Source of the DNA: Gemmiger formicilis
GTDB lineage: Bacteria > Bacillota_I > Bacilli_A > RFN20 > CAG-826
Direction: 5' to 3'
Assembly (NCBI GenBank): GCA_963626345.1
Contig: CAVFXI010000015.1
Location: forward strand, 12,485 to 76,484
DNA length: 64,000 bases
Made by a program: the position numbers and the translations under genes
Shown here: positions 1-64,000 of the stretch, piece by piece
How positions within the stretch are numbered: the first letter of the stretch is position 1
Layout of the letters: each line of letters opens with the position of its first letter
Notes under the pieces: generated by a model
Told to the model about the DNA's origin: nothing
The model's input: only the letters and a program-made list of their open reading frames with translations
Databases searched by the model: none

Positions 1-175
1 CTTGCCCTAAAATAACTACCTTAACATTTTCATATGGAGTTAAATTAAAAGCATTAAACATTAAATCTCTTGGAGGATAAACAACTTTGTTTTTATATTC
101 TTCATCCAAAAAAGAATTTAATTTCTTTGAATATTCACGATTTTTTATATCTATAAATAAATCTTCCCATCCCAT
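1..175 (-). CDS. ung: uracil-DNA glycosylase, N-terminal part (runs off the window edge)
   Basis: Hand translation of the minus strand from the ATG at 175 gives MGWEDLFIDIKNREYSKKLNSFLDEEYKNKVVYPPRDLMFNAFNLTPYENVKVVILGQ. This matches the UDG N-terminal pattern (YPP...F.AF..TP...VKVVILGQDPY). It is not in the ORF track because no stop falls in the window. Confidence 0.7.
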   Translation of the reverse strand, partial: MGWEDLFIDIKNREYSKKLNSFLDEEYKNKVVYPPRDLMFNAFNLTPYENVKVVILGQ

Positions 176-177
176 AT

Positions 178-1080
178 TTAAATTTTTCCAGTTTTAATTA
201 AAGTACTAAAAACTTCATATAAAGTCTTTAAACCTAACCAACTTGTAATATTGTTAACATCTAAAGGTGGAGCAATTTCAACCATATCCATTGTATCAAC
301 ATTTAAGCCACCAACAATCCCACAAATTAAAGTTGCAGTTTCAAAATTTGTTAATCCAAATGCTTCTGGAGTCCCTGTTCCTGGAGCATATGCTGGATCG
401 TTTGCATCAATATCATATGAAAGGTAAACAAGATATTTTTTATTTGAATATTTTTTAATTAAATAATTCAATAAATTATCAACACCTAATTTCTTAACAT
501 CGACAGCCTTGAAAACATCAATATTTTTATGTTTTTTCAAAATTTCAATTTCTTGAGCTTCAAAACCTCTTACACCAATTAAGGTGATATTTTTTTCATT
601 ATAACCATATTCAAGCGCACGATAATTTGGACAAGCATGTGAATATTTTGAACCTTCATAAACATCACAAATATCAGGATGCGCATCAATATGAATGATA
701 ACTGGTTCCTTATTTTCTTTTAAACATTTACAATAAAAAGCTCTTTCACTAGCAATTGCAATTGAGTGATCCCCACCAAGAATAACATGAAATCCTTTTT
801 TGCTTAAAAAATTAAATTGCAAATCAGTGGTTAATTTATTGAAATCAAGTGCACTATAATCACCACAATCATACATTTTAACTTTTGTTAAATCATTACC
901 AACCATATCAAGTGCTGGTAAAGCATATGATAGTTCACGCAAAACTTGTGGAGCTTTTGCAGCACCTTTACCAACTGATGCATTGCCATCAAAAGGAATG
1001 CCACAAATAAATACATTTGCATCCTTTTCTTTCTTAACCATTAAATCTCTAAATTCTTTCCCCATAATAATCTTCTCCAA
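178..1080 (-). CDS. arginase/agmatinase-family ureohydrolase (agmatinase-like)
   Basis: Ureohydrolase Mn-binding motifs are present: GGDHS (ILGGDHSIAIAS), DAHPD (IHIDAHPDICD) and SYDIDANDPAYAPGTGTP. Confidence 0.85.
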   Translation of the reverse strand: MEKIIMGKEFRDLMVKKEKDANVFICGIPFDGNASVGKGAAKAPQVLRELSYALPALDMVGNDLTKVKMYDCGDYSALDFNKLTTDLQFNFLSKKGFHVILGGDHSIAIASERAFYCKCLKENKEPVIIHIDAHPDICDVYEGSKYSHACPNYRALEYGYNEKNITLIGVRGFEAQEIEILKKHKNIDVFKAVDVKKLGVDNLLNYLIKKYSNKKYLVYLSYDIDANDPAYAPGTGTPEAFGLTNFETATLICGIVGGLNVDTMDMVEIAPPLDVNNITSWLGLKTLYEVFSTLIKTGKI

Positions 1081-1084
1081 TCTT

Positions 1085-1756
1085 CTACTTTTTATTGCTT
1101 TCTAATTTACCTGCTTTTTTCTTTTTCATCAAATAAAGTTGATGTGATAAAACAGATAAACTTGTTGCCATATTTGTGTTACTAATGATAACGCCTTCCT
1201 TTTTAGAAACTAATGTAGCAGGCGCAAAATTCCAAATAGCCATTGCACCAGATTCAACCAGAACATCTACAATTTCTTGAGCATGTTCTTTTGGAACACA
1301 AATAATTCCTATTTTCGCATTATAATCTCTAAAAACTTTTGGAAGAGTTTTGACATCTCTAATTCTTATTTCATTTATCATTTGCCCAATAACTTTTTCG
1401 TCGTTATCAAATGCGCCAACTATTTTTAAACCATATTCTTTAAAACCTTGATATTTAAGTAAAGCTTTTCCTAAATCTCCAACACCAACTAAAATTGCAT
1501 TGTGAATATCATCATATCCTAAGACATTTTCAATATCCATAATCAATTGGTTGATATCTCTGCCTTTATTTGGAATACCACTTTTTGTTGAAACAACGGC
1601 AATATCTTTTTTAACTTGTTCTCTATTAAGATTTAATATATCTGCTAATTCCTGGCAATTAATATATTTATTTCCTCTTCCTTTTAAATCTTTAATAACA
1701 GTAAGATAATCAGGCATTCTTCTAAGTTGATTTTTATTTAAAATTTTGACACCCAT
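1085..1756 (-). CDS. rex: redox-sensing transcriptional repressor Rex
   Basis: N-terminal wHTH followed by a CoA/NAD-binding Rossmann domain (ILVGVGDLGKALLKY..GLKIVGAFD), about 220 aa. Confidence 0.85.
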   Translation of the reverse strand: MGVKILNKNQLRRMPDYLTVIKDLKGRGNKYINCQELADILNLNREQVKKDIAVVSTKSGIPNKGRDINQLIMDIENVLGYDDIHNAILVGVGDLGKALLKYQGFKEYGLKIVGAFDNDEKVIGQMINEIRIRDVKTLPKVFRDYNAKIGIICVPKEHAQEIVDVLVESGAMAIWNFAPATLVSKKEGVIISNTNMATSLSVLSHQLYLMKKKKAGKLESNKK

Positions 1757-1759
1757 AAA

Positions 1760-2212
1760 CTAAACCTTTCTTATCTTCAAACCATTTCCAATTAAAATTA
1801 ATATAATTGAACCAAAACATATTCCGCCACACCAATACATAAACACTAAGTTTAACCCAGGGTTTTCGATTCCTTGAATATAGCGTTGTTCAATCGTTAA
1901 AAAATATATCGTTGTGTAATAAAGCAAAAATAAAATTGTTGCAAAAAAAGCGAACTTTGGCGAAAGATTTTTTATTAAGCATCTTAAATTAACTATTATA
2001 AAAGCAATTAACAACACAAAATAGATGCTCCATAAAATCATAGGTAATAAATAATATGTTTCTTTAAAATTCGATTTTAGACCAGAAAAATCTCCCATTA
2101 TGGTTTTTCCCATGATAATAGTAAGTATTTCAAAAACATAAACGAAACAATTAATTAAAATTAATACAATTGTTCCAATTAAATTCAACATTTTCCCTAC
2201 AAAATTTTTCAT
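1760..2212 (-). CDS. hypothetical small membrane protein (4 predicted TM helices)
   Basis: ORF with hydrophobic segments, 3 nt upstream of rex on the same strand; no recognisable motif. Confidence 0.45.
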   Translation of the reverse strand: MKNFVGKMLNLIGTIVLILINCFVYVFEILTIIMGKTIMGDFSGLKSNFKETYYLLPMILWSIYFVLLIAFIIVNLRCLIKNLSPKFAFFATILFLLYYTTIYFLTIEQRYIQGIENPGLNLVFMYWCGGICFGSIILILIGNGLKIRKV

Positions 2213-2385
2213 TTACTTTTTCTCATTGCTTCTACTTCGAAAGAAACCTTCTTTCAAAGCAATATTATTCTAGCACTTTTAATGTTCAATTAGTCTAAAG
2301 ATATAATTAAGATTCGATTTTATTATAATTATTTCTAAAATTCTCGAAACTATAGATATTATTTTTTGAAATTTAAAAGTTTAAA

Positions 2386-3243
2386 ATGTATTATAAAAGA
2401 ATGAAAATTGCTTTAGTTTTACAAGGCGGAGGTTCAAGAGGAATCTTTACAACTGCTATTTTAGATTCATTATTAGACACCGATATCAAAATCGATAAGG
2501 TTTTTGCTGTATCTGCAGGTGGTTTAAATGCAATGAACTTCTTAAGCAAACAAAAGGGAAGGGCTAAAAAAGCTACATTACTTACTTTTAAATCCAAGGA
2601 CTTTAAATCAATTACAAATGTAATTAGAAAGCATACATTTGTTGATTTTAATTATTATTTTAATGAATTAAATAAAGAATTGCCTTTCGATGATGAAACA
2701 TTCAAAAACAATAAAACTGATTTATGTGTTGTTGCTACTTCTTTAGATACTGGAAAAGCGTCATATTTTAATAAAAGTGAGCTAGAAAATTTTAATGAAG
2801 CACTAAAAGCATCTGCTTCGCTTCCATTTGTTGCAAAACCTGTAAATATTAATGATGAATTATTTTTAGATGGTGGCGATAGCGATCCTGTACCATTTAA
2901 AAAAGCATTAAATGAAGGGTTTGATAAAGTTATTGTTGTTACAACTCGCCCTTATGGTTTTAGAAAAGACCCAAAAACTAAAAATAGAAAAGAAAGACTT
3001 ATTAAATTTGTCTTTAAAAAATACCCTAATTTCATGAATGCATTATTAAATTCACATATGAATTATAACAAGTGCATGGATGAACTTGAGGCAGGAAATG
3101 ATAATGTTTTTTTAATCCAACCACCAGAAAACATCAATTTAAAACACCTCGAAACAAACGAGAAGAAATTGGATTATTATTACAATTTGGGTGTTAAAGT
3201 TTTTGAAGAAAATAAAGAAAAGTTAGTTAAATTTCTTAACTAA
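2386..3243 (+). CDS. patatin-like phospholipase
   Basis: Oxyanion hole LQGGGSRG, GxSxG nucleophile (AVSAGG) and a DGG motif (FLDGGDSD). Confidence 0.8.
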   Translation: MYYKRMKIALVLQGGGSRGIFTTAILDSLLDTDIKIDKVFAVSAGGLNAMNFLSKQKGRAKKATLLTFKSKDFKSITNVIRKHTFVDFNYYFNELNKELPFDDETFKNNKTDLCVVATSLDTGKASYFNKSELENFNEALKASASLPFVAKPVNINDELFLDGGDSDPVPFKKALNEGFDKVIVVTTRPYGFRKDPKTKNRKERLIKFVFKKYPNFMNALLNSHMNYNKCMDELEAGNDNVFLIQPPENINLKHLETNEKKLDYYYNLGVKVFEENKEKLVKFLN

Positions 3244-3946
3244 CTTTATTCATTCTATATCCTGTTCCAATATCTGTTCTTATGATCTTCGAACTTCGAG
3301 GATCTTTTTCAATTTTCTTTCTAATTCCTGCCATAAAAACTCTTAGACCATTTTGATCATTGCCTCCACGACCCCAAACATGAGCAATAATATAATCGTA
3401 TGTAAGAGTTTTTCCTAAATTCATTGCTAAAAGAACGATAATTTTATATTCGAAGTTTGTGAAATGGACTTCAATGCCATTAATGAATATTGTTTTAGCG
3501 TCAAAATCAATTGTTAAATTTCCATTTATAAATAAATGTTCGTTTTCATCCTTTTGATACCTAAATTGATTCCTAATTCTTGCTAATAATTCATAATTAT
3601 TGAATGGCTTTACAATATAATCATTTGCACCTGTATCAAAAGCCATAACTTTGCTTTCTACATTAACCCTACTTGAAACAACTATAATTGGTAACGTATT
3701 TGTAAAACTTCTTACGGTATCAATGACAACCATGCCATCTTTATCTTTTAAATTTAATTCAAGAATAATTAAATCAATTACTTTTTTAATACAAGTATCG
3801 ATAGCTTCTTGGGCACTAGAAACAAAGATTGTTTGGTAGCCTTCGGTTTTTAATAATTTTGCAATATTGTTGGCGCTTGTTTTGTCGCTTTCAACAATCA
3901 ATATAGTTTTCGATTTCATAAAATTATTATACATTAATTTTCGCAT
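3236..3946 (-). CDS. orphan OmpR/PhoB-family response regulator (receiver + winged-helix), atypical: the phospho-acceptor position is Glu
   Basis: Receiver fold with K (IVKPF) and S/T (IVVSS) conserved, but the DLIILELNLKDKDG segment aligns to PhoB DLILLDWMLPGGSG with E in place of D53. C-terminal trans_reg_C wHTH. No histidine kinase gene adjacent. Confidence 0.75.
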   Translation of the reverse strand: MRKLMYNNFMKSKTILIVESDKTSANNIAKLLKTEGYQTIFVSSAQEAIDTCIKKVIDLIILELNLKDKDGMVVIDTVRSFTNTLPIIVVSSRVNVESKVMAFDTGANDYIVKPFNNYELLARIRNQFRYQKDENEHLFINGNLTIDFDAKTIFINGIEVHFTNFEYKIIVLLAMNLGKTLTYDYIIAHVWGRGGNDQNGLRVFMAGIRKKIEKDPRSSKIIRTDIGTGYRMNKVS

Positions 3947-4116
3947 TTATTATAAAAATTTATACACAGGTGTATTAACTACATAAATAGATATTATTTT
4001 TAATCTAATATATTAAATTATATAGCGACTATCAGTTCTTTTTCGTTCATGAAATAGGTAATTTCATAAATGAACATTTTCCAATTTCATTGTCAAATCC
4101 CACTTCAATTTAAAAA

Positions 4117-4192
4117 TGGTGGAACAAATGGGGATCGAACCCACGACCTCATCGTTGCGAACGATGCGCTCTCCCAACTGAGCTATTGTCCC
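4117..4192 (-). tRNA. tRNA-Ala (anticodon CGC), with encoded CCA
   Basis: Reverse complement is GGGACAATAGCTCAGTTGGGAGAGCGCATCGTTCGCAACGATGAGGTCGTGGGTTCGATCCCCATTTGTTCCACCA. It has a G3:U70 Ala identity pair and the Ala-type D-arm GCTCAGTTGGGAGAGC. The anticodon loop is TTCGCAA and the T-arm is GGTTCGATCC. Confidence 0.85.
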
Positions 4193-4280
4193 ACGCTTTT
4201 ATTATCTTACACTTTTTTCAACTAAAAATCTTTTTATTTTTTCGAAGATAATTAAGGCTAATTATATTAAACTATTTAAT

Positions 4281-5528
4281 ATGGAAAACAAAGTCATTGC
4301 AGTAATAGACATGAAAGCTTTTTATGCGTCAATTGAATGCGTTGAAAGAGGACTTGATCCTTTAAAAACACTTCTTGCAGTAACAGATACTGCTAGAAAA
4401 GAAGCAACAATTGTTCTTAGTGTTTCGCATGCACTAAAAATGATGGGTGTTCCATCAAGATGTAGAAGAAAAGAATTACCAAAAGATAAAGATATAATTT
4501 TAGCGGTCCCTCAAATGGAAAAATATGTTAAAAAAAGCGCAGAAATCGTCTCTATATTCCTTGATTTTGTTGGTCAAGATGATATTCATATTTATTCAAT
4601 TGATGAGTGCTTTTTAAATCTTGGACCTTATCTAAAATTATATAAATGCACACCTAAAGAACTTGTTAAAAAAATATTAACCAAAATTAAGGACCAAACA
4701 GGTTTAATTGCAACTGCTGGGATTGGGCCTAATATGTTTTTAGCTAAAGTTGCTGATGATATAGAAGCTAAAACAAATGAAGATTTTATTGCTGAATGGA
4801 CATACGATGATGTTCCAAAAAAATTATGGCCTTTAAAACCTTTGAATAAAATGTGGGGAATAAGCATAGGATATAGTACAAAACTAAACTTATTAGGAAT
4901 TTATACTGTAGGTGATTTGGCAAATTACGATAAAGAAGAATTAATTGATAGATTTGGTATTCTAGGCGCCGAACTTCATAACCATGCAAATGGAATAGAT
5001 GAAACAGATATTAGAGATAAATATTTACCATTAAATAAGGGTCTTTCTTTGGGACAAGTCTTGATGCGAGATTATACAAAAAAAGAATCCATTCTAATTT
5101 TAAAAGAAATGTGTGACGAATTAACTATTAGACTAAGAAAAATAAATAAAAATTGTGGCTGCGTACATTTAGGAATAGGATATTCAAGCGCTGTAGATGG
5201 CGGATTTTTTCATCAAGTTAAATTATTGGCTCCTTCTTCAGTTAATAGTGATTTATTAAAAGCAATCATGTATTTATTTAACACATATTGCGAGGATAAA
5301 CCAATTAGAAGAGTATGTATTTCGTATACTGATTTATCAAATAAAGCAACTCAACAACTTTCATTATTTTCAGATATTGAATCACTTGATGATGAAGAAG
5401 AAATGTATAAAACATTGGATGAAGTTATGGAAAAATTTGGTAAGAACAGTGTCTCAAGAACTAGTGCTTTAACAAAATCAAGCACAATAAAAGAAAGACA
5501 TAACCAAATAGGAGGTCATAGAAGATGA
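4281..5528 (+). CDS. Y-family translesion DNA polymerase (DinB/UvrX-like)
   Basis: N-terminus VIAVIDMKAFYASIE (IMS/UmuC family catalytic Asp region), about 415 aa. Followed by an overlapping yolD-like gene, as in the Bacillus uvrX-yolD pair. Confidence 0.85.
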   Translation: MENKVIAVIDMKAFYASIECVERGLDPLKTLLAVTDTARKEATIVLSVSHALKMMGVPSRCRRKELPKDKDIILAVPQMEKYVKKSAEIVSIFLDFVGQDDIHIYSIDECFLNLGPYLKLYKCTPKELVKKILTKIKDQTGLIATAGIGPNMFLAKVADDIEAKTNEDFIAEWTYDDVPKKLWPLKPLNKMWGISIGYSTKLNLLGIYTVGDLANYDKEELIDRFGILGAELHNHANGIDETDIRDKYLPLNKGLSLGQVLMRDYTKKESILILKEMCDELTIRLRKINKNCGCVHLGIGYSSAVDGGFFHQVKLLAPSSVNSDLLKAIMYLFNTYCEDKPIRRVCISYTDLSNKATQQLSLFSDIESLDDEEEMYKTLDEVMEKFGKNSVSRTSALTKSSTIKERHNQIGGHRR

Positions 5529-5857
5529 GTGATGATCGTGGAATGAAAAAATGGCTTCCGTTTTCTTCTCTTGTTGAACAAAACCAATTTTTAGAAGAAA
5601 TGTTATACGAAAAAAATAAAATTCGTAAACCAAAAATATCTACAGAACAAGCGCGAAAAATTGATTTAATTTTACATGAGCACGTAGATATCCCACTAAC
5701 TTTTAAAATATATTTCGATGGATATTTATATACGTTTCGCGCTCAAATTCAAAAAATCGATAAAAATAGCAATTTAATTTATTTTAAAAATTTCTTTATT
5801 CCAATTAAGGATATTATAGATATCGATGATCCTTCAGACTTTGAAAATATATGCTAA
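5525..5857 (+). CDS. YolD-like protein (UmuD-analogue accessory of the Y-family polymerase)
   Basis: DRGMKKWLPFSSL matches the YolD-family signature (RGMxKWxPFxSL). 4-nt overlap with the polymerase gene. Confidence 0.75.
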   Translation: MSDDRGMKKWLPFSSLVEQNQFLEEMLYEKNKIRKPKISTEQARKIDLILHEHVDIPLTFKIYFDGYLYTFRAQIQKIDKNSNLIYFKNFFIPIKDIIDIDDPSDFENIC

Positions 5858-5884
5858 AAAGAGCTCAATTAAATGAGCTCTTTT
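5856..5884. terminator. bidirectional intrinsic terminator between yolD-like (+) and the aminopeptidase (-)
   Basis: AAAAAGAGCTCA-ATTAAA-TGAGCTCTTTT: 9-bp GC-containing stem flanked by A-run and T-run. Confidence 0.7.
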
Positions 5885-5887
5885 AAT

Positions 5888-7117
5888 TTAAATGGCCCAA
5901 TTGCCATTTTTAAATATTTGATGTTTATTTCCTTTATCGTCTATGCCAACAATATCCATATCTTCAGTGCCAATCATAAAATCTACATGGCTTCCTGAAT
6001 GGTTGATACCTTTTTTGGTTATTTCTTCAAGTGTCATATTTTCATAACCTTTTAAAAGTGATGGGAATCCAGTTCCTAATGCAATATGGCATGAAGCATT
6101 TTCATCATATAAAGTTGAATAGAATAAAGCTCCTGTATTATTAATTGGAGAATCATAAGGAATCAACGAAACTTCACCTAAATAGCAAGCATTTTCATCA
6201 ACTTCGACCATTTGCTTTACAAGTTCAATGCCTTTTTTTGCCCCATAATCAACTACTTTACCATCATGAAATTTAAACCAGAATCCTTCAATAACTTGAC
6301 CCATATAGCATAAAGGCTTTGAAGCATAAACCATTCCTTCTGCTTTACCTTTCATTGGTGAAGTAAACATTTCTTCTGTTGGAATATTTGGTTGGAAATA
6401 TATTTTACTATCTCTAGTCATTTCTCCGCCACCAAGCCACATAACATCAGGAATTAATCCAACTGTAAAGTCAGTGCCTAAAGAATTATGATAATGCAAT
6501 TCCCTTAAATTAAGTGAATTTAAAACTTCTGCTTTTTTATGTAAGTTTTCATCGTGTTTTTCCCAATTTTTAATAGGATCACCTTCATAGGCTCTACTAA
6601 CTTTTAAAATTAATTCCCATAAAGCTTCAACAGCCTCATCATCTGAAAGTTTTGGAAACATCTTTTTTGCCCATCCTATGCTAGGAACTCCAGCTATGCA
6701 CCATTGGTATTTATCATCCATATCATCTCTATATTTACGAATAATAGGCATTAATGCTTTCATTGCTTTACCTTGTTTATCTAAATCAATTTTAGTTAAT
6801 GAATCTGGATCGTCTGATTCAATATAAATTCTGCAAGGTAAAGTATCATGCCAGTATTGCCATCTAGCATCTTGCCATTTGTTTAAAGAACCCAAATCTT
6901 CAACGCTTTTATATTTATAGTTTAGGATTGTTAAAGTTGGATCACTCCATAAAACTAAAACATCTTTAGCCCCACACTTATAACATTCATCAACTAAAAT
7001 TCTTATAAATTCTGGTTGATCTAATGATGCTTGAATAACAACATCTTGTCCTTTTTGTATATTAACTCCACTTACAGCAATTAAATGCGCATATTCTCTT
7101 AATATTGATTCTTTCAT
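5888..7117 (-). CDS. M29-family aminopeptidase (PepS / aminopeptidase T-like)
   Basis: About 410 aa with LREYAHLIAVSGVNIQKGQDVVIQ, an N-terminus typical of thermophilic metalloprotease M29. Start moved to the internal Met (MKESILREYA) to remove overlap with the upstream gene. Confidence 0.7.
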   Translation of the reverse strand: MKESILREYAHLIAVSGVNIQKGQDVVIQASLDQPEFIRILVDECYKCGAKDVLVLWSDPTLTILNYKYKSVEDLGSLNKWQDARWQYWHDTLPCRIYIESDDPDSLTKIDLDKQGKAMKALMPIIRKYRDDMDDKYQWCIAGVPSIGWAKKMFPKLSDDEAVEALWELILKVSRAYEGDPIKNWEKHDENLHKKAEVLNSLNLRELHYHNSLGTDFTVGLIPDVMWLGGGEMTRDSKIYFQPNIPTEEMFTSPMKGKAEGMVYASKPLCYMGQVIEGFWFKFHDGKVVDYGAKKGIELVKQMVEVDENACYLGEVSLIPYDSPINNTGALFYSTLYDENASCHIALGTGFPSLLKGYENMTLEEITKKGINHSGSHVDFMIGTEDMDIVGIDDKGNKHQIFKNGNWAI

Positions 7118-7133
7118 ATTTTTCTTCTTTCTA

Positions 7134-7736
7134 TTACTTTTTGCAGCCAGTAAATTCACTAAATTTTGGCAATGTTAAACACCAATCACAAAATACATGC
7201 CATTCTTTTAATTTATGATTTTTTCTTTGATTAAAAATTGTTTTTAATTGTTGATAATTTGTAGTCATCGAAGCTCCAAGGCAAAAACCACATGGCGTAG
7301 AAGCGACAAGTTCTCTCCATTTTTCTTTTTTCTTTTCAACATCATCTTCAGGAATAGCATTATATTCATCTTTTATTTTAGAAACAATTTCTAAAACTTG
7401 TTTGTTAGTATCTGGAACGCATTGTTTTTCAACATCAAACTTCAATAAACAATGCATAGTAGATTGAGAAGAAATAAAATCTAGCCAATGATATCTTTGT
7501 GCTTCTTTCCACCAAAATAATGGAGCAGTAACATCAAATTGAACAATAATTCCTTTTAAGAAATTATCATGCCCTTGTCCACTTAAACAAGTTCCTAATT
7601 TTTCAGCGCGAATAATATCTTTTTCGTTTACTTCACTTCTATCAAACTCTGTTCTCATTGGATTGCCACTTGCTTTTAATGTGTAATCCATTCCATAAAC
7701 ATTGGTGTTTTTAATATTAAATTCCATTTTCTTCAC
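7134..7736 (-). CDS. ThyX-like (flavin-dependent thymidylate synthase fold) protein with a divergent active-site motif
   Basis: GQGHDNFLKGIIVQFDVTAPLFWWKEAQRYHW aligns to ThyX [30 protein letters not shown], and the C-terminal N..L..F.N.R...W segment is conserved. The hallmark RHR is RYH here and the SGR Ser-Arg motif is STM. Overlaps folD by 20 nt (operon). Confidence 0.5.
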   Translation of the reverse strand: MKKMEFNIKNTNVYGMDYTLKASGNPMRTEFDRSEVNEKDIIRAEKLGTCLSGQGHDNFLKGIIVQFDVTAPLFWWKEAQRYHWLDFISSQSTMHCLLKFDVEKQCVPDTNKQVLEIVSKIKDEYNAIPEDDVEKKKEKWRELVASTPCGFCLGASMTTNYQQLKTIFNQRKNHKLKEWHVFCDWCLTLPKFSEFTGCKK

Positions 7737-8517
7737 AAACCTCCTTCAAATTAATTAATAATGCTAGTCTGGTCAATAAACCTACACCGCCAGGAACTGG
7801 CGATTGATATGCTACATTTAAATCAGGTACACAATCACCATATAATTTCCCATCTTCTCTATTAATTCCAACATCAAAGACAACACAATCTTTTTTAAAA
7901 TTATATCTATTATCCATGTTGTATTTTCTTCCGATTGAAACGACAATTAAATCTGCATGTTCAATATAAAACTTCTTATCTTCTTCAGTTGTTTTAGTGT
8001 GTAAATTTATTACATTCATATCAAGTTTTAACAAAATATCATGCATTGGTTTTCCAACAATATTGCTTCTTCCCAAAACAACTGCATTTTTGCCTTTAAA
8101 AACAAAATTATTATCTTTTAAAAATTCAACAATTCCTTTTGGAGTTGCTGGAACATATTTAGAATATTGATTGAAGCCATCAACATCTTTTTCAGGAACA
8201 ATACTTTTTTTAATTACTTCTTCATCTATTTGTTTTGGGAGAGGCATTTGTACTATAAAAGCATCAACACTTGTGTCATTATTTAATTCGTTAACAAGTT
8301 TTAATAATTCTTCTTGTGATGTTTCATCGCTTAGTTTTATAAGTTTTGCATCAACACAAATTTCCTCACAATCTTTTAATTTTCCTCTTATATAAGCATT
8401 ACTTGCGGGATCATCATTTAACTGCACTATTACTAGACTTTTTTTCCTAGCAAATTGACTAAAATATTTCTTTAATTCTAATTTCTTTTCAACTGTGTAT
8501 TCTTTAATGTTTTTCAT
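7717..8517 (-). CDS. folD: bifunctional methylenetetrahydrofolate dehydrogenase/cyclohydrolase FolD
   Basis: GKNAVVLGRSNIVGKPM Rossmann motif and PVPGGVGLLT near the C-terminus; about 266 aa. Confidence 0.9.
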   Translation of the reverse strand: MKNIKEYTVEKKLELKKYFSQFARKKSLVIVQLNDDPASNAYIRGKLKDCEEICVDAKLIKLSDETSQEELLKLVNELNNDTSVDAFIVQMPLPKQIDEEVIKKSIVPEKDVDGFNQYSKYVPATPKGIVEFLKDNNFVFKGKNAVVLGRSNIVGKPMHDILLKLDMNVINLHTKTTEEDKKFYIEHADLIVVSIGRKYNMDNRYNFKKDCVVFDVGINREDGKLYGDCVPDLNVAYQSPVPGGVGLLTRLALLINLKEVCEENGI

Positions 8518-8650
8518 GGCTATAATTTTATCAAATTAATAATAATTTAGAATAGAAAGCGATTCAAAATTGAAAAAAAGTAAAGTTCACAAATGAAACA
8601 TCAATCAATCATTCTTGAAACTTTAATGAAAAAGCATATCAATTGCTCAT

Positions 8651-8683
8651 TCTTTTATAAAAAAACAAGGTTTGCACCTTGTC
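8651..8683 (-). terminator. intrinsic terminator of secG
   Basis: Minus-strand reading: ACAAGGTGCAAACCTTGT hairpin followed by TTTTTTT directly after the secG stop. Confidence 0.7.
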
Positions 8684-8977
8684 TTAAAATTTTAATAGAT
8701 TAATTATTTGTAAAGCTGTAGTTGTTGAGTCAGATGAACTTGAGCTTGATTTAACTAAAACGCTACTTAATAATGCAAAGAACAAAAATACTATGCCAAA
8801 TCCAAGTGTCAAATAAGAAATAATTAATTCACTACCTCTTTCTTTGGTTTTAACGAAAACATTCATTCCGCCACCAGTAATAGCACCTGAAGCACCTTCG
8901 CTTTTTCCACCTTGGAGCAAACTTAAAACAATAATAACTAAACAAACAACCCAAAATACATAATCATACCATTGCAT
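8684..8977 (-). CDS. secG: preprotein translocase subunit SecG
   Basis: LLQGGKSEGASGAITGGG glycine-rich loop between two TM helices. Start set at MQW with GGAGGAA 7 nt upstream; the ORF-track N-terminal 27 residues are probably not translated. Confidence 0.75.
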   Translation of the reverse strand: MQWYDYVFWVVCLVIIVLSLLQGGKSEGASGAITGGGMNVFVKTKERGSELIISYLTLGFGIVFLFFALLSSVLVKSSSSSSDSTTTALQIINLLKF

Positions 8978-9197
8978 ATCCATTCCTCCATGCGCATTTA
9001 ATATTAATATTAAATGATTAACTTGTCTACAATTTGTTTCGTTTTTATTGATTTCCATTTTGGTTTAGACATAACCCCAAAAAAGATAGTAATGCGGTCA
9101 TAAATCATAAAAAAGGAAACACGAAAATAGTACCTATGTAGTTTTTAAATTTAAAATCTTTAACAAACTAACACTCTTTCCAAAACCATCATTTCTT

Positions 9198-11177
9198 TTA
9201 TAACTCAGCTTTAAGTTCAAACAAAATATCCCTTAATTCAATGGCTCTTTCAAAATCAAAATCTTTTGCCGCTTTCTTCATTTCGGATTCGATTTGCGAA
9301 ATCTTCTTTTTAAGTTCGCTCTTACTCATCTTACCCTTATTTTCAATCGCTTCCTCTTCCGATTTCTTAAAGTTTGTTATTGGAGGTTTAATTTCTTTAA
9401 TAATTGTTTCAGGAATAATTCCATTTTCTTTGTTATATGCTTCTTGAATTGACCTTCTTCTATTTGTTTCATCAATACAATATTGCATCGAATGAGTGAT
9501 AGAATCTGCATACATGATTGCTATACCATTTTTATTTCTTGCAGCACGCCCAACAACTTGAATAAGGGATCTATTACTTCTTAAGAATCCTTCTTTGTCT
9601 GCATCTAAAATACCAATCAAACTAACTTCTGGAATATCCAGACCTTCTCTTAATAAGTTAATACCAACTAAAACATCATATTTACCCTTCCTTAATTGGT
9701 AAATAATTTGGCTTCTTTCTAAAGTTTTACATTCACTATGTAAATAAACAGTTTTGATGCCTTTTTCTTTTAAATATTTGGTTAAATCTTCGGCCATTTT
9801 TATTGTAAGCGTAACAATCATTGTTCTTTCATGATTTTCAATACGCTTTTTAATTTCAAACAATAAATCATCAATTTGACCTAATGTTGGTCTCACTTCA
9901 ATCTTTGGATCTAAAAGCCCAGTAGGACGAATAATCTGTTCGGCAAATGTGTTATTTGTTAAATTAAGTTCGTAATCTCCAGGAGTAGCTGAAGTAAAAA
10001 TCACTTGTGATATTTCTTTTTCAAATTCGCTAAAATTTAATGGCCTATTGTCTAAAGCACTTGGCAATCTAAAACCATAATCGACAAGAGTTTGTTTTCT
10101 TGAATGATCGCCATTATACATGCCTCTAATTTGTGGAACTGAAACATGCGATTCATCAATAATCATTAAATAATCTCTTGGAAAATAATCTAATAAGCAG
10201 AAAGGTTTTTCTCCTGGCTTTCTTTTATCAATATATCTTGCATAGTTTTCAATGCCTGGGCAAATTCCAAATTCCATAAGATTTTCAACATCTTGTTTTG
10301 TTCTCATCTCAATTCTTTCAGCTTCAAGAGCTTTTCCTTGACTTTTAAAAAATTTAACTCTTTCATCAAGATCTTCTAAAATTTCATTACAAACACTTTT
10401 AACTCTCTCGTAAGTTGACGCGTGATCGTATGCAGGATAAATTGGATAAGTTTTAAATTGTTCAATAACTTCGCCAGTTACAAAATTCACAGATGAAATT
10501 GATTCGATTTCATCATCAAAAGTAGAAATTCTTAAAAATTGTTCTTTTGAAGATATTAAAAAGATATCAATAACATCGCCATTTACTCTAAAAGTACCTG
10601 GTGCAAAATCAATATTATTCTTTTTATATTGCGATTCAATTAGTCTTTTTATAAATTGCTTTCTATCGATTTTTTCATTAATCCTAACTTCGAAAACAAG
10701 TTTAATATATTCGCTAGGATCTGTAAGTCCATATATTGATGCAACAGAAGCAACAATAATAGTATCCCTTCTTTCAAGTATGGAATTAATTGCACTAGTA
10801 CGCATCATTTCAATTTCTTCGTTCATTAAAGCACTTTTATCAATATAAGTGTCACTTGAAGGAATATATGCTTCAGGTTGATAAAAATCGAAATTACTTA
10901 CAAAATATTCAACTCTATTATTAGGAAATAAATCTTTCATTTCTGAATAAACTTGACCAGCAAGTGTTTTATTTGGTTCTAAAATAATTGTTGGTTTTTG
11001 TGTTTTTTCAATGATATTAGCCATAGTAAAAGTTTTGCCAGTACCAGTAGCACCAAGCAATATTTGCTCTTTTTTACCTTCATTGATACCATCAACTAAT
11101 TCTTTAATTGCTTTTGGTTGATCTCCTGTAGGTTTAAAAGAACTAACAATTTTAAAAGGCGTATCACTCTTTATCAT
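9198..11177 (-). CDS. uvrB: excinuclease ABC subunit B UvrB
   Basis: 659 aa; Walker [11 protein letters not shown], helicase motifs, and a C-terminal UvrB/UvrC interaction domain ([25 protein letters not shown]). Confidence 0.95.
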
Positions 11178-12213
11178 TTTCTTCTTTTTTCCTATTTTTC
11201 TTTTTTAAATCTTTACTAACTTTAGTAATTGTATTTTGTTTAGTTGATACAAGTGGTGACCATCCATCGCCTGTGACTTGTTTTGCTTGATAGCAAAATA
11301 AAAATGCTTTTGGATCGATTTCAGAAACTTCATCTTTAATTTTTATGAATTCACGAGGTCTTATAACAACTCTTACAACCTTTTTACTTTCTTTAGAATA
11401 ACCACCAATCGCACTATAAATAGTGGATGATCTATCTAATACATTAATAATATAATCATTTATTTCTTTTGATTTAGTTGTTGTAATATCGAGAACAAGT
11501 CCCGAACCTGAGTTATAGATAACCTCAATCATTCCTGAACATGCAGCCGCACTTAAAATACCCACAAGACCACTATAAAGACCTTGGGAATTTTTCCCAA
11601 AAATGCTAACAAATATGCCAGCCATAATAATTGTTCCATCAACAATTAAACTTAAAATACTAGTTTTAATATTTGTAAATTTATTAATTATAAAAACTAA
11701 AACATCAACTCCACCAGTTGAACCACCAGCATTAAAAGTAATTCCACATCCAATGCCAGTTAAGGCACCACCTGTTAAAGCAATTATAATTAAACGACCA
11801 ACATCCATTAATTCTAAATTTGTAACAACTATTGTTCCACCACTTTTATCTATAGACATTCCATCAACCAAAAGTAATTTAATGATACCTTCAGCTAAAC
11901 TCGTCCTTAATAGAATTGATAAAAATATAGGATAAAAAATTGTAGCAATTAATGTTGATGCCGAAAATTTAAAACCTAAGAAAATTAACCCTAATAAAAA
12001 TAGTGACCACATAATGATATACGACCATATATCAACACTTAATAACCCTGTTTTGCTTAAAAGTATTGAAATACCACTTATACCACCATTAACAATTGAA
12101 AATGGAACCAAAAATATACCTGAAGCAATCGAAAGCAAAACAGTTCCAAAAAGCACCAAAAATATAGTTTTAAGTGTATTTCTAATATTCTTTCTTGAAA
12201 ATATTTGTTCCAT
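11164..12213 (-). CDS. YitT-family membrane protein (DUF161 + C-terminal DUF2179)
   Basis: Multi-pass membrane N-terminal region with a soluble C-terminal domain, an architecture typical of YitT/YqfU. Confidence 0.65.
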
Positions 12214-12217
12214 AAAT

Positions 12218-13325
12218 CTATTTTCCCCCTTTTGAAATCAATTCAAGATAACCATATACAAATTTATTAATATCGCCATCCATTACATTATTAATTTGAG
12301 TATCTTCAACATTTGTTCTATTATCCTTAACTAAAGTATAAGGACAAAAAACATAACTTCTAATTTGACTACCCCATTCAATATTTTTCTTTTGACCAAC
12401 AAGATCATTTTTCATTTCTTCGTTTTTTTCTTTTTGAAGTTCATAAAGTTTAGAACGAAGCATATTCATTGCCATTTCTTTATTTTTTAATTGGAATCTA
12501 TCAATTTGGCAAGAAACAACAATACCAGTAGGCAAATGTGTAATTCTAACAGCGGTTTCGACTTTATTAACGTTTTGTCCTCCAGCACCACTTGATCTAT
12601 AAGTGTCGATTTTCAAGTCACTATCTTTAATTTCAATATTAATTGCATCATCAAGTTGAGGAACAACATTTACACTAGCAAACGAAGTATGTCTTCTTTT
12701 ATTTGCATCAAATGGAGAAATTCTTACTAAACGATGAACACCTTTTTCGCCTTTTAATAATCCATAAGCATATTTACCACTTATTAATAATGTAACTGAT
12801 TTAACCCCTATTCCATCGCCGACATCAAAATCAGCAACTTTATAAGTTAAGCCATTTCTTTCGCAAAATCTTGTGTACATTCTTAAAAGCATATTAGCCC
12901 AATCACAAGCTTCCGTACCACCTGCACCTGGATGAATATCTAAAATACAATCAGAATCATCATATTTTCCAGCAAAAAGAATCAATCTTTTTAATTCGCT
13001 TAAATGATTTTCCATTTCCTTGTATTCGTCACTTGCAAGATCTATCATCTCAAGATCATTAATATCTAAAGTTTCAGCAAGATCAAAAAGATCATTCACT
13101 TCTTTTTGGGTTTTTGAAAAAAGCTCCTTTTTATAAATTAAATCATTCTTATGTTCAATGATTTTATTTGCTTCTCTTTGGTTCAACCAAAAAGAATCAT
13201 CCATGCTTTTATCATCAATTTCTTTTATTTCTTGGTTAATTTTTTCTACATCAAAGAGAATTACCGAGCTTGGTAATTTCTACTTTTGCTGCATTTAATC
13301 CTTCCTTAATTGTATATAAATCCAT
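12218..13325 (-). CDS. prfB: peptide chain release factor 2, made by a programmed +1 frameshift: ORF0 13325..13254, shift, then 13252..12218
   Basis: Short ORF0 [24 protein letters not shown] ends at CTT TGA T (13256..13250). The +1 frame continues [22 protein letters not shown] into the 328-aa ORF, which carries SPF and GGQ motifs. Confidence 0.9.
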
Positions 13326-13341
13326 GTTTTTCCCCTATAAA

Positions 13342-16005
13342 CTAGTTAGTATGAATCCTAGATTCATCGACATCCTCGGCAGCTTTTTTATCTTTGTCGA
13401 TATCACTAATATTTAAATTTGGTTGTTCTAATTTCTTTTGAGCTTCTGCCTTAGCAACACGATCTTGAATTTCTTGCATGTTCTTAGCATGTAAAGCAGC
13501 CATTCTTGAATCCGCCATTGAAACACGTGGACCAACTGGATTTCCATTAATGACTGGTCTAGCATCGTCTTCTTTCTTAATGACAGTTTCAGATTCTTCC
13601 TTCTTTTCTTCTTGTTTTGTAGCATTTACTTGAGGAACAAAGTTCTCTTTCTTTTCTTCTTGAACTTCAACTTTTACATTAAGTAAATTCAAAACAACTT
13701 CAAGAGCAATAACTTCATTCATTTCTCTAAACATAGCCCAACCTTCATTAACATAATCTTGAAGTGGGTTTATTTGCGCATAACTTCTTAATGAGACAGA
13801 TTCTCTAAATCTTGCCATATTATCAATTTGTTGTGTCCAGTTACGATCAATAACTCTTAAAGTTAACTCTCTTTCTAAATGTTCTGCAAAATCCTTATCC
13901 CAAGTCTTTTTTCTAGCTAAGTAAGAATCAAGCAAAACTTCGCCTAAATCTTCGCCAGCATCAGTTGCATCTGCTTCTTCGTATAAAGATGCATCAAATT
14001 CTTCTGGTTTTAAGAATCTTGGAACAACTAAATCTTGTAATAATTTAGCACTAACTAAATTTTTGGCTTTTTCTTCTTCAGGAACAGCGCGTTTACAAAG
14101 AGCTTTACCACAATCAGAGAAAATTTCTAAAAGTAAATCGTTAATATCGGTTGCAAATAAAATCTTGTCACGTTTTGCATACATAATAGATCTTTGTTTG
14201 CTTAAAACATCATCATAATCAAGTAAACTCTTACGAACGTCAAAGTTTTGGCCTTCAATACGCTTTTGAGCTGAAGTAATTGCAGTAGTTAAAGCTTTTG
14301 ATTCAATAGCTTCATCTCCACAAGAAGCAAATATTTTTCTTAAATTATCGTTAGCAAAACGAATCATTAATTCATCATCAAGAGAAACATAAAATCTTGA
14401 GAAACCAGGATCACCTTGACGACCACTACGACCACGTAATTGGTTATCAATACGTCTTGATTCGTGTCTTTCCAATCCAAAAACACAAAGACCACCAAGT
14501 TTTCTAGTTTCTTCTGTTAATTTAATATCAGTACCACGACCTGCCATATTAGTAGCAAGAGTAATATGCCCAAGTTCACCAGCATGAGCAACAATTTCTG
14601 CTTCACGTTCATGGTTTTTAGCGTTTAACATATCGTATTTAAGTCCAGCTTTATCAAGATAAACTGCAACTTCTTCACTTGCTTCAACTGATGGAGTACC
14701 AATCAAAATAGGTTGACCAGTTGCATGTCTTTCAGCAACTTCTTTTACAAGGGCTTTAATCTTTGCTTCTTTAGTCGCAAAAACATAATCTGGAGCATCA
14801 ATTCTTTGAATTGGACGATTGGTTGGAATAACAACAACGTTCATATTATAAATTTTTCTAAATTCTTCTTCTTCAGTTTTTGCAGTACCTGTCATACCGC
14901 CAATTTTCTTAAATAATCTAAAGAAGTTTTGATATGTAATTGTTGCTAAAGTTGAAGTTTCTTCTTTAATTTCAACACCTTCCTTAGCTTGAATAGCTTG
15001 TTGAAGTCCATCACTATATTCACGTCCTTTTAAAATACGACCAGTAAATGTATCAATTAATTGAATCTCATTATTTTGGTCAACAAGATATTCAACATCT
15101 CTTGTCATAATGTAATTAGCTTTTAAAGCTTGTTGAATTCTATGAACTAATTCTTGATATTGAGGATCATAAATGTTTTTGATACCAAACATTTTATCGG
15201 CTTTATTGTTACCTTCTTCAGTTAAGGAAACGGTTTTATCCTTAACATCGATTGTATAATCTTCATCTTTCTTCAAATATTTCGCAAATTTATCAGCAAC
15301 AATATATTGAGAAGCGGTCGCTTTTTTACCACCAGAAATAATAAGTGGAGTTCTAGATTCATCAACTAAAATACTATCAGCTTCATCAATAACAGCAAAA
15401 TTTAAACCTCTTAATACACGTCTTTGGGTGCTTTGAGCCATGTTATCACGAAGATAATCAAAACCCAATTCACTATTAATTGTGTAAGTAATATCGCAAG
15501 CATGGGCTGCTTTCTTTTCGCTTGTCCCTAAACTATGTAAGTTAACACCAACTGTTAAACCTAAAAATCTATAAACTTGGCCCATCCAATCAGCATCACG
15601 AGTGGCAAGATATTCGTTAACAGTAACAACATGAACACCTTTGCCTTCAAGTGCATTTAAATAAACTGCCATTGTACATGTTAAAGTTTTACCTTCGCCT
15701 GTACGCATTTCAGCAATTTCACCATCATTTAAAACTAAAGAACCAATAATTTGAACTTCAAATGGATATTGTCCTAAAGTTCTTTTTGCAGCTTCTCTAC
15801 AAACTGCAAATGCTTCAAATTTAATATCTTCTAAAGTTTTACCTTCAGCTAAAAGTTTACGAAAATAAGGAGTTTTAGCTCTTAATTCTTCATCGGTTAA
15901 CTTACCCATTTCATCTGCGTAAGATTCGACCTTCTTTGCTTGTCGTTTATATTTCTTTAAAACTCTCTCATCAACTCTAAATAATTTCTCAATAAAATTT
16001 CCCAT
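13342..16005 (-). CDS. secA: preprotein translocase ATPase SecA
   Basis: 887 aa; DEAD-like motor (MRTGEGKTL, DEADS), preprotein cross-linking domain, and an acidic C-terminal tail. Confidence 0.95.
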   Translation of the reverse strand: MGNFIEKLFRVDERVLKKYKRQAKKVESYADEMGKLTDEELRAKTPYFRKLLAEGKTLEDIKFEAFAVCREAAKRTLGQYPFEVQIIGSLVLNDGEIAEMRTGEGKTLTCTMAVYLNALEGKGVHVVTVNEYLATRDADWMGQVYRFLGLTVGVNLHSLGTSEKKAAHACDITYTINSELGFDYLRDNMAQSTQRRVLRGLNFAVIDEADSILVDESRTPLIISGGKKATASQYIVADKFAKYLKKDEDYTIDVKDKTVSLTEEGNNKADKMFGIKNIYDPQYQELVHRIQQALKANYIMTRDVEYLVDQNNEIQLIDTFTGRILKGREYSDGLQQAIQAKEGVEIKEETSTLATITYQNFFRLFKKIGGMTGTAKTEEEEFRKIYNMNVVVIPTNRPIQRIDAPDYVFATKEAKIKALVKEVAERHATGQPILIGTPSVEASEEVAVYLDKAGLKYDMLNAKNHEREAEIVAHAGELGHITLATNMAGRGTDIKLTEETRKLGGLCVFGLERHESRRIDNQLRGRSGRQGDPGFSRFYVSLDDELMIRFANDNLRKIFASCGDEAIESKALTTAITSAQKRIEGQNFDVRKSLLDYDDVLSKQRSIMYAKRDKILFATDINDLLLEIFSDCGKALCKRAVPEEEKAKNLVSAKLLQDLVVPRFLKPEEFDASLYEEADATDAGEDLGEVLLDSYLARKKTWDKDFAEHLERELTLRVIDRNWTQQIDNMARFRESVSLRSYAQINPLQDYVNEGWAMFREMNEVIALEVVLNLLNVKVEVQEEKKENFVPQVNATKQEEKKEESETVIKKEDDARPVINGNPVGPRVSMADSRMAALHAKNMQEIQDRVAKAEAQKKLEQPNLNISDIDKDKKAAEDVDESRIHTN

Positions 16006-16074
16006 ACTAAATCATCCTTTAAATCAACGTTTATAAGTTTACCATTATATATAATGGTATTCAAACACAATAAA

Positions 16075-16761
16075 TTATAACCTTTCTTTAATTTTAGTGC
16101 TAAAAGTATTAGTTTCATCGATTTCTCTTTTTGCTAAACAAAGAACTTTTACTTTTCTTGCACCATATTTTTTCATTATCTTAATTGCCGCTTTCATTGA
16201 AGCGCCTGTTGTGATTACATCATCAACAATTAGAATTTTCTTATTTTTTACCTTAAATTTTTCATCAAACTTTAAGATATCCCCAATCTTTTGTCTGTCC
16301 TCATAATTTAATTCTTTTTGCTTGATATTTTCTGTCTTAATTAAACATTTATACATTTCAAGGTCCAAACACTTAAAAATTTCGACTACATGGTTAAAAC
16401 CTCTTTTTTGATCATCTTCAAAATATGATGGGATTGGAACAATTTTATACCCATCGAAAATAGTTTCTAATTCAAGTTTAAATGGCTCTACAAAAATATC
16501 TTTTAACTCATAATCTTCACAACCTTTATAAAGATAAATCTTATCTTTTATTTGGTCATCATATTTATAAATTGCAAGTGCATTGACCCCATCTATTTTA
16601 AAAAATTTAAAGATAGGATCAAACTTGAATAAACACCTATCACATAAATTATAATCAAGCGAAAATAATTTATGAAAACTTTGAAAATTAATGTCATTAA
16701 AGCAGTTTTTGCAAATGTGAGTTTGCTTCTTTTGTTTTTCTAATAGCTTCTTCCATATCAT
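16075..16761 (-). CDS. comFC: competence protein ComFC (phosphoribosyltransferase-domain protein)
   Basis: N-terminal double zinc ribbon (CKNCF...CDRC) and a PRTase motif (ILIVDDVITTGAS). Confidence 0.8.
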   Translation of the reverse strand: MIWKKLLEKQKKQTHICKNCFNDINFQSFHKLFSLDYNLCDRCLFKFDPIFKFFKIDGVNALAIYKYDDQIKDKIYLYKGCEDYELKDIFVEPFKLELETIFDGYKIVPIPSYFEDDQKRGFNHVVEIFKCLDLEMYKCLIKTENIKQKELNYEDRQKIGDILKFDEKFKVKNKKILIVDDVITTGASMKAAIKIMKKYGARKVKVLCLAKREIDETNTFSTKIKERL

Positions 16762-17854
16762 TTGTTTTTTTATTTCCTAAAAATATAACCTCCCCATCTG
16801 GTGCATCCTTAACTCTTCCAACCCTACCAGAAATTTGGATCAATGCTGAAGAGTTATAAATTTTATGATCTGCATTAAAAATTATTACTTGTAAATTTTT
16901 AACTGTTACACCTCTTTCTAAAACGGCCGTTGTGACAAGATATTTATATTTTCCATGACGAAAATCTTCAATTATTTTGCTCCTTTCCTTTACTTGCGAA
17001 TGAACTCTATTACCATTTGGAACAACCATAGAAATTAATTTAAAAACCTCCTCACATTCATCTATTGTTGCTACAAAAAGAAAGCACGGTTTCTTCATTT
17101 TTTGATAATCTTTTAGCTTTTTTGCTAAATAAATATACTTTGTTGGGCCATAAAGTAAAACTATTTTAGGCACAGGAATTGGCTTCATATGATACCTAGT
17201 ATACAAAGTTACTATTTTATGACCTGGTTTAGAAAATTCATTTATTACTGAAGGGGAAGGCGTTGCCGACATAAGGACATAATTCTTTTTTACACTTCTT
17301 CTAAAAAGACTTATTAAAACTGGGTTGTCTTTATATGGAAATGCATCAATTTCATCCAATATAAGTAAATCAAAATATTTTTCATATCGATAAAGTTGAT
17401 GGGTTGTTAATACGATAATATCGCCCACTAATTCACTTGTGCTACCTCCAAAAACACTAACAACTTTATTGTTTATGAAAGTTTTTGATAGTCTTACACC
17501 AAGTTCACTAACTACATCTTTTCTAGGTATGGCAAAACCAACTCGGTACGCATTTTTCAAAGCATATTCAATGACTTTAAAAACAAGTTCAGTCTTACCT
17601 GCTCCACAAACAGCATAAATTAGTGTGTTGATTCCATTAATATAGTTATCTCTTACTTCTTCAGAAATTCTAACCTGTTCCTTGCTTAAAGGATACTTGA
17701 TTATTGCATCTGAATTGGTTGGCGGCAAAAACGTTTCATCTTTATCGACTTTTTCACCCATAAAAGAGATACACCTTCTGCAGTAAGGTTTACCATTTTT
17801 ATAACCAACATACCTTGGGTTACTGTTCTTACAAATTGGACATACAAATTCCAT
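16697..17854 (-). CDS. comFA: competence protein ComFA (DEAD/DEAH helicase)
   Basis: N-terminal zinc finger (CPICK...CRRC), Walker A AVCGAGKTE, DEID box. Start placed at MEFVCPICK, which has a GAAGGGGAA SD 7 nt upstream. The ORF-track N-terminus begins at a TTG within the leader. Coordinate of the start +/-1. Confidence 0.8.
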   Translation of the reverse strand: MEFVCPICKNSNPRYVGYKNGKPYCRRCISFMGEKVDKDETFLPPTNSDAIIKYPLSKEQVRISEEVRDNYINGINTLIYAVCGAGKTELVFKVIEYALKNAYRVGFAIPRKDVVSELGVRLSKTFINNKVVSVFGGSTSELVGDIIVLTTHQLYRYEKYFDLLILDEIDAFPYKDNPVLISLFRRSVKKNYVLMSATPSPSVINEFSKPGHKIVTLYTRYHMKPIPVPKIVLLYGPTKYIYLAKKLKDYQKMKKPCFLFVATIDECEEVFKLISMVVPNGNRVHSQVKERSKIIEDFRHGKYKYLVTTAVLERGVTVKNLQVIIFNADHKIYNSSALIQISGRVGRVKDAPDGEVIFLGNKKTNDMEEAIRKTKEANSHLQKLL

Positions 17855-17899
17855 AAAAAATTCCCCTTCACTATTAATAGGGGGGGAATTCAAAAAATT
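17855..17899 (-). repeat. Copy 1 of the 45-nt leader cassette AAATTTTTTGAATTCCCCCCCTATTAATAGTGAAGGGGAATTTTTT just upstream of the comFA ATG. It has a C7 tract, and the hairpin arms AATTCCCC/GGGGAATT take in the SD
   Basis: Near-identical copy at 42448..42492 upstream of an unrelated gene. The C7 run follows from the ORF-track translation NSPPINSEGEFF. Confidence 0.7.
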
Positions 17900-17913
17900 T
17901 TCACTTTTTTTAA

Positions 17914-18351
17914 TTATTTTTCAAAATTTTTTATTGTATCAACTCTCAAACAATGTCTACCAGCTTCAAAAGGTGTGTTTAAGAAAATATCAGTTCTATG
18001 GATTATGTCTTCAATTTTCATAAATTTTGCACCAAAAGAAATCATATTACAGTCATTATGTTGTCTAATTAGACTTGCAACTTCATCATTGTAAGCAAGC
18101 CCACAACGGATTCCATGAACTTTGTTTGCAGCAATCGAAATACCTTCACCGCTTGTGCAAATTACAACACCAAACTCGCACGTTCCAGCCGAAACAAGTT
18201 CTGCTGCTTTTAATCCAAACTCTGCATAATTGCAACTATCTAAAGAATTAGTTCCAACATCAATAACTTCATATCCTTCTTGTTCTAAGTGTTGCTTCAA
18301 TGCTTCTTTAGCAATGAAACCACCATGATCTGATCCAATTGAAATTTTCAT
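17914..18351 (-). CDS. rpiB: ribose-5-phosphate isomerase B
   Basis: 145 aa; MKISIGSDHGG and the catalytic Cys region VICTSGEGISIAANK. Confidence 0.85.
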   Translation of the reverse strand: MKISIGSDHGGFIAKEALKQHLEQEGYEVIDVGTNSLDSCNYAEFGLKAAELVSAGTCEFGVVICTSGEGISIAANKVHGIRCGLAYNDEVASLIRQHNDCNMISFGAKFMKIEDIIHRTDIFLNTPFEAGRHCLRVDTIKNFEK

Positions 18352-18992
18352 TTTATTTTCTCCTTGATTTCTTCTAATGATAATTTACCTTTTCTTATTA
18401 ACGAAATTTTATCTCCATCAATTTTTATTATAGTTGATGGAACACCTTTTTCACAATTGCCTTCAATTACCCCATCAATTTCCCCCTCAAATTCAGATAT
18501 GACACTATTAGTATTCATACATGGTTCTTTACCAGATTTATTACATGAAGGCACAAAAAGTGGTTCATTTACAGCATCAATTAATTTTAAGACAAATTCA
18601 TCATTAGGAATTCTAATTCCAACAAATCCACTTCCATGATCAATGCAATATGGTATCCCTTCCTTTGCTTTAACAATAATAGTTAAAGGACCAGGCATAA
18701 ATTCTTTAACTATTTTCTTAGAAATTTCATTAAATTCAATATACGTTTCGACCTGTTTTATATTTGAACACATTAAAGTAAATGGTTTTTCAGGAGGTCT
18801 TTTTTTAACTTCAACTAACTTATTATAGTTTTCTAACTTGGGTGCTTTAACACCTAATCCAAAAACAGTTTCTGTAGGAAAAGCTAAAAGACCATCATTT
18901 TTTAAAATTTCGCTAGCTTCTTTAATTTGATTTTTCTTCAAGATTTTCAATATTATAGCCTCCAAAGATAAATAAATATCTATCTTTACCAT
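18348..18992 (-). CDS. tsaC: L-threonylcarbamoyladenylate synthase (YrdC/YwlC/Sua5 family)
   Basis: FPTETVFGLG signature. Start moved to the internal Met (MVKIDIYL) to limit overlap with prmC. Confidence 0.8.
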   Translation of the reverse strand: MVKIDIYLSLEAIILKILKKNQIKEASEILKNDGLLAFPTETVFGLGVKAPKLENYNKLVEVKKRPPEKPFTLMCSNIKQVETYIEFNEISKKIVKEFMPGPLTIIVKAKEGIPYCIDHGSGFVGIRIPNDEFVLKLIDAVNEPLFVPSCNKSGKEPCMNTNSVISEFEGEIDGVIEGNCEKGVPSTIIKIDGDKISLIRKGKLSLEEIKEKIK

Positions 18993-19809
18993 ATATATCT
19001 TTTTTAAATATATATTGTACATTTTCTCTATCAAAATAATGATTAATCAATGCAGAAAGTCCTTCTTTTTGATCAAAATTAATTTCAAAAGCCATGAAAA
19101 ATTTATCATTCATTACGCTTTTATAATGCCTAAAATATGAATCATAAAAATGTAAACCATTCATGGAATAAATAGCATTAAGTGGTTCATATCTTAAAAC
19201 TTTAGGCTCTATATCATTAATATTTTCAACATATGGAGGATTAGAAATTAATACATCAATTTTAATTTTGTTTTCCTCTAAAGGCTGCAATCTACTGCCT
19301 TTAAGCAAATTGATATTCAAATTAAGTCTTTCTTTATTAATTTTTGCAACAATCAATGGATCTTCATATTTATCCGTTGCATAAACGGTAGATTGACTAA
19401 ATTGTTCTTTCATGTAAAGCGCGATGCAACCACTACCTGTGCAAATATCTGCAATAGAACCATGATTTAATTGATATTTATTTATATAATCCTTAACAAA
19501 AAGCGCTAATCCTTCAGTCTCTGGTCTAGGAATTAAAACATTTCTGTTAATAAATATATCCAAATCAATAAAAGAGGTCTTTCCTAAAATATATTGAATA
19601 GGTTCTCCATCGAGTAATTTATTCAAATTTCGTATATATAACGCCTTATTTTTAATTTTTTCATCAAAATTAATAACCAATTCAGTATATGAAGAAAGCT
19701 CGTTAGCATTTGCTAATAATCGATAAATTTCAGTATCACTAATATTATTATTTTTGCGTTTTTTTAATTGTTCTTTTGTATCTAGAAAAACTTCTCTATT
19801 AGTTTCCAT
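18922..19809 (-). CDS. prmC: release factor glutamine methyltransferase PrmC (HemK)
   Basis: NPPY catalytic motif (ISNPPYVE) and SAM-binding DICTGSGCIAL. Confidence 0.85.
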   Translation of the reverse strand: METNREVFLDTKEQLKKRKNNNISDTEIYRLLANANELSSYTELVINFDEKIKNKALYIRNLNKLLDGEPIQYILGKTSFIDLDIFINRNVLIPRPETEGLALFVKDYINKYQLNHGSIADICTGSGCIALYMKEQFSQSTVYATDKYEDPLIVAKINKERLNLNINLLKGSRLQPLEENKIKIDVLISNPPYVENINDIEPKVLRYEPLNAIYSMNGLHFYDSYFRHYKSVMNDKFFMAFEINFDQKEGLSALINHYFDRENVQYIFKKDIYGKDRYLFIFGGYNIENLEEKSN

Positions 19810-19812
19810 AAA

Positions 19813-20886
19813 TTACTTTTGCCCTGCTAATTTTTGTTGTTGATCAGCATAAATTAAGGCATCAATTAGTTCATCTAAATCGCCTTCAATAATTCTATCA
19901 AGTTTTTGAACAGTAAATCCAATTCTATGGTCGGTGACTCTATTTTGAGGGTAGTTATATGTTCTAATTTTTTCGTTTCTATCACCGGTTCCGATTTTAC
20001 TTCTATAACCAGCTTCAGTTGCAAGTTTCTTTTCTTCTTCTAATTGGGAAAGTTTACTAGCTAACATTTCCATACAAATTTCATGGTTTTGAATTTGAGA
20101 TTTCTCGGTTTGACACGAAACAACAACACCAGTTGGGATATGAGTAATTCTTACAGCTGATTCTGTTTTATTAACATTTTGGCCGCCAGCACCACTTGAT
20201 CTATATGTATCAACTCTTAAATCTTCGTTTCTAATTTCAACTCTTCCAACTTCAACTTTAGGCATAACAACAACAGTAGCAGTTGAAGTATGAATTCTAC
20301 CGCTTGCCTCAGTTTTTGGAACTCTTTGAACTCTATGAACCCCACTTTCATATTTAAGTCTTGAATATGCATTAGGTCCACTTACAACGAATTGAATATA
20401 CGAAAAACCGCCCGCCTCGCTAACAGAATCATCTATGACCTTTAATTTCCAACCTTGACTATCGCAATAGTGGCTATACATTCTAAATAAGTCACCAGCA
20501 AAAATATTTGCTTCATCGCCGCCAACAGCGCCTTTGACTTCAAAAATAATATCTTTACCATCATTTGGATCTTTTGGTAACAAAAGAATCTTTAATTCTT
20601 CTGTGATTTTTTCACATAATTCAGTATTGCTTTTTAGTTCCTCTTTACCCATTTCGCTTATTTCTGGATCTTTATCGTTAGACATAGTTAAAGCATCTTC
20701 TCTATTTTTATCCGCATATAAAAATTCATGAAATTTTTCAACAATAGGTTCTAATTCACTTCTTTCAATATTTAATTCTTTAAATCTTCTATTATCTCTT
20801 GTCACTTCTTCATTCATCAAAAGTTCATCAATCTCGTTTAAACGTTTCTCTGTAGTAACAAGACGTTCGTACATATTCTTTTCCAT
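19813..20886 (-). CDS. prfA: peptide chain release factor 1
   Basis: 357 aa; PxT-type RF1 domain and GGQ ([10 protein letters not shown]). Confidence 0.95.
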   Translation of the reverse strand: MEKNMYERLVTTEKRLNEIDELLMNEEVTRDNRRFKELNIERSELEPIVEKFHEFLYADKNREDALTMSNDKDPEISEMGKEELKSNTELCEKITEELKILLLPKDPNDGKDIIFEVKGAVGGDEANIFAGDLFRMYSHYCDSQGWKLKVIDDSVSEAGGFSYIQFVVSGPNAYSRLKYESGVHRVQRVPKTEASGRIHTSTATVVVMPKVEVGRVEIRNEDLRVDTYRSSGAGGQNVNKTESAVRITHIPTGVVVSCQTEKSQIQNHEICMEMLASKLSQLEEEKKLATEAGYRSKIGTGDRNEKIRTYNYPQNRVTDHRIGFTVQKLDRIIEGDLDELIDALIYADQQQKLAGQK

Positions 20887-20959
20887 AATTTTACACCCTC
20901 AAATCTTTAAAATTATATCAAATTAACAATGTTATTTAAAGCAATCTAATTGTTTAATG

Positions 20960-20994
20960 CCCACAACCTTTATGATATAATCATAAACGGGTTA
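20960..20994 (+). promoter_or_regulatory. candidate dnaX promoter with an extended -10 (TGaTATAAT)
   Basis: ctttaTGaTATAATcataaacgggttaaaaattATG: TG-N-TATAAT about 22 nt before the dnaX ATG, weak -35 TTTAAT at 17-nt spacing. Confidence 0.4.
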
Positions 20995-21000
20995 AAAATT

Positions 21001-22701
21001 ATGTCATACAAAGCTTTATACAATAAATATCGTAGTCAAACATTCGATGAATTAGTTGGACAACAAGCGATTGTTCAAACTTTAAAAAACGCTCTTGAAT
21101 TAAATAAAATATCACACGCTTACCTTTTTTGTGGTCCTCGTGGTACTGGTAAAACTAGCGTCGCAAGATTATTTGCAAAAGCATTAAATTGCGAAGAAGG
21201 AATTGGTCATCAATGCAATAAATGTGAAAATTGCAGGCAAATAAGTGATGGCGAACATCCAGATGTAATTGAAATAGATGCTGCTAGTAATTCAGGTGTC
21301 CAAGAAGTTAGGAACTTAATTGAAAAAGTTAAATATGCTCCAATTAAAGGAAGATACAAAGTTTATATTATTGATGAAGTTCATATGATGACTAGTAGCG
21401 CTTTTAATGCATTACTCAAAACATTAGAAGAACCACCAGAATATGTAGTTTTTATTCTTTGTACAACTGATCCTTATAAGTTATTGCCAACAATCATTTC
21501 ACGTTGCCAAAGATTCGAATTTAAAAAAATTAGCGATAATGATTTAAAGAAATTAATTGTAAGAGTTTTAACTTCTGAAAACATTAAAGCAGATTTAGAA
21601 ACTGTAAATTTAATCGTTGAATTAGCAAACGGAGGAGCTAGAGATTCTCTTTCAATGCTCGATCAATTAATAGCTTATTCAGGAAATGAAATTCATTTAG
21701 ATGATGTAAGAAGAGTTTTTGGTCTAACTAGTATGGATGAAAAACTTAATCTTTTAAAAATCATTTCAGAAAATAATACATTACAATTATTAAATATCTG
21801 TAGCGAATTCTTTAAAAGAAATGTCGATATATCAAGACTAACCGATGAACTTCTTCTTATCTTAAAAGATGCGCTTATCTATTCTAAGGTTCAATCAAAA
21901 AATCTTTTAGTGTTAATTGATGAAGATAAAGCAAAAGCAATTACATCTATATTTAGTGAGGCTCAATTATTCTCAATGATTGATTCATTGTTAAAGTGTC
22001 AAAATGAATTTAAAACTTCATCAAACCCATCATTCATTTTCCAAATTTATTTATTAAAAATGATCGATGTCACAAATGAACCAGTTTCAAAATCTGATAT
22101 TCAAGTATGCAATACCAACGATAACAAAGCGATTAATTCAAATGTCATACATGAAAAAGTTCAAAAGGCGGAAGTCAAACCAACTGTTGAACCAGAACCA
22201 AATTCAATTAAAGATTTGAATAATTTAAAACCTATTTTTGCTAAAGAACCAGAGCAAAAAAAGAAAGAAGAAAAATCACCAATTGCAATTAGTGGTGAAT
22301 CATATGAGATTGATAAAAATACTCTCATAAAAATAATGGTTCTAGGAAATAAATCCTTTAGAGAAGAGATTATGAAAAGATGGGATTATTTCGATTTATT
22401 TAAAAATGATTTAGAACTCGGTCCATTTGCAATGCTATTGAAAGATGGAACACCTTATGTTGTTACGCCAGATATTATGATTATAAGATTTAATTTTGAA
22501 AGCGAAGCAACAAGATGTAATGTTAAATCAAACCAAGATAAATTAGAAAAGGTTGTTGAAAAAATCGTTGGTAAAAAACTATTCATTTATGGAATCAATC
22601 GAAAAGTTTTAAATGATTTAACTCACGAATTCATAAATTTGAAACAGGTTAATAAATTGCCTAAACCTGAAGAAATAGGCGAAATTAAAATAGAAAGATA
22701 G
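21001..22701 (+). CDS. dnaX: DNA polymerase III subunit tau/gamma DnaX
   Basis: AAA+ clamp-loader motifs (GPRGTGKTS, DEVHM, SRC). Start at MSYKALY. The in-frame heptamer A_AAA_AAG at 22257..22263 is noted under findings. Confidence 0.9.
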   Translation: MSYKALYNKYRSQTFDELVGQQAIVQTLKNALELNKISHAYLFCGPRGTGKTSVARLFAKALNCEEGIGHQCNKCENCRQISDGEHPDVIEIDAASNSGVQEVRNLIEKVKYAPIKGRYKVYIIDEVHMMTSSAFNALLKTLEEPPEYVVFILCTTDPYKLLPTIISRCQRFEFKKISDNDLKKLIVRVLTSENIKADLETVNLIVELANGGARDSLSMLDQLIAYSGNEIHLDDVRRVFGLTSMDEKLNLLKIISENNTLQLLNICSEFFKRNVDISRLTDELLLILKDALIYSKVQSKNLLVLIDEDKAKAITSIFSEAQLFSMIDSLLKCQNEFKTSSNPSFIFQIYLLKMIDVTNEPVSKSDIQVCNTNDNKAINSNVIHEKVQKAEVKPTVEPEPNSIKDLNNLKPIFAKEPEQKKKEEKSPIAISGESYEIDKNTLIKIMVLGNKSFREEIMKRWDYFDLFKNDLELGPFAMLLKDGTPYVVTPDIMIIRFNFESEATRCNVKSNQDKLEKVVEKIVGKKLFIYGINRKVLNDLTHEFINLKQVNKLPKPEEIGEIKIER

Positions 22702-22712
22702 GAGAAAAAATT

Positions 22713-23018
22713 ATGAATATGCAACAAATGGTTCAAGCCATGCAAAAAACTCAAAGAGAATTTAATAAGGAATACGCAAAACTCGAAGCTAAAGAATTCA
22801 AGGCTAATGCTAATGGAGTTGTCGAAGTTGTTGTTATGGGTGATTTATCACTTAAAGCTGTCAACATTTTAGATGATTCAATTTTGTCAAAAGAAAATAA
22901 AGAAGAATTAAGCGATATGATTTGCCTTGCTTACAAAAAATGCCAAGAAGAAATTCAAAAAGAAAGTGATGCTATTTCAAACAAATTTAAACAAGGTGCT
23001 GGGGGAATGATGTTCTAA
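22713..23018 (+). CDS. ybaB: nucleoid-associated protein YbaB/EbfC
   Basis: 101 aa; conserved family placed between dnaX and recR. Confidence 0.85.
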   Translation: MNMQQMVQAMQKTQREFNKEYAKLEAKEFKANANGVVEVVVMGDLSLKAVNILDDSILSKENKEELSDMICLAYKKCQEEIQKESDAISNKFKQGAGGMMF

Positions 23019-23629
23019 TGAAAGAACTTCATTCTTTAAACAAACTTATTGATGCATTAAAATCATTCCCTTCAATTGGGAGTAAAACAGCCGAGAGAAT
23101 GGGCTATAGCATTCTCGATATGGATGATGATGAAGTTAACAATTTAATAGAATCTATCAATAGCGCAAAGCATGATATCCATCAATGCCCTATTTGTGGG
23201 TTACTAACTGAAGATGATGAATGTTATATATGCAAAGATACAAATAGAGATCACTCAGTTTGCATAGTTTTATCATACCCAAAAGATGTTATTAATTTTG
23301 AAAAATTAAATAGCTTTCATGGCGTTTATCATGTATTAAATGGTGTTATTTCATCATTGCATGGAGTTGGTCCTGAAGATTTGCGAATCAACGAATTAAT
23401 CGAAAGAATTAAAAAAGAAAATATTAAAGAAATTATTATTGCTACGAATCCAACATTAGAAGGTGAAACAACTGCTTTATATCTTGCAAGAATATTAAAA
23501 GATTATGATGTAAAAGTAACAAGACTTGCCTATGGTTTGCCAGCAGGAGGACAACTCGATTATGTGGATGAAGTCACAATTGAAAAAGCTTTAGATAATA
23601 GAACCAATTTAAAAAAGGAGGATAAATAA
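23018..23629 (+). CDS. recR: recombination protein RecR
   Basis: C4 zinc finger CPICG..CYIC followed by a Toprim domain; 203 aa. Confidence 0.9.
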   Translation: MKELHSLNKLIDALKSFPSIGSKTAERMGYSILDMDDDEVNNLIESINSAKHDIHQCPICGLLTEDDECYICKDTNRDHSVCIVLSYPKDVINFEKLNSFHGVYHVLNGVISSLHGVGPEDLRINELIERIKKENIKEIIIATNPTLEGETTALYLARILKDYDVKVTRLAYGLPAGGQLDYVDEVTIEKALDNRTNLKKEDK

Positions 23630-24250
23630 ATGTTTATTACATTTGAAGGCGTTGAAGGATGTGGAAAATCCTCCGTTTTAGCTAAAGTTTACGATGAACT
23701 CAAAAATGAAGGGTTTGATGTCATTCAAACTAGAGAACCAGGCGGTGTAAAAATTGCTGAAGAAATTAGAAAAGTTTTATTAGACAAAGAAAATACAATG
23801 ATGGACAAAAGAACAGAAGCCCTTCTTTTTGCTGCAAGTAGAAGACAGCACTTAATAGAAAAAGTATGGCCTGCTCTTAAAGAAAATAAAATCGTTCTTT
23901 GTGATAGATTTATTGATTCGTCACTAGCTTACCAAGGCGGAGGCGATGGAATTGGCGTAAATGAAGTCTTAAATGTTAATCTTTTTGCCACCGAAAACAC
24001 CTTCCCTGATTTAACAATTTTATTTGACATTGATCCAAGAGTAGGATTAGCAAGAATTAATAAAAATGCAAATCGCGAAGTAAATCGTTTAGATGTTAAA
24101 GAATTGAGTTTTTATGACACAATTCGTAACACATTCTTAGAACTTGCAAAAGAATATACAGATCGATTTGTTGTTATTGATGCAAGTATGGATTTTGATG
24201 CTGTTTATCAAATCGTTTTAAAAATTATTAAAGAAAAGATAAGAAAATGA
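23630..24250 (+). CDS. tmk: thymidylate kinase
   Basis: P-loop FEGVEGCGKSS, DRF motif (CDRFIDSS). Confidence 0.9.
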   Translation: MFITFEGVEGCGKSSVLAKVYDELKNEGFDVIQTREPGGVKIAEEIRKVLLDKENTMMDKRTEALLFAASRRQHLIEKVWPALKENKIVLCDRFIDSSLAYQGGGDGIGVNEVLNVNLFATENTFPDLTILFDIDPRVGLARINKNANREVNRLDVKELSFYDTIRNTFLELAKEYTDRFVVIDASMDFDAVYQIVLKIIKEKIRK

Positions 24251-25068
24251 ATTACGTTGAATATTTAGAAAAAGAGCAAACAACTGCTTACAAAATTTTC
24301 TATAATGCATTTAAAAATAATCAAGTTTTTCATGCATATCTTTTAAGTGGACAAGCAGGCACTCCACTACTTGAAATTTCTAAATTTTTAGCAAAATCAT
24401 TAATATGTAAAAACAAAAATCCTTTTGCTTGCAATTCATGTTCAGATTGTTTGCGTATTGATAATGAAATATATGGAGATTTAATAATAATTGACGGGAA
24501 AAAAGAACCAATCAAAAAAGAGTCAATACATAGAATTGAAGAAGAATTTTCAAAAACTTCATTAGAAAAGTCTGGAATTAAAATCTATATAATTAATTTA
24601 ATTGAAAATATGACATCTGATTCTGTAAGCGTTCTTTTAAAATTTTTAGAAGAACCTACAGAAAACACATATGCTTTTTTAACTACCGAGAATGAATTTA
24701 GAGTGCTGCCAACAATTCTTTCAAGAACTCAAATAGTTCATTTTAATTCAATAGATAAAAAAATATTGATTGAAGAAAGTCTTAAAAACGGAGTAAGCGA
24801 TATTGATGCCGAACTTCTTTCAAACTTCTATAATGATTCTTCTTCAATTAAAAGTGAATCAGAAAATGAAGATTATAAAGAAATTAAAAAACTTACTTTA
24901 GATATATTTTCTAATATAAAAAATAAAGAAGAATTAAGATTTTATTTTGAAAACAATATTGTTAAAAATAAAATTATTAAACAAAACATAAGGTTTTTCT
25001 TTAATGAATTAAACTATAATATCAATATTGATTTGTTATTAATTAATGTTTTGGATACTATATTTTAG
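24247..25068 (+). CDS. holB: DNA polymerase III delta prime subunit HolB
   Basis: AAA+ clamp-loader fold with a zinc module CNSCSDC and TILSRTQ; 4-nt overlap with tmk. Confidence 0.8.
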   Translation: MNYVEYLEKEQTTAYKIFYNAFKNNQVFHAYLLSGQAGTPLLEISKFLAKSLICKNKNPFACNSCSDCLRIDNEIYGDLIIIDGKKEPIKKESIHRIEEEFSKTSLEKSGIKIYIINLIENMTSDSVSVLLKFLEEPTENTYAFLTTENEFRVLPTILSRTQIVHFNSIDKKILIEESLKNGVSDIDAELLSNFYNDSSSIKSESENEDYKEIKKLTLDIFSNIKNKEELRFYFENNIVKNKIIKQNIRFFFNELNYNINIDLLLINVLDTIF

Positions 25069-25088
25069 AAGATAGAGGAATTTATTTT

Positions 25089-25886
25089 ATGGAATTAATA
25101 TATATTACAGTCGCGTTTATGAATACTAGAAAAAGCTATTTCTTTTCTACTACTGATCCAACAATTGTTCCTGGTGATAAAGTTTTAGTTGAAACTGTTG
25201 TTGGCAAAGAAATAGGAACTGTTTTAGCAACTAATATAACTGTTAATAATCACGAATTTACAAAAGAAATCAAACCAATTATTGCTAAAGCTACTGCTCA
25301 AGACTTGAAAATTGCTGAAGCAAATGCAAAATTAGCTTTAAAAGCTAATGTAATTTTTGAGACTTCAGTTAAAAATTTAGGCTTTGATATGCGCTTAATA
25401 TCTAGCGAATATACTTTTGATTGTTCAAAAATTTTATTTGTGTATGCAAGTGATGAAAGAATTGATTTTAGAGAATTATTAAAAATATTGGCTGCTGAAT
25501 TACATTGTAGAATAGAATTAAGGCAAATAAATTCTCGCGAGAGAGCACAACAAATAGGTGGAATTGGTGTTTGTGGATTGCAATTATGTTGCACTACATT
25601 CTTTAGAACATTTGATGGAATCTCATTAAATCGTGCTAAAAATCAAATGCTGGCCATTAATATTCCTAAGTTGAGCGGTCAATGCGGAAAACTTATGTGC
25701 TGCTTAAAATATGAAGATGATTTATATACCGAAGCAAAACAAAAATTCCCTAAATTAGGTTCAAAAGTTAAATATGAAGGTCAAGAATATAAACTTACTA
25801 GTTTTAATATTCTTACAAAAATTTGTAAAATAGAAAATGAAGATTCAATTGAATTTGTTCATTTAAAAGAAATTAAAGAGATATAA
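25089..25886 (+). CDS. yaaT: PSP1-domain protein YaaT/RicT (stage 0 sporulation protein homologue)
   Basis: PSP1 C-terminal region with Cys cluster CGLQLCCTTF...CGKLMCCLKYE. Confidence 0.8.
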   Translation: MELIYITVAFMNTRKSYFFSTTDPTIVPGDKVLVETVVGKEIGTVLATNITVNNHEFTKEIKPIIAKATAQDLKIAEANAKLALKANVIFETSVKNLGFDMRLISSEYTFDCSKILFVYASDERIDFRELLKILAAELHCRIELRQINSRERAQQIGGIGVCGLQLCCTTFFRTFDGISLNRAKNQMLAINIPKLSGQCGKLMCCLKYEDDLYTEAKQKFPKLGSKVKYEGQEYKLTSFNILTKICKIENEDSIEFVHLKEIKEI

Positions 25887-25887
25887 A

Positions 25888-26700
25888 ATGTCGGGAAAAT
25901 TATATTTAGTTCCTTCGCCAATTGGCAATATTGATGATGTTTCTCCTCGACAAAGAAATGTTCTTTCTAGTGTCGATTTTATTGCCTGTGAAGACACAAG
26001 AAATACTATGAAATTGCTCAATATTTTAAATATTAAGAAAAAATGTATTTCATGTCACGAACACAACGAATCAGTTTCTAGCAAAAATATTGTTGATCAT
26101 ATTATAGAAGGCGAAAATGTAGCTTATTTAAGTGACGCTGGTTATCCATGCATTAGTGATCCTGGCTATATTCTTGCTAAAAAATGTATTGAAAACGGGA
26201 TTAATGTAGTCCCTATTTCTGGGGCGAGTGCTTTTTTAAATGGCTTAGTTGGGAGCGGACTAGAAACAGACCATTTTCTTTTTTATGGTTTTTTGAGTAG
26301 CAAACACTCAGATAGAATTGAAGAAATTACAAAAATTAAAACACTTCCATATACAATAATTTTATATGAGGCACCTCATAGAATTAAAGAATGCATAAGT
26401 GATTTATATAGTATCATGGGTGAAAGAAATATCTGTATATGCAGAGAATTAACAAAAGTTCATGAAGAATTTATTAGAACTTCTTTAAAATCTTTCTTAG
26501 ATAAGCCAATTGAATTCAAAGGCGAAATGGTAGTTGTTTTAGAAAAGACACAAGAGAAAAAAGAAACAATTAATAATGAAGATATCATTAACAAAGTTGA
26601 TGAATTAATTAAAAATGGGTTAACTAAAAAAGACGCTATTACTAGCATCTCATTGTTATTAAACATCCCTAAAAATACAGTTAAAAAACTAGTTATGTAA
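25888..26700 (+). CDS. rsmI: 16S rRNA (cytidine1402-2'-O)-methyltransferase RsmI
   Basis: GKLYLVPSPIGN N-terminus and tetrapyrrole-methylase fold; conserved position after yaaT. Confidence 0.9.
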   Translation: MSGKLYLVPSPIGNIDDVSPRQRNVLSSVDFIACEDTRNTMKLLNILNIKKKCISCHEHNESVSSKNIVDHIIEGENVAYLSDAGYPCISDPGYILAKKCIENGINVVPISGASAFLNGLVGSGLETDHFLFYGFLSSKHSDRIEEITKIKTLPYTIILYEAPHRIKECISDLYSIMGERNICICRELTKVHEEFIRTSLKSFLDKPIEFKGEMVVVLEKTQEKKETINNEDIINKVDELIKNGLTKKDAITSISLLLNIPKNTVKKLVM

Positions 26701-27024
26701 TTAATTCTCTTGCTCTTCTTGAACAAGTCCAACCGAATCACTAACTGGCAATGCAAAAGCAATGCCTTGACCTTTTGTGTTTAAACCGCACTCTTTTCCT
26801 ATTGCAGTTAAAATCTTTTCTTTGTCAATATCTTTAACCAAGATTAAAACCATTTCTTTATCTGGTTTAATTACAACCCCATAAAACTTTTCAATTTCAT
26901 CATTGCCTGTTCCACGAGCGCCAATAACAGTGCCACCTCTAGCACCATTTTCTCTTGCTGCACCCATTACAAGATCACTGTATCCTTTATCAACTATACA
27001 ACAAATTAATACGTGTTTTTCCAT
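26701..27024 (-). CDS. PII-like (GlnB-fold) signal-transduction protein
   Basis: 107 aa; ferredoxin-like beta-alpha-beta fold with a T-loop-like GARGTGND. Last gene of the DUF1538 operon. Confidence 0.65.
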   Translation of the reverse strand: MEKHVLICCIVDKGYSDLVMGAARENGARGGTVIGARGTGNDEIEKFYGVVIKPDKEMVLILVKDIDKEKILTAIGKECGLNTKGQGIAFALPVSDSVGLVQEEQEN

Positions 27025-27026
27025 AA

Positions 27027-27461
27027 TTATTGTCTCCTATTTTGTCTTGTGTTGCTTAAAAATTTATAAGCAAATACACTAATCATCGAATCAACTGGAA
27101 CAGCAAATGCAATTCCTTTTGCGGCTCTTGAAACTTTAAATCTTTCTTTGCATACATCTAAATATTTATCAATTTCATCGGCTCTAACTAAACAAAGAAC
27201 AACATCTTTTTTATCTTCACCAATACCAAGAATGTGCTTTAAATCATCGGTTGCTGTTCCTTTTCCATAACTTAAGAATGCACAACTAGCACCAAGTTCT
27301 TTAAATTCGTTAACATAGTAATTTCCTTGATATTGATTCACAATTACAAATAAACATTTTAGAGGTTTTACAACGAACTCTTGATCGTAAGCTTTAGATG
27401 AGTTCACGGATGATTTTTCTTTCTTGGTTGCTATCTTTTCTTTAATAACCTTATTTTTCAT
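27027..27461 (-). CDS. PII-like (GlnB-fold) protein with a 40-aa basic N-terminal extension
   Basis: The core (KCLFVIVNQ..SYGKGTATDD..KGIAFAVPVD) parallels the neighbouring PII-like protein. 11-nt overlap with the DUF1538 gene. Confidence 0.6.
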   Translation of the reverse strand: MKNKVIKEKIATKKEKSSVNSSKAYDQEFVVKPLKCLFVIVNQYQGNYYVNEFKELGASCAFLSYGKGTATDDLKHILGIGEDKKDVVLCLVRADEIDKYLDVCKERFKVSRAAKGIAFAVPVDSMISVFAYKFLSNTRQNRRQ

Positions 27462-29004
27462 TCTCTACCTCCATATCAAAATGTATAACTTGTAAATCGT
27501 CAGGGGCAAGAATTTTCTTCCTTGCTTTCTTGTAAATCATATTAGTTCTTATAACAGCATATAATCCCATAAATTCAACCATAACAACAGGCATAACAGC
27601 AATCATTCCAATTACGCCAAAACCACTACTATCATTTTCAATTTGGCTTGCAACCCCCAAAACAAAAGGTAAAACAAATGATGAAGCCATAAGTCCACTA
27701 GCAACTTGACCAGCATCGAATGCAATTGCAGTAAATATATCAGGAATAATCCATGATAATAAGAAAATAAATAAATATAATGGGATAACTAAATAAAGCA
27801 AATTAATTGAATAAATTACTCTAACAATAGAAAGCACAATTGCACTAGAAACACCAATAGCTAATGCAATAAGCATTTTCTTTTTGGAAATGACACCATT
27901 TGAAATTTCCTCAACTTGTGTTGAAAGAATTTGAACACCAGGTTCAGCCATAACAATTGCTAAACCAAATAAAATAGCTAACACAAATAAGATTGGAACA
28001 TCGTTTGAATTCTTTCCTAAACCAACGCCAATGTTGTTGCTAACCGAAATAAATCCATAATTTGCGGCAGTTAAGAAAATAACAAGACCAACATAAGCAA
28101 ATGCATATCCTACAAGAATTTTTAATAATTCGTTCTTAGGAAGTTTAATTGCAATAGCTTGATAAACCATGAAAAATACAATGATTGGGAAGAAAGCAAT
28201 ACTAACTGATGTTAATGAACTAACAAGGGCATTAACAAGGGCATTCACTGAAATATCGCTTGAAAAAGTTGGTGCTTGAATATTTGGTTTTAATAAAAGA
28301 CCCAAAATCATAACACTGACAACTGGCCCCATAGAACACATTGCAGTAATACCAAATGAATCACTAGATGAATCTTTTCCACCATGAACACCAGCAATAC
28401 CAACACCAAACGCAATGAAAAATGGAACAGTAATTGGACCAGTAACAACGGCCCCGCTATCAAAGGAAAGATCTATAATAGCACCATCTTTATCGCCAAA
28501 TAGTGCTGCAATTCCAAAAACAATAAGATAGAAGAACATATACCACATCTTTAATGGTTTTTGGAAAACAATTCTTACAAACCCAAGAATAAAGAAAATT
28601 CCACAGCCAATACCAACGCATAATTTAAAAACAAATGGGTTTATCGAATTTTCTGGGATATAAGTCGCCAAAACACTTACATCTGGTTCAGCAATTGCAA
28701 TTAATGTTCCTAAAAGAAGCATTAAAACAAAAACCAAGATGATATTTTTTTGTTTGGCAAAACTTGCACCTAAGTATTTCCCTGTCTCGCCAAGGGCACT
28801 ATCTGCTCCTAAGCTAAACAAACCCATTCCAAACATTAAAGCAAGCGAAGATAAAACAAAAACAACATAAATATCTGTTGTTAAAAATGAATCATCAAAA
28901 TGATGAGTAAATAATTGAACAAAATATAAAATGCTAACTATAAGGACTATAGGAGCAACAGCAATAAATGCATCTAGAAATTTTTTAAGTAAAGATTTAA
29001 TCAT
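27451..29004 (-). CDS. DUF1538-family polytopic membrane protein (two internal repeats; putative transporter)
   Basis: 517 aa with about 12 TM segments in two similar halves. Co-operonic with the two PII-like genes. Confidence 0.7.
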   Translation of the reverse strand: MIKSLLKKFLDAFIAVAPIVLIVSILYFVQLFTHHFDDSFLTTDIYVVFVLSSLALMFGMGLFSLGADSALGETGKYLGASFAKQKNIILVFVLMLLLGTLIAIAEPDVSVLATYIPENSINPFVFKLCVGIGCGIFFILGFVRIVFQKPLKMWYMFFYLIVFGIAALFGDKDGAIIDLSFDSGAVVTGPITVPFFIAFGVGIAGVHGGKDSSSDSFGITAMCSMGPVVSVMILGLLLKPNIQAPTFSSDISVNALVNALVSSLTSVSIAFFPIIVFFMVYQAIAIKLPKNELLKILVGYAFAYVGLVIFLTAANYGFISVSNNIGVGLGKNSNDVPILFVLAILFGLAIVMAEPGVQILSTQVEEISNGVISKKKMLIALAIGVSSAIVLSIVRVIYSINLLYLVIPLYLFIFLLSWIIPDIFTAIAFDAGQVASGLMASSFVLPFVLGVASQIENDSSGFGVIGMIAVMPVVMVEFMGLYAVIRTNMIYKKARKKILAPDDLQVIHFDMEVENEK

Positions 29005-30026
29005 CGTGTTCCCTCCATTAATTTTAAAAATTCTTTTGGTGTTGGGGCATCGAACTTATAAATTTTTCCAGTTATCGGATGTTTAAATGATAGTTCGTAT
29101 GCATGCAAACATAACCGATTGATCGGGTTTTCTGGTTCTCCATATTTATCATCACCTAAAACATAGTGTCCAAGACTTCCAAGTGTTACACGAATTTGAT
29201 TCTTTCTTCCGGTTGAAATATTGACATCAAGCAAACTATATTTTTTGTTTTCTTTTAAAACTTTATAACTTGTAACAGCTCTATATGACCCTTGTCCACC
29301 ATGAGGAACAACATACATCATATCTAATTTATTTTTTCTTAAATAATTAACAATTGTTTTTTCTTTTTCTTCCATTTGCCCTTCAACAATTGCAAAATAT
29401 CCTCTTTTAATTACTAGATTATTCCAATCATCCATTAATAAATCACGAATTTTTTCATTCTTACAAAACATTAAAACTCCACTAGTTTCTTTATCGATTC
29501 TATGGACTAAATAAATTCTATTATGTTTATCAAATGATTGCATATAATCCATAACCATACGAACAGCTGTGCTATTCTTTTCTGTATCGCTTGGATTTGT
29601 CAATAATCCATAAGGTTTGTTAATCACTAAAAACTCATCATCTTCATAAATAATAGGAATATTTTTTCTTGATTTTGTTCTAATTGGATTTTTTGAAATA
29701 ATCAAAACATCTCCTTTTGATAGTTCAAAATCAAATTGCGAAACAGGAGCACCTTCAATTGAAACTACATGATGTGATAATAAAGCTTTAGCATTTGTTC
29801 TTGAAAAACCAAGATCATTAATTAAATAATCAAGTAATGTTGAGTTTCTTTTAACAATGTATTCTTTATAATCAATTCTTCTAACTTTAGTTGGTTTTTC
29901 TTCTTGCTTATTTGTATTTCTTAAATTCTTTTTATTTTCTTTTTTTGCATGTTTAAAAGACTTGTGTTGAATTCTGTTTTCTTCCTTGACTCTTTTTCTA
30001 ATGTTTTCCTTGTAATTCTTATTCAT
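29001..30026 (-). CDS. RluA-family 23S rRNA pseudouridine synthase (RluD-like) with a Lys-rich N-terminal extension
   Basis: S4 domain, catalytic motif HRIDKETSGVLMF, about 50-aa basic tail. 8-nt overlap with pyrG. Confidence 0.85.
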   Translation of the reverse strand: MNKNYKENIRKRVKEENRIQHKSFKHAKKENKKNLRNTNKQEEKPTKVRRIDYKEYIVKRNSTLLDYLINDLGFSRTNAKALLSHHVVSIEGAPVSQFDFELSKGDVLIISKNPIRTKSRKNIPIIYEDDEFLVINKPYGLLTNPSDTEKNSTAVRMVMDYMQSFDKHNRIYLVHRIDKETSGVLMFCKNEKIRDLLMDDWNNLVIKRGYFAIVEGQMEEKEKTIVNYLRKNKLDMMYVVPHGGQGSYRAVTSYKVLKENKKYSLLDVNISTGRKNQIRVTLGSLGHYVLGDDKYGEPENPINRLCLHAYELSFKHPITGKIYKFDAPTPKEFLKLMEGTR

Positions 30027-31644
30027 CTTTTATTGCTGCTTTTATAAATCCCAAAAACAATGGGTTTGGTTCAAGAGGTCTTGAAGTAAACTCGGGATGG
30101 AATTGCGAAGCAACAAAGAATGGATGATCCTTTAATTCAATGATTTCACATAATCCAGTTTGAGGATTTATACCACTAAATATTACACCATTATCTTTAA
30201 AATTTTCTATATAAAAATTGTTGAATTCGTATCTATGTCTATGTCTTTCTCTAATTTTAGTAGAATTATATAATTTTGCAGCTAATGAGCCTTCTAAAAG
30301 GTCGCAATCATATTCGCCAAGTCTCATTGTTCCACCAAGATTAATTCCTTTATATTGGTTTGGCAAATAATCTATAATTTTATAATTTGTTTTAGGATCA
30401 AATTCAGTTGAATTTGCATCTTCAAAATGTAAAACATCTCTTGCTATTTCAATTAAAGAAATTTGCATACCAAGACAAATTCCTAAATATGGGATTTTAT
30501 TTTCTCTAGCATATTTTGCACTTATAATCATACCTTCAATTCCATTGTTTCCAAAGCCGCCAGGAACAATAATTCCGTGTGCATCTTTTAATAACTCATG
30601 AACATTTTCAGGAGTGATTTTTTTACTATCTACCCAAATAATATTAATATTTTTATTACATGCATAACCTGCATGTCTTAAAGCTTCAACAACTGAAATA
30701 TAAGCATCATGAAGTTGGGTATATTTTCCAACAAGGGCTATATTTATAGACTCGGAAATATGTTGAACCTTATGAACAAACTTTCTCCAATCATCCATAT
30801 CAGCAACTGGTGCACAATCAAGTTTTAAATGATCAACGATTAAATCATCTAAATGTTGTTTTTCTAAATTCAAAGGTACTTCATAAATATATTTACAATC
30901 CTTAACATTAATAACTGCATTATCATTTACATTACAAAATAAAGCGACTTTTTGAATTGTTTCTTTATCTAAATTTTCAGTTGTTCTTAATAAAATAGCA
31001 TCTGGATTAATTCCAAGACCTGTAAGTTCTTTTACACTATGTTGAGTTGGTTTTGTTTTTGGCTCCATTGAAGTATATAAATATGGAACTAATGTATTAT
31101 GCATATAAAAAGTATTTTCATAACCAAGTTCACGTCTCATTTGTCTAATTGCTTCAAGGAATGGAAGCGACTCAATGTCGCCTACAGTCCCACCAATTTC
31201 ACATATGCACACATCAGTGTCAGGTTTGGCATCAAAAGCTTTTATAATCCTATCTTTAATTTCATTTGTGATATGAGGGATTATTTGTATGGTTTTTCCA
31301 AGATATTGACCTTTTCTTTCTTTTTCAATAACTGCACTATAAATCTTTCCACTAGTAACACTAGACTCTTTAGTTAAGGAACTATTAATCATTCTTTCGT
31401 AATGCCCTAAATCCAAATCAGTTTCTGCCCCATCTTTAGTTACAAAAACTTCACCATGTTGTAATGGTGACATTGTTCCTGGATCAACATTTAGATAAGG
31501 ATCCAACTTAATTGAAAATATATTCAATCCTCTTCTTTTTAAAAGACGTCCAATACTAGCAGCACTCACACCTTTTCCAAGACCACTAACAACGCCTCCC
31601 GTAACAAATATAAACTTTCTTTTCTTTTCTTGATTTTGTTCCAT
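30019..31644 (-). CDS. pyrG: CTP synthase
   Basis: 541 aa; synthetase domain (FVTGGVVSGLGKG) and glutamine amidotransferase domain (GICLGMQ). Confidence 0.95.
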   Translation of the reverse strand: MEQNQEKKRKFIFVTGGVVSGLGKGVSAASIGRLLKRRGLNIFSIKLDPYLNVDPGTMSPLQHGEVFVTKDGAETDLDLGHYERMINSSLTKESSVTSGKIYSAVIEKERKGQYLGKTIQIIPHITNEIKDRIIKAFDAKPDTDVCICEIGGTVGDIESLPFLEAIRQMRRELGYENTFYMHNTLVPYLYTSMEPKTKPTQHSVKELTGLGINPDAILLRTTENLDKETIQKVALFCNVNDNAVINVKDCKYIYEVPLNLEKQHLDDLIVDHLKLDCAPVADMDDWRKFVHKVQHISESINIALVGKYTQLHDAYISVVEALRHAGYACNKNINIIWVDSKKITPENVHELLKDAHGIIVPGGFGNNGIEGMIISAKYARENKIPYLGICLGMQISLIEIARDVLHFEDANSTEFDPKTNYKIIDYLPNQYKGINLGGTMRLGEYDCDLLEGSLAAKLYNSTKIRERHRHRYEFNNFYIENFKDNGVIFSGINPQTGLCEIIELKDHPFFVASQFHPEFTSRPLEPNPLFLGFIKAAIKDE

Positions 31645-31720
31645 AAATAAAACCCAACAATTCCCTTCTTATTATTTCTTATTTCTTTTTGGGGTGCCCT
31701 TATAATCATATAATAAAAAC
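31645..31720 (-). promoter_or_regulatory. candidate pyrG leader/attenuator: transcript likely starts GGGC, with a terminator-like CCCAA/UUGGG hairpin plus U-run before the ATG
   Basis: Minus strand reads TTATAAGGGCACCCCAAAAAG...GGGAATTGTTGGGTTTTATTT ATG. GGGC directly follows a -10-like TTATAAG, as in the Bacillus pyrG reiterative-transcription attenuator. Confidence 0.35.
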
Positions 31721-31771
31721 GCGATTTTATGAACTTGAAAATCACGTTTTAAATTAATTTTTTATTAAAGT
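31721..31771 (-). terminator. intrinsic terminator after the ROK kinase gene
   Basis: Minus strand reads ACGTGATTTTCAAGTTCATAAAATCGCGT followed by TTTT. Confidence 0.5.
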
Positions 31772-32731
31772 TTATTTGTTAATAAATGCAAGTGTAGCAG
31801 CACCAATAATTCCTGCATCGTTTTTAAGTTCTGCAATTAACACTTCAACCCTTGGGGTTTCGTGATATCCATACCATCTATCCTCTAAATATTTTTGGAC
31901 TTTATCCTTAAGATAATCTTTTTGATTACTTACTCCACCACCTAATACAATGGCTTGTGGCCTAAAAATATTGCAAATATTGAGTAAACCTTCACCTAAA
32001 TATTTAATATATAAATCAACTACTTTATTAGCGGCTTTGTCGCCTTTTTTTGCACATTCAAAACTTGTAAGACCATTGACATTTTCAATCTTGTTATCAC
32101 AATATTCCCACATTAACGAATCTTTGTTTTTTTGCATTATTTCCTTAGTGTAACGAAGTAAGGCGCTTGCGCTAGCATAAGCTTCAAAGCATCCATGTCT
32201 CCCGCATCCACATTCTTCACCATCAACAACAATAACTGAGTGTCCAATTTCTGCACCTTTTCCTTCATACCCTTCAAAAAGTTTGTTATCAATGACAATT
32301 CCACCACCAATACCAGTTCCTAAAGTTACCATGACAACATCATTATAACCACGAGCGACTCCCCATCTTTGTTCGGCTAATGCTGCAACATTTGCATCGT
32401 TACTAACAAAAATTGGAAGATTAAGATCTTTTAGATATTCTTTTAAAGGCACGTTGTACAAATTCAAATTACATGCGTAATCAATGGTTCCAAGTCTATT
32501 ATTTACAACGCCTGGAACACCAAAACCTATACCACCTATTACATAATTATTTTTATTTGCAAAATCTAAAAGATCAGTCAGTAATCCTTTAATATCTTTT
32601 AAAAATGGCTCAGCACCATTTTTTGAATTTGTTTTTACACTATTTTTTTGAATAATTTTTCCATTTAAATCGACAATTCCTGCCTTTATTGACATTCCGC
32701 CAATATCAACACCAATATATGCTTGTTCCAT
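31772..32731 (-). CDS. ROK-family glucokinase
   Basis: GVDIGGMSIKAG ATPase N-terminus and zinc motif CGCGRHGC. Confidence 0.8.
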   Translation of the reverse strand: MEQAYIGVDIGGMSIKAGIVDLNGKIIQKNSVKTNSKNGAEPFLKDIKGLLTDLLDFANKNNYVIGGIGFGVPGVVNNRLGTIDYACNLNLYNVPLKEYLKDLNLPIFVSNDANVAALAEQRWGVARGYNDVVMVTLGTGIGGGIVIDNKLFEGYEGKGAEIGHSVIVVDGEECGCGRHGCFEAYASASALLRYTKEIMQKNKDSLMWEYCDNKIENVNGLTSFECAKKGDKAANKVVDLYIKYLGEGLLNICNIFRPQAIVLGGGVSNQKDYLKDKVQKYLEDRWYGYHETPRVEVLIAELKNDAGIIGAATLAFINK

Positions 32732-32827
32732 ATCACACCTCTCTTAATATTATATTTTTAATCGCTTATTTTTTAAAGTTTCATATGTGATTTTTTAAGT
32801 ATCATATATGCACTTTCATAAAAAACA

Positions 32828-33298
32828 CTATCGGTAATTGCGTGAATTATGTTTTTTGTCTTCTTCAAGATTCTTTCTGATTTTTGCTATTGAATAATAA
32901 CCAATTATATAAAAACTAGCGCAAATCAATACTATAAAGAAATTCGCCCAGTTAAACCAATTTAAAGAACTTAAATTGCCGCCTTTTGTAACTCCATAAA
33001 TTAATAACCCAAATATAAAAATATTAGCAGCAGCTATAATGCCAAGTAAAATTGAGAAAACCATTGCGAAAATATTAATAAATTCGCCTTCTTTTTTAAT
33101 ATACAAAATTGCTGCAGAACAACACAACACTTCGATAATCGCAGTAACAATAGTAAAAACCCCTCCGAACATTTCTGCTTGCTCTAGTTTTCCACTCGAA
33201 AACAAAACTGATTGATAAATTATTCCAACAACACCCCAAACCATAAAAACAAAAGAGCTAGTAAGCAAAAATATCTTAGCTAATTTTTCATTTCTCAT
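32828..33298 (-). CDS. hypothetical membrane protein (4 TM)
   Basis: Hydrophobic ORF overlapping the 3' end of the upstream transporter gene by 11 nt. Confidence 0.4.
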   Translation of the reverse strand: MRNEKLAKIFLLTSSFVFMVWGVVGIIYQSVLFSSGKLEQAEMFGGVFTIVTAIIEVLCCSAAILYIKKEGEFINIFAMVFSILLGIIAAANIFIFGLLIYGVTKGGNLSSLNWFNWANFFIVLICASFYIIGYYSIAKIRKNLEEDKKHNSRNYR

Positions 33299-34832
33299 TT
33301 TCTATCTTCCTTTCCTCAATAACTTTTAATATTTTATCGTATTCTTTTTCGTCTAATTTAAAAAATTTATAATAAACAAATAAAATTATCCACATAAGAA
33401 TCATTGGAATTAAATAAACCAAAATTTTATAAACCATCAATTTTGGATCAAAATCTGAAGATGTAATTGTTTGAGTAATTAATTTATTAACATTTCCAAC
33501 AACATCATACGTGCTATCTAAAACACCTTTTGCCTCTTCATTTCCTATAGCTTTATTTAAATTAAGTAATCCACTTGCAAATAAAAATAAATAAAATAAT
33601 AAAGTTTGAATACCACCACTAAATTTACCAAAGACCGATCTAATGCCGTTATAATCTTTATCTCTTCTTTCGCCACAAATATATTCGTTATATTCAATTG
33701 ATAAATTATTAATCATTAAAATTATTGAATTCACTTGCCCTTGGAATAATAAAAGAATAAATATCCCTATAAATAATAAATAAACATTTGCTCTCATGCT
33801 TAAAAAGAAATAAATGAGTAAATACATAATTGTGAGACCAATTATAGAAACAGTTAGAATTTGTTTTCTAGTAAATTTCTTATTTATTAATGGATATAAA
33901 AGTTGTGATAATGTGCTTGAAAAACCATATATGATTGTAAAAATAAAATATACTCCAGTAAATCCACCACTACTCAATAAACTTCCATAAATACTTTCAT
34001 TACCATACCCATATGTAAAATAAAAAAGATTAACACTTGTGCCCATCAAAATAAATTGAGCTGCAAAAAAACACATCAAAATAAATAATGCAGGTCTAGC
34101 ATATTTATTATTCTTAATTATCTTAAAACAATCTGTGTAGTGACTTTCATAATTAATATTTATTGGTTTTTCTTTCATTACAATAATTAATAAGAGACTT
34201 GATAAAACAAATAAAATAGCAATTATAAAAGCAATTAACCTTATCGCAAATGAAGCATGACCACCACTTATTGCAGGAGTAATGCTAATAAGTACATATG
34301 CGCCTATTGCAACACAACCACTACTAATAGCTGCAAATTTTGCCCTTGTTTTTTCAATGCTTGTCATAGTTGAGAAAAATCCCCAATAACCCATATCATT
34401 CCATGAGAAAAATATCTCAAATAAAGCATATTCGATTAAAAAAGTAATAACAAAAGCCCATCCTTCTAAATTATTTACAAACATTAATAAAAAGAAAACC
34501 ATGCTAAATAAACTGCCATAAAATATCCATGGCCTAAAATTACCAGGTATTAGTTTTGGCTTTAAAATGTTTGATAAATGAGCCATCAAAGGAACAGCAA
34601 AAAATAAAACAATTGTTTTTATAAAAATCAAACCAAACGTTATAACCGAGAAATATATTCCATAATTTCGATCTAACGGCAAATTGGTGCCATATTGAAC
34701 AAAAAGTAATAAAAATAAAGATATAAATTGAAAAATAGTATCTTTAAAAGCGCCTACAGCACAAAAAGTAACCCAAGTTGATTTTGGGGCGGTTTCTCCA
34801 TTGAAAGTTCGGTTTTTTATATTAATTAACAC
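33288..34832 (-). CDS. MFS/GPH-family glycoside-cation symporter-like transporter
   Basis: 514 aa, about 12 TM; weak resemblance to GPH (MelB-type) transporters. Confidence 0.5.
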   Translation of the reverse strand: MLINIKNRTFNGETAPKSTWVTFCAVGAFKDTIFQFISLFLLLFVQYGTNLPLDRNYGIYFSVITFGLIFIKTIVLFFAVPLMAHLSNILKPKLIPGNFRPWIFYGSLFSMVFFLLMFVNNLEGWAFVITFLIEYALFEIFFSWNDMGYWGFFSTMTSIEKTRAKFAAISSGCVAIGAYVLISITPAISGGHASFAIRLIAFIIAILFVLSSLLLIIVMKEKPININYESHYTDCFKIIKNNKYARPALFILMCFFAAQFILMGTSVNLFYFTYGYGNESIYGSLLSSGGFTGVYFIFTIIYGFSSTLSQLLYPLINKKFTRKQILTVSIIGLTIMYLLIYFFLSMRANVYLLFIGIFILLLFQGQVNSIILMINNLSIEYNEYICGERRDKDYNGIRSVFGKFSGGIQTLLFYLFLFASGLLNLNKAIGNEEAKGVLDSTYDVVGNVNKLITQTITSSDFDPKLMVYKILVYLIPMILMWIILFVYYKFFKLDEKEYDKILKVIEERKIENEK

Positions 34833-34867
34833 ATAATAATTATATAAAAATAGGCTTTAAATTACAC

Positions 34868-35464
34868 TTATATTAATGCGCTAACCAAAAATTTAATTGC
34901 CAAAGCAATAAAAATAATCCCAGAAATATATGGGGCATATTTTGAAACTTTATCCCCAACTTTTCTCCCTAAAATAATCATTGTTAATGTTAAACCAAAT
35001 GTAATGATAGCAATTATTCCAAATGTAAAAAATGAATAGGCATTGTTATTATAAGAAATAAAAGTAAATCCAACCGTAAAAGCATCAATTGAAGTTGCAA
35101 CACTTTGGACTAATATTTCAGTAATCTTAAGTTTTCTTGTTTCTTCTTCAACTTCTTTGCCTTCCTCTTTATTTTTCTTTATTTTTCGTTGTTCAATAAT
35201 AGCTTCAATTATTGCTTTAAGTCCCAAAATTAAAAGAATCGCAAATGAAATATATGGGATTAATTTAGTTATATACCCTTCAACTAAAGTTCCTAGCAAA
35301 TACCCAAGTAAAGGCATTAATCCTTGCATGAAACCAAACAAAATAGCAATGAAAAACATCTTCCATTTCTTCATTCCTGTTTCAAGTATTCCGTCACTAA
35401 TGCCAACACACATACAATCGACAGCCATTGCTATCCCCAAAAAGACACTATAAATATAATTCAT
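34868..35464 (-). CDS. mntP: manganese efflux pump MntP (DUF204 family)
   Basis: 198 aa, two DUF204 repeats; GIAMAVDCMCVGISDG and SIDAFTVGFTF motifs. Confidence 0.8.
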   Translation of the reverse strand: MNYIYSVFLGIAMAVDCMCVGISDGILETGMKKWKMFFIAILFGFMQGLMPLLGYLLGTLVEGYITKLIPYISFAILLILGLKAIIEAIIEQRKIKKNKEEGKEVEEETRKLKITEILVQSVATSIDAFTVGFTFISYNNNAYSFFTFGIIAIITFGLTLTMIILGRKVGDKVSKYAPYISGIIFIALAIKFLVSALI

Positions 35465-35588
35465 AAATCCTATTCATTCACACACTAATTTTAACCTTAT
35501 TATTATATTAAATTGTACTCTGTATATATACACTTTATTGAATTAAAATTATAAAATTATTAAAGTTTAATTGAGTGAGGTGCTTACA

Positions 35589-36830
35589 ATGAATAATTAC
35601 GAAAATATTAAAAAAGAAGATTTAGAAGTATTTAATGCTTTAGAAGAAGAAAAAAATAGACAAAAAAATAATATTGAACTTATTGCCAGTGAAAACTTTG
35701 TTTCAAATGCGGTTTTAGAGGCTTGCGGATCAATAATGACGAATAAATATGCGGAAGGATATCCCGGAAAAAGATATTATGGAGGCTGTGAATTTGTTGA
35801 TGAAGTAGAAAAATTAGCACAAGAAAGACTTTGTAAATTATTCAATTGTAAATATGCAAATGTTCAACCACATAGCGGTTCTCAAGCAAATATGGCAGTT
35901 TATAGATCATTGCTTAATAAAGGTGATAAAGTTTTAGGTATGAGTTTAGATGCTGGAGGGCACTTAACTCACGGTTATAAATTATCTTTTTCAGGTCAAG
36001 ATTACGAAACAATTGCTTATGGTCTTGACCCAGAAACTGAAATGCTTAACTATGATGATATTGAAAAAATAGCCATAAAAGAAAAGCCACGTATGATAAT
36101 TGCAGGAGCTAGTGCATATCCTAGACAAATTGACTTTAAAAGATTTAAAGAAATTGCTGATAAAGTTGGCGCATACTTATTTGTAGATATGGCTCATATT
36201 GCTGGTTTGGTTGCTGCAGGTTTACATCAAAATCCATGTCTATATGCTGATGTTGTAACCTCCACTACACATAAAACACTTAGAGGCCCAAGAGGTGGAA
36301 TCATTCTCACAAATAATGAAGAAATTTTCAAAAAAATAAATAAGACAGTTTTCCCAGGAACACAAGGCGGTCCTTTAATGCACATTATCGCCGCTAAAGC
36401 AGTAGCTTTTAAAGAAGATTTAACCGATGACTTTAAAGAATATCAAAAGCATGTTATTGAAAATGCAAAAGCAATGTCTGATGAACTAAAAAAATTGGGT
36501 TATCATATCGTGAGTAATGGCACTGATAATCATTTACTATTGGTTGATGTTTATAAAACTAGTGGCATCACTGGAAAAGAAGCTGAAACAAAATTACATA
36601 ATGTAAACATAACTTGTAATAAAAATTCTATTCCAAACGATACTTTACCACCAATGATTTCTAGTGGTATTAGACTCGGAAGTCCAGCCATGACTTCTCG
36701 TGGTTTTACTAAAGAAGATTTTATTAAAGTTGCTCAATTAATCGATGCTTGTTTAACAAATAAAATGTCAGAAGAAGATATTAAAAAAGAGGTTTTTGCA
36801 TTATGTAATGCTCACCCTCTTTGGTATTAA
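35589..36830 (+). CDS. glyA: serine hydroxymethyltransferase
   Basis: PLP motif [15 protein letters not shown]. Start at the ATG with a GAGTGAGGTG SD; the ORF track begins at an upstream TTG. Confidence 0.95.
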
Positions 36831-37771
36831 TTATTTTTGATTCCTTCAAATTTTGAATAGATTGAATCTAGCTCACATTTAGTTAAAATATTTGCTAATG
36901 ATCCTTTTTTAGTAGTTGAATATGCTCCGCAAATATTTGCTTTTTTAAGTGCATTTCTAATAATTAATTCATTATTAAAGAACTTATCATATCCAATTTG
37001 GTCTATCTCATTTAATATACATCCATAAAAAGCATCGCCAGCTCCTGTAGTATCAACTGCATCGACTTTAATCGATGGTTCTTTATAAAATGTATTATTA
37101 CAATATAGAAAAGAACCTTCAGCGCCTAATGTAACGAATACTTTTTGGTTTGGATTTACTAGACTTTTCAGACCTCTATAAATATCCTTTGTTCCACTAA
37201 AAATCTCAATTTCTTCACTAGACATCTTAATAATATCAGCCTTGCTTAAGATTTTTGAGTATGTAGAAATAGCTTCCGCAGTCGTTTCAAATAATTCAGA
37301 TCTAAAATTAACATCAATACTAATAACCTTTTTCGCTCTTTTTGCCTTCCTAATAAGTTTATAGGTGTATTTTAACCCGGCAGTTTCAGAGAATAATAAA
37401 GAGCCAATATGAACAATATTTGCATCATAAATTAAGTTAATTGTCTTAAAAGGAATGTTATAATCTGCGCCATTTTTTCTAGCAAATGTGAAAGTCCTTT
37501 CGCCATTTCTTGAATTAGTAACAAAAGACATTGATGTATTTCTTTTTTTATCAATGGAAATATATTTAGTTGGTAATTTTGATTCATTAACAAAATCTAT
37601 TATTTGCTTTCCAAGTATATCGTCACCTACATTTCCAACAAAAACAACATTTCCTCCAAGTTTATTTACTATGTAGGAAACATTTAAAGGAGCCCCACCA
37701 ACACAAAATTTATATTCACCAGGTTCAACTTCAATTAAATCAGCAATTACTTCTCCACATGAAAAAATCAT
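36827..37771 (-). CDS. PfkB-family carbohydrate kinase (fructokinase/ketodeoxygluconate kinase-like)
   Basis: GG motif near the N-terminus (VGGAPLNV) and the C-terminal DTTGAGDAF anion-hole motif. Confidence 0.8.
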
Positions 37772-37783
37772 AATAAATACCCA

Positions 37784-37924
37784 TTATTTTTTATTTTTAT
37801 ATTTCTTGCTCAACAATACAAAAGTTATTGTAATAACAATTGCTCCTCCAAGAAAAACAACTAACACCCATAACCATAATGGTTTTGGATTAATATTTTC
37901 AGCTAATAAACTTAAAAAATTCAT
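37784..37924 (-). CDS. possible 46-aa single-TM peptide (MNFLSLLAENINPKPLWLWVLVVFLGGAIVITITFVLLSKKYKNKK)
   Basis: Hand-translated small ORF below the ORF-track size cutoff. Its stop is 13 nt before the pfkB-like start; no SD. Confidence 0.25.
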   Translation of the reverse strand: MNFLSLLAENINPKPLWLWVLVVFLGGAIVITITFVLLSKKYKNKK

Positions 37925-37942
37925 ATCAATACCTTTTCCAAA

Positions 37943-38572
37943 TCATTTATTTTTCTGTTTTTTCTCAGAAGCCCTTTTCACATAATCACCGAGATATGGA
38001 AATATAACAATCAATAAACTAAATAAAAAGGCAATCCAGAAAACAAATACTGGTTCATAAGATTTAAAGAAAAAATAAAAAGAAGCTGAAAGAGACCAAA
38101 AGAATAACAAAAGCAAAGTTCTGCTATATTTAAGTCTTCCAGTAATCAAATTTATTATAAAAATAGTTAATGGAATAAACGGAATTATAAATAATAATCC
38201 TGCATATTTTTCAACAGAATCGTAAATTGAACGGACGCTTAATAAGGAAACTTCTAAAATGATAATTATCGTAATAAAAATAATTAAAATAAAAATTATT
38301 TTGATCCAAATTTCTCTTTTTTTGATTGCTGCATCTAATATCTTTTCATCCACATCTTTAAAATCATGTTCTTCAAATAAATATTCAATTGGAACACCAA
38401 AAAAATCTGCAATTTCTTTTAACATTTCCGCATCAGGAAGAGAATCCCCTCTTTCCCATTTAGAAATAGCTTTATTACTATAATGCAATTTATCTGCCAA
38501 CTCGCTTTGAGTTAGCTTTTTACCTTTTCTTAAATAGGTAATATTTTTTGCAATAATTTCCTTTGTGCTCAT
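37943..38572 (-). CDS. membrane-anchored XRE-family HTH regulator
   Basis: N-terminal HTH_3 (LTQSELADKLHYSNKAISKWERG) followed by three hydrophobic helices. Confidence 0.7.
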   Translation of the reverse strand: MSTKEIIAKNITYLRKGKKLTQSELADKLHYSNKAISKWERGDSLPDAEMLKEIADFFGVPIEYLFEEHDFKDVDEKILDAAIKKREIWIKIIFILIIFITIIIILEVSLLSVRSIYDSVEKYAGLLFIIPFIPLTIFIINLITGRLKYSRTLLLLFFWSLSASFYFFFKSYEPVFVFWIAFLFSLLIVIFPYLGDYVKRASEKKQKNK

Positions 38573-38653
38573 ACATAAATATTAATTCAAAACAAATAAA
38601 AAAGCGACCATCAATTTAATGTGGTCGCCTTTTGAAAAAGAGAAAAAATTTTC

Positions 38654-39283
38654 TTATTTAGATTCTGGTTTATCTTCAATATCACCAACAACTTGTGAAT
38701 CAACAAAATTGTTGAATTTTTTTGCATGGTGAACAACATATAAAGCAAAACAAAGTTGAACAACCCCAGCCATTATTAAAATAATGCCAACCAAAACAAA
38801 TAATACTGAAACAACATTATTTCCAGCTCCACTATAATAAACACCAAGAACAGTTGAACCTAATGCTGAACCAATAATACCGAACACCAATTGCAAAACT
38901 TGGATTGTTGAACACCCTAAGACTATAAATCCCTTTAATGCTCTTACAATCAAAATTATGCCAAACCCAATTAAACTAACACCAATAATCAATGGCAAAA
39001 GTTCAACTAAAAGCAATGGGTCAACAAATAATAAAATTGATAAAACAACCAAAATTAAACCGCTTAAAAAATCGCCACTCAATAAAGGTGCACTAAATGT
39101 AATAGATGCGACAACAAGTAAGATGCCGTTCATCATAAAATAAACACCGACCATGTAGCCAATAAATGCATATAAATTAGCGTTGTTATTAAAACAAATA
39201 ATTAATATACCAAGAATAATTAATAATGCTGCTTCAATATATACGGTCCATTTCCATCTCCCAAAAATTTCTTTCATTTTCAT
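38654..39283 (-). CDS. DUF308/HdeD-like multi-pass membrane protein
   Basis: 212 aa, about 6 TM, Gly/Leu-rich helices. Start moved to the ATG after the GGAGG SD. Confidence 0.55.
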   Translation of the reverse strand: MKMKEIFGRWKWTVYIEAALLIILGILIICFNNNANLYAFIGYMVGVYFMMNGILLVVASITFSAPLLSGDFLSGLILVVLSILLFVDPLLLVELLPLIIGVSLIGFGIILIVRALKGFIVLGCSTIQVLQLVFGIIGSALGSTVLGVYYSGAGNNVVSVLFVLVGIILIMAGVVQLCFALYVVHHAKKFNNFVDSQVVGDIEDKPESK

Positions 39284-39371
39284 AACCTCCAACTCTTATT
39301 ATAAGATAATATTTTTTTAATTAAATCTATAAAGAGTAGATTTTTTTGATTTTTTTATTTATATAAATAAC

Positions 39372-40715
39372 TCACTCTAATGATTCAACAGCTTTTAAGA
39401 TTTTAAAATCAGTAATTTTCTTCTTTAATTTCTCAAGTGTTTTGTCTTGAATCTTTCTACATTCATCAATTATATCGTTTGCAGATGATTGAATTGTTTG
39501 AGCTTTCTTTAACATATCTTCAATCGATTTATTAAGCGAAGAAAAAGACTTAACCAAAATTTCTTCTTTAAAATCTTCAAACATTTTTATAGCTTCTTCT
39601 TTATTTATTAAATCTTTTCTCTCGGTGGTAATATAGCTTGCATATTTCACAGAAAGCGATGCAAGCAAACTTAAAAAAGTCATAAAATATTCAGGTCTAA
39701 CAACATACATTTTGTCGTATTCGCTTACTCTAAAAACTGGCGCATCATTAACAGCCCTGTCTCTTTCAAGATTACTTACCAAAATAGCATAATCGCATTT
39801 CTTTTTTCTTCGATCAGTATCAAGTTTCTTATAGTGTTCACTATTTTTATTTTTTGAAGTACTATTTGGATTCTTATCTTTCATATCTAAAAGAACAGAT
39901 GTTAAAAGGGTATTCTCTTTTTTAGAAGAATCTGCATAAACTTTAAAAATAAAATCGCCTTTGGTTTTCTTTGAATCAAGTTCATCTTCAACCGCAATAT
40001 TGTCTTTAATCCATTCGCAATTTTCAAATCCATATATTGCATGCTCTTGATATTGGTTGTCACACCATTGCTCTAAGTTTTCGCCAAGATCTTTAATTCC
40101 AACCATTGATTTTGCAAAAGTTAATGAATTGTTTTGGGCTTCAAGTTCTTTAATTTTTGCATTCATTTCTTTTTCTTTATTTTGAACTGCTTCACTTACT
40201 TTAATATCGACTTTACTTAGTTCCAATTTTAAATTACTTATTTCTTCATCTTTAATTTGTTTAACTTTATCAATTTCTTTCATCTTTTCGACTTCATACT
40301 TTGATTCAATAAGTTTTTTGTCGTTTTCAAGAGTAGAAATTTTATTTTCGTAAGAATTTTTGATTTGTTCTTTTGCAAGCCTTAAATCACTATCTTTTAT
40401 GCTATTCATTTTTTCAATTTCGGAATTTAATTGATTAATTTTGTCTATTAATTTTTGCTTATCTTCGTTATTTTCGCTTTCACACTCTAATTTGATTTTT
40501 TGAATTTCTAAAGTGTGCTTCTCATTTTGCGCTTTTAATTCCTTTTCAAGCATTGAACGAAATTCAATCTCTTTTTCTTTATTTATTAAATTTTGAAGAA
40601 AAGAAACATCTACTTTATTTAATGTTGCCAAATCGATAATGTCACCTTTTTTCGCATCTTCTAATAATTCAATTTCAGTAGAATTGTTTACTTTAATTTT
40701 ATCGTTTATGTTCAT
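39372..40715 (-). CDS. coiled-coil protein with a C-terminal PD-(D/E)xK-type nuclease-like domain (RmuC/DUF2130-like); third gene of the XRE-ImmA operon
   Basis: About 200 aa of Lys/Glu heptad-rich coiled coil. Then GIKDLGENLEQW...KGDFIFKVYAD...VLLDMKDK...CDYAILVS, with the D...(D/E)xK spacing seen in RmuC/DUF2130 proteins. 4-nt start/stop overlap with the ImmA gene. Confidence 0.5.
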   Translation of the reverse strand: MNINDKIKVNNSTEIELLEDAKKGDIIDLATLNKVDVSFLQNLINKEKEIEFRSMLEKELKAQNEKHTLEIQKIKLECESENNEDKQKLIDKINQLNSEIEKMNSIKDSDLRLAKEQIKNSYENKISTLENDKKLIESKYEVEKMKEIDKVKQIKDEEISNLKLELSKVDIKVSEAVQNKEKEMNAKIKELEAQNNSLTFAKSMVGIKDLGENLEQWCDNQYQEHAIYGFENCEWIKDNIAVEDELDSKKTKGDFIFKVYADSSKKENTLLTSVLLDMKDKNPNSTSKNKNSEHYKKLDTDRRKKKCDYAILVSNLERDRAVNDAPVFRVSEYDKMYVVRPEYFMTFLSLLASLSVKYASYITTERKDLINKEEAIKMFEDFKEEILVKSFSSLNKSIEDMLKKAQTIQSSANDIIDECRKIQDKTLEKLKKKITDFKILKAVESLE

Positions 40716-41272
40716 AATTGTTCCTTTCTTTCCTTTTCTTTTTTCATTTCTTTTATTCTTTTAAATGCTGCGTATGTTGCACATTCAGGGGAAACACAAC
40801 AATTATTCTCAATTTCTTCAACAGACATATCTTTTGTTTCTGCTGGCGGAACAAGAAGGTACCCTGCTAATGCATTTGCTTGCCATTCAGGATCTTTATA
40901 TGCTTGTGGTTTTTCTTCTGATTCCTTTGGATGTCTACCAGTTACTGTCATTAAAAAGAAATGACATAATTCATGTGTTAGTGTAAATCTACAACGTGGA
41001 TCATCACAACATGCTCCATCAAATTGCGATTCTTTAATAAATAAAGTGTTAGTTAAAAAATCATATTTGGCTAATTCCCCTTCACCAAATATTTTGTTGT
41101 TATCATCTAAAATTTGATACTCAAAATCCAAAAAGTTTTCGTTATTTTGCATAGACTCTAAAACATCAACAATAGGAAATTTTAGACTCTTACAATTAAA
41201 TAAATTCCTTATATTCTCTGCATATACTTTTAGTTGATGAGTATTTGTAGGAGCACAGAAATAATAAGACAC
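40712..41272 (-). CDS. ImmA/IrrE-family zinc metallopeptidase (CapP-like)
   Basis: HEXXH (LTHELCHFF) followed by the family signature PEWQANALAGYLLVP. Confidence 0.8.
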   Translation of the reverse strand: MSYYFCAPTNTHQLKVYAENIRNLFNCKSLKFPIVDVLESMQNNENFLDFEYQILDDNNKIFGEGELAKYDFLTNTLFIKESQFDGACCDDPRCRFTLTHELCHFFLMTVTGRHPKESEEKPQAYKDPEWQANALAGYLLVPPAETKDMSVEEIENNCCVSPECATYAAFKRIKEMKKEKERKEQL

Positions 41273-41273
41273 T

Positions 41274-41636
41274 TTATTTTTTCTCCTCCTCTTCTAATAG
41301 CTTTTTAAGTTTATCGAGAGTATTTGGATCAATATTTTTAATAGACCTTGCAAACATTAAAGAAACATTTTGTTGCTCTGCATCCATTGTTTCTAAATTC
41401 AAAGAGACTTTTTGCTGCGTAATATCAAAAGCATTTTGCAAATCTCTTTTTTGTTCATTGCCCAAATTATAAATATTTGAAATGTCCTCGACCCATTTTG
41501 CTGGAATGTTCTTTTTCCCAACTTCTACTGCGCTGAGAAACGAAGTGCTAACATTTAGTTTTTCAGCCATATCTTTCATATTTTCAAAATTATCTAATCT
41601 AATATGACGTAAAACTTTTCCAAATTCTGTGTACAT
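41274..41636 (-). CDS. XRE-family HTH regulator (CapH/ImmR-like), first gene of the operon
   Basis: HTH_3 (MYTEFGKVLRHIRLDNFENMKDMAEKLNVSTSFLSAVEVGKKNIP). Start placed at the Met with a GGAGGGA SD 7 nt upstream; a sigma70 promoter lies inside the ORF-track N-terminus. Confidence 0.8.
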   Translation of the reverse strand: MYTEFGKVLRHIRLDNFENMKDMAEKLNVSTSFLSAVEVGKKNIPAKWVEDISNIYNLGNEQKRDLQNAFDITQQKVSLNLETMDAEQQNVSLMFARSIKNIDPNTLDKLKKLLEEEEKK

Positions 41637-41651
41637 ATGGGTCCCTCCACT

Positions 41652-41680
41652 ATAATAAAATAAATAAATTTGCTTGTCAA
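41652..41680 (-). promoter_or_regulatory. near-consensus sigma70 promoter of the XRE-ImmA-nuclease-like operon
   Basis: Minus strand reads TTGACA-17 nt-TATTAT, then AGTGGAGGGACCCAT ATG. Confidence 0.6.
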
Positions 41681-41748
41681 CCATAAAGGTTGATAAATTT
41701 AACTTAATTTGTTTAAATTCTTTTCTACAAAATAATTATACAAGAATC

Positions 41749-42447
41749 TTATTCTTTTTCTTTAAAAAGTTTTATTTTTTCAAACTCTTTTTCTTCTAAT
41801 GGATTGTATTTATATTTTTTAATCATTTTTATAATTCTTTTTGCAACTTTATAGTCATTAAATAATTTTATTAGTTCATCATATATCTTTTGAATTAATT
41901 CTTCTAACGATCGCCCTTTTATAAACTCAACTTCAGTATCGCTAACCATTTCAAAAGTAAAACCTTCTAAAACAAAACCATCAATTAATAAAAGCACAAT
42001 TTTTATATAAAACAAAAATAGATTGGTTAAATTTTTCCTATGACTTCCTTTTTTCGCAGTTTTAATATTCTTAAAAATCTCAAAATCTTCAATAGAATAA
42101 CCACGAGGCAAACAGTAAATTAAAATAAAACAATTAATTAGCGATTCGCTTTCTTCATTAAACTTATTTCTTAAGATTTTTTCTTTTTCAAAATGGGCAT
42201 AAAAATTAACTAATGAATCACTAATAAAATAATCTCTGCAGTCTTTATTTATATATGTAGCTTGAAAATAATAAGATATCAAAACTGCATAAAAAGTTAT
42301 TCTTTCAATTTCATTAAATTTTTCATCTACTGAAATATCATAATTTTTAAACAAATCTAAAATATTCTTCTTTATATTATAAAAAGAAGTAAAACAACTT
42401 TCTTGGATGGTTCTAACCTTCCATTTATACTTAACATCGAAAATCAT
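41749..42447 (-). CDS. hypothetical protein, 232 aa, no recognisable domain
   Basis: ORF with an SD (GGGAGGAA). Its leader is the second copy of the C7 cassette. Confidence 0.5.
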   Translation of the reverse strand: MIFDVKYKWKVRTIQESCFTSFYNIKKNILDLFKNYDISVDEKFNEIERITFYAVLISYYFQATYINKDCRDYFISDSLVNFYAHFEKEKILRNKFNEESESLINCFILIYCLPRGYSIEDFEIFKNIKTAKKGSHRKNLTNLFLFYIKIVLLLIDGFVLEGFTFEMVSDTEVEFIKGRSLEELIQKIYDELIKLFNDYKVAKRIIKMIKKYKYNPLEEKEFEKIKLFKEKE

Positions 42448-42492
42448 AAAATTCCTCCCTTCACTATTAATAGGGGGGGAATTTAAAAAATT
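42448..42492 (-). repeat. Copy 2 of the 45-nt leader cassette AAATTTTTTAAATTCCCCCCCTATTAATAGTGAAGGGAGGAATTTT, with a C7 tract
   Basis: 37 of 37 core positions match copy 1 at 17855..17899. Placed between the stop of the 77-aa HTH gene and the ATG of the 232-aa gene. Confidence 0.75.
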
Positions 42493-42510
42493 TTTAAAAA
42501 ATTTTAAAAA

Positions 42511-42744
42511 TTAATTCGTTGCTTTTCTAACTAATACATAAATATCGTTATTTCTATCATAAATTAATTCACGTCCATCTCTCATGAATGTAAGATAATT
42601 ACGAATACTTTTCAAATAACGATAAAAAGACACATCAGTAATTTGAAGTTTGTCAGTTATTGACTTTTTTTCCATGCGCCCTCTTGTTTCAAGAGTTTCA
42701 AGCATGTATAGTAATGCGATACTTTTTCTCATTTTTATCCCCAA
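42511..42744 (-). CDS. small winged-helix DNA-binding protein (HTH_11/DeoR-N-like; resembles the N-terminal domain of WYL-type regulators)
   Basis: 77 aa; ...KKSITDKLQITDVSFYRYLKSIRNYL fits the HTH_11 pattern (VS.RTI.RDI..L). Confidence 0.4.
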   Translation of the reverse strand: MGIKMRKSIALLYMLETLETRGRMEKKSITDKLQITDVSFYRYLKSIRNYLTFMRDGRELIYDRNNDIYVLVRKATN

Positions 42745-42922
42745 TCTAAAAACTATTGCTTTAACTTATTTTTACTTAAATTTATTTTTTTGTCTATTTC
42801 AATTTCTTATTTTTTTAAAATAATTCGATTAACACTATCTATTTTTGATATTTAAAAAATTTATTTTCAACAAAACAGTAATTTTGTGCACTTTGCAATT
42901 CATTTAATTTATAATCTTTTGT

Positions 42923-43507
42923 ATGGAAAAAACGATTTATTTAATGAGACATGGAAGAACAATTTTTAACATTTTAAAGATTGTTCAAGGTTATGGTTCT
43001 GATAGCCCATTAACTATTAAAGCACGCAAAAAGGGGAAAGAAATCGCTAAATATATATGCGAGAAAAACATTAAATTCGATAACGTTTATGCAAGCGATA
43101 CAATGCGTGCAACAAAAACTGCAAAAATAGTTACAAAAAATAAATATAAAGTAATCAAGGTAAGAGACTTAAGAGAATTAAAATTTGGTGATTTAGAAAA
43201 AACTCACCAACATTTATCCTTCACAACAATTTTTGATACTCCTGGTTCTTTTGATGCATTTAATGGCGAAACTCCTGAGCAAGGTGCAAAAAGAATTTAT
43301 GATTGCTTAACTTCTTTAATCGAAAAGGAAGAAAACAATCAAATATTATGCGTTTCTAGTTCTTGTGTAATGATGAGTTTTTTAAAATATTATGCAAACG
43401 ATAGATATAAAAAAATTAGAGAAATAAATCGTTTCTTAAATTACACAACAATTGTCATAACTTATGAAAATGGAAAATTCAAAGTTAAGGATATAATTGA
43501 ATTCTAG
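42923..43507 (+). CDS. histidine phosphatase (phosphoglycerate mutase-family) protein
   Basis: RHG catalytic motif (LMRHGRTIFN); 194 aa. Confidence 0.8.
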   Translation: MEKTIYLMRHGRTIFNILKIVQGYGSDSPLTIKARKKGKEIAKYICEKNIKFDNVYASDTMRATKTAKIVTKNKYKVIKVRDLRELKFGDLEKTHQHLSFTTIFDTPGSFDAFNGETPEQGAKRIYDCLTSLIEKEENNQILCVSSSCVMMSFLKYYANDRYKKIREINRFLNYTTIVITYENGKFKVKDIIEF

Positions 43508-43629
43508 TTTTCTATAAATCTAATTTTTAGTTTTTTCAATTTATCACTAAAAACTATGTTTTTATAATGTTATAATATCAAAGATTTCTATTGAGGAAAT
43601 TAATTTAATTAATGAAAGGAGTCTTACTC

Positions 43630-44322
43630 ATGGAATACTCAGCTGAAATAAAACACATGTGTACAGTAAGAAACGGATGTGATGCTGGCGTTAGCCCACT
43701 CCCAGAAGAAGGAAAATGGGTTAAAGTTAAAGAGATTAAAGATATCTCTGGATTAAGTCATGGTATTGGTTGGTGCGCTCCACAACAAGGTTGTGCAAAG
43801 CTCACTCTTAATGTCAAAGATGGAATTATTGAAGAAGCTTTAGTTGAAACTATTGGATGTTCAGGAATGACTCATAGTGCTGCTATGGCTGTTGAAGTTT
43901 TACAAGGAAAAACCTTACTTGAAGCTGTTAATAGCGATCTTGTTTGCGATGCAATTAACGTTGCTATGAGAGAAATCTTCAAACAATTTATGTATGGTAG
44001 AACTCAAACTGCTTTCAGTGAAAATGGTTTACCAGTTGGATCATCACTCGATGATTTAGGAAAGAATTTAAGATCACAAGTCGGAACTATGTTTGCTAGT
44101 AAAGCAAAAGGTCCACGTTACCTTGAAATGACTGATGGATACGTTTTACACTTAGGTCTTGATAAAAATGATGAAGTTATTGGTTATCAATTTGTTAACT
44201 TAGGCAAAATGATGAAAGCCATTAGAGAAGGCGTTGATCCAAAAGAAGCTTATGAAAAAGCTATCGGAACCTATGGACGATATAAAGACGCAGTCAAAAC
44301 TATCGATCCAAGAAAGGAATAA
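43630..44322 (+). CDS. IscU/NifU-like FeS scaffold homologue (divergent; partner of the GGGtGRT protein)
   Basis: MEYSAEIKHMCTVRNGC...GWCAPQQGCAKLTLNVKDGIIEEALVETIGCSGMTHSAAMAVEVLQGKTLLEAV...LVCDAINVAM parallels IscU (YSEKVIDHYENPRN...CGDVMKLQIKV...GCGSAIASSS...GKSLDEA...HCSILAED) with three Cys retained. Start at the ATG after an AAAGGAG SD. Confidence 0.65.
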   Translation: MEYSAEIKHMCTVRNGCDAGVSPLPEEGKWVKVKEIKDISGLSHGIGWCAPQQGCAKLTLNVKDGIIEEALVETIGCSGMTHSAAMAVEVLQGKTLLEAVNSDLVCDAINVAMREIFKQFMYGRTQTAFSENGLPVGSSLDDLGKNLRSQVGTMFASKAKGPRYLEMTDGYVLHLGLDKNDEVIGYQFVNLGKMMKAIREGVDPKEAYEKAIGTYGRYKDAVKTIDPRKE

Positions 44323-44327
44323 TTATC

Positions 44328-45326
44328 ATGGTTACATTTGAAAATTATGAACGTAGAAAAGATTCTATCGATGCATGTTTAAAAGCTAATGGAATTAAAG
44401 ATTTAGAAGAATGCAGAGCAATGTGCCTTGAAAAAGGTGTTGATGTCGAAAAAATCGTTAAAGGTGTTCAACCAATTTGTTTTGATAACGCTGTTTGGGC
44501 CTATACTTTAGGTTGTGCTATTGCTATCAAACGTAATGTTAAAGAAGCTGAAAAAATTGCTGTTTGTATTGGTGAAGGTTTACAAGCTTTCACAGTTCCA
44601 GGAAGTGTCGCAAATATTCGTGAAGTCGGTTTAGGTCATGGAAATCTTGCTAGCATGCTTCTTGATGAAAAAACAACTTGTTTCTGTTTCTTAGCAGGTC
44701 ACGAATCATTCGCAGCCGCTGAAGGCGCAATTGGTATCGCTTTAAATGCTAACAAAGTTAGAAAGAACCCAATCAATGTTATCTTAAATGGCTTAGGAAA
44801 GAATGCTGCATATGTCATTAGCCGTATTAATGGCTTTACATATGTTCGTACAGAACTTGATAGACACACCAATACATTAAAGATTATTGATGAAATTAGA
44901 TTTAGTGAAGGCGATCGTGGAAATATTCGTTGCTATGGATCTGATGATGCCACAGAAGGCGTTGAAATTATGAAACATGAAAACGTTGGCGTTTCAATTA
45001 CTGGAAACTCAACCAACCCAACACGTTTCCAACACATCGTTGCTGGTCAATATAAGAACTGGTGCTGGAACCACGGAAAGAAATACTTCAGTGTTGCTAG
45101 TGGCGGCGGAACTGGTCGTACATTACACCCAGACAATATGGCTGCTGGTCCATCAAGTTATGGTTTAACAGATAATATGGGTCGTATGCATGCCGATGCT
45201 CAATTTGCAGGTAGCTCAAGTGTTCCTGCTCACGTTGAAATGATGGGCTTAATCGGTATGGGAAATAACCCAATGGTCGGTGCTAGTGTTGCTTGCTCAG
45301 TCGCTGTTTACGAAGCATTAAAGTAA
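44328..45326 (+). CDS. GGGtGRT-family uncharacterised protein
   Basis: 332 aa containing the literal GGGTGRT heptapeptide (aa 259-265; nt 45102..45122). Translationally coupled to the IscU-like gene (6-nt gap, SD AAAGGAA). Confidence 0.6.
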   Translation: MVTFENYERRKDSIDACLKANGIKDLEECRAMCLEKGVDVEKIVKGVQPICFDNAVWAYTLGCAIAIKRNVKEAEKIAVCIGEGLQAFTVPGSVANIREVGLGHGNLASMLLDEKTTCFCFLAGHESFAAAEGAIGIALNANKVRKNPINVILNGLGKNAAYVISRINGFTYVRTELDRHTNTLKIIDEIRFSEGDRGNIRCYGSDDATEGVEIMKHENVGVSITGNSTNPTRFQHIVAGQYKNWCWNHGKKYFSVASGGGTGRTLHPDNMAAGPSSYGLTDNMGRMHADAQFAGSSSVPAHVEMMGLIGMGNNPMVGASVACSVAVYEALK

Positions 45327-45349
45327 CTCCTTTAAAAAAATAAAAACTT

Positions 45350-45386
45350 AAGCATCTTGTTAAATTCAAGATGCTTTTATTTTTCA
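45350..45386 (+). terminator. intrinsic terminator of the iscU-like/GGGtGRT operon
   Basis: AAGCATCTTG-TTAAATT-CAAGATGCTT stem followed by TTTATTTTT. Confidence 0.75.
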
Positions 45387-45392
45387 AAAAAT

Positions 45393-45407
45393 ATATACGT
45401 TTTGGGC
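45393..45407. repeat. intergenic motif copy A: ATATACGTTTTGGGC, followed by TTTTTT
   Basis: Member of the ATATACGTTTYGGSC family. Confidence 0.6.
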
Positions 45408-45479
45408 TTTTTTAAAATCTTAAAAGTAAAGATGTAAATTATATTTGAGCCAATCACTATTAATTCATGCGTGAACCAC

Positions 45480-45504
45480 AAAAAAACACATACTTTCATA
45501 TGTG
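45480..45504 (-). terminator. intrinsic terminator of the M18 aminopeptidase gene
   Basis: Minus strand reads CACATATGAAAGTATGTG hairpin followed by TTTTTTT. Confidence 0.6.
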
Positions 45505-45520
45505 CTAATTTTGAAATTTA

Positions 45521-45535
45521 ATATACGTTTCGGCC
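45521..45535. repeat. intergenic motif copy B: ATATACGTTTCGGCC
   Basis: Identical 15-mer to copy C; sits 5 nt past the M18 gene stop codon (45541) on the minus strand. Confidence 0.6.
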
Positions 45536-45540
45536 TCTTT

Positions 45541-46812
45541 TTATAATTTTGCGTTATAAAATTCTTTAATTAATGAATACATATATTCAACATCTTTTGA
45601 ACCCGCAGTTTCATAACTTGAATGCATTGCAAGTTGTGCGCAGCCAATATCACAGGTTCTAATTCCAATTTGTGAATTACTTAAAGTTCCTAAAGTAGAT
45701 CCGCCTCTTATATCACTTTTGTTATAGAAAATTTGGAAAGGAATTTCTTTACTTTTGCAAAGCGAGATAATTGGTGCTGCAGTTTCTGCATCACTCATAT
45801 ATGCCATATTACTATTAAACTTAATAATTGGCCCTTTATTTAAATAAACTAAATTATTTGAGTCGCTTAATTCAGGATGATTTGGATGAACTGCATGTCC
45901 ATTATCAATTGATAAATTAAATGATCTTGCCATTGCTGAGAAAAATTCGTTTTCACTAAAATTTAAAGAATTTGATATACGTTTTAGTGTATTTTTTAAG
46001 AAATCACCATCTGCACCAGAATAAGTTTTACTGCCAATTTCTTCATTATTAAATGCGGCAAAAACAGAAATATTATCATTGTTACTTTCTAAAAATCCTC
46101 TTAAGCTTAAATAAGCACTTTCTAAATTATCAATTCTTGGAGACATAACAAATTCATCATTTGCTCCGCCAACATAACTTTTTGTGAAATTATACGTATT
46201 TAATTCATATGTGATAATTTTGCTTTCTTCAATGTTCAAATATGAACTAAGCTCTTTCAAGATTGAATTTTCTTCGCCACCTAGAGAAATAATAGGTTTT
46301 AAATCAATATCTTCGTTATATTTAAATCCATCATTAATCTGTCTATTAAAATGAATACAAACGTTAGGGATTATTAATAATGGTTTTTCAATATCAACAA
46401 ATTTTGTTTCGAATTTTCCATCATTTTCAACAATTACTCTACCAGCAATAGATAAAGGTCTATCAACCCAACTTGATAAGATTAAGCCACCATATTTTTC
46501 AATATTTAATTTATGATAACCATTCGTTACAACATCCTTTTCCATTTTTAATTTTAAACATGGAGAATCTAAATGCGACGATGCAATCGTGAAATTATAG
46601 TCTTTTATTTCGCAAGGAATTTTAAAAGCAATTACTCCGCTATCATTTCTAATCATGAAATAATTCTTGCCATATTCTAAAGAAAAATTCATTTTTTCAT
46701 CTAACTCAATAAAACCATTTGCTTTTAAGATTTCTCTAATATTATTTGCTGCATTAAATTCGCTATGTGTATGATTTAAAAAATCTAACAATCCTTCTAA
46801 AATGTAATTCAT
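45541..46812 (-). CDS. M18-family aminopeptidase (aspartyl aminopeptidase-like)
   Basis: SSHLDSPCLKLK (M18 HxDSP region) and C-terminal GCAQLAMHSSYE. Confidence 0.75.
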   Translation of the reverse strand: MNYILEGLLDFLNHTHSEFNAANNIREILKANGFIELDEKMNFSLEYGKNYFMIRNDSGVIAFKIPCEIKDYNFTIASSHLDSPCLKLKMEKDVVTNGYHKLNIEKYGGLILSSWVDRPLSIAGRVIVENDGKFETKFVDIEKPLLIIPNVCIHFNRQINDGFKYNEDIDLKPIISLGGEENSILKELSSYLNIEESKIITYELNTYNFTKSYVGGANDEFVMSPRIDNLESAYLSLRGFLESNNDNISVFAAFNNEEIGSKTYSGADGDFLKNTLKRISNSLNFSENEFFSAMARSFNLSIDNGHAVHPNHPELSDSNNLVYLNKGPIIKFNSNMAYMSDAETAAPIISLCKSKEIPFQIFYNKSDIRGGSTLGTLSNSQIGIRTCDIGCAQLAMHSSYETAGSKDVEYMYSLIKEFYNAKL

Positions 46813-46999
46813 AAATTTTCTTCCTTTTTCAACCTCAATAGTCTACCACAATTCACAAAAAGAATAAAAACAAGAATGGTTAATCTATCAATATTTAATA
46901 ATGAGCCAATAATCGCAGTTTTTACTGTTCAAATTAAAAATTAAGTTCAAAAAAGGTATTTTTTTACTGATTTTTATAGAAAGAATCGACACAATCCTA

Positions 47000-47021
47000 T
47001 ATAATCTATAAATAGATTATA
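47000..47021. promoter_or_regulatory. perfect 10-bp inverted repeat TATAATCTAT-AA-ATAGATTATA, overlapping the -10 region and abutting the hypB SD (candidate repressor operator)
   Basis: Checked base by base; ends at the AGGAG SD, 10 nt before the hypB ATG. Confidence 0.55.
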
Positions 47022-47030
47022 GGAGTTACT

Positions 47031-47714
47031 ATGGAAGATAAGGTACGGGTAATTGAGCTCAAAGAGAGTGTTTTTAAAAACAACGACGAAAAAGCTAACG
47101 AATTAAGAAAAGAACTCAAAGAAAATGGTGTATTCTTACTTAATTTGATGTCAAGCCCAGGAAGCGGAAAGACAACCACACTAACAAAACTCATCAATCG
47201 AATTAAAAACGAATTTAAGATTGGGGTTATGGAAGCAGATATTGATGGAGATATTGATACAAGCGACATAATCAAAAACACCGGGGTAAGTGCTATTCAA
47301 CTTCATACAGGAGGAATGTGCCACTTAGATGCCGGTATGACAAAACAAGGTTTAGATAGCCTAGAAAGTTTGAAAGATTTTGATTTAATTTTTCTAGAAA
47401 ATGTCGGCAATCTTGTATGCCCAGCTGAGTTTGATACAGGAGCTTCGAAGAGTGCAGTTATTCTCTCAGTTCCTGAAGGCGACGATAAACCACTCAAATA
47501 TCCACTTATGTTCGAAAAAGTTGATCTAGTTATAATCAACAAAATAGATGTTAAAGAATATTTCGATTTTGATTTCAAACAATGCGAAGAATGGATAAGA
47601 ATGAGAAATAAAAATTGCAAGATAATAAAAATATCTGCAAAGACTGAAGAAGGATTAGATGAATTGGCTGAATTTATTAAAAGTGAAGTGAACACTTGGA
47701 AAGGAAATGAATAA
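47031..47714 (+). CDS. hypB: Ni-insertion GTPase HypB
   Basis: P-loop SPGSGKTT, CH motif GGMCH, and ENVGNLVCPA (HypB-specific; UreG differs). No N-terminal His/Cys-rich metal-binding tail. Confidence 0.85.
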   Translation: MEDKVRVIELKESVFKNNDEKANELRKELKENGVFLLNLMSSPGSGKTTTLTKLINRIKNEFKIGVMEADIDGDIDTSDIIKNTGVSAIQLHTGGMCHLDAGMTKQGLDSLESLKDFDLIFLENVGNLVCPAEFDTGASKSAVILSVPEGDDKPLKYPLMFEKVDLVIINKIDVKEYFDFDFKQCEEWIRMRNKNCKIIKISAKTEEGLDELAEFIKSEVNTWKGNE

Positions 47715-47716
47715 TT

Positions 47717-50623
47717 ATGCCAGAACAAAATAAAAATAAAGAAGTAGTTTCAAAGTATCAAGGAGAGGCAAATCCTGATCAAGAGATTTTAAAACTCGCT
47801 AAGAAAATTACTGATGTTGTTGCTCACAAACTTAAAGGCGTTACAAGCAACGACCCAGAATATTGGGGTTTAAGAGAAGTTCTTACTCATGAAGAAGCAG
47901 TTGTTTTAAACAAAATGAAGTTAAGAAAACTTTATACAATGGAAGAACTCATTAAAATGAATCCTGACATTGAACCAGCTGAACTCCAAAAAATGTATGA
48001 TACCATGGCAATTAAAGGTATTATCGAATACGATTATGGAGATAACTATAACGATGATGGACCAATCAAAGATGCTCCAAAAATTAAACGTTATAAACTT
48101 TCATTCTTCGTTCCAGGTTCAGCAGAACTTTTCAACTCAACGTATCAACAAATCGATGAAAAGCCACCAGTTGCATCTTTCTTTGAAAGAATGACATTTA
48201 TTCCACTTGCTGGTGTTACTGAAATGGTACCTCCAGGTGGTGATGGAATTGGTATGCACGTTATTCCTGTTGAAAAAGCAATTGAATTTAATAACGAAGC
48301 AATTAAATTAGAAAAAATTTCCTATTGGTTAAAAAAATATAGTGGTCACCTTAGCGCTGGAACCTGTTCTTGCAGACTTTCAAGAGCTAAATTAGGTGAT
48401 GGTTGTGCTGATGATGGACACGACTGGTGTATTCAAGTTGGCGATATGGCTGACTATTGTGTTGAAACAGGAAGATCACACTACATTACACATGAAGAAG
48501 CTTTAAGAATTTTAAAACGTTCAGAAGAAAATGGTTTCGTTCACCAAATCACAAATATTGATGGACCAGACAAAATCTTTGATATTTGTAACTGTGATGT
48601 AAAGATTTGTAATGCTTTAAGAACAAGCATGCTCTTCAATACTCCAAACCTTTCAAGAAGCTCATATACTGCAAAAGTTGATCCAGCAAAATGTGTTGCT
48701 TGCGGATTATGTGTTGAATATTGTCCAGGTGGTGCTGTTAAACTTGGTCAAAAATTATGTAGAAAAGATGGAACTGCTCAAGTATATCCAAAAGCACCTT
48801 TACCAGATAGATTAAAATGGGGTAAATATGCTTGGGATGAAAATTATAGAGATACAGCTAGAATGACTAATACCTATAAAACAGGTAGCGCTCCATGTAA
48901 GGCAGCATGTCCAGCTCACGTTCCTGTTCAAGCTTACTTAAAGAAAGCTCACGAAGGAAAATTTGCTGAAGCATTAGAATTAATTAAGACTGCTAATCCA
49001 TTCCCAGCAGTTTGTGGACGTATTTGTAACAAACGTTGCGAAGAAGAATGTACTCGTGGTGATATTGATAAGGCAGTTTCAATTGATGCAGTTAAGAAAT
49101 TTATTGCTGATAAAGATATTAATTCAAAGACAAGAGTCATTCCTCAAAAAGTTATGCCAACTTGTAATGATGAAGGATTCAGTGAAAAGATTGCCATTAT
49201 CGGCGCAGGTCCAGCTGGTTTAAGTGCCGCTTACTTCTTAGCTTTACTTGGATACAAACCAACAGTCTTCGAAAAGAACGCAAGACCTGGTGGTATGATG
49301 GTTTATGGAATTCCTACATATAAATTAGAAAAAGACGTTATTGATGCAGAAATTGAAGTCATTAAAGAACTTGGTGTTGAAATTAAATGCAATACTGAAG
49401 TTGGTAAAGATGTCACTATTGATGAACTCAAGAAACAAGGATATAAAGCCTTCTATGTTGCAATCGGTTGCCAAGGCGGAAGACTTCCTGGAGTCCCACA
49501 TGAAGACGCAAATAATGCATTAATCGCTGTTGATTATTTAAGACATTCATTTGAACATCAAGATGAAAAATTTGAAGGCGATGTCGTCGTAGTTGGTGGC
49601 GGAAACGTTGCAGTTGATTGTGCAAGAACAGCCCAAAGACTTGGTGCAAAAGCTGTCACTATGGTTTCACTTGAAACTAGAGATATTATGCCAGCAAGCA
49701 AAGAAGAAATTGAAGAAACCCTTGAAGAAGGCATCAATATCTTAAATGCTTATGGTCCAAAAGAACTTCAAGTTGATAAAAACAATAATGTTACAGCTGT
49801 TGTTTTCAAAAAATGTACAAAATTATATGATGAAAATCATAAATTCAGTCCTGAATATGATGAAAATGATACAGTCACTGTTCCAGCAAGCAAAGTCGTC
49901 TTTGCTATCGGTCAAACCGTTGTTTGGGGCGATTTATTAAAAGGAACAAAAGTTGAATTCACACATGGTGTCTACCCAGCAGCTGATAAATTAACATTCC
50001 AAACTGCTGACCCAGACATTTATGTTGGTGGCGATGTCTTCACTGGTCCAAAATTTGTAATTGATGCAATTGCTCAAGGACATTTCGTTGCTGAATCATT
50101 ACATAGACATGTCCATGCTTCAGAAGGTGCACATCCAACTATTGGTTTAGAAAGACATAACTTCACTGCTTTTGACAAGAAAGACATTCAATATCCACAA
50201 GGTTATGATAATGCTGGAAGACAAGAAGCAGGAATGGATGAAAAAGTTGATTATAAACATTCATTTAAAGATGCTCACTTAACATTAACCGAAGAACAAG
50301 TTAAGATTGAAACTGGAAGATGCTTAAGTTGTGGTGCTTCTGTTGTTGATCCAAACAAGTGTATTGGTTGTGGTATTTGTACAACTAAATGTAAATTCGA
50401 TGCAATCCACTTATTCAGAGATCATCCAGAAATGAGTACAATGACTATTGCCGAAGATAAAGTCGGTGGTTTGTTAAAATATAGCTTAAAACGTGGCATC
50501 AAGATTCTTCTTCATAGCGGAAGCAAAGAAGCTAAAGAGATGAAGAAACGTAGAAAAGAATTCAATAAAAACAAAGAATTCTTAGAAAAGAATCCAAATA
50601 CTGGCAATTCAAACAATGCATGA
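47717..50623 (+). CDS. YgfK-like large FeS flavoprotein oxidoreductase: Cys/His-rich N-terminal domain, two ferredoxin-type clusters, GltD/NfnB-like FAD/NAD(P) domain, C-terminal 4Fe-4S
   Basis: 968 aa; CVACGLCVEYCP, APCKAACPAHVPV...CGRICNKRCEEEC (GltD N-terminal type), dinucleotide fold IAIIGAGPAGLSAA and VVVVGGGNVAVDCA, C-terminal CIGCGICTTKC. N-terminal GTCSCRLSRAKLGDGCADDGHDWCIQVGDMADYC. Flanked by hypB and hypA with 2-nt gap and 8-nt overlap. Confidence 0.65.
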   Translation: MPEQNKNKEVVSKYQGEANPDQEILKLAKKITDVVAHKLKGVTSNDPEYWGLREVLTHEEAVVLNKMKLRKLYTMEELIKMNPDIEPAELQKMYDTMAIKGIIEYDYGDNYNDDGPIKDAPKIKRYKLSFFVPGSAELFNSTYQQIDEKPPVASFFERMTFIPLAGVTEMVPPGGDGIGMHVIPVEKAIEFNNEAIKLEKISYWLKKYSGHLSAGTCSCRLSRAKLGDGCADDGHDWCIQVGDMADYCVETGRSHYITHEEALRILKRSEENGFVHQITNIDGPDKIFDICNCDVKICNALRTSMLFNTPNLSRSSYTAKVDPAKCVACGLCVEYCPGGAVKLGQKLCRKDGTAQVYPKAPLPDRLKWGKYAWDENYRDTARMTNTYKTGSAPCKAACPAHVPVQAYLKKAHEGKFAEALELIKTANPFPAVCGRICNKRCEEECTRGDIDKAVSIDAVKKFIADKDINSKTRVIPQKVMPTCNDEGFSEKIAIIGAGPAGLSAAYFLALLGYKPTVFEKNARPGGMMVYGIPTYKLEKDVIDAEIEVIKELGVEIKCNTEVGKDVTIDELKKQGYKAFYVAIGCQGGRLPGVPHEDANNALIAVDYLRHSFEHQDEKFEGDVVVVGGGNVAVDCARTAQRLGAKAVTMVSLETRDIMPASKEEIEETLEEGINILNAYGPKELQVDKNNNVTAVVFKKCTKLYDENHKFSPEYDENDTVTVPASKVVFAIGQTVVWGDLLKGTKVEFTHGVYPAADKLTFQTADPDIYVGGDVFTGPKFVIDAIAQGHFVAESLHRHVHASEGAHPTIGLERHNFTAFDKKDIQYPQGYDNAGRQEAGMDEKVDYKHSFKDAHLTLTEEQVKIETGRCLSCGASVVDPNKCIGCGICTTKCKFDAIHLFRDHPEMSTMTIAEDKVGGLLKYSLKRGIKILLHSGSKEAKEMKKRRKEFNKNKEFLEKNPNTGNSNNA

Positions 50624-50960
50624 GCTAGGAATCGTATTTTACGTCATTGATTCAGTTGAAAAAACTTGCAAAGAAAATAACGTAAAAGAAGTTAAAAGCG
50701 TTACATTAGAAGTTGGTGAAGTCTCCACTATTGTCCCATCATACTTTGAAGATTGCTTTAAATGGGCAATTAGGAAGACTGAATACATGAAAAACTGTAA
50801 ACTCAACTTAATCACTATTAAAGCTTTGACTTATTGCAAACACTGCAAAGAAACATATGACACCGTAACTTATGGTCGCCAATGTCCTCATTGTGGATCT
50901 TATGACACTTATCTTGTTACAGGAGATCAATGTAACATTAAAGATATAGAAGTTATATAA
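50616..50960 (+). CDS. hypA: Ni-metallochaperone HypA
   Basis: N-terminal MHE Ni-binding motif and a zinc module CKHC...CPHC; 114 aa. Confidence 0.85.
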   Translation: MHELGIVFYVIDSVEKTCKENNVKEVKSVTLEVGEVSTIVPSYFEDCFKWAIRKTEYMKNCKLNLITIKALTYCKHCKETYDTVTYGRQCPHCGSYDTYLVTGDQCNIKDIEVI

Positions 50961-50971
50961 AAGCATATTAA

Positions 50972-51012
50972 ATGCACGCATTAAACATCAAGTTTCATGC
51001 GTGCATTTTTTT
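50972..51012 (+). terminator. intrinsic terminator of the hypB-ygfK-like-hypA operon
   Basis: ATGCACGCAT-15 nt loop-ATGCGTGCAT followed by TTTTTTT. Confidence 0.75.
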
Positions 51013-51020
51013 AAAATTTC

Positions 51021-51035
51021 ATATACGTTTCGGCC
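51021..51035. repeat. intergenic motif copy C: ATATACGTTTCGGCC
   Basis: 8 nt after the hyp operon terminator T-run; followed by the minus-strand SDR gene terminator (51043..51077). Confidence 0.6.
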
Positions 51036-51042
51036 TTAATTT

Positions 51043-51077
51043 AAAAAAACTCATTCGTAATAACCACGGATGAGTTT
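51043..51077 (-). terminator. intrinsic terminator of the SDR gene
   Basis: Minus strand reads AACTCATCCGTGGTTATTACGAATGAGTT followed by TTTTTTT. Confidence 0.6.
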
Positions 51078-51104
51078 TTCAATTACTTTAATTTAATCTA
51101 AAAC

Positions 51105-51956
51105 CTAAACACCTGAATATGATGAGAATCCACCATCAATTGGTAAAACTACACCTGTAATAAAAGATGCAGCATTTTCACTCAATAAAAATAAAACCGA
51201 ACCTAACAATTCTTCAGGTTCACCAAATCTTCCCATTGGTGTTGCATTAATGATTTTGCCAGTTCTTGCTGTAGGTGTTCCATCATTGTTCCATAATAAT
51301 GCCTTATTTTGCGCTGTTGAGAAAAATCCAGGAGCAATTGCATTTACTCTAATTCCAACTTTTGAAAAATGAACAGCTAACCATTTTGTAAAATTACTTA
51401 CAGCTGCTTTAGCACCACTATATGCTGGAATTTTCGTTAATGGAGTAAAAGCATTCATACTTGAAATATTTAAAATTGAACATCCTTTCTTTCCAATCAT
51501 ATCTTTCGAAAATTCTTGAGTTGGAAGCAAAGTTCCTAAAATATTTAAGTTGAATACAAATTCAAAACCGGATGCATCTAAATCAAAAAAAGACTTAGTA
51601 TCACTATCTAAATCACCATACTCAAAATATTCTTTATCAGTTGTAGCTTTAGGATTATTTCCTCCCGCACCATTTAAAAGAATATCGCATGGTCCTAAAT
51701 CTTTTAAAACTTCTTCATGACATTTTTTTAAACTATCTTTATCTAAAACATTTGCTTCATATCCAAATGCAATTCCACCATCTTTTCTAATTTCTTCTAC
51801 AAATTTATCTGCAGATTCTTTATGTAAATCAAGCAAAGCAATTTTTGCTCCAGCACTTGCCAAAGCTTTAGACATCATTGAGCAAAGAACGCCTCCAGCA
51901 CCAGTAACGACAATAACTTTATCTTTTAAATCATTAACTTCTAATGGTAACTTCAT
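51105..51956 (-). CDS. SDR-family oxidoreductase (UxuB-type mannonate/fructuronate reductase-like)
   Basis: TGAGGVLC Rossmann motif and NGAGGN; adjacent to uxuA. Confidence 0.75.
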   Translation of the reverse strand: MKLPLEVNDLKDKVIVVTGAGGVLCSMMSKALASAGAKIALLDLHKESADKFVEEIRKDGGIAFGYEANVLDKDSLKKCHEEVLKDLGPCDILLNGAGGNNPKATTDKEYFEYGDLDSDTKSFFDLDASGFEFVFNLNILGTLLPTQEFSKDMIGKKGCSILNISSMNAFTPLTKIPAYSGAKAAVSNFTKWLAVHFSKVGIRVNAIAPGFFSTAQNKALLWNNDGTPTARTGKIINATPMGRFGEPEELLGSVLFLLSENAASFITGVVLPIDGGFSSYSGV

Positions 51957-51958
51957 AA

Positions 51959-52993
51959 TTACTTATTCTCCTTTTCAACCGCTTCAAATAATCCACATAA
52001 ATATGCAGCACCTAAAGCTCTATCATATAAACCATATCCAGGTTTTGCTTCTTCTCCCCAAATATTACGCCCATGGTCTGGTCTAACATATCCATCAAAT
52101 CCATTGTTAACTAACTCTTTAACAATTTGATAAACATCAACGTTGCCACAAGCTGTTTGATGACCATTTTCATAAAAGTCAGTTTCATTAACAAATTTTA
52201 ATTGTCTTAAATGTGCAAAATATATACGTTTTGCGTACTTTTTTGCCATTTTTGGTAAATCATTAAACCTTCCTGCACCTAAAGAACCTGTGCAAAAAGT
52301 TATACCATTATGAACATTTGGGACTGCCTCAAATAGCCTATCATAATCACTTTCTTTTCCCACGATTCTAGGAAGTCCAAATATATCCCAAGGTGGATCA
52401 TCTGGATGAATTGCCATATTTATTTTTGCTTCATCACAAGCTGCCATAATAGCTTTCAAAAAATAAACTAAATTATCAAATAACTGCTCATGAGTCATAC
52501 CTTCATATTCTTTAAGCAAACCATTTAATTCTTCGCTTGAATAACTTTCGTCCCAACCAGGCAATCTTAAATTATGTTTATCAAGTTTGCTAAAATCAGC
52601 CTCGCTATAAGAAAGTGAATTCGATCCATCTTCGTGTTTATAATGTAAATTAGTTCTAAACCAATCAAAAACTGGCATAAAATTATAACAAATACATTTA
52701 ACTCCGTATTTCCCAAGAAGCAAAATATTCTTTTTATAATTTTCAATATATTTATCTCTTGTTGGCTTTCCAAGTTTAATATCTTCATGAACTGGAACAG
52801 ATTCTATAACTTCCATTTCTAAACCTGTTTTATCACATAATTCTTTTAAATGTTTAATGCTTTCTTCTGGCCAAACTTCTCCTACAGGAACATCATAAAC
52901 AGCAGTGACAACGCCACTCATTCCTTGAATTTGTTTAATATAATTTAATGGTATGCAATCATTTTCGCCATACCATCTAAATGTCATTTTCAT
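51959..52993 (-). CDS. uxuA: mannonate dehydratase
   Basis: MKMTFRWYGENDCIPL N-terminus characteristic of UxuA; 344 aa. Confidence 0.85.
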   Translation of the reverse strand: MKMTFRWYGENDCIPLNYIKQIQGMSGVVTAVYDVPVGEVWPEESIKHLKELCDKTGLEMEVIESVPVHEDIKLGKPTRDKYIENYKKNILLLGKYGVKCICYNFMPVFDWFRTNLHYKHEDGSNSLSYSEADFSKLDKHNLRLPGWDESYSSEELNGLLKEYEGMTHEQLFDNLVYFLKAIMAACDEAKINMAIHPDDPPWDIFGLPRIVGKESDYDRLFEAVPNVHNGITFCTGSLGAGRFNDLPKMAKKYAKRIYFAHLRQLKFVNETDFYENGHQTACGNVDVYQIVKELVNNGFDGYVRPDHGRNIWGEEAKPGYGLYDRALGAAYLCGLFEAVEKENK

Positions 52994-53117
52994 TTTTTGA
53001 GGCTCCTTTCAAAAAAGTCGTGAATGAAATAATCTTCAGTACAACAAGAATAAGTCATACATGCATATATCTTTTTCACAGATGACTTTTTTCTTTAATA
53101 TTATACTTTTTAAATAT

Positions 53118-54404
53118 TTATTTATTAAATATTTTTGTATAAGTTCCGAGTAAATCTAAACTTGGTTTTCTTGTTCTTTTAAAATTATTTTCTCTATCAA
53201 CTTCAACTAAACCAAATTGCATAGAAAACCCTTTTTGCCACTCGAAATTATCGCAAAAAGACCAATGCAAATATCCAATAACTTCAGCACCATCTTTCTG
53301 TGCTTCTTGAAGCCCGTTTAAAGCTTTTCTAATAAAATCACATCTATCTACATCGTTTGTTGTAGCAATGCCATTTTCAGTAACAAGAATTGGTTTGTGT
53401 AATTCTTTATATACCTTTTTAATTAAATGACCCAATGCTTCTGGATAGAATTCATAGCCCATTTGAGTTAGTTTTGCATCTTTTGGATTTGGCATTAATC
53501 CATCTTTACCAATCAATGATCGTGTATAATTTTGTAAACCAAAGAAATCATCACCTTCAATAAATGGGATATAGTGTTCTAATTCATCATCCCATTCTTT
53601 TGCGGCATTTTCTTCGCCACCTTCAACTATTTGAATATCATGCAAAGATAATGTTATTCCGACTTTAATTTTTGGATACAATTCTTTTATTACTTCACGT
53701 GCAGCTACATGAGCTTTGCAAACTAACAAATCTCCTTCAACAGATCTTGCTGAAACAAAAACTTCTGGTTTTGTTGTTCCAAAAACTTTTTGACATTCCA
53801 TAGCTTTATTTTGCATATTTTGCATTATTTTATCGAAATTCATGCCTATTTGCACAGTGCCTTCTAAACTCTTATTAGCTTTAGCGAGCATAAATTGTTT
53901 TTTATATCTTTCTTCAATACGAGAAACTTGAACTCCCATATTTGCTTCATTAATTGTGCAAACATAATTTAAATACTTTCCCAAACTTGAAATAACTTTT
54001 TTAACATATCTCTTAAAATAGAAAACCACTTGTGGATTTTCCCACCCACCTTCATCAATTAACCATTTAGGACTTGTAAAATGCATTAATGTTACTACTG
54101 GTTCGATTCCGCTATTTATACATTCAAGAATTTCGTTTTTATAATGTTCAATTTCCTTATCATCGAATTCACCTTTTTTAGGCTCAATTCTTGCCCATTC
54201 AATTGAAAATCTAAAAGCGTTTAACCCTGCATCTTTCATTAATTTAATATCTTCTTTATAAAGATTATATTGATTAACTGACATGCCTGACTTTTCTAAA
54301 AAATCAGTATATGTCATATTTTCAAGTGCCCAATAATCACTATGAATATTATTCCCTTCAACTTGATGGGCAGCCACTGAAGATCCTACTAAAAATTTAC
54401 TCAT
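53118..54404 (-). CDS. GH1-family beta-glucosidase / 6-phospho-beta-glucosidase
   Basis: N-terminal VGSSVAAHQVEG (GH1 signature region) and nucleophile motif VTENGIA. Confidence 0.8.
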   Translation of the reverse strand: MSKFLVGSSVAAHQVEGNNIHSDYWALENMTYTDFLEKSGMSVNQYNLYKEDIKLMKDAGLNAFRFSIEWARIEPKKGEFDDKEIEHYKNEILECINSGIEPVVTLMHFTSPKWLIDEGGWENPQVVFYFKRYVKKVISSLGKYLNYVCTINEANMGVQVSRIEERYKKQFMLAKANKSLEGTVQIGMNFDKIMQNMQNKAMECQKVFGTTKPEVFVSARSVEGDLLVCKAHVAAREVIKELYPKIKVGITLSLHDIQIVEGGEENAAKEWDDELEHYIPFIEGDDFFGLQNYTRSLIGKDGLMPNPKDAKLTQMGYEFYPEALGHLIKKVYKELHKPILVTENGIATTNDVDRCDFIRKALNGLQEAQKDGAEVIGYLHWSFCDNFEWQKGFSMQFGLVEVDRENNFKRTRKPSLDLLGTYTKIFNK

Positions 54405-56193
54405 GTTTTGTTTCTCCTTTTGTAATTCCTTTTTCATTAAAAGCATCAACTCTAAAATAATATTCTTTACCTTTTATTAACGCTCCGATATTAACTTTGT
54501 TTCCAAATATCATATATGAATGATAAAGTTTGTTTTCTTTTGTTCCAAAGAGAATATTGAAACCTGTAACATCGTTTTGTTGTTCAACTTCAATTTCAAT
54601 ATCTATATCAGAAACCCTATGGATTTTAAATTTCGGTGTTTTTGGTAGCTTCATTTTATCATTTATTCCAAACACCCTTAATCCAGAAATAGCAGGTTTT
54701 TGTTCATAAGGAACTTCTATAATCTTAAGTCTAATATATCTCGCTTTAATTCCGTTTTCTCTAATAATTAAATCGTGTGTTAAATCAGTATCTACATTTT
54801 CCTTATTTTCGATTATGAAATAATTAATCCCATCTTCTGAACCTTCGATGATATATCTAGTTTTTAAATCTCGTTCTTCAATATATCGTGCTTGAGTCGT
54901 TCCTCTAATCTTTCCAGGGACTTTTATGTTAATAATTCCATCCCCAAAATTAACTTGAATCGCTCTAACATCCATTGAGCGTCCTAAATCAACTTCAGCC
55001 CATTCATTTTTAATTCCATTTGCTTGCCATATTGTTTTAATATTCTCATCCACAATATTTTCTGGAATATTATTTTCAAAATATGAACTTGCTTTAACTT
55101 TTTTATGATAGGAAAGCAAATTCCATTTTGGAAGGCTCCAAGGATCTTTTCTTAAATCATCAATATTATATGGATAATCACCGAAATTTTGATTACAAAA
55201 TAATTCTCCATCTTCATCAATTCCAGCTTTAAATAAACCTATTCTTCTTTCAAAATTATGGATTACAGAAATAGACATTGTTGATACATGCCACAAAGCG
55301 TTTTCATTATCTATAACATTTGAACCATGACCAGCTCCGTTAATAAAACCACCAGGCTTATATGAAAATGGATTATTATCTTGAAGTTTAAAATCTTTTA
55401 ATGGGTTATCACTAACATAAACAGCATCGCAATAGGTATTATATTGAGTGCCTGGTGTTCCGTATTGTAAATAATATTGGCCATTAAATTTATCCATCCA
55501 AGCGCCTTCGATATAAGGTGTATCTTTAAACATTCCCTTAATTAAGGGTTTATATTTTTTTGGTATAAGAAATGAAGGAATTTTCGATTTTTTCATAAAT
55601 GCTTTATATTTTTCTTCAATTTCTTGCTCAGTTGCTGGATAAATTGAGTTATTGAAACCTATTCTTTCAAATCCTTTTTCATATGGATTGCCAAAAATTA
55701 ATCCAACTTCTTCCCCTTTTTTTATTAACGTTTTATTGTCAAGTTCTACCCCATATATAGGATCCGTATTTGTGCACCCATGGTAAAAATAAACTTTTCC
55801 ATCATCATCAAAAAACAAATTTGGATCCCAATACCTTGTTTTTTCTTTAATCTCTTCATAAGGACCATTAATTACATCTTTTGTTTTAAACCTATGGCAA
55901 TCATGTTCTTTGCTAGAGGCACAAAAATATACATACCCATCTTTAACTCTGGCATCAGGTGCATAATCGTATAAAGGTAAATTTATAGGAAGTTTTTTAT
56001 ATTCCCAATTTGTTAAATCTTCAGAAACATAAACCCCTAAAGACATACTAGCGAAAATATAATACGCTCCCTTAAAAAATATAATCGTAGGGTCTGCGCC
56101 TTCTCTACAGATAGAAATCCTTTCTTTTCTAGGATCCTTATTAAATTGATATTTATAAGGTATGTTTAAAGGATTACAAAAATATTTACCCAT
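54397..56193 (-). CDS. GH43-like glycoside hydrolase with C-terminal discoidin/F5-8 type C-like domain
   Basis: GADPTIIFFKGAYYIFASMS (GH43-type five-bladed propeller start) and a C-terminal beta-sandwich segment. Confidence 0.55.
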   Translation of the reverse strand: MGKYFCNPLNIPYKYQFNKDPRKERISICREGADPTIIFFKGAYYIFASMSLGVYVSEDLTNWEYKKLPINLPLYDYAPDARVKDGYVYFCASSKEHDCHRFKTKDVINGPYEEIKEKTRYWDPNLFFDDDGKVYFYHGCTNTDPIYGVELDNKTLIKKGEEVGLIFGNPYEKGFERIGFNNSIYPATEQEIEEKYKAFMKKSKIPSFLIPKKYKPLIKGMFKDTPYIEGAWMDKFNGQYYLQYGTPGTQYNTYCDAVYVSDNPLKDFKLQDNNPFSYKPGGFINGAGHGSNVIDNENALWHVSTMSISVIHNFERRIGLFKAGIDEDGELFCNQNFGDYPYNIDDLRKDPWSLPKWNLLSYHKKVKASSYFENNIPENIVDENIKTIWQANGIKNEWAEVDLGRSMDVRAIQVNFGDGIINIKVPGKIRGTTQARYIEERDLKTRYIIEGSEDGINYFIIENKENVDTDLTHDLIIRENGIKARYIRLKIIEVPYEQKPAISGLRVFGINDKMKLPKTPKFKIHRVSDIDIEIEVEQQNDVTGFNILFGTKENKLYHSYMIFGNKVNIGALIKGKEYYFRVDAFNEKGITKGETKHE

Positions 56194-56202
56194 AATTTTC
56201 TC

Positions 56203-58416
56203 CTAAACTATATATTCATATTTCCCTTTTTCAACAATTTCGCCTTCCTTATTAGGCAACTTGACTACTGATTTTGAAGGAACTTCGATATTAAATTTAA
56301 TTTTATTGTTTTCTAAATATTCATAACTGACTTTTATAAGACCAGCACGAGATTTATAACTTCCACTTACGTTTCCAAGCCTCTTATCAATATAAGGTTC
56401 AATTTTTATTTTTGTATATCCTGGCTCAAGAGGTTTAATACCTAAAATATATTGATAATAAAATTCGCCGACTGCCCCAAATGAATAATGGTTGAATGAA
56501 ACCATATTATCTCCGTTATTTTGTGACTCATTAACAAAACCATCTTCTTTTAATGAATCCCATCTTTCCCAAATTGATGTAGCACCTTTATTAATTTGAT
56601 ACATCCAACCTGGGCATTTTTCACTCAATAATACATCATAAGCCAGTTTAGTTTCGCCTGCTTCTACTAGCATTGGAAGAAGATGTTCAGTTGCGTAAAA
56701 ACCAGTATCTAAACCATATTTCCTTACGTTTTCTACAAATCTTTTTTGAACCAATTTTCTAAGTTCTTCATCACTATTTTGATTTAATACATGTTTTAAA
56801 ATTAAAACATAATTTCCTTGATAATCTTTTTTAACCTTGCCAGTTTTGGTATTAATAAACGCTTTTATATATGCTTTTTTAACTTTATTATAGATTTCTT
56901 CATAATGTTTATATTCATCCTCTTTATTCATTAATTTCAAAAGGTCTAAGAATATTCTTAAGTCATTAACAAAGAATGAATTTGAAACTGGATGGTTATT
57001 CATTGCTTGCCAGGAGATACCCTTTCTTAAAGATAACCAGTCGCCTAAAGAAACAGACTTCCATAAATATTTTTTACCAGCTTTAGCAATTTCTAAATCA
57101 ATATAATCTTTCATTGCTTCGTATTGATCTTTAAAGAAATCTAAATCACCATATTGTTTATATATAATTTCTGGAATAATACTTACTGCGTTTCCCCAAC
57201 CTTGCATAGTTATAAATCCAACTGGTTTTGGATTTGGATGAGGCAAATATGCAGAAACATTTCCATCACCATTATCGATTTGTTGTAGCCTTAAATCATT
57301 AAAGAAATTTTTCCAAAAATCTAAAGTATCATAATTATATGTTCCAGTTAAAGCAAAGACATGCCCATCTCCTGTATACCCCATTCTTTCATCTCTTTGA
57401 GGACAATCAGTTGGCACTTCAACATAGTTGCTCTTTTGACTTCTATTTAAATTGTCATAAAGTTTGTTAACAAGCTCATTTTCACAGCGGAACTCTCCTA
57501 GACGTTCCATATTTGTGTAAATTGAATGAGCTTTCAGTAGGTTTTCCTTATATTTAACCCCTTTAATTTCAATATAACGGAATCCCATATATGTAAATCT
57601 AGGAGAATACCATCCTTTTTCATCACCTTTTTTATACACTAATGTTGCTTTAGCTTTTCTTAAATTAGTTGTATATAAAGATCCATCTTTATTCAAAATT
57701 TCGCCATGTCTAATAGTAATTTCTTGCCCTTTTTCTAATAAATCTGAGTTTATAGAAACTATACCTGCGAAATTTTGACCGAAATCTACGATTGTATAAT
57801 CATCGTGTTGATAAACATTTTTAATGCTTACTTCTTCTTGAATCCTAACCTCAGTTAAAGTCTTCTCGATTTTAACGTCTTTTGGAAACTCTAAAGCTTT
57901 TAGTTTGCCACATTCTTTATTTAAATCTGATTTAGAATAATCAATTATTTCACCATCATATTCTCCAGCATAGTTATATTCACTTACATATGCCTTCATT
58001 CCATCATATGAAAAGTAATTTTCTTTTGTTCCATCAACATATTCTATTTCTAAATTATATGAAATACTTGGTAAAGAACCAAAGTTTTGAGTAGTATTTT
58101 CACAATAAAATCGACCTGAATACCAACCTTGACCAACATAAATTTCTAGTAAATTATTTTTCTTTAATAAATCTTTTACATCATATTCTTGATAAAGAAC
58201 TCTTTTCTTATAATAAGTAAATCCAGGTTTAAATAATTGTTTCCCAACTTTTTTAGAATTTAAATATACATCGTACATTCCAAAACCAGTTATCAATAAT
58301 TTTGCATTTAAAACCGCCTTAGAAAGATTAATGTTTTCAATTAACTTATAAACATCACCTTCTACATATTCTTTATCTAAATATACTAGATGTTTTTTTA
58401 ACTCATTAAATTCCAT
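56203..58416 (-). CDS. GH78 alpha-L-rhamnosidase
   Basis: AKLLITGFGMYDVYLNSKKVGKQLFKPGFTYYKKRVLYQEYDVKDLL matches the conserved GH78 N-terminal segment; 737 aa. Confidence 0.8.
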   Translation of the reverse strand: MEFNELKKHLVYLDKEYVEGDVYKLIENINLSKAVLNAKLLITGFGMYDVYLNSKKVGKQLFKPGFTYYKKRVLYQEYDVKDLLKKNNLLEIYVGQGWYSGRFYCENTTQNFGSLPSISYNLEIEYVDGTKENYFSYDGMKAYVSEYNYAGEYDGEIIDYSKSDLNKECGKLKALEFPKDVKIEKTLTEVRIQEEVSIKNVYQHDDYTIVDFGQNFAGIVSINSDLLEKGQEITIRHGEILNKDGSLYTTNLRKAKATLVYKKGDEKGWYSPRFTYMGFRYIEIKGVKYKENLLKAHSIYTNMERLGEFRCENELVNKLYDNLNRSQKSNYVEVPTDCPQRDERMGYTGDGHVFALTGTYNYDTLDFWKNFFNDLRLQQIDNGDGNVSAYLPHPNPKPVGFITMQGWGNAVSIIPEIIYKQYGDLDFFKDQYEAMKDYIDLEIAKAGKKYLWKSVSLGDWLSLRKGISWQAMNNHPVSNSFFVNDLRIFLDLLKLMNKEDEYKHYEEIYNKVKKAYIKAFINTKTGKVKKDYQGNYVLILKHVLNQNSDEELRKLVQKRFVENVRKYGLDTGFYATEHLLPMLVEAGETKLAYDVLLSEKCPGWMYQINKGATSIWERWDSLKEDGFVNESQNNGDNMVSFNHYSFGAVGEFYYQYILGIKPLEPGYTKIKIEPYIDKRLGNVSGSYKSRAGLIKVSYEYLENNKIKFNIEVPSKSVVKLPNKEGEIVEKGKYEYIV

Positions 58417-58428
58417 AATTATTATTCC

Positions 58429-59274
58429 TTATAAATGCTTATTTAAAAAATCTCCACTTATTTTTATAGATTTCATTCGTGAATTATCAATGAAATTCTT
58501 GTGTGTTTCTAAGACAACATATTCAACACCATTTTCCTTATCGGTTTTTAATAAAGCTTCAAGATTCATTGTTCCTGTTCCAAGTTCCATTGAATCACTT
58601 TTTAAAATTGGAGTCATATATGGCCCTTTATTTTTAAAGCCTCTATCATTGATATGATGCAATTTCATCCTTTTGCCCAACTTCTCACTTAAAGAATAGA
58701 CATCCACACCCGCTTCACAAGCCCAATATGTATCTAATTCAAAATTAACGTATTTTTCATCAAGATTGCTAATCAAATAGTCATATACGAAATTTCCATC
58801 CGCCAATCTTTTGAATTCGACATTGTGATTATGGTATAAAAGCATTAATCCGCTTTCACTAACCTTTTTTCCAACATCATTTAGTCTTTTTACAAGATTT
58901 TCTAACTCACTAATACTTGAATAATCAAATCTATACATTCCAGTTATTACTAGAAATTTTGTATTAAAAGACTTAGCTTCATTTATTACTTTTTCGGTTT
59001 CCCTTTCAAGTGAACCAAGATCAGTATGTAAACTTGCAACTTCTAAACCAGATTCTTTAATTAAATTGTGCCAATCAAGTTTACCAGCGTTACCACTAGG
59101 CATACCAGCAGCTTTTGTTAAGATGCGAACCAAGAATGGAGTTTTGTGTATCATGTATGAATTTAATTCGATTGCATCGTATCCAATATTTTTTAATTCT
59201 CTTAACAAAGTTAAAGTCTCCCCGTATTTTTTACATAATGGTCCTATCATCATTTGTTGTATAGCTTTTTTCAT
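58429..59274 (-). CDS. sugar phosphate isomerase/epimerase (xylose-isomerase-like TIM barrel)
   Basis: 281 aa with the TIM-barrel AP-endonuclease 2 family pattern. Confidence 0.65.
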   Translation of the reverse strand: MKKAIQQMMIGPLCKKYGETLTLLRELKNIGYDAIELNSYMIHKTPFLVRILTKAAGMPSGNAGKLDWHNLIKESGLEVASLHTDLGSLERETEKVINEAKSFNTKFLVITGMYRFDYSSISELENLVKRLNDVGKKVSESGLMLLYHNHNVEFKRLADGNFVYDYLISNLDEKYVNFELDTYWACEAGVDVYSLSEKLGKRMKLHHINDRGFKNKGPYMTPILKSDSMELGTGTMNLEALLKTDKENGVEYVVLETHKNFIDNSRMKSIKISGDFLNKHL

Positions 59275-59276
59275 AA

Positions 59277-61490
59277 TTACTTTTTAATCCCTTGCAATAT
59301 CTTATTAATTTGCTTAACCATTTCGGGTTTAACTAAATGCCCAGCCATTTTAAAATTATCTTCTAAAGACATATTATCCATTTTTTCTTGCATTTCTTTA
59401 GGGATTTCAACCTTCTTTGAAACATCCCCAAAACTCTTCATTGCCTCACTCATCATTTTTTGATAAATTGGTCCGGCAATTGGGTGTGCTTTAATATCTT
59501 TTACTTTATCTTTTGTAGAAAAATAGCCTTCCTTTAATTCTTTTGATTCTTCAAACCAATTTACTAAAGTAGCCTTATTTTCACAACTATATTTTTCATT
59601 TTCTTTATTTACTTTTTTAATATCCATTTCATCTTCATAATTACCAGATATTACTTTAATATGAAGATCTTTTTCTAAAGGTATTTCAAAAGAAAATACA
59701 GCTTTTCCTTTTTGTTTTGCAATTAATTTGTTATCAACAAATAACGACACTTCTTCTAAATTTGTGTAAACCTTAATTGAAGTACTTTCGCCACTTCTTT
59801 CAATATATCTCTTACCTGCCAAATGGATAAATGGTTCTTTACTTAAATAGGCTTTATAAACATAAAATGCATCTTTTTTAGTTTTCCTATCGAAAGTAAC
59901 AAGTCCTTTTTGGTTCAAACCTTTTTTACCGCCTTCATCTCTAGAATCCGCGGCAAAATCAAACATATTCCATACATGCATTGCCCAAATATATGGTCTT
60001 TCAAGTCTCATTTTAACCATATGCTCATGATATAAAGCTTGATATGTTTCTGAATAATCTCCTTTAATTGGCTCTTTAGATTGATATTCAATATTTGCAT
60101 CAACACCGAATTCACTTAAACCTATTGCAAGATTTGGATAGTCTTTATGAAACTTATCAAACCAAGCATCATTCTCTTCTTTTTCACCAACATACCATCC
60201 ATAATACAAATTGTAACTCCTTAAGTCGGGAAGACTAACAAGAGGAGAATTTGTTTCAAGCATGAATAAATTAGCAATTGTTGTAGGTCTTGTTTTATCA
60301 AGCGAATGAGCAAGATCATTTAATCTTTTATGATTTTCTATTAAATTTTCGGACACTCCTCCAGAAACTGTAATTTCATTACTTAATCCCCAAACAAAAA
60401 TCGATGGGTGATTATAATTTTGAACAATTAATTCCATTAATTGTGACTCGGTATTTTTACAAGCTTCTTCCATATGTTCGCTAATATATGGAATTTCTGC
60501 CCATACAACAAAACCATATTTATCAGCTAATTCATAGATATATTGATCATGCTGATAATGAGCCAATCTAATTGTAGTTGCGCCCATTTCTTTAATGATA
60601 TCCATATCTTCTTTATGCATATCTTTTGTTAAGGCATACCCTACACCTTCTCTATCTTGATGTCTACTTACTCCAATTAAATTGTATGCTTTATCGTTTA
60701 AGAAAAATCCTTTTTCTGAATCAACTCTAAAACTTCTAAATCCAAAATTATCTTCAACCTCATCATTTGGAAGTCTTGCTACAACTTTATATAAATGTGC
60801 ATCATTCAAACCATTCCATAAAACAGGATTTAAAACTTTAAATTCCAAAGAAACATAATTATTATTAATAATTGTTTTTTGTAATCCTACACTATGATTT
60901 TCTTCATCAAAAATTTCGACCTCAATTGGTAAATTATTTGAATTAGAGCAATAAAGTTCAACTTTGACAACGCCATTAACATTTGGTGTTATTTTTAAAC
61001 CATTTCCACCAAAATAATCTAAATCAAAATGTGATTTATCAACTTCAATAAGATTTATATCACGATAAATTCCACCATAAAAAGTAAAATCAGCTACTTG
61101 AGGATAAACTTCTCTACTATAACTATTATCTACATAGCAAACTAAAATATTATCTTTGTCATTCTCAATATACTTTGAAATATTAAATCTAAATCTTGAA
61201 TATCCACCTTTATGTGATCCTATTAAATGGTTATTCAAAAATGCGGTTAAAACCATATTTGCGCCATTAAATTCAAGGTAGATTTCTTTATCTTTGTTTT
61301 CTAACTTTCCTAAATTTTTATAGTAAATACATTCTCCACGATAATAATCTCCGCCACCATCAGCGCCATCTATATTATTCCATGTATGAGGAATCGTAAC
61401 TTGTTCCATCGTTGATGGATTCACTTTTTGTGGAAAACTAATAGTTTTAGTAAAAAACCATTCATTATTAATATTAATTATTCTTCTCAT
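59277..61490 (-). CDS. GH2-family glycoside hydrolase (beta-galactosidase/beta-glucuronidase-like)
   Basis: GH2 sugar-binding domain (INNEWFF...IPHTWN), LNNHLIGSHKGGYSRFRF, and TIM-barrel acid/base region. Start at MRRIININ with an AGGAGGGG SD. Confidence 0.8.
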   Translation of the reverse strand: MRRIININNEWFFTKTISFPQKVNPSTMEQVTIPHTWNNIDGADGGGDYYRGECIYYKNLGKLENKDKEIYLEFNGANMVLTAFLNNHLIGSHKGGYSRFRFNISKYIENDKDNILVCYVDNSYSREVYPQVADFTFYGGIYRDINLIEVDKSHFDLDYFGGNGLKITPNVNGVVKVELYCSNSNNLPIEVEIFDEENHSVGLQKTIINNNYVSLEFKVLNPVLWNGLNDAHLYKVVARLPNDEVEDNFGFRSFRVDSEKGFFLNDKAYNLIGVSRHQDREGVGYALTKDMHKEDMDIIKEMGATTIRLAHYQHDQYIYELADKYGFVVWAEIPYISEHMEEACKNTESQLMELIVQNYNHPSIFVWGLSNEITVSGGVSENLIENHKRLNDLAHSLDKTRPTTIANLFMLETNSPLVSLPDLRSYNLYYGWYVGEKEENDAWFDKFHKDYPNLAIGLSEFGVDANIEYQSKEPIKGDYSETYQALYHEHMVKMRLERPYIWAMHVWNMFDFAADSRDEGGKKGLNQKGLVTFDRKTKKDAFYVYKAYLSKEPFIHLAGKRYIERSGESTSIKVYTNLEEVSLFVDNKLIAKQKGKAVFSFEIPLEKDLHIKVISGNYEDEMDIKKVNKENEKYSCENKATLVNWFEESKELKEGYFSTKDKVKDIKAHPIAGPIYQKMMSEAMKSFGDVSKKVEIPKEMQEKMDNMSLEDNFKMAGHLVKPEMVKQINKILQGIKK

Positions 61491-61499
61491 AACCCCTCC

Positions 61500-61524
61500 T
61501 AAAAGTGAGGGCATAAACCCTCAC
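61500..61524 (-). terminator. intrinsic terminator after the GPH transporter gene
   Basis: Minus strand reads GTGAGGGTTTATGCCCTCAC followed by TTTT. Confidence 0.6.
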
Positions 61525-61532
61525 ATTTTTAG

Positions 61533-63185
61533 TTATTTATTTTCTTCTTTTTCATTCTCGCTCGTGACTTTTTCTTCTTCTCGAGCATCTTTATTCACTT
61601 GTGGCTCTTCCTTCTTCTCATCTAATCCACTGTCTTTTGTTGCTTCAATTTTAAGTTCGGCAATATTCTCTTGAACTTGAACCATTCTTTCTTTGGTTAA
61701 TGAGAATTTTCTCATAGCAAGTTCATTTAATAACCAACCAATAATTGGTAAACCACAATATAAAATAGCAATGATAATTCTGATTCCGATTGTAAGAGGA
61801 TCTCCTGCTTGAGGAATCTTTGATCCAGTATAACCAACAATACCAATTAATAATGTAGCAAACATTGGAGCAACTGAACTAATTAATTTATCAATAAATG
61901 AATAGACAGCTGAGACTGTAGCTGGTAAATATTTTCCAGATCTTTCAAGTTCATAATCAACAACATCCATTCTCATAGCACCAGTTGCAGCACTAACAAC
62001 CATCTTTAAAGCATTATTCCCAAGCATCAAGACGAAGAATAAAATTAATGGTAAACCTATACTTCCTGCGCTCTTTTCAGGAACAAACAATACAAATAAA
62101 GCAAATAATACGTTCCAAGCAATACATGCCCATGACCAAACAATCATGACTTTTCTGTTTCCTTGTTTACCAGCAAGTTTTGCACCAATAAATGCAAAGA
62201 TAATACTTGGAAGCATTGCAATAACCGAAATAATAGCAGAACCAACCATACTTCCTAACAAGACACTAAATAATAATGTTGAAATAACTGATTGAGATGA
62301 AACTGTTTGAGCAAGTTTATCACTTGTTGCAGCAACTAGATATCTTTGGAATTCCTTATTATCTTTTACTAATAACCACATATCTTTAAATGAAACTTTT
62401 GATTTCTTAATGCCTTCAAAATTTTCAGGTTTATCGTATGGAGTTAAGCCAATACAAGTTAAAACTAAAGCTATAAATGAAACACCAACAACAATGAAGT
62501 TAGAATAGAAGAAAACTTCGTTGGTCCATTGGTAATCTGTTGATCCATTTGGTAAAACTGTTGCAATACCAAACTTTGGTAATATTGCAGTAATAATCAC
62601 CATTGAAACAATCATAGGTGAAAGATATGAATAAATTGTTTGCCAGACGCCTAACATTGGTCTTTGTTTTGGATCATTTGTAATAATATTTCCAGTCATA
62701 TTACCAGTACAGCTTACAAAAGTGTAACCAATAATATATAAAGCATAAATTAAAATAAAAACTGTAATGCCTAATGGGCTGGATAATTGTTGAGCTTCAT
62801 CTGAAAATGAAAAATTTCCAGCAAATACGTTACACATTAATGTTGTAGCAATAGCCATTATTAACCAACCCAATACTAAAAAGAAACGCATCTTACCAAA
62901 TTTTGATTTAAACTTTTCAATAAATAATGCGATGATTGGATCTGTAACACTATCGAATACACGTGATAATGTAATAAGAACACCGACGACTCCTGTTGCG
63001 ATAGCATAACCTAAGTTACCTATGTACGCAGCATACCCTAATAAGACATAGAACGCCATTTGAATTACGCCAGTCATTGAACCTAACGCAACATGCCAAG
63101 CCTTAGCCTTTCTATAAGGGTTTTGTTGAACATTTTCTGCCATAAAAATCTCCTTAAATAATATTTGTTTTTTTATTTGTTTCAA
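61533..63185 (-). CDS. MFS transporter of the glycoside-pentoside-hexuronide (GPH) family
   Basis: 550 aa, 12 TM, with a C-terminal acidic tail; GPH-type layout. Confidence 0.7.
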   Translation of the reverse strand: MKQIKKQILFKEIFMAENVQQNPYRKAKAWHVALGSMTGVIQMAFYVLLGYAAYIGNLGYAIATGVVGVLITLSRVFDSVTDPIIALFIEKFKSKFGKMRFFLVLGWLIMAIATTLMCNVFAGNFSFSDEAQQLSSPLGITVFILIYALYIIGYTFVSCTGNMTGNIITNDPKQRPMLGVWQTIYSYLSPMIVSMVIITAILPKFGIATVLPNGSTDYQWTNEVFFYSNFIVVGVSFIALVLTCIGLTPYDKPENFEGIKKSKVSFKDMWLLVKDNKEFQRYLVAATSDKLAQTVSSQSVISTLLFSVLLGSMVGSAIISVIAMLPSIIFAFIGAKLAGKQGNRKVMIVWSWACIAWNVLFALFVLFVPEKSAGSIGLPLILFFVLMLGNNALKMVVSAATGAMRMDVVDYELERSGKYLPATVSAVYSFIDKLISSVAPMFATLLIGIVGYTGSKIPQAGDPLTIGIRIIIAILYCGLPIIGWLLNELAMRKFSLTKERMVQVQENIAELKIEATKDSGLDEKKEEPQVNKDAREEEKVTSENEKEENK

Positions 63186-63258
63186 TACTAAAGGAAAAAA
63201 TAAAAATCTCTTAGAAATAAACTGTTTTAAAATAGTAAAATATTGCTATAATTTTTCT

Positions 63259-64000
63259 ATGATTACTATTTTAGCCAATTTAATAAGGAATGTTTTGGGT
63301 GTAGATGTTTTCGTAATAGATCAAAACCTTGAGAACCTAAAAGATTTTGAAGACGAGGAAAACTATAACCAGTTTTCTATCGATTTAACTTATGAACAAC
63401 TAAAAATATTTTTGCCATCTGTAGAAATCAAAAAATACTATGAATTAGTAGATAACCTAAATCAAAGAGTTTTTATTTTTAAGCAAGAAAATAATTATGT
63501 AATCGTTGGACCATATCTAAAAAATTTCATTGGTGAATTAGAAATCGAAAAAATAGGTTCAATAAATAAAATTCCACCATCATTAATTGATTCATTAAAA
63601 TTTCAATATTTTGGTTTGCCTGTTATTGACTCATATTATTTAGAAAATATTATCAACAGTATTTTAAAATCACTTAATGACAATAAATTTTATCCATATA
63701 CATATCAAAAGATAAATAATTACAAAATAAATAAGCCTATTGAAAGAGAATATAGAGAAAGTAATGTTACCGAAAAAGCAATTTATGATAAATATGAAAT
63801 TGAAAATTCTTTGTTATATCAAGTTGAACATGGTCAAGTTGAGGAAATTAAATTATCTTTAGAAAATATAGCAAACGTTGCAAAAGAAGAATACTTAATT
63901 GATTTCTATACAACTAACCCACAGGCTGCTATGGCTTCATATAGAACATTGATTAGAAAATCAGCCGAAAGATCAGGATTACCTGTTCCTATTATTGATA
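63259..64000 (+). CDS. possible AraC/XylS-type regulator of the glycoside cluster, N-terminal portion (runs off the window)
   Basis: Hand-translated open frame of 247 codons from the ATG at 63259 (MITILANLIRNVLG...), divergent from the transporter/GH operon. No HTH seen yet. Confidence 0.3.
   Translation, partial: MITILANLIRNVLGVDVFVIDQNLENLKDFEDEENYNQFSIDLTYEQLKIFLPSVEIKKYYELVDNLNQRVFIFKQENNYVIVGPYLKNFIGELEIEKIGSINKIPPSLIDSLKFQYFGLPVIDSYYLENIINSILKSLNDNKFYPYTYQKINNYKINKPIEREYRESNVTEKAIYDKYEIENSLLYQVEHGQVEEIKLSLENIANVAKEEYLIDFYTTNPQAAMASYRTLIRKSAERSGLPVPIID

Follow-up and report, generated by a model that had tools for sequence, protein, structure and literature searches.

The question raised by this locus is why two unrelated genes, comFA and an orphan gene, are preceded by nearly the same short leader, and what that leader does. 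The DNA analysed here, referred to as the window, is a stretch of 64,000 nucleotides (G+C content 29.8%, standard genetic code), in which a first-pass annotation had pointed out the shared leader. Both copies are indeed present on the minus strand. A direct read of that strand gives copy 1 as AAATTTTTTGAATTCCCCCCCTATTAATAGTGAAGGGGAATTTTTT, followed by the ATG of comFA at 17854-17852, and copy 2 as AAATTTTTTAAATTCCCCCCCTATTAATAGTGAAGGGAGGAATTTT, followed by the ATG of the orphan gene at 42447-42445. Copy 1 had been placed at 17855-17899, which is the right location but one base too short, as the leader is 46 nt long (17855-17900); copy 2 spans 42448-42493. The stretch common to both copies, AAAATTTTTT[G/A]AATTCCCCCCCTATTAATAGTGAAGGG, is near-identical as annotated, though at 37 of 38 positions rather than 37 of 37, with an unbroken identical core of 27 nt. 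The C run comprises seven bases in both copies, including copy 1, where six or seven had been in doubt, and it appears on the plus strand as G7 at 17880-17886 and 42473-42479. In a homopolymer listing of the 64-kb window, these two C7/G7 tracts are the only C/G runs longer than five bases. When the 27-mer core was searched for with up to three mismatches, the window contained two sites, namely copies 1 and 2, against zero expected from 100 shuffles.

The cassette upstream of comFA (17855..17900, minus strand; direct read and 27-mer match) consists of a T run, AATT, C7, an AU-rich loop, GTGAA, GGGG AATT, and a U run. Its 5' arm, which we read as an anti-Shine-Dalgarno (anti-SD) arm, occupies 17880..17890 (AATT at 17890-17887 and C7 at 17886-17880) and pairs with GGGGAATT in the MFE structure. 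The loop (17867..17879) is composed of TATTAATA at 17879-17872, a -10-like palindrome, and GTGAA at 17871-17867. The 3' arm (17855..17866) includes the SD, GGGG at 17866-17863, then AATT and the remainder of a U6 run up to the start codon. Copy 2 (42448..42493, minus strand) comprises AAATT (42484-42480), C7 (42479-42473), TATTAATA (42472-42465), GTGAA (42464-42460), and GGGAGG (42459-42454). We note that the loops at 17871-17879 and 42464-42472 (minus strand) read TAT TAA TAG TGA, with all three stop codons in one frame, and that TAGTGA is retained in most variants of the cassette.

The genes behind the two copies are those named in the first-pass annotation. Copy 1 precedes comFA (16697..17854, minus strand, ATG at 17854), which encodes a ComFA-like helicase of 385 amino acids with an N-terminal CxxC...CxxC zinc-finger motif and ResIII/DEAD/Helicase_C domains, and comFC lies downstream of it (16075-16761). 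On the other side, rpiB (17914..18351, minus strand) is the last gene of a prfA-prmC-tsaC-rpiB run, with its stop codon ~25 nt ahead of the 5' arm of copy 1; the gene order at this site is prfA-prmC-tsaC-rpiB and then comFA-comFC-secA-prfB. Homologues of ComFA with 56-74% identity carry the source names "Bacilli bacterium," "Candidatus Onthovivens sp.," and "Tenericutes bacterium," which places the window in an uncultured low-GC lineage of Bacilli found in gut-type samples, possibly the RF39-like group. Copy 2 precedes a gene for a 232-aa protein (41749..42447, minus strand), the first gene of a small island downstream of the cassette, and upstream on the same strand is a 77-aa open reading frame (42511..42744), which ends with a stop codon ~26 nt ahead of the 5' arm. 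Searches of Pfam, PHROGs, and PADLOC gave no match for the 232-aa protein, and no identical protein is recorded elsewhere. The island as a whole (39372-42744, minus strand) holds the 77-aa open reading frame, the 232-aa orphan, an Xre HTH protein, an M78/ImmA peptidase, and a 447-aa DUF2130 protein. The Xre HTH protein resembles CapH (E 3.5e-7) and the peptidase resembles CapP (E 5e-9); the island behind copy 2 may be a damage-inducible defence module or a prophage remnant.

The cassette is not confined to the window. Scanning one genome per species with a pattern allowing C5-C11, we found seven further exact copies in two metagenome-assembled genomes (MAGs) of ~30% G+C, and more copies occur in other assemblies, so that the search for additional sites suggested by the first-pass annotation proved productive. 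Altogether, the cassette is present at at least six loci in the window's species group of uncultured low-GC Bacilli. Two of the seven copies stand at the orthologous comFA site (L004 and L006), and another two precede a conserved 60-aa membrane protein gene located between valS and the L21 leader/rplU (L001 and L005). The remaining copies precede a gene for a C39-peptidase-only protein together with a membrane protein gene, continuing into ybeY-cdd-era-recO (L003), a gene for a 137-aa Sigma70_r4/phrog_36 regulator (L002), and, 132 nt further on, rpsF-ssb-rpsR (L007). The genes other than comFA are thus heterogeneous, which does not bear out the earlier hint of a competence regulon. All copies are co-oriented with the downstream gene, and GAAGG lies 9-11 nt before the start codon in six of eight distinct copies. 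Since a profile built from ten copies matches either full copies (59-69 bits) or noise, with no degenerate copies, the element is a discrete cassette and not a degenerate motif family.

Outside these genomes the searches returned little. A tract-agnostic pattern gave two chance matches in JGI metagenomes, both inside coding sequence and lacking the C run; viral contigs gave zero matches, whether scanned with the exact cassette or with the family motif; and BLAST against plasmids and phages gave only short matches with E = 0.1 or weaker. At the gathering threshold of Rfam 15, the window and eight loci showed nothing besides tRNA and the L21 leader, and ranking by E-value added nothing meaningful (best scores of 12-24 bits against thresholds of 36-186). 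A literature search with the sequence string retrieved no paper on the cassette. Regarding the source assemblies, the MAGs carrying L001-L007 (CAVGUA01 and CAVEUG01) are titled Parabacteroides goldsteinii and Slackia isoflavoniconvertens; their contigs have 26-31% G+C and a Firmicute gene order, and the names look misassigned. The single-pass membrane proteins encoded between valS and the L21 leader/rplU are exactly 60 aa long throughout the lineage and form 57 clusters (L001 3676-3858; L005; L034-L063), none of which has a Pfam domain or an informative name.

What the cassette might do is best seen by comparing two junctions, rpiB-comFA and valS-60-aa gene, across species. At rpiB-comFA, the sister species read AAATTCCCCC-ACAAATATTATGTGAAA-GGGGGATTTTTT(T) in sp2 (ComFA 86% identical to that of the window), AAAATTCCCC-TAGTAATACTTAGTGAAA-GGGGATTTTTT in sp3 (85%), AAAATTCCCC-TAGTAATATTAGTGAAA-GGGGAATTTTTT in sp4 (69%), and AAAATTCCCCTCCA-TTCAATAAG-TGGAGGG-CTTTTTT in sp5 (74%). 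The arm and SD combinations at this site are CCCCC with GGGGG, CCCC with GGGG (two species), and CCCTCCA with TGGAGGG followed by C and T6. At the valS junction, the corresponding combinations are C7 with GGGAGG (sp1), C6 with GGGAGG (spA), TTCCTCC with GGAGGAA (spB), TTCTCC with GGAGGA (spC), and CCCG with GGGGG (sp2). The C-rich arm therefore changes together with the type of SD across species (CCCC/GGGG, CCTCC/GGAGG, and CCCTCCA/TGGAGGG), which identifies it as an anti-SD arm. The conserved blocks are AATTC, GTGAA, and GG. GTGAA is unchanged in 17 of 18 sequence variants, and all 18 (two loci, at least eight species) have TTCC and GTG 13-14 nt apart; together with the loop positions A.T..GTG, this fixed spacing is conserved more than pairing demands. 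The anti-SD of the 16S 3' tail in Firmicutes is CCUCCUUUC. Judged against this tail, GTGAA(A)GG or GAA(A)GGAGG reads as an extended SD complementary to it, which would cover most of the 3' block.

Folding predictions point in the same direction. In 14 of 16 variants, the structure predicted by RNAfold has the C-rich arm paired with the SD (-8 to -16 kcal/mol). Among the 43 gene starts of the window, folded from -48 to +3, the two cassette genes rank first and second in stability (-11.6 and -10.5 kcal/mol, against a median of -3.1), and the pairing probability of their SD is 0.71 and 0.68, against a median of 0.40. The SD is thus paired in the favoured structure, and the relatives carry complementary arms, as is found in SD-sequestering hairpins. 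The first-pass annotation had proposed a hairpin that takes in the SD and is followed by a U run: its pairing part holds in those 14 variants, and the U run is present at comFA, but no U tract follows the stem at valS or at L001, L002, and L007. The copy upstream of rpsF (L007) and L002 are without a usable 3' arm and barely fold. Formal covariation fails because the arms are of low complexity and the pairing register slides between variants: RNAalifold on a MAFFT alignment recovered four pairs only and no compensatory change, and in an arm-swap test, in which two variants had extraction errors, native arms paired no better than swapped ones. As such, the predicted structure draws its support from conserved pairing potential and a few visible double changes, and not from statistics.

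The explanation that we favour, with about an even chance of being correct, is that the cassette is a cis-acting translation-initiation region locked in an anti-SD stem-loop. Specifically, the C run flanked by AATT would act as the anti-SD arm and pair with the extended SD, GAAGGGG or GAAGGGAGG, which lies ~10 nt before the start codon, so that the two arms enclose an AU-rich loop of 13-16 nt. Transcripts entering from the upstream gene would then carry a masked ribosome-binding site, and the downstream gene would be translated weakly, or only once the stem has been opened. A ribosome terminating 10-25 nt upstream could open the stem, which would amount to translational coupling. The repeat, its copy number, the constant C7, the conserved potential for pairing, the terminator features, and the homology to the end of valS are observations; we infer that the stem forms in the cell, that it limits translation, and that some such agent opens it. 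The element is a lineage-specific duplicated 5' cassette, probably SD-masking and terminator-like in character, and as such belongs to a familiar class. In SD-sequestering leaders such as the ermC and cat leaders or the MS2 coat-replicase junction, a pyrimidine-rich arm likewise pairs with the SD near the start codon, and here too a reading frame comes to its end 10-25 nt upstream of the stem. Unlike the ermC and cat leaders, the cassette has no evident leader peptide with its own SD, and the same cassette is common to unrelated genes. If this explanation is true, it provides a concrete, testable case of post-transcriptional control in small-genome uncultured gut Bacilli, in which a single hairpin terminates the upstream operon, hides the ribosome-binding site of the gene that follows, and, as a unit, can be duplicated in front of newly acquired genes.

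Two coding features of the region deserve separate mention. A reading of the cassette as coding sequence, giving NSPPINSEG in the comFA frame, was rejected because the frame is not kept in the orthologues L001 and L004. In addition, two mini-ORFs stand 10 nt before the 5' arm, ATG AAA AAA ATT TGA at L002 (2258-2244, minus strand) and ATG AAA AAA AAT TAA at L003 (6367-6353, minus strand). They encode MKKI* and MKKN*, and neither has an SD before it; from their sequence, they look like relics of the last valS codons (TTG AAA AAA ATT TAA) that came with the unit when it was duplicated. In the window's species, the stop codons of the loop are in frame with valS at the valS junction, a feature not conserved in other species.

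At the comFA site, the same stem would have a further role. In copy 1, RNAfold predicts a stem of 8-9 pairs, including four G-C pairs, with a 16-nt loop and followed by U6. Given this stem and U6 directly after rpiB, the cassette would double as an intrinsic terminator of the prfA-prmC-tsaC-rpiB operon. Like intrinsic terminators that overlap the next ribosome-binding site, the comFA cassette has a G+C stem followed by U6-U7 directly after the rpiB stop codon; it differs from them in its 16-nt loop, and a terminator consensus scan called none at either window copy. The orthologue at the comFA site of sp5 shows every feature of a textbook intrinsic terminator, with a stem of 7-9 bp, a loop of 5-9 nt, and C followed by T6, whereas the valS-type copies, L001, L002, and L007 are without a U tract. 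A terminator found in Staphylococcus (NZ_CP016859.1, L064 701-765, and 24 other plasmids) shares 21 identical nt with the cassette in its 5' arm, ATTTTTTGAATTCCCCCCCTA. In it, a AATTCCCCC arm pairs with GGGGGAATT as in the cassette, and it follows an MFS transporter gene; unlike the cassette, it has a long perfect inner stem in the middle and lies at a 3' end, not before a start codon. With E = 0.4, this likeness is probably one of analogy or convergence and not homology.

How the cassette came to stand before an orphan gene is suggested by its flanks. Copies elsewhere have as much as 58 nt in common with the valS junction, the last codons and stop of valS (TGAAAAAAATTTAAAAAYTTTTTGAATTCCCCCCCTATTAATAGTGAAGGGAGGAA) among them. 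Within one MAG, valS (L001) and L002 are alike over ~55 nt with 2-3 mismatches, and across the two MAGs, valS and L003 are alike over ~58 nt with one mismatch; copies 1 and 2 of the window share 38 nt. Three paralogues in one MAG have a lineage-specific C (AAAAACTTTTT) at an upstream position where the other species has T, and a second position follows the type of locus across species. This mosaic of lineage-type and locus-type positions suggests that the valS copy was duplicated and that gene conversion followed. In sp2, the rpiB-comFA and valS junctions share the pattern and are only ~65% alike in the middle, or loop, while in the window's clade they are identical. According to this scenario, the element would be ancestral at the two junctions of the clade, and in the window's species group a version of ~57 nt, including the last valS codons, would have reached at least four more genes by copying or gene conversion. 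Such copying of the valS version would explain the identical copy before the orphan gene.

Identical copies of a short imperfect palindrome also invite a reading of the cassette as a REP- or MITE-like selfish miniature repeat that does nothing for the adjacent genes. The signs of gene conversion among copies would suit such a repeat, as would two Logan contigs (L011 and L012) that end inside the C run, consistent with an assembly graph broken by a repeat that exceeds the k-mer in length. We nevertheless regard this reading as very unlikely, given that every copy has the same orientation relative to its gene and keeps a set distance from the start codon, that no terminal inverted repeats beyond the stem and no target-site duplication were seen, that degenerate copies are absent, and that synteny and conservation at two sites extend across species, down to a ComFA identity of 69-74%. 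The idea that the C7 tract is a slipped-strand contingency switch, turning genes on and off through promoter spacing or stem length, appears extremely improbable. The first-pass annotation had proposed phase variation here, and a 7-nt C/G homopolymer directly upstream of a -10-like box in a genome of 30% G+C does recall known switches, since homopolymer tracts in promoters act in this way in Bordetella fim, Neisseria, and Mycoplasma. As in these phase-variable promoters (the Bordetella fim C-stretch, Neisseria opc/porA, and, with poly-A, Mycoplasma vlp), several genes carry the same upstream sequence. In contrast to them, the tract of the cassette, which lies outside coding sequence, is short and invariant: we found C7 in all 29 complete copies from the window's clade, covering six loci, more than 20 independent assemblies, and three or four species. 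At comFA, ten assemblies of the window's species all have C7 within an identical intergenic region, and at the valS junction all nine assemblies have C7. Each sister species has its own fixed tract, namely C6 (six assemblies), C5 (five), C4 (six), and the interrupted CCTCCC and CTCC (six each), with CCCG also found, and none shows a polymorphism in C-run length among its three to six assemblies; the interrupted arms keep pairing rather than length. In sp2, assemblies of the same kind did capture a T6/T7 length polymorphism a few bases from the arm, so variation in the C tract would have shown, and phase variation is unsupported. The C7 tract is therefore most likely a fixed structural arm, in which the ability to pair, and not length, is conserved. 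This removes a tempting false lead, the phase variation of a competence gene.

A more serious rival, possible though in our judgement clearly on the unlikely side, is that the cassette is a compact module of promoter and ribosome-binding site (a "mobile promoter"), whose loop carries the -10 box, TATTAA(T) here and TATTAT or TAATAT in relatives. Transcripts would start near GTGAA, their SD free in a leader of ~15 nt; the C run, as upstream DNA, might insulate the gene by terminating incoming transcripts or masking their SD, and copies would spread because they bring expression signals. Near-identical upstream sequences before unrelated genes are a described phenomenon, for which Nijveen, Matus-Garcia, and van Passel (2012, PMC3575422) defined putative mobile promoters as sequences of at least 50 nt with at least 80% identity before non-paralogous genes of one genome, in a window from -150 to -50. 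The cassette likewise comprises ~50 nt of near-identical non-coding DNA before non-homologous genes; it differs in lying at about -57 to -1 and taking in the SD, and any promoter activity is putative. In most variants, a TAWWAT-like hexamer ends 2 nt before GTGAA, and copies stand before genes of island or prophage type (copy 2, and L002 with its phrog_36 match). The context of L003 is also relevant: this copy lies directly after a strong rpsU terminator (AACTAGCAGAAATGCTAGTT with T7 behind it) and heads an operon containing essential genes, and with no other promoter-like site there, the operon needs a promoter in or near the cassette. Similarly, if the hairpin at comFA is the terminator that it resembles, comFA-comFC would need a start point downstream of it. 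Against a promoter, no copy passed a sigma-70 consensus scan requiring a TTGACA-like -35 and a TATAAT-like -10 with A2 and T6, 16-18 nt apart; in the five copies scanned (copies 1 and 2, L001, L002, and L003), no site used the loop as -10. The best -35-like hexamers are 19-21 nt from the -10-like box, TATTAA is without the -7 T (T6 of the hexamer), and an AU-only loop resembles a -10 by chance. The TATTAAT put forward in the first-pass annotation is accordingly a weak -10 candidate, and it is the L003 context that keeps a loop promoter possible. Furthermore, the organism does have textbook promoters, namely a TTGACA-17-TATAAT before the L21 leader that matches the consensus at 12 of 12 positions, and plausible promoters before secA and rpsF. 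A promoter alone would leave unexplained why the C arm tracks the SD across species. A combined model explains the most: the stem would terminate or mask incoming transcripts, while a putative weak promoter in the loop would yield transcripts with a free SD.

The last rival takes the cassette as the recognition site of a dedicated trans-acting factor, i.e., an alternative sigma factor, a repressor or activator, or an RNA-binding protein, with comFA-comFC, rpsF-ssb-rpsR, the C39 peptidase, the 60-aa membrane protein, and the island genes as its regulon. The AATTC and GTGAA blocks keep a constant spacing of 13-14 nt in 18 variants, and one copy precedes a Sigma70_r4 protein. In addition, the 33-nt core of the window recurs at 33 of 33 positions in a MAG with flanking genes of 83-87% identity, which has a probability of ~0.005 if the core evolved at the rate of the flanks. 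The cassette nevertheless fits no consensus with which it was compared (sigma-A by scan and sigma-I by published consensus), GTGAA as a -10 would place transcript starts inside the SD, and the two loci of sp2 diverge in the loop as described above. The anti-SD arm and the extended SD explain both blocks more simply, and the downstream genes are a mixed set. We consider such a factor unlikely, and slightly less likely still the specific version in which an alternative sigma factor or RNA-binding translational regulator jointly controls the DNA-uptake genes comFA-comFC, rpsF-ssb-rpsR, the C39 module, and the newly acquired island genes, with the identity of the copies reflecting co-evolution. 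In that version, the cassette would give this uncultured gut lineage, a relative of the Mollicutes, its first regulatory signal for a competence-like programme.

Several known recognition sites were compared and rejected. Of the consensuses for ComK K-boxes, the ComX cin-box, sigma-H, sigma-B, and ECF sigma factors, none fits the spacing, and the set of genes is not a competence regulon. The cin-box, TACGAATA, matches the loop TATTAATA at six of eight positions. A sigma-I promoter, with its C-rich -35, was also rejected: the consensus is ACCCCC--AA N15 CGAA in Bacillales, or C-----AAA, 13-14 nt, and CGWA (PMC4711584), and the copies have no CGAA or CGWA at the required distance and no conserved 3' flank.

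Some further observations concern where comFA starts. Automatic gene calls for ComFA begin at an internal Met, giving proteins of 354-357 aa instead of 385 (window 17762-17854; proteins P0001, P0004-P0006, and P0010). The late call drops the CxxC...CxxC N-terminus adjoining the cassette. The apparent start is ATG in the window, GTG in the MAG CAVGUA, ATA in sp2, sp3, and sp4, and ATT in sp5, and the odd start codons are located ~90 nt before the called start in L023-L029 and at about position 530-540 in L030. Since the codons after the odd start (EFICP.C) are conserved, the zinc-finger N-terminus is still coding. The lesson for annotation is that gene callers truncate ComFA by 31 residues at the cassette. 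The T7/T6 difference within sp2 (L023, L024, and L026 against L025 and L027) falls in the U tract that follows the stem and adjoins the comFA start, and the shorter T6 form puts the GTG of GTGAAAGG in the comFA reading frame.

Finally, the window contains an unrelated SD-sequestering hairpin at 46985-47030 (plus strand), CCTATATAATCTAT-AAAT-AGATTATAGG, which precedes the gene at 47031-47714. Its SD has a pairing probability of 0.91, a TATAAT lies inside the stem, and the gene behind it encodes a HypB/UreG-like GTPase.

Follow-up and report, generated by a model that had tools for sequence, protein, structure and literature searches.

A fixed chromosomal operon couples an ImmR/ImmA-type repressor-protease pair to a DUF2130 nuclease-fold protein in an uncultured gut bacterium

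Why should a repressor-protease switch of a kind with which prophages sense stress stand directly before the gene of a DUF2130 nuclease-fold protein, and what would it control there? Here, we report an analysis of such a locus within a 64-kb window (the whole stretch of DNA analysed). Three open reading frames make up the operon, all on the minus strand (41274–41684; 40712–41272, with a GTG start; and 39372–40715). Read from the sequence, the junction of the XRE and M78 genes is TAA-A-GTG, a 1-nt gap, and that of the M78 and DUF2130 genes is ATGA, a 4-nt overlap; coordinates and junctions agree with the tight three-gene packing described in the original prediction. No named system with the combination of XRE, M78 and DUF2130 was found, again as the original prediction had stated.

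The first gene (41274–41636, minus strand) encodes an XRE-family repressor with an N-terminal helix-turn-helix (HTH) and a C-terminal helical domain. Its true start is the ATG at 41636, with the ribosome-binding site GGAGGG at 41643–41648, and not the start of the 136-aa open reading frame; the corrected length of 120 aa, also given by independent gene calls on strain contigs, bears out the predicted XRE HTH of about 120 aa. Pfam matches were weak (HTH_3/HTH_31), HTH_VI was matched at 1.2e-9 and the PADLOC capH profile was matched over nearly the full length at 3.5e-7; PDB profile matches include ClgR, SinR, DdrOC and ImmR. The segment VSLMFAR (residues 90–97), which includes F95-A96-R97, is invariant in the alignment and is a candidate protease cleavage site by analogy with two known pairs: CapP cleaves CapH at F82-R83, and ImmA cleaves ImmR at F95-M96 (PMC8960796).

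The second gene (40712–41272, minus strand, GTG start) encodes a short M78 (ImmA/IrrE-family) zinc metallopeptidase of 186 aa, made up of a peptidase domain and a helical linker. It scored 29.6 bits with the Peptidase_M78 profile (cutoff, 22), and its HELCH (H100-E101-x-x-H104) and PEWQAN (E129) motifs are invariant across the subfamily; with the profile above cutoff and the zinc ligands invariant, the ImmA/IrrE zinc peptidase with HELCH had been correctly recognised. The PADLOC capP profile was matched at 5.3e-9 (profile positions 64–120 of 242). In a structure comparison of the predicted model, the fold matches CapP and IrrE, with an alignment of only about 145 residues to the 278-aa chain of CapP.

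The third gene (39372–40715, minus strand) encodes a protein of 447 aa that is matched by the DUF2130 profile PF09903 at E 5.9e-40 (137.6 bits; cutoff, 26.7; profile positions 2–251 of 255). The model gives it a small N-terminal beta domain, a helix of about 165 aa (residues 38–203), a PD-(D/E)xK core at about 207–357 and, at the C terminus, another long helix. The predicted length of 447 aa stands; the helix before the core is shorter than the predicted coiled coil of about 200 aa. The core has an alpha/beta restriction-endonuclease-like fold, in which D254 opens strand 255–260 and D277-M-K279 closes strand 270–279; across 52 sequences D254 and K279 do not vary, and the consensus at position 277 is D. 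The modelled protein thus confirms the PD-(D/E)xK nuclease fold that the original prediction had put forward, with conserved catalytic residues and a putative activity.

RmuC (PF02646) likewise has a PD-(D/E)xK domain after a long coiled coil, and the window protein had been labelled RmuC/DUF2130-like. Membership of the RmuC family was rejected, as no PF02646 match was obtained at E ≤ 0.01 and the scan gave DUF2130 only. Both families appear in a survey of PD-(D/E)xK proteins, where their molecular function is given as unknown (PMC3424549). Because the window protein is a bona fide DUF2130/COG4487 member, its likeness to RmuC lies at the superfamily level only; the DUF2130 part of the label holds, and the RmuC part is an architectural analogy. 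A search with a single DUF2130 sequence extends to about 1,000 clusters (50% identity). The full-text papers that name DUF2130 number only four, and we found no functional study of DUF2130, COG4487 or MG148 in the literature. MG148 of Mycoplasma genitalium is a DUF2130 member by annotation.

The operon is preceded by a sigma-70-type promoter, TTGACA-17-TATTAT (41652–41680, minus strand; −35 box, 41675–41680; −10 box, 41652–41657), which matches at 11 of 12 positions and is the top-scoring site within 38500–43000 (4.5 kb). The promoter falls within the 136-aa XRE call (41274–41684) and upstream of the corrected XRE start. The near-consensus promoter of the original prediction is present; its −35 box is kept as TTGACA or TTGATA in orthologous loci. 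A candidate operator overlaps the −35 box (41674–41696, minus strand): the palindrome TTATCAACC-tttat-GGTTGACAA, with a stem of 9 bp and a loop of 5 nt. The perfect core, TCAACC-N5-GGTTGA, occurs once in the 64-kb window. The arms, T(C/T)AAC(C/T)-N5-GGTT(G/T)A, are kept at the same position, with a variable spacer, in all DUF2130-linked orthologous loci. Judged from this pattern, the XRE protein would bind the palindrome at 41674–41696, and the promoter of the three genes would be autoregulated. A search for further operator copies across the window gave no evidence of a regulon: loose matches numbered 16 (10.6 expected), nearly all of them intragenic and none upstream of uvrB or dinB.

Housekeeping genes flank the locus (His_Phos_1, GGGtGRT, M18 peptidase, cobW, PfkB, SHMT, ROK and CTP synthase). 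No recombinase, phage, mobile-element or defence genes were found in the window, in keeping with the original prediction where mobile elements are concerned; no integrase, excisionase or other mobile-element gene lies in the 39 kb to one side or the 22 kb to the other side, and syntenic contigs of up to 248 kb carry no mobile-element genes. An ICE or prophage regulatory region was rejected because no integrase is nearby and the flanking housekeeping genes are syntenic across many genomes. The neighbouring genes for proteins of 232 aa and 77 aa had been taken to strengthen a defence-island reading. Both are orphans without family matches, the 232-aa protein gave no tblastn match to phage genomes, and together they are a lineage-specific orphan insertion outside the conserved module; as lineage-restricted orphans amid housekeeping genes they do not lend that support. 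With these flanks and neighbours, a trio that is fixed and vertically inherited and no arms-race signature, a defence island was rejected.

The trio was present in 9/9 complete strain contigs, which were gathered by exact match to the GGGtGRT protein, and in 11 similar contigs; the window's DUF2130 and His_Phos_1 proteins gave no exact-protein contig matches. All three genes are under purifying selection (pN/pS: DUF2130, 0.10; M78, 0.05; XRE, 0). The trio recurs at a syntenic chromosomal site in lineages down to 35–38% DUF2130 identity, and its divergence keeps pace with that of the housekeeping neighbours to about 35% DUF2130 identity. The co-occurrence check proposed with the original prediction thus found the trio both at a syntenic site in other lineages and in strain contigs, and the trio is a fixed, vertically inherited chromosomal operon of an uncultured low-GC gut bacterium. 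The other DUF2130 loci with inspected flanks were stand-alone (18/18); in sister lineages such genes are surrounded by housekeeping genes, with residual synteny at one locus, and in the tree the DUF2130 proteins of the trio nest among the stand-alone ones. No LexA or Cheo boxes were found upstream of 20 stand-alone DUF2130 genes, and so nothing independently links the family to DNA damage. A 309-aa alternative cargo was considered as a hidden DUF2130 and rejected (hhalign against the DUF2130 alignment; probability, 0.1).

By sequence and fold, the XRE/M78 pair is homologous to CapH/CapP, IrrE and ImmR. The description "CapH/CapP-like" holds as a statement of homology, and a strict CapH/CapP system was rejected. 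In CapP, an HTH linker and a GAF domain make up an ssDNA groove, and about one CapP in three also has a cysteine-switch loop, placed between HExxH and the third ligand. The M78 protein here has no GAF domain, its predicted model stopping two linker helices past the peptidase domain, and its loop at 105–128 (FFLMTVTGRHPKESEEKPQAYKDP) has no cysteine. In both CapP and IrrE the groove is formed by the GAF domain with the peptidase domain (PMC13228613), so that, in a protein without the GAF domain, the inducing signal is not transferable from these relatives. The capH/capP genes lie upstream of, and always on the strand opposite, the operon that they regulate (Lau et al. 2022), whereas the cargo here is co-directional, translationally coupled and not a known immune system.

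The missing GAF domain and the co-directional cargo place the module closer to immR-immA-int of ICEBs1 (Bacillus subtilis), where all three genes are transcribed from PimmR (PMC8960796). Shared with ImmR/ImmA are the order of repressor, protease and co-directional third gene under one promoter (autoregulation is what we infer here), a repressor of about 120–127 aa with an HTH and C-terminal helices, a short GAF-less M78 protein and a conserved Phe at repressor position 95. The differences are that the module here has no mobile-element genes and is fixed and vertically inherited, not mobile, and that its third gene encodes a host DUF2130 nuclease-fold protein. DdrO/IrrE (PprI) of Deinococcus differs in the GAF domain of IrrE, in the dispersed regulon that DdrO runs via a shared motif, as against one perfect operator in the 64-kb window, and in regulators that are not joined to one effector in a single operon. 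At 30–37% identity, relatives of the pair lie in lysogeny modules, with integrases, serine recombinases, endolysins and holins as neighbours, and 19 relatives lie on IMG/VR viral contigs. These contexts support a prophage origin, and descent of the regulator pair from the prophage ImmR/ImmA type is clear.

We therefore favour, with confidence no better than even, a reading in which a domesticated prophage switch of the ImmR/ImmA type controls itself and a resident DUF2130 nuclease as a chromosomal, vertically inherited operon. An XRE dimer on the palindrome over the −35 box would keep the single promoter low and self-limiting. A stress signal would activate the M78 protein; by analogy with every characterised relative, that signal may be DNA damage or aberrant DNA. 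The protease would then cut XRE in the C-terminal region through which it dimerises; the invariant F95-A96-R97 is the probable site. With repression lost, all three genes would rise together, the nuclease included, until the signal ends and repression returns. The nuclease would belong to the normal host genes of this group of bacteria and not be an imported toxin, with the processing of damaged or recombining DNA as its most likely role. What we infer here is the binding and cleavage of the repressor, the signal that induces the operon and the substrate of the nuclease.

An anti-phage or abortive-infection module, in which the switch senses phage-caused DNA damage or ssDNA and releases DUF2130 onto phage or host DNA, is in our judgement unlikely. 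XRE/M78 pairs control many immune operons, but the arrangement here is unlike that of all CapH/CapP systems, with their regulators on the opposite strand; the same regulator subclade does precede a Zn-ribbon/2-TM protein elsewhere, an effector-like architecture. In structure, the nuclease core comes closest to defence nucleases (Can2, McrC and restriction enzymes), yet DUF2130 had no match in PADLOC-DB v2.0.0, PHROGs or NCBIfam (PADLOC matched only the regulators, as capH and capP) or, by tblastn, in 50,697 phage records. Accessory immune genes are typically not fixed or vertically inherited with low pN/pS, whereas the trio is fixed in the sampled strains, vertical across deep splits and under low pN/pS, amid housekeeping flanks and in a window free of mobile-element and defence genes. 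DUF2130 orthologs without a regulator are common, an argument against intrinsic toxicity of the nuclease. Nonetheless, some distant DUF2130 genes are accessory and sit on plasmids, among them an IS-flanked copy in Bradyrhizobium, and a DUF4011 helicase is encoded near one stand-alone homolog. The Lactococcus phage-resistance plasmid pNP40 encodes a DUF2130 protein with 32% identity over 69% of the window protein; that gene differs in being plasmid-borne beside a TrlF/Ppl-like, ABC/OLD-like ATPase, with no XRE/M78 switch and with restriction-modification genes adjoining. The named lactococcal systems (PMC11381338, PMC13064643) do not include the pNP40 DUF2130/ATPase pair, and the place of the DUF2130 gene beside a Ppl/OLD-like ATPase on a phage-resistance plasmid keeps a defence role alive.

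We think it quite improbable that the XRE/M78 pair is itself the functional unit and DUF2130 a passenger, the pair acting as a DdrO/IrrE-like lineage-wide regulator or persisting as a fossil from the immunity region of a prophage that has decayed. The same chromosomal pair stands, in sister lineages, before a Zn-ribbon membrane protein (2-TM), an LMW phosphatase or a 260-aa unknown followed by tsaE, so the pair may be the conserved unit and tied to DUF2130 less specifically than it appears. The prophage ancestry of the pair points the same way, as does the better conservation of the regulators than of the nuclease. One locus (L030) has a gap of 116 nt between M78 and DUF2130, but in most trio loci the coupling (1-nt gap, ATGA overlap) is preserved or almost so, and the DUF2130 association persists down to the 35–38% identity given above. 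In the window, uvrB and dinB have no LexA or Cheo boxes upstream, which would fit a non-LexA damage response, although the one perfect operator in 64 kb is not near either gene. Purifying selection on all three genes argues that the locus is not a decaying relic.

A toxin-antitoxin-like module, with XRE as antitoxin and COG2856/M78 or DUF2130 as toxin in addiction or stress-induced growth arrest, is very improbable: XRE matched the PHROG "plasmid antitoxin with HTH domain" (E 0.009) and the M78 core weakly matched the fused XRE-M78 "spr1629 family repressor/antitoxin" and RmrA models, but the matches fall far under curated cutoffs (18 bits versus 335), the locus is vertically inherited and not on a mobile element, DUF2130 is widespread without a partner and, as in ImmA, the M78 protein keeps the catalytic residues of a processing protease.

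The favoured reading of a domesticated switch has a bolder form, which we hold to be decidedly doubtful: that the captured prophage switch is a LexA-independent DNA-damage response, with DUF2130 as its dedicated output, in a reduced-genome gut Bacilli lineage. If true, DUF2130 would be a previously unrecognised family of damage-inducible DNA repair or recombination nucleases, MG148 included by annotation, and the GAF-less M78 protein would sense damage by a mechanism unlike that of CapP and IrrE.

The locus adds no validated defence system. DUF2130/COG4487 is a widespread bacterial nuclease-fold family of no known function, and the operon gives a first regulatory clue to it. To our knowledge, the characterised relatives of the XRE/M78 switch all respond to DNA damage or ssDNA; DUF2130 hard-wired to such a switch yields a concrete, testable hypothesis on when the protein is needed. 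The operon likewise illustrates cleanly how a prophage immunity module was domesticated onto a host gene and long retained. Retention of a GAF-less M78 protein in such a role indicates that the sensing mechanism of CapP and IrrE is not the whole story for the superfamily.

The three genes lie on the minus strand and encode an XRE-family repressor (positions 41274 to 41684; called as a 136-aa open reading frame [ORF]), a short M78 (ImmA/IrrE-family) peptidase (40712 to 41272), and a DUF2130 protein (39372 to 40715). The predicted junctions were read directly from the sequence as a 1-nt gap (TAA-A-GTG) between the XRE and M78 genes and a 4-nt ATGA overlap between the M78 and DUF2130 genes. The near-consensus promoter (TTGACA-17-TATTAT, 41680 to 41652, minus strand) agreed at 11 of 12 consensus positions and ranked first in a scan of 4.5 kb, in which promoter-like matches were in total no more numerous than in shuffles. 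Since this promoter falls inside the ORF called at 136 aa, XRE translation in fact begins at the ATG at 41636, behind GGAGGG, and yields a protein of 120 aa, the length found in gene calls of nine independent strain contigs. With minor corrections, the three-gene observation was confirmed.

A palindrome with 9-bp arms (TTATCAACC-N5-GGTTGACAA, 41674 to 41696, minus strand) overlaps the −35 box and is a candidate operator. Across orthologous loci, its arms, T(C/T)AAC(C/T)-N5-GGTT(G/T)A, are conserved and its 5-nt spacer is variable, as would be expected if proteins truly bind there; a search of the 64-kb window found no second copy. An intergenic palindrome upstream of pfkB (TAACCATAATGGTTT, 37871 to 37885) has an AACC-N5-GGTT core and an ATAA spacer in common with the candidate operator; it may be an additional operator, a target of the membrane XRE protein encoded at 37943 to 38572, or a chance match.

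The predicted identities of all three proteins were upheld. The XRE-family helix-turn-helix (HTH) protein matched PADLOC capH over nearly its full length (3.5e−7) and HTH_VI (1.2e−9), and a profile search of the PDB returned ClgR, SinR, DdrOC, and ImmR. The M78 protein, a peptidase domain with two linker helices, scored 29.6 bits (cutoff, 22), with H100, E101, H104, and E129 invariant across its subfamily and a confident AF2 model (pLDDT, 92.8). The third protein is a clear DUF2130 family match (E value, 5.9e−40), without matches in PADLOC, NCBIfam, or PHROGs. Its model (pLDDT, 79.7) has a small N-terminal beta domain, a single helix (residues 38 to 203), an alpha/beta core, and a long C-terminal helix; this core, together with D254 and K279, both invariant in 52 homologs, and an acidic position 277, confirmed the predicted nuclease fold. 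“RmuC-like” is an architectural analogy only, because no RmuC profile match was found. A single-sequence search placed the DUF2130 family at ∼1,000 clusters at 50% identity, and distant members are present on 69 plasmid records.

CapP was the best database match of the M78 peptidase. A strict CapH/CapP framing is nonetheless unsupported, as three defining features fail. CapP and IrrE carry a GAF domain, which forms a single-stranded DNA (ssDNA)-binding groove (PMC13228613), whereas the M78 protein has none; M78 loop 105 to 128 has no cysteine that could serve as a cysteine switch; and Lau et al. report that all CapH/CapP-like pairs lie on the strand opposite their operon, whereas the cargo here is codirectional. 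The layout is like that of ICEBs1 immR-immA-int, where PimmR transcribes immR, immA, and int (PMC8960796). Alignment showed that the VSLMFAR segment of the XRE protein is conserved and that F95-A96-R97 within it is invariant; we propose these residues as the peptidase cleavage site, compared with F95-M96 in ImmR (127 aa; PMC8960796) and F82-R83 in CapH.

The window is ordinary chromosome (organism GC content, 29%) carrying uvrB, secA, prfB, dnaX, holB, a Y-family polymerase gene, glyA, pfkB, a CTP synthase gene, and sugar utilization genes; as predicted, it held no mobile-element genes, and no recombinase, phage, or known defense genes were found in it. The closest labeled relatives are uncultured gut Bacilli metagenome-assembled genomes (MAGs). 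Contigs labeled Slackia isoflavoniconvertens and Parabacteroides goldsteinii bear this low-GC Bacilli locus (99% and 79% protein identity, respectively) and are almost certainly misbinned in those MAGs. The neighboring minus-strand genes for 232-aa (41749 to 42447) and 77-aa (42511 to 42744; called as 73 aa) proteins, which had been cited for a defense island, gave no Pfam, PADLOC, PHROG, NCBIfam, or phage match; the pair diverges fastest in the block (48 to 74% identity). Since the 232-aa protein forms just four clusters among 5.8 billion proteins and both genes are missing from more distant trio loci, this familyless pair appears to be a lineage-specific orphan insertion outside the module and is not informative for the defense-island reading, which was not supported. 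Elsewhere in the window, genes for an unknown 236/230-aa protein and GGGtGRT (PF14057) (43612 to 45326, plus strand) show 96 to 99% protein identity in genomes where adjacent genes show only 55 to 90%, with a within-species pN of 0, which suggests that they are either extremely constrained or recently spread.

The trio is flanked by a His_Phos_1 gene and a DUF308/HTH-membrane/pfkB/glyA block, an arrangement kept in genomes with DUF2130 proteins 54 to 80% identical. The DUF308 membrane protein and membrane-anchored XRE-family HTH (HTH_3 plus transmembrane segments) genes (37943 to 39292, minus strand), directly downstream of DUF2130, accompany the trio in conserved synteny in every close relative (loci L023, L032, L036, and L136 to L144). 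XRE-M78-DUF2130 also occupies this chromosomal region where M78 is only 43 to 52% and DUF2130 35 to 38% identical, and more instances were found on further metagenome contigs (L035 to L038). Divergence of the three genes follows that of housekeeping neighbors (DUF2130, 72%, PfkB, 70%, and M18 peptidase, 74% identical versus L023; DUF2130, 54%, His_Phos_1, 59%, and MntP, 62% identical versus L032). The block was present in 9 of 9 complete strain contigs sharing an identical neighboring gene and in 11 similar contigs, and within-species pN/pS values (DUF2130, 0.10; M78, 0.05; XRE, 0) were similar to those of flanking genes. Together with the conserved operator arms, these data show a selected, vertically inherited operon and not a mobile or variable island.

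Outside the trio clade, all 18 DUF2130 loci examined were stand-alone, in varied, mostly housekeeping contexts (Mollicutes-like bacteria, Streptococcus, and Clostridia); many of these proteins have an N-terminal zinc ribbon, and one locus still has an M18 peptidase gene nearby. Trio-linked DUF2130 proteins were nested among them (neighbor-joining tree, no support values), so the nuclease is a resident host gene. Relatives of the regulator pair were sought in metagenomes and viral contigs using the M78 alignment. Many contigs carried pairs at 30 to 37% identity (XRE of 116 to 130 aa and then M78 of 165 to 180 aa, often overlapping) with flanks rich in integrases, serine recombinases, endolysins, holins, Rha, and terminase, and 19 of the loci were IMG/VR viral contigs; these are ImmR/ImmA-type prophage lysogeny modules. 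Only the closest subclade (M78 identity at least ∼42%) is chromosomal without mobile-element genes; its downstream gene is usually DUF2130 and sometimes encodes a Zn-ribbon/2-TM protein, a low-molecular-weight (LMW) phosphatase, or a 260-aa unknown. Host capture of a prophage immunity switch is the most parsimonious account. In sister lineages, the XRE-M78 pair is followed, in place of DUF2130, by a conserved 309- to 321-aa protein (L028, 6776 to 7705; L031, 3516 to 4481; L039, 4727 to 5692) with an N-terminal zinc ribbon and two C-terminal transmembrane helices, and a different conserved palindrome (AACA-N4-TGTT) lies upstream.

The operon would be autorepressed, with repressor proteolysis leading to derepression and a pulse of all three proteins, nuclease included, a putative logic based on the strong homology of the parts and their conserved arrangement. 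The inducing signal is uncertain: the sensor domain of CapP/IrrE is absent, so only short ImmA-type proteins can fairly be compared. A defense role for the nuclease is a less likely alternative: its nearest structural neighbors are defense nucleases, and one of the distant plasmid-borne genes is on the lactococcal phage resistance plasmid pNP40 (Lactococcus lactis, NC_010901.1, 11074 to 14944). There, a 427-aa DUF2130 gene is followed directly by one for an 846-aa TrlF-family AAA-like ATPase (PADLOC Ppl, 7e−18; weak GajA and AriA matches), adjoining two cytosine methyltransferase (restriction-modification) genes; the DUF2130-ATPase pair is not among named lactococcal systems (PMC11381338, PMC13064643) and is a candidate unnamed two-gene defense system. 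We favor a host DNA-processing role, because the trio is fixed and passed on vertically, with purifying selection acting on it, because many orthologs without the regulator argue against intrinsic toxicity, and because the family was absent from phage records and defense libraries. A repair reading is limited by the lack of a LexA box before any of 20 stand-alone DUF2130 genes and by the uniqueness of the operator in the window, so that a connection with an SOS-like regulon has no independent support. LexA/Cheo boxes were also absent near the Y-family polymerase (dinB-like; 4281 to 5528, plus strand) and uvrB (9198 to 11177, minus strand) genes, the sole 1-mismatch match in the window lying inside an ORF at 27374, which is compatible with a host lacking a canonical LexA regulon, although a 64-kb window is too short for that conclusion.

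The combination of XRE, M78, and DUF2130 is undescribed, as originally proposed, and joins an ImmR/ImmA-type switch to a new cargo of host origin. It offers a first regulatory handle on the uncharacterized DUF2130 family and exemplifies the domestication of a prophage switch.

Follow-up and report, generated by a model that had tools for sequence, protein, structure and literature searches.

The window analysed here, a stretch of 64,000 nucleotides with a G+C content of 29.8%, contains five members of a short sequence family, all on the plus strand, and an additional decayed sixth copy on the same strand, directly before the SecG terminator hairpin (Table 1). Copies A and B lie at the junction of the M18 gene with the GGGtGRT operon, and copy C at the junction of hypA with the SDR-uxuA operon. 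Copies D and E are gene-internal: D lies within a yolD-like gene on the plus strand, in the sense direction, and E within a Sua5/TsaC-like gene on the minus strand, antisense to it. A preliminary description had picked out the three intergenic copies from the letters, and all three are present, with the starts of its longer strings placed 1–2 nt too low. It had also judged the shared core to recur above chance. A degenerate form of its 15-mer, allowing up to two mismatches, has 6 matches in the window against 0.29 expected, a number that 0 of 100 shuffles reached, and the 10-mer ATATACGTTT has 7 matches against 0.25 expected, with a strand bias of 7:0 in favour of the plus strand.

A profile built from 14 intergenic copies was then searched against the window. 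This recovered A, B and C together with the gene-internal copies D and E, both of which had been overlooked. They are stronger members than the two coding-region matches put forward previously, neither of which withstood the search. The match in the M18 gene (45975) falls in site G, which comprises the 10-mer and left flank only and is not significant as a family member. The match in uxuA (site F) shows synonymous variation: three related species differ in their Arg and Lys codons (CGT, CGA and AGA for Arg); judged by this codon usage, site F is a coincidence of codons. The 10 kb to the left of the window held no further copy, and no extra copies were seen in about 56 kb of relatives' sequence. 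Oligomers of the Chi or KOPS type are words of 5–8 nt, recurring about once per few kb with a bias to the leading strand; membership of this class was rejected on this count and because the conserved unit spans 16–45 bp.

Table 1 Family members and related features in the window (E, profile search; fractions, matches to the 16-mer)
Feature	Positions	Strand	Core and remarks
Copy D	5722–5755	+	ATATACGTTTCGCGCT CAAATTCAAAAAAT; core from 5728, 14/16; E=7.8e-4
Decayed copy	8620–8662	+	SecG/FolD gap; ATATCAATTGCTCATTC from 8636
Copy E	18729–18761	+	core ATATACGTTTCGACCT at 18739–18754, 15/16; E=4.8e-5
Copy A	45374–45422	+	core ATATACGTTTTGGGCT at 45393–45408, two changes from consensus; 27.7 bits
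Hairpin L of copy B	45480–45512		A-run 45480–45486; stem CACATA/TATGTG 45487–45504; then CTAATTTT
Copy B	45505–45551	+	core ATATACGTTTCGGCCT at 45521–45536; 40.9 bits
Site G, M18 gene	45969–45984	+	AATTTGATATACGTTT; in gene sense AAACGTATATCAAATT, coding K R I S N; E=0.12
Copy C	51000–51052	+	core at 51021–51036, same 16-mer as copy B (ATATACGTTTCGGCCT); 49.5 bits
Site F, uxuA	52222–52231	+	10-mer only, AAA CGT ATA T in gene sense; E=1.9

The extended context is present in every copy found in related genomes. Additional sites are found at the ABC-transporter/FGGY-kinase junction (J1), at the junction of ppdK with ispE-ksgA (the PpdK junction), behind rplQ, where the ribosomal-protein operon ends (L067), overlapping the stop codon of pckA (L082) and, as an extra copy in one species, at an amidohydrolase junction. 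The repeating unit is a box of about 45 bp with the form T6-7 A4-6 TTT N ATATACGTTTCGGCCTC W5 A5-7, in which ATATACGTTTCGGCCTC is an asymmetric, non-palindromic core of 16–17 bp that is almost invariant. The core is nearly unchanged at about 10 non-orthologous sites in at least five species, whereas the hairpins and flanks vary. The distance from T-run to core is 8 nt in most copies, and the T-run often doubles as the tail of the adjoining terminator hairpin. The hairpin that precedes the box differs from site to site and is missing at L169, L084:6174 and L045:6758; since the 8-nt spacing is retained at these hairpin-less loci, the T-run is part of the box rather than of the terminator. The two T/A-tract junctions flanking the core are 31 bp apart, approximately three helical turns. 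The T and A tracts are also capable of pairing with each other.

Both copy A and copy C follow plus-strand terminators with the order T-run, 8 nt, core, as described previously. For copy A the T-run belongs to the terminator of the GGGtGRT operon (stem 45350–45376). In copy C the T-run (51006–51012), the spacer AAAATTTC and the core are followed by TAATTT and seven A residues, and the box is flanked by the hypA terminator (stem 50973–51005) and by the terminator of the minus-strand SDR/uxuA operon (51045–51079). Copy B, with TTTTGAAATTTA before its core and CTTTTT after it, does stand ahead of the M18 terminator hairpin, as had been proposed; however, its sequence is that of the plus strand, not the minus strand, and lies 4 nt from the stop codon of the minus-strand M18 gene (45541–45543). 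The M18 terminator is hairpin L read on the minus strand, which the terminator scan missed because the 6-bp stem has two G-C pairs and the scan needs three. Compensatory changes in hairpin L are seen across species, and alignment reveals hairpins of related sequence preceding copies C and J1. The upstream string TTCATGCGTG, reported as common to B and C, was found at 45464 and 50994, and in copy C it forms the 3′ arm of the hypA terminator.

All intergenic copies are at the 3′ ends of genes and none is in a promoter position; about half of the sites sit between two convergent terminators. A transcription-factor operator was rejected given this placement and the lack of symmetry in the core. 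The box is equally distinct from the intrinsic terminators, which are neighbours that share its T-run, the core itself having no hairpin. Folding z-scores for five boxes against shuffles spanned −2.05 to +1.26. The PpdK-junction box, at z=−2.05, was alone in folding better than most shuffles; with the other four folding no better, a stem-loop presenting the core was rejected. A scan of the window with Rfam 15 returned tRNA only, and permissive scans of both gaps gave hairpin noise far below threshold, so that the box matches no known RNA family. A read-through peptide was likewise discarded, as the core continues the reading frame past the stop codons of M18 and pckA but not past those of the kinase and the amidohydrolase.

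The complement, AGGCCGAAACGUAUAU, could nevertheless act as RNA. Transcribed from the opposite strand it would lie in leading-strand 3′ UTRs, about 15 nt upstream of the terminator hairpin, as a protein or sRNA binding site affecting the stability or processing of mRNA 3′ ends. Consistent with such a role, the complement is 0–23 nt past the stop codon and before the terminator at B (M18), L082 (pckA), J1 (FGGY kinase) and L124 (amidohydrolase), it reads in the sense direction wherever genes of the same direction flank the site, and its spacing to hairpin L is fixed. At copy C, the PpdK junction, L067 and the SecG site, however, it falls downstream of a good terminator of that gene, and at copy D it is antisense to the sole overlapping gene. 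The box also has neither secondary structure nor an Rfam match, and the flanks conserved around the core are A/T tracts, not pairing partners. We consider an RNA element of this kind quite unlikely.

The plus strand could alternatively carry a promoter together with the 5′ ends of small or antisense RNAs that form a family. In this arrangement the TAAAAT within T7-AAAATTT would act as the −10 box, transcripts would begin within the first bases of the core and the core would serve as a 5′ seed. Some reduced low-GC bacteria, such as Mycoplasma, typically have promoters that consist of a −10 TAAAAT box alone. In roughly half of the sites the hexamer keeps a constant distance from the core, with its last base 3 nt upstream, and at C-type sites a hairpin and T-run follow 25–50 nt downstream. 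Yet many conserved copies (L040, L053, L084, L067 and L082) lack the final T of the hexamer, a critical base, there is no −35 box, and a promoter scan was negative at copy C. No terminator follows B, J1 or L082, and the T-run past the right-hand hairpin (hairpin R) is poor in some orthologues of copy C. We regard such a promoter as very unlikely. Comparison with known consensuses for the sigma-D, sigma-W and sigma-54 promoters, com-box, IHF site, LexA box, cre, parS, dif/difSL, PurBox and Spo0A box gave fits of at most 5–6 bases, and each was set aside.

We scanned GTDB, with one genome per species, for the 16-mer ATATACGTTTCGGCCT and obtained 111 matches. About 100 of these are single matches with a coding-like context in unrelated, mostly G+C-richer genomes, several of them representing one conserved coding stretch that apparently encodes I-R-F-G-L. 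Twelve matches fall on contigs of 30–34% G+C from three MAGs of the same project as the MAGs of the window, and all 12 have the wider box context. The exact 16-mer followed by T occurs 3–5 times per genome in only three closely related GTDB species (82–88% nucleotide identity); although rare, this is far above chance, and the preliminary description had named a genome-wide frequency at chance as the outcome that would count against a family. A metagenome scan added at least one further family member, L169, and with it one species. All 34 IMG/VR matches are without box context and BLAST against phage and plasmid records yielded A/T-rich noise only, so a phage or plasmid origin was rejected. Four 13-mers of the core were in no paper of the literature searched. 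The box is real, under selection and restricted to one lineage, and it is described in no database or literature that we searched. The lineage itself is represented by metagenome assemblies: one GTDB representative (CAVEUG...) is 99.2% identical to the window over 8 kb, the M18 gene is identical in two ENA-derived MAGs, and the named relatives closest to the window proteins are all MAGs with no more than 55% amino-acid identity, assigned to Bacillales (55%), Anaeroplasmataceae, Candidatus Onthovivens and Erysipelotrichaceae. These affinities place the uncultured source, one of a small group of gut bacteria, among the reduced low-GC Bacilli.

These counts bear on whether the box could be a DNA uptake sequence, in which case the competence machinery would prefer a core with phased A/T tracts and copies would accumulate by biased uptake and recombination. 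The resemblance to the USS of Pasteurellaceae and the DUS of Neisseriaceae extends to a strict core, phased A/T tracts, enrichment at terminators, gene-internal copies where tolerated, conservation at orthologous positions, clade-specific 'dialects' and the gradient of copy E described below. Uptake sequences, on the other hand, number hundreds to thousands per genome and occur on both strands, whereas the density of the box is about two orders of magnitude lower, with 3–5 exact copies per genome and at best 5–6 sites in 74 kb. Orientation is restricted to a single strand within each region, which is unexpected for the uptake of duplex DNA, and the host is of Gram-positive type, a group for which we know of no sequence-specific uptake. 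Membership of this class was rejected, and we regard such an origin as most unlikely.

As the first loci were collected by exact motif match, which biases estimates of conservation, orthologues were fetched via homologues of M18 and YitT. Copy B is retained in 5/5 clade species, which share 82–88% nucleotide identity with the window; two of these have a single G>A change in it. The core of copy C is invariant in 4/4 species for which motif-independent orthologues were obtained. The spacer outside the B and C cores is poorly conserved, the flanks diverge and the adjoining hairpins change by compensatory substitutions. Positions orthologous to copy A are degraded to a varying degree in all 4 other species. 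The SecG/FolD copy at 8636 is likewise degraded across species, with a better kept orthologue at L279:5699-5663 (TTTTTTAAAAAACT ATATCAGTTCTGGCCTC AAAATAAAAAAA; E=0.0025 in L279). The substitution pattern indicates purifying selection on copies B and C and decay of copy A and the SecG copy. Because B and C are kept while the spacer around them diverges and other copies decay, the pattern points to selection rather than to a low mutation rate.

Beyond the clade, the motif is absent from the B and C positions of two outgroup species, with M18 identities of 74% and 68%, and in the motif-less outgroup L270 the gap at B has the same length. Copy D is kept in L279 (15/16) and in the outgroup L284; in the window it is 29/32 identical to C-type copies of relatives. 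For copy E, the match to the 16-mer rises from 10/16 in outgroup L284 through 13/16 in L283 and 15/16 in the window to 16/16 in L280. The differences between species involve no change in length and include amino-acid changes (P, K, T; V, A). This gradient over four species may reflect stepwise gain, or one gain followed by decay. Its interest is that a copy in an essential gene stands nearer the consensus species by species, at a cost in amino acids.

Gain and decay of this sort are also expected of a selfish, REP-like repeat, in which a unit of about 75 nt, running from the bidirectional terminator hairpin through T-run and spacer to the core, would be copied between gene-end gaps by gene conversion or a dedicated enzyme. 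The core would then be the recognition sequence of that enzyme, and copies would be tolerated in the gaps as safe locations. The clade restriction and the vacant B and C positions of the outgroups agree with this, as do the convergent gene ends, the habitat in which REP/BIME elements and many MITEs are found. The non-orthologous copies B, C and J1 also share related hairpin sequence by alignment (ATGCACRTATGA...TCATAYGTGCATTTTTTT), a likeness suggesting that a larger unit was copied, in the manner of repeat families. Furthermore, one species has co-oriented copies on both sides of a 3.8-kb block of two amidohydrolase genes; two other species have a single copy there. Against copying stand the presence of merely about 10 copies per genome, the purifying selection on B and C across species, and the origin of copy E by substitutions within its gene. 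No TIRs or TSDs were found around any copy examined and no transposase is associated with the box. On balance we think a repeat spread by copying unlikely. If the box were spread by conversion after all, it would be a compact example of elements that supply bidirectional terminators.

Several more specific mobile origins were rejected. A classical MITE or IS remnant conflicts with the lack of TIRs and TSDs, with the unaltered length of the L270 gap and with the emergence of copy E through substitutions. A REP/BIME element conflicts with an invariant 16-mer that is non-palindromic and unfolded, next to hairpins that are variable and at times absent; no RAYT (Y1 HUH transposase) was found among the called genes in about 130 kb of clade sequence. 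In one species a 3′ fragment of an ISL3 transposase lies 10 nt past copy C, recognised by a Pfam match (DDE_Tnp_ISL3, E=1e-7) of an ORF that runs through the copy. It belongs to a species-specific insertion of 835 nt whose own end, GGGGGTTTTGTAGGGTTACT, is unlike the motif, and the box is accordingly not an ISL3 inverted repeat. The fragment had no homologue by protein search, nor by tblastn in the other loci, and the other box copies are free of transposase remnants. An integron-like cassette array or att site would have variable blocks of accessory genes bounded exactly by the site. The bracketed 3.8-kb block could be one of these, but the remaining inter-copy blocks carry housekeeping core genes such as ppdK, mgtE, ispE and ksgA, and a second indel adjoining copy C is not bracketed by copies.

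In a broad sense the box is a short dispersed extragenic repeat. Like REP/BIME, ERIC, BOX, RUP and Correia elements, it is found at gene ends, often in convergent gaps, is lineage-specific, and is inherited vertically at orthologous loci with turnover. Unlike them, it is non-palindromic, has no GTAG head, TIRs, TSDs or associated RAYT or transposase, is present in very low copy number and shows strict strand polarity. Described gene-end repeats are almost all palindromic, abundant and without chromosomal polarity, and the box departs from them in its asymmetry, its rarity and its polarity.

This polarity, which was absent from the preliminary description, is seen at 6/6 sites of the window, and in a second region (J1/PpdK) two or three copies are again co-oriented in 3 species. 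The GC skew of the plus strand is −0.28 at third codon positions of plus-strand genes, −0.12 at those of minus-strand genes and −0.19 in intergenic DNA. Because the skew is negative at both third codon positions and intergenic positions, we take the plus strand to be the C-rich lagging strand. Skew in the J1/PpdK region leads to the same assignment in three species. In two independent regions, then, the lagging strand carries the motif and the leading strand carries AGGCCGAAACGTATAT. For the sites after rplQ and at the pckA stop the skew is ambiguous or contrary; the genes available for the test there are all highly expressed and have a codon bias of their own. Copies D (sense) and E (antisense) follow the strand of the chromosome and not that of their own genes, as does the non-member site G (antisense), a pattern that favours polarity at the level of the chromosome over polarity at the level of the gene. 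The complement of the motif is nonetheless in the sense direction at every site flanked by same-direction genes, and since most genes are on the leading strand the polarities of replication and transcription are not cleanly separable. At six sites a lagging-strand operon meets a leading-strand operon.

We tentatively propose, as the best explanation of these features, that the box is a candidate orientation-dependent recognition site for a protein on DNA. The arguments for this are the invariant asymmetric core, the phased A/T tracts, the location in shielded gaps, the selection on the core, the gene-internal copies and the single orientation. A DNA site is further favoured because about half of the sites, those between convergent terminators, should be poorly transcribed on both strands. 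We infer that a sequence-specific protein would read the box as double-stranded DNA, and that the box would act on the chromosome in an orientation-dependent manner, relative to the replication-associated strand. Most copies, in short gene-end gaps, would be shielded from transcription by terminators at one side or both. Three roles had been offered in the preliminary description; the repeat family is confirmed in a descriptive sense, the RNA options are weakened by the evidence above, and the DNA site is the best fit.

In its most concrete form, a DNA site of this kind would mark the ends of transcription units as a polar barrier or boundary, comparable to Ter bound by Tus in Enterobacterales or by RTP in Bacillus. 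Bound Ter sites of both systems also stop RNA polymerase in a polar manner. The box shares several attributes with Ter sites: the core is asymmetric, conserved and about 16 bp long, there are about 10 copies per genome, and the copies within a region are co-oriented, as seen in two regions. It further resembles Ter in occurring both between and inside genes, in being kept in close relatives and in its restriction to a lineage. A full Ter system would further have opposed groups of sites around the terminus, a cognate terminator protein and polar arrest of forks. The two differ in sequence, as the box resembles neither Ter consensus, and in the fixed association of the box with a T-run and terminators, which is not a feature of Ter; genes for Tus or RTP were not seen. 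Five sites in 45 kb are also dense, which speaks against the comparison. The neighbouring genes (dnaX, recR, tmk, holB, ksgA, ispE and the ribosomal-protein operon) are origin-proximal in Bacillus subtilis, a difference from Ter that presumes a synteny which may not hold here.

Alternatively, the protein bound at the box could be an architectural, DNA-bending one. In the RIB/RIP (BIME-1) elements of Escherichia coli an IHF-binding site lies between two convergent REP hairpins at operon ends. The box resembles these elements in placing an asymmetric core, similar to a protein site, and an A/T-rich flank between two hairpins where transcription units end, and in being dispersed, extragenic and lineage-specific. 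In contrast to RIB/RIP, its hairpins are ordinary variable terminators with no conserved REP palindrome, its core misfits the IHF consensus, its copies number about 10 rather than about 100, they share one chromosomal orientation and some are gene-internal. To our knowledge, Bacilli are without IHF.

Read most boldly, the box would be the cis-site of a new polar chromosome system in uncultured reduced-genome Bacilli, in which the bound protein would halt replication forks, RNA polymerase or both, in one direction only, at the boundaries between head-on and co-directional units. Such a system would be a third independent invention of a barrier like Tus-Ter and RTP-Ter; this reading we regard as improbable. 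Should a protein indeed read the box, this would add a new chromosomal site with orientation-dependent action, from a lineage that metagenomes alone have revealed, and the 16-mer would provide a handle for fishing out the binding protein. A further observation concerns site G, which, although not a family member, coincides with a 16-nt invariant run that is the longest in the M18 gene among six species, including the two outgroups, in an alignment in which 54% of columns are invariant.

Matches to the near-invariant 16-base core of the box also occur outside the box family, among others in two sequence settings. In a Deltaproteobacteria MAG the same 16-mer is part of a repeat that is 96 nt long or more (L042, L047, L081, L102 and L132); one 7.3-Mb contig, JADJPE010000005.1 (61-64% G+C), has five or more copies of it. 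The copies are identical or nearly so, one carrying a 1-nt insertion, and the repeat is probably an insertion sequence or a multicopy gene and is unrelated to the box. The other setting, seen in Bacteroidota and others, is a single conserved coding context around the 16-mer (...ATACGTTTCGGCCT..., then ...AAAGG.GT.GG.GA...), represented by many single GTDB and metagenome matches (for example L147, L105, L118, L135, L090, L167 and L181). This context seems to specify the residues I-R-F-G-L in a conserved protein, and it accounts for part of the background matches.

Within the M18 gene, the left half of the motif coincides with the longest invariant nucleotide run of that gene in a comparison of six species. 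This run spans 16 nt, among them the synonymous sites of the codons CGT (Arg), ATA (Ile) and TCA (Ser), and is also kept in species without intergenic box copies. The preliminary description had reported TTCATGCGTG as shared upstream of copies B and C, and both occurrences were found. At copy C, the box following hypA, it makes up the 3' arm of that gene's terminator; in the spacer between copies A and B it forms a small palindrome (TTCA..TGAA), palindromic too in a further box-bearing species (L275), and is possibly a remnant of another hairpin of the box family.

The box-bearing MAGs have record titles naming Parabacteroides goldsteinii, Slackia isoflavoniconvertens and Acutalibacteraceae. 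The contigs under those titles (CAVGUA: L040, L053, L067, L070, L082; CAVEUG: L084, L091, L124; CAVKEL: L045, L117) have 30-34% G+C and 85-99% identity to the window, and the organism names therefore look wrong for them. In CAVKEL, a species-specific insertion of ~835 nt lies 10 nt past copy C and contains the 3' end (~70 codons) of a transposase gene of the ISL3 family (Pfam PF01610, E=1e-7). In CAVEUG, a 3.8-kb divergent pair of paralogous amidohydrolase genes sits between ABC-transporter and FGGY-kinase genes, with one of two co-oriented box copies at each side; at this locus two related species have a single box and no amidohydrolase pair.

Coordinates and details of the features described (window unless a locus is named)
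Feature	Coordinates	Detail
Sua5/TsaC ORF	18348-19034	listed as 228 aa, TTG start
dnaX-ybaB-recR-tmk-holB-PSP1 block	20950-26700	lagging strand by GC3 skew
TTCATGCGTG, A-B spacer	45464-45473	
Invariant M18 run	45969-45984	16 nt
TTCATGCGTG, copy C	50994-51003	
CAVKEL insertion	L117:258-1100 = L274:2040-2880	contig 121
Putative insertion end		GGGGGTTTTGTAGGGTTACT
Direct repeat at insertion borders		TTAAAGAACC(G/A)AA
ORF in insertion		127 aa; opposite strand to transposase fragment; no function assigned
Amidohydrolase pair	L084:6275-8000 and L124:1-1942	CAVEUG contig 16

Two features of gene layout were also observed in the window. If the skew reading is right, the placement of the dnaX-PSP1 block makes it head-on to replication, an unusual orientation for this set of genes among Bacillota. 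The Sua5/TsaC ORF overlaps the upstream prmC-like ORF; its orthologues are 200 aa long, and this is probably its true length as well.

Follow-up and report, generated by a model that had tools for sequence, protein, structure and literature searches.

A hypB–isrA-like–hypA operon in an uncultured Bacilli lineage and its putative nickel-dependent reductase of conjugated dienes

Introduction

HypA and HypB mature [NiFe]-hydrogenase and, in Helicobacter, urease as well—why, then, should their genes stand on either side of a gene for a large iron-sulfur flavoprotein? The question is raised by a stretch of 64 kb (here called the window) from an uncultured, low-GC, gut-type, sugar-fermenting Bacilli lineage. 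On its + strand, which carries all the operon features described below, hypB is followed by the gene of a 968-aa FeS flavoprotein and then by hypA. A preliminary description of this DNA had noted the bracketing, and offered two alternatives: the Ni client is encoded elsewhere in the genome, or the large protein (or a neighbouring GGGtGRT pair) depends on HypAB. Here we consider what the large protein is, whether it is the client of the two chaperones, and which substrate it may act on.

The operon and its surroundings

All three ORFs of the preliminary description were recovered. Two nucleotides separate the hypB stop codon (47712-47714) from the isrA-like ATG at 47717, and the hypA ATG (50616) lies 8 nt inside the isrA-like 3' end, which closes with a TGA at 50621-50623. 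Translational coupling, also claimed earlier, is indicated because the genes overlap; by its layout, hypB (47031..47714), the isrA-like gene (47717..50623) and hypA (50616..50960) are a compact, translationally coupled operon. Its control sites are both predicted. A promoter-like site (TAGAAA-17-TATAAT, 46977..47005) has 10 of 12 consensus matches and nothing beyond the consensus, and such sites are no more numerous in the region than in shuffled sequence; 3' of it and upstream of hypB lies an AGGAG ribosome-binding site (47022-47026). A terminator-like hairpin (ATGCACGCAT / ATGCGTGCAT, 50972..51012), with a perfect 10-bp stem and a 15-nt loop followed by a T-run, begins 12 nt past the hypA stop; it was taken directly from the sequence, as the hairpin scan covered loops of up to 8 nt and so missed it.

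The surrounding genes offer no conventional nickel enzyme. Pfam annotation of essentially all window ORFs of at least 150 aa gave housekeeping and sugar-catabolism genes as neighbours, and found no hydrogenase, urease, CODH (as the preliminary description had said), LarA or nickel transporter in the 64 kb; HypC, HypD, HypE, HypF and the large and small hydrogenase subunits are likewise absent from the window. The GGGtGRT pair is not linked to HypAB: an oppositely oriented M18 aminopeptidase gene sits between it and hypB, and such a pair stands beside the family in only two of the 80 other species loci that we compared (L005 and L018), plus the syntenic contig L088.

The large protein is a homologue of IsrA

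By sequence, the 968-aa protein is a full-length homologue of IsrA, the putative isoprene (conjugated diene) reductase of Acetobacterium wieringae ISORED-2 / strain Y (VUZ27132.1; Kronen et al. 2023, PMC10134865). The two are 45% identical (705 bits) between residues 47-899 of the window protein and 24-874 of IsrA; the sequence compared (P0300) is IsrA itself, agreeing exactly with the published description in its 901 aa, its CxC motifs at 180 and 254 and its ferredoxin motif at 289. Both proteins begin with an unannotated N-terminal domain that holds two CxC motifs and six invariant cysteines, and continue in the same order with a ferredoxin motif, Fer4_20, an FAD/NAD(P) module and a C-terminal ferredoxin motif. 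Both are also encoded in one operon with hypA and hypB, the HypBs being 60% identical. The window protein has ~37 residues more at its N-terminus and a basic C-terminal tail of greater length, and the gene orders differ—hypB-gene-hypA here, isrA-hypA-hypB-fdx-hypA in A. wieringae (GCA_902175055.1). The window locus lacks the second hypA of the isr operon, as well as its 350-aa ferredoxin paralogue of the N-terminal domain. The hosts are a low-GC gut Bacilli lineage and an acetogen, and the substrates probably differ too. Full-length homology, the Cys6 site, [4Fe-4S] sites, the FAD/NAD(P)H module and adjacent hypA and hypB together place the protein among the IsrA-type 'clade 9' oxidoreductases, in a family of at least 8000 matches and at least 597 species loci.

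The N-terminal domain (residues 1-315, 47717..48661) holds the Cys6 site along with a subdomain that resembles a winged helix. It has no Pfam match and no relative that we could find in the PDB: phmmer matched the ferredoxin motif only, and Foldseek returned nothing at E ≤ 1e-3, with weak wHTH matches beyond that. The AF2 model of the domain has a pLDDT of 75.9 and a pTM of 0.80, and its profile matches 1399 representatives at E ≤ 1e-3. Within it, the Cys6 motif region (48365..48610) contains C217-S-C219, C238, C291-N-C293 and C298, which correspond to 'cluster V' of IsrA and are proposed to form a Ni/Fe-S active site; the Cys/His-rich string quoted in the preliminary description corresponds to residues 215-248. 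All 81 species keep the six cysteines unchanged, and likewise H181, H276, E137, E186, R220, D232, D243, N292 and R302; the cysteines and H276 are still invariant in a 60-sequence alignment that reaches down to 30% identity. The two CxC motifs are 74 residues apart in both the window protein (C217/C219, C291/C293) and IsrA (C180/C182, C254/C256); according to the published ColabFold model of IsrA (PMC10134865), the six cysteines would cluster in space.

The remainder of the protein carries the ferredoxin motifs and the flavin module. A first ferredoxin-type CxxCxxCxxxC motif (C326-C336, 48692..48724; PF00037, Fer4 at 320-341) is invariant in all 81 species, as is the C-terminal CxxC...CxxCxxCxxxC motif (C869-C892, 50321..50392; PF12837 and PF00037, Fer4 at 876-897). 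Between them lie Fer4_20 (residues 390-470, 48884..49126; PF14691, 75 bits), predicted to bind two [4Fe-4S] clusters as in DPD, GltD and NfnB and with C394, C398, C433, C437, C441 and C445 invariant, and the FAD/NAD(P)H module (Pyr_redox_2, residues 491-788, 49187..50080; PF07992 at 105 bits, PF00070). The split ferredoxin and Fer4_20 thereby provide four canonical [4Fe-4S] sites in addition to that module.

The chaperones and the metal they carry

HypB is a 227-aa nickel GTPase (TIGR00073, PF02492) without an N-terminal His-rich extension. It scores 238 bits against the TIGR00073 cutoff of 121, and its motifs are GSGKT (residue 44), GGMCH (94), ENVGNLVCPA (123) and NKID (170); the equivalog score, the GTPase motifs and the CH...C metal site make it a HypB, 60.5% identical to that of the A. 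wieringae isr operon and 41% to that of E. coli. HypA, a 114-aa nickel metallochaperone, exceeds the PF01155 cutoff (107 bits against 28.9) and has the MHE N-terminus and the CxxC pairs C74/C77 and C90/C93 of a Cys4 zinc site. The motifs claimed earlier for both proteins are thus in place. The score of HypA against the stricter TIGR00100 equivalog is 77.6, short of the cutoff of 88.1, and we therefore call it a divergent HypA on sequence grounds; its identity is 27% with E. coli HypA and 26% with HypA1 of the isr operon.

Such divergence would suit a reading in which the IsrA-like protein is the client but receives something other than nickel: HypAB would bring Zn, Fe or Co, or aid only folding or Fe-S assembly, and Cys6 would hold an unusual all-iron cluster. 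Sites in the HypB G-domain can bind Zn, which counts for this reading. Plain Fe-S clusters, too, can be bound by CxC motifs, as they are in ferredoxin:thioredoxin reductase (PMC10134865). We nevertheless regard it as improbable, although it is the best of the alternatives. The Ni-binding MHE of HypA and CH...C of HypB are kept in nearly all copies linked to the family: MHE in 77 of 78 HypAs (with two CxxC in all 78), and CH and ENVGNLVCP in about 66 of 69 HypBs. Additionally, some Lachnospiraceae loci without HypB have a CooC-like ATPase close to the gene, and CooC is another nickel-insertion factor.

Linkage of HypA and HypB across species

A sample of 81 species loci, the window and 80 other species, allowed us to ask whether hyp genes recur beside homologues of the large gene. 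HypA adjoins the isrA-like gene in 77 of the 81, and HypB lies within 6 kb in 60; HypA is thus missing from four loci, and roughly one family member in four has no HypB next to it. Taxonomically, the loci span Bacilli, Clostridia, Erysipelotrichaceae, Acholeplasmatales, Coriobacteriia, Bacteroidales and Spirochaetales, and the arrangement is far beyond chance. These counts agree with the published fractions of 0.73 and 0.56, obtained from 988 IsrA homologues with HypA linked in 73% and HypB in 56% (Kronen et al. 2023, PMC10134865). Homologues of HypC, HypD, HypE, HycE, HycG and HycI were absent from 2.55 Mb of sequence around 170 family loci: across phyla, the family is accompanied by HypA and HypB genes but not by the other genes of hydrogenase maturation. 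The chaperone families and their Ni-binding signatures are those of [NiFe]-hydrogenase maturation; in contrast, HypCDEF, the maturation protease and the hydrogenase subunits are all absent near family genes, and the protein presumed to be served is an FeS flavoprotein whose site consists of Cys alone.

Dependence of the large oxidoreductase on HypAB is strongly supported, because the gene order is conserved across several phyla and homologues of HypC/D/E and the hydrogenase subunits are absent nearby. The preliminary description was right to propose this, but not in considering it new: the HypAB-IsrA pairing was published in 2023, with IsrA proposed as a nickel client and nickel inserted at the Cys6 site (PMC10134865), and the window operon adds one more member of the family.

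The chaperones could instead serve a conventional Ni enzyme encoded elsewhere in the genome—a [NiFe]-hydrogenase, urease, CODH/ACS or LarA—and owe their position to accident. Pelotomaculum species with IsrA homologues do have [NiFe]-hydrogenases (bioRxiv 10.64898/2026.02.25.708027). The conserved gene order, the overlapping genes and the lack of hypCDE or hydrogenase-subunit genes in the 2.55 Mb make such an accident quite unlikely. A. wieringae ISORED-2 argues the same way: it has no [NiFe]-hydrogenase and no hypCDEF, it possesses separate maturases for its other nickel enzymes, and its hyp genes are induced together with isrA (PMC10134865). In favour of the IsrA-like protein as client, hypA transcripts of Pelotomaculum rise ~370-fold and hypB transcripts ~585-fold with isoprene (bioRxiv 10.64898/2026.02.25.708027).

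A proposed mechanism

We consider it probable that hypB, the isrA-like gene and hypA form a self-contained operon for the synthesis and maturation of an IsrA-family oxidoreductase, with nickel going to Cys6 and a conjugated diene being reduced there. HypB, the GTPase, would put Ni(II) on the MHE site of HypA, which would pass it to the invariant Cys6 (the two CxC motifs, C238 and C298) of the N-terminal domain, where it would probably sit beside or within an Fe-S cluster. NAD(P)H would give electrons to FAD, from which they would pass along the two [4Fe-4S] clusters of Fer4_20 and the two of ferredoxin type (326-336 and 869-892) to reach the Cys6 metallocentre, which would reduce an unactivated C=C of the diene. 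For IsrA as for the whole family, the presence of nickel, the make-up of the Cys6 centre and the reaction itself are inferred.

A resemblance to the A-cluster of acetyl-CoA synthase (Ni-Ni-[4Fe-4S], Cys-Gly-Cys) has been drawn by Kronen et al. (PMC10134865): in each, a Cys-X-Cys in a Cys-rich site is suggested to hold Ni next to an Fe-S cluster. The A-cluster protein has no sequence or fold similarity to the window protein, and the analogy is purely speculative.

Substrate and related enzymes

The same architecture, Cys6 site and HypAB linkage would also be expected if the window protein were a functional IsrA orthologue that reduces isoprene, which we think very unlikely. It is merely 45% identical to IsrA, and Acetobacterium strains with homologues that are 47-49% identical do not reduce isoprene (PMC10134865). 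An IsrA-specific 26-residue insertion (756-782) falls in a gap of the alignment with the window protein and is missing from the other Acetobacterium homologues (PMC10134865); the host, moreover, is a sugar-fermenting gut lineage. A conjugated fatty acid may be the substrate instead.

The GltD-like core invites comparison with other flavoproteins. Least likely of all is a role as YgfK-type subunit in a selenate-reductase or purine-catabolism complex. In its favour, the TIGR03315 model (putative selenate reductase subunit) is hit at E 6e-82, and E. coli YgfK (b2878) shares 31% identity in the core. The model score, however, is 275 bits where the cutoff is 835, and the match covers profile positions 444-888 only; BLASTP with YgfK aligns residues 392-795 only, the N-terminal 390 residues have no similarity to YgfK, and the ygfK neighbours xdhD, ssnA, ygfM and molybdenum-cofactor genes are all absent. 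The two proteins are alike in their ~1000-aa length, the core (~400 aa) and the C-terminal Cys motifs; they differ in their unrelated N-terminal domains and in a context of Mo-enzyme and purine genes as opposed to hypAB. The preliminary description thus had the parts right—a Cys/His-rich N-terminus, ferredoxin clusters, a GltD/NfnB-type module and a C-terminal 4Fe-4S—but not the YgfK architecture, which extends to the core alone.

Residues 390-800 (Fer4_20 and Pyr_redox_2) correspond to the NADPH-FAD-2x[4Fe-4S] module of NfnB, GltD and the N-terminus of dihydropyrimidine dehydrogenase, and the NCBIfam gltA, gltD and PRK12771 models match at E 1e-77 to 1e-135. An identity as NADPH-dependent glutamate synthase small subunit or NfnB was rejected on scores of 269 versus 472 (TIGR01316), 259 versus 483 (TIGR01318) and 452 versus 516 (PRK12771), and is also contradicted by ~500 extra residues. 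NfnB/GltD-type proteins have ~450-500 aa, contain neither an N-terminal Cys6 domain nor a split ferredoxin domain, and, unlike the window protein, are not associated with nickel chaperones.

A link to linoleate isomerase

The closest relatives of the window protein have an operon partner that hints at the substrate. In 10 of the 81 species loci, including 7 of the 12 nearest relatives, the operon also encodes a full-length, ~50%-identical homologue of PAI, the polyunsaturated fatty acid isomerase of Propionibacterium (Cutibacterium) acnes (PDB 2B9W and five related entries); so does the operon of a separately found 73%-identical relative (L089). PAI is a partner of these relatives, not itself related to the window genes, and the 64-kb window has no homologue of it. 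Seen from the isomerase side, at least 70 of 80 metagenome loci carry an IsrA-like gene ~20 nt downstream, in a sample that is redundant and biased towards isomerase genes closely related to those whose linkage had already been seen. C. acnes PAI itself is not known to be linked to a reductase. The operon link seems to be unreported before; it is unmentioned in Kronen et al. 2023 (PMC10134865) and in the 2025-2026 CLA/biohydrogenation reviews.

Because a PAI homologue shares the operon in those 7 of 12 nearest-clade loci, conjugated fatty-acid dienes are suggested as substrates of the window protein's clade. Members of the family are present in Pseudobutyrivibrio and Roseburia, genera with linoleate biohydrogenation activity (PMC7339423). 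A more specific and tentative possibility, which we hold as less than an even prospect, is that this clade is the long-sought Ni-dependent conjugated fatty-acid diene reductase ('CLA reductase') of gut and rumen biohydrogenation, acting directly after a PAI-type linoleate isomerase: the isomerase would convert linoleate to trans-10,cis-12 CLA, and the IsrA-like reductase would take this to trans-10 18:1. If so, the window enzyme would need an isomerase encoded elsewhere, or conjugated dienes supplied by the diet or by cross-feeding.

Operon structure and genomic surroundings

Three genes make up the locus under study: hypB (47031-47714), the gene for a 968-aa FeS flavoprotein (47717-50623), and hypA (50616-50960)—all are plus-strand ORFs, arranged as the preliminary description had them. 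HypB exceeds the cutoff of the NCBIfam equivalog model TIGR00073 (238 vs 121 bits) and contains the motifs GSGKT, GGMCH, ENVGNLVCPA, and NKID; HypA, which starts with MHE and carries two CxxC pairs, passes the Pfam model PF01155 (107 bits, cutoff 28.9) and falls under the threshold of the stricter TIGR00100 (77.6 vs 88.1). The hypB stop lies 2 nt from the ATG of the large gene, and the start of hypA overlaps the stop of the large gene by 8 nt. Upstream of hypB is a promoter-like site (46977-47005, +), followed by a ribosome binding site, and downstream of hypA a hairpin with a perfect 10-bp stem leads into a T-run (50972-51012, +). Given the abutting and overlapping ORFs, the promoter-like site, and the hairpin, the three genes form a compact operon; the gene beyond the terminator-like hairpin is convergent. 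Four NCBI MAG contigs encode an identical 968-aa protein in unchanged gene order, the MAGs with the identical gene being GCA_963613805.1, GCA_963644165.1, GCA_963610545.1, and GCA_963618895.1; among named relatives, 'Bacillales bacterium UBA6877' comes closest (83% identity).

A perfect palindrome, AATCTATAAATAGATT (arms AATCTAT and ATAGATT around a central AA; 47004-47019, +), sits between a -10-like hexamer and the ribosome binding site of hypB. As a candidate operator it is missing from the region upstream of the operon at each of four related loci—L005, the contig syntenic with the window (L088), and the loci of a 75%-identical (L086) and a 73%-identical (L089) relative—and it may therefore be either an operator specific to the strain or a match by chance. 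A search for riboswitches or other RNA elements around the operon found none, its sole match being a chance miRNA (E 0.89).

The window has a G+C content of ~29%, and Pfam annotation of essentially all of its larger ORFs returned sugar-catabolism, transporter, and housekeeping genes, the last including dnaX, recR, tmk, secA, uvrB, prfA/B, pyrG, and glyA. No hydrogenase, urease, CODH, LarA, or nickel transporter was found among these ORFs, which bears out the earlier statement that the window holds no hydrogenase, urease, or CODH gene. Two further features deserve mention. A block of small genes on the minus strand (37943-42447), between a sugar kinase gene and a phosphatase gene, encodes an HTH_3 regulator, DUF308, DUF2130, and M78-peptidase-like proteins, with three ORFs lacking a Pfam match; this block could be a remnant of mobile or defence-related origin. 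Programmed +1 frameshifting at the start of prfB is well known, and would fit a short RF2-like release-factor ORF (12218-13204, -; 328 aa) that begins at PCRF profile position 14.

The large flavoprotein and its relationship to IsrA

Pfam places a ferredoxin motif at residues 320-341 of the 968-aa protein, Fer4_20 at 390-470, Pyr_redox_2 at 491-788, and a C-terminal ferredoxin motif at 876-897; residues 1-315 have no Pfam match. The protein had been likened in architecture to E. coli YgfK, a label that proved wrong: the YgfK model TIGR03315 matches the core alone (275 bits, cutoff 835), and BLASTP against E. coli YgfK (b2878) aligns residues 392-795 alone, at 31% identity. Hence 'YgfK-like' holds for the GltD/NfnB-type module and for no other part. 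The family itself is large and tightly conserved, with at least 8000 matches (the best 120 all ~950-990 aa and at least 67% identical) and at least 597 loci when one genome per species was scanned with a pattern. With a profile restricted to the N-terminal domain, 1399 cluster representatives (E<=1e-3) were retrieved among 1.84 billion proteins; no PDB entry is related to this domain in sequence. Its AF2 model (60 sequences) is of reasonable quality (pLDDT 75.9, pTM 0.80), and Foldseek searches with it gave no significant match to solved structures, with weak winged-helix matches alone for an N-terminal subdomain; a full-length model from 15 close homologues was unusable (pLDDT 54). An apparent 1727-aa fusion at L008, one of the compared loci, is an artefact of a naive ORF call extending through an antisense ORF.

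The closest known parallel is the isoprene-induced operon that Kronen et al. identified in Acetobacterium wieringae ISORED-2 (mSystems 2023, PMC10134865), which encodes a 901-aa FAD-dependent oxidoreductase (IsrA, a putative isoprene reductase), two HypA, one HypB, and a ferredoxin, in a genome without [NiFe]-hydrogenase and hypCDEF. Those authors found HypA near 73% and HypB near 56% of 988 IsrA homologues, proposed that nickel goes into a Cys6 'cluster V' comprising two CxC motifs (C180/C182 and C254/C256), and also considered electron bifurcation (PMC10134865). The enzyme is still termed putative in PMC12509576 and in two 2026 bioRxiv preprints, and none of the three reports metal analysis.

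We recognised IsrA among our proteins (P0300) by a second homology search and by genomic context: it is 901 aa long, its CxC motifs lie at 180 and 254 and its ferredoxin motif at 289, and its locus in GCA_902175055.1 reads isrA-hypA-hypB-fdx-hypA. The large protein of the window is 45% identical to it across residues 47-899, and C180/C182 and C254/C256 correspond to C217/C219 and C291/C293, with C238 and C298 as further members of the Cys6 site. All six cysteines are invariant in 81/81 species, as are H181, H276, E137, E186, R220, D232, D243, N292, and R302; the six cysteines and H276 remain so in an alignment reaching 30% identity. The HypB proteins of the two operons are 60.5% identical (47031-47714 vs L090:8142-8816, L090 being the A. 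wieringae isr operon), and window HypA shares 26% identity with HypA1 of the isr operon (50616-50960 vs L090:7714-8067); on these identities, HypA seems to be evolving much more quickly than either the client or HypB.

HypA and HypB as recurrent partners

The preliminary description had proposed examining the neighbourhoods of homologues for hyp genes, and these do recur. In 80 further species loci (81 with the window), tblastn with the window proteins found HypA in 76, nearly always directly downstream or immediately upstream of the large gene, and HypB in ~61, mostly directly upstream. Independent clustering of ORFs within 6 kb gave HypA in 77/81 and HypB in 60/81 loci, with each remaining family in at most 12. 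Names on these loci span Bacilli, Clostridia, Lachnospiraceae, Oscillospiraceae, Erysipelotrichaceae, Acholeplasmatales/Anaeroplasma, Coriobacteriia, Bacteroidales, and Spirochaetales. Among the linked HypA proteins, MHE is retained in 77/78 and the zinc site in 78/78; of 69 linked HypB proteins, about 66 retain the CH and ENVGNLVCP motifs. E. coli HypC, HypD, HypE, HycE, HycG, and HycI have no homologue in the 2.55 Mb of sequence from 170 loci, where HypF gave one weak partial match; other recurrent neighbours are limited to an ABC ATPase, DUF5692, a GntR-like regulator, and genes shared through lineage-specific synteny, none of them hydrogenase-related.

The DUF5692 membrane protein (PF18948, E 8e-128) adjoins the cluster in nine loci (L061, L068, L070, L072, L075, L076, L081, L083, and L084) and may be a substrate or metal transporter; it is also a frequent neighbour in the list of Kronen et al. 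(PMC10134865). Seven loci from Lachnospiraceae and Pseudobutyrivibrio (L048, L049, L056, L057, L059, L066, and L080; four of them without HypB) carry five genes in the ~5.5 kb directly upstream of the IsrA-like gene. Their products are a CooC-like P-loop ATPase that contains a CxC motif, a pair of HgdA/B-like proteins (PF06050), an activator ATPase of the BcrAD/BadFG type, and a protein of 238 aa whose match to the acetyl-CoA synthase subunit CdhC is borderline (24.1 bits)—the set may supply low-potential electrons driven by ATP, along with an alternative insertase for nickel.

The probable nickel client

Two candidate clients had been raised within the window. One was a neighbouring gene pair (43612-45326, +) that encodes a GGGtGRT-family protein (PF14057, E 1e-181) and a 236-aa partner with a weak NifU/IscU-like stretch. 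The pair is syntenic in close relatives alone and accompanies the hyp genes only in L005 and L018 of the 80 species loci, plus the syntenic L088, so its dependence on HypAB was rejected. The other candidate, the 968-aa flavoprotein, is probably the HypAB client. What does not stand is the expectation that such dependence would be new, as both the HypAB link and the nickel proposal are in PMC10134865. That case was made in 2023 and the enzyme is still called putative: the central idea is right, though already in print and unproven, so the window locus is a further example rather than a discovery, and its operon is of a kind already known, with a putative function.

In the mechanism we envisage, HypB and HypA would insert Ni(II) into the Cys6 site in the N-terminal domain of the IsrA-like protein. 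NAD(P)H would reduce the FAD, electrons would travel by way of four [4Fe-4S] clusters to the Cys6 centre, and this centre would reduce an unactivated conjugated C=C bond.

An operon link to a homologue of linoleate isomerase

Isoprene is not reduced by Acetobacterium strains whose homologues share 47-49% identity with IsrA (PMC10134865), so the window enzyme, at 45%, probably has another substrate. A lead comes from a 460-490-aa FAD protein that recurs beside the cluster in 10/81 loci (L007, L010, L011, L012, L018, L022, L023, L026, L034, and L041), in six of them on the same strand and abutting hypB, hypA, or the reductase gene. In the PDB this protein matches 2B9W and five related entries (E 1.6e-113; 424 aa each), with ~50% identity visible along the full length; we take these entries to be the polyunsaturated fatty acid (linoleate) isomerase of P. 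acnes (PAI). [quoted passage not shown]

In gut and rumen Firmicutes, PAI homologues occur in one operon with an IsrA-like reductase and HypA, with or without HypB. Among 80 metagenome loci scanned from the isomerase side (L092-L171)—a redundant, mostly human gut set biased to close relatives of known linked isomerase genes—the IsrA-like gene lies ~20 nt downstream in at least 70, and HypA is present in 55. In a neighbour-joining tree, the clade nearest the window protein has the FAD protein as a neighbour in 7/12 loci, and the 73%-identical relative shows the order isomerase-hypB-reductase-hypA (isomerase homologue at L089:3733-5199). No isomerase gene was found within the window, so a fatty-acid diene is only a possibility for its own enzyme. 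The 75%-identical relative has phospholipid-synthesis genes upstream of hypB (L086:1926-4499), encoding a lysyl-PG synthase TM domain, a CDP-alcohol phosphatidyltransferase, and a PS decarboxylase; here too the context is lipid-related, perhaps by coincidence.

The product of the isomerase is a conjugated diene, the type of compound that IsrA presumably reduces, so together the two enzymes would carry out the first two steps of biohydrogenation. We found no report of this operon link in the literature searched, and as a substrate lead it is apparently new. No gene for the conjugated linoleic acid reductase of the rumen is named in reviews from 2025-2026, which call the enzymes poorly resolved; among 28 rumen isolates tested, C. 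acnes alone gave trans-10 intermediates (PMC7339423).

Implications

If HypAB do mature the large protein, the IsrA family would be a new class among the few known nickel enzymes and the first HypAB client besides hydrogenase and urease—in a family very widespread in gut and rumen anaerobes, with at least 597 species loci and thousands of database proteins. What this analysis adds is a concrete candidate substrate, through the operon link to linoleate isomerase. Through that link, the as yet unidentified genes behind fatty-acid biohydrogenation in rumen and intestine would become open to direct testing, including those of the trans-10 pathway associated with milk-fat depression.
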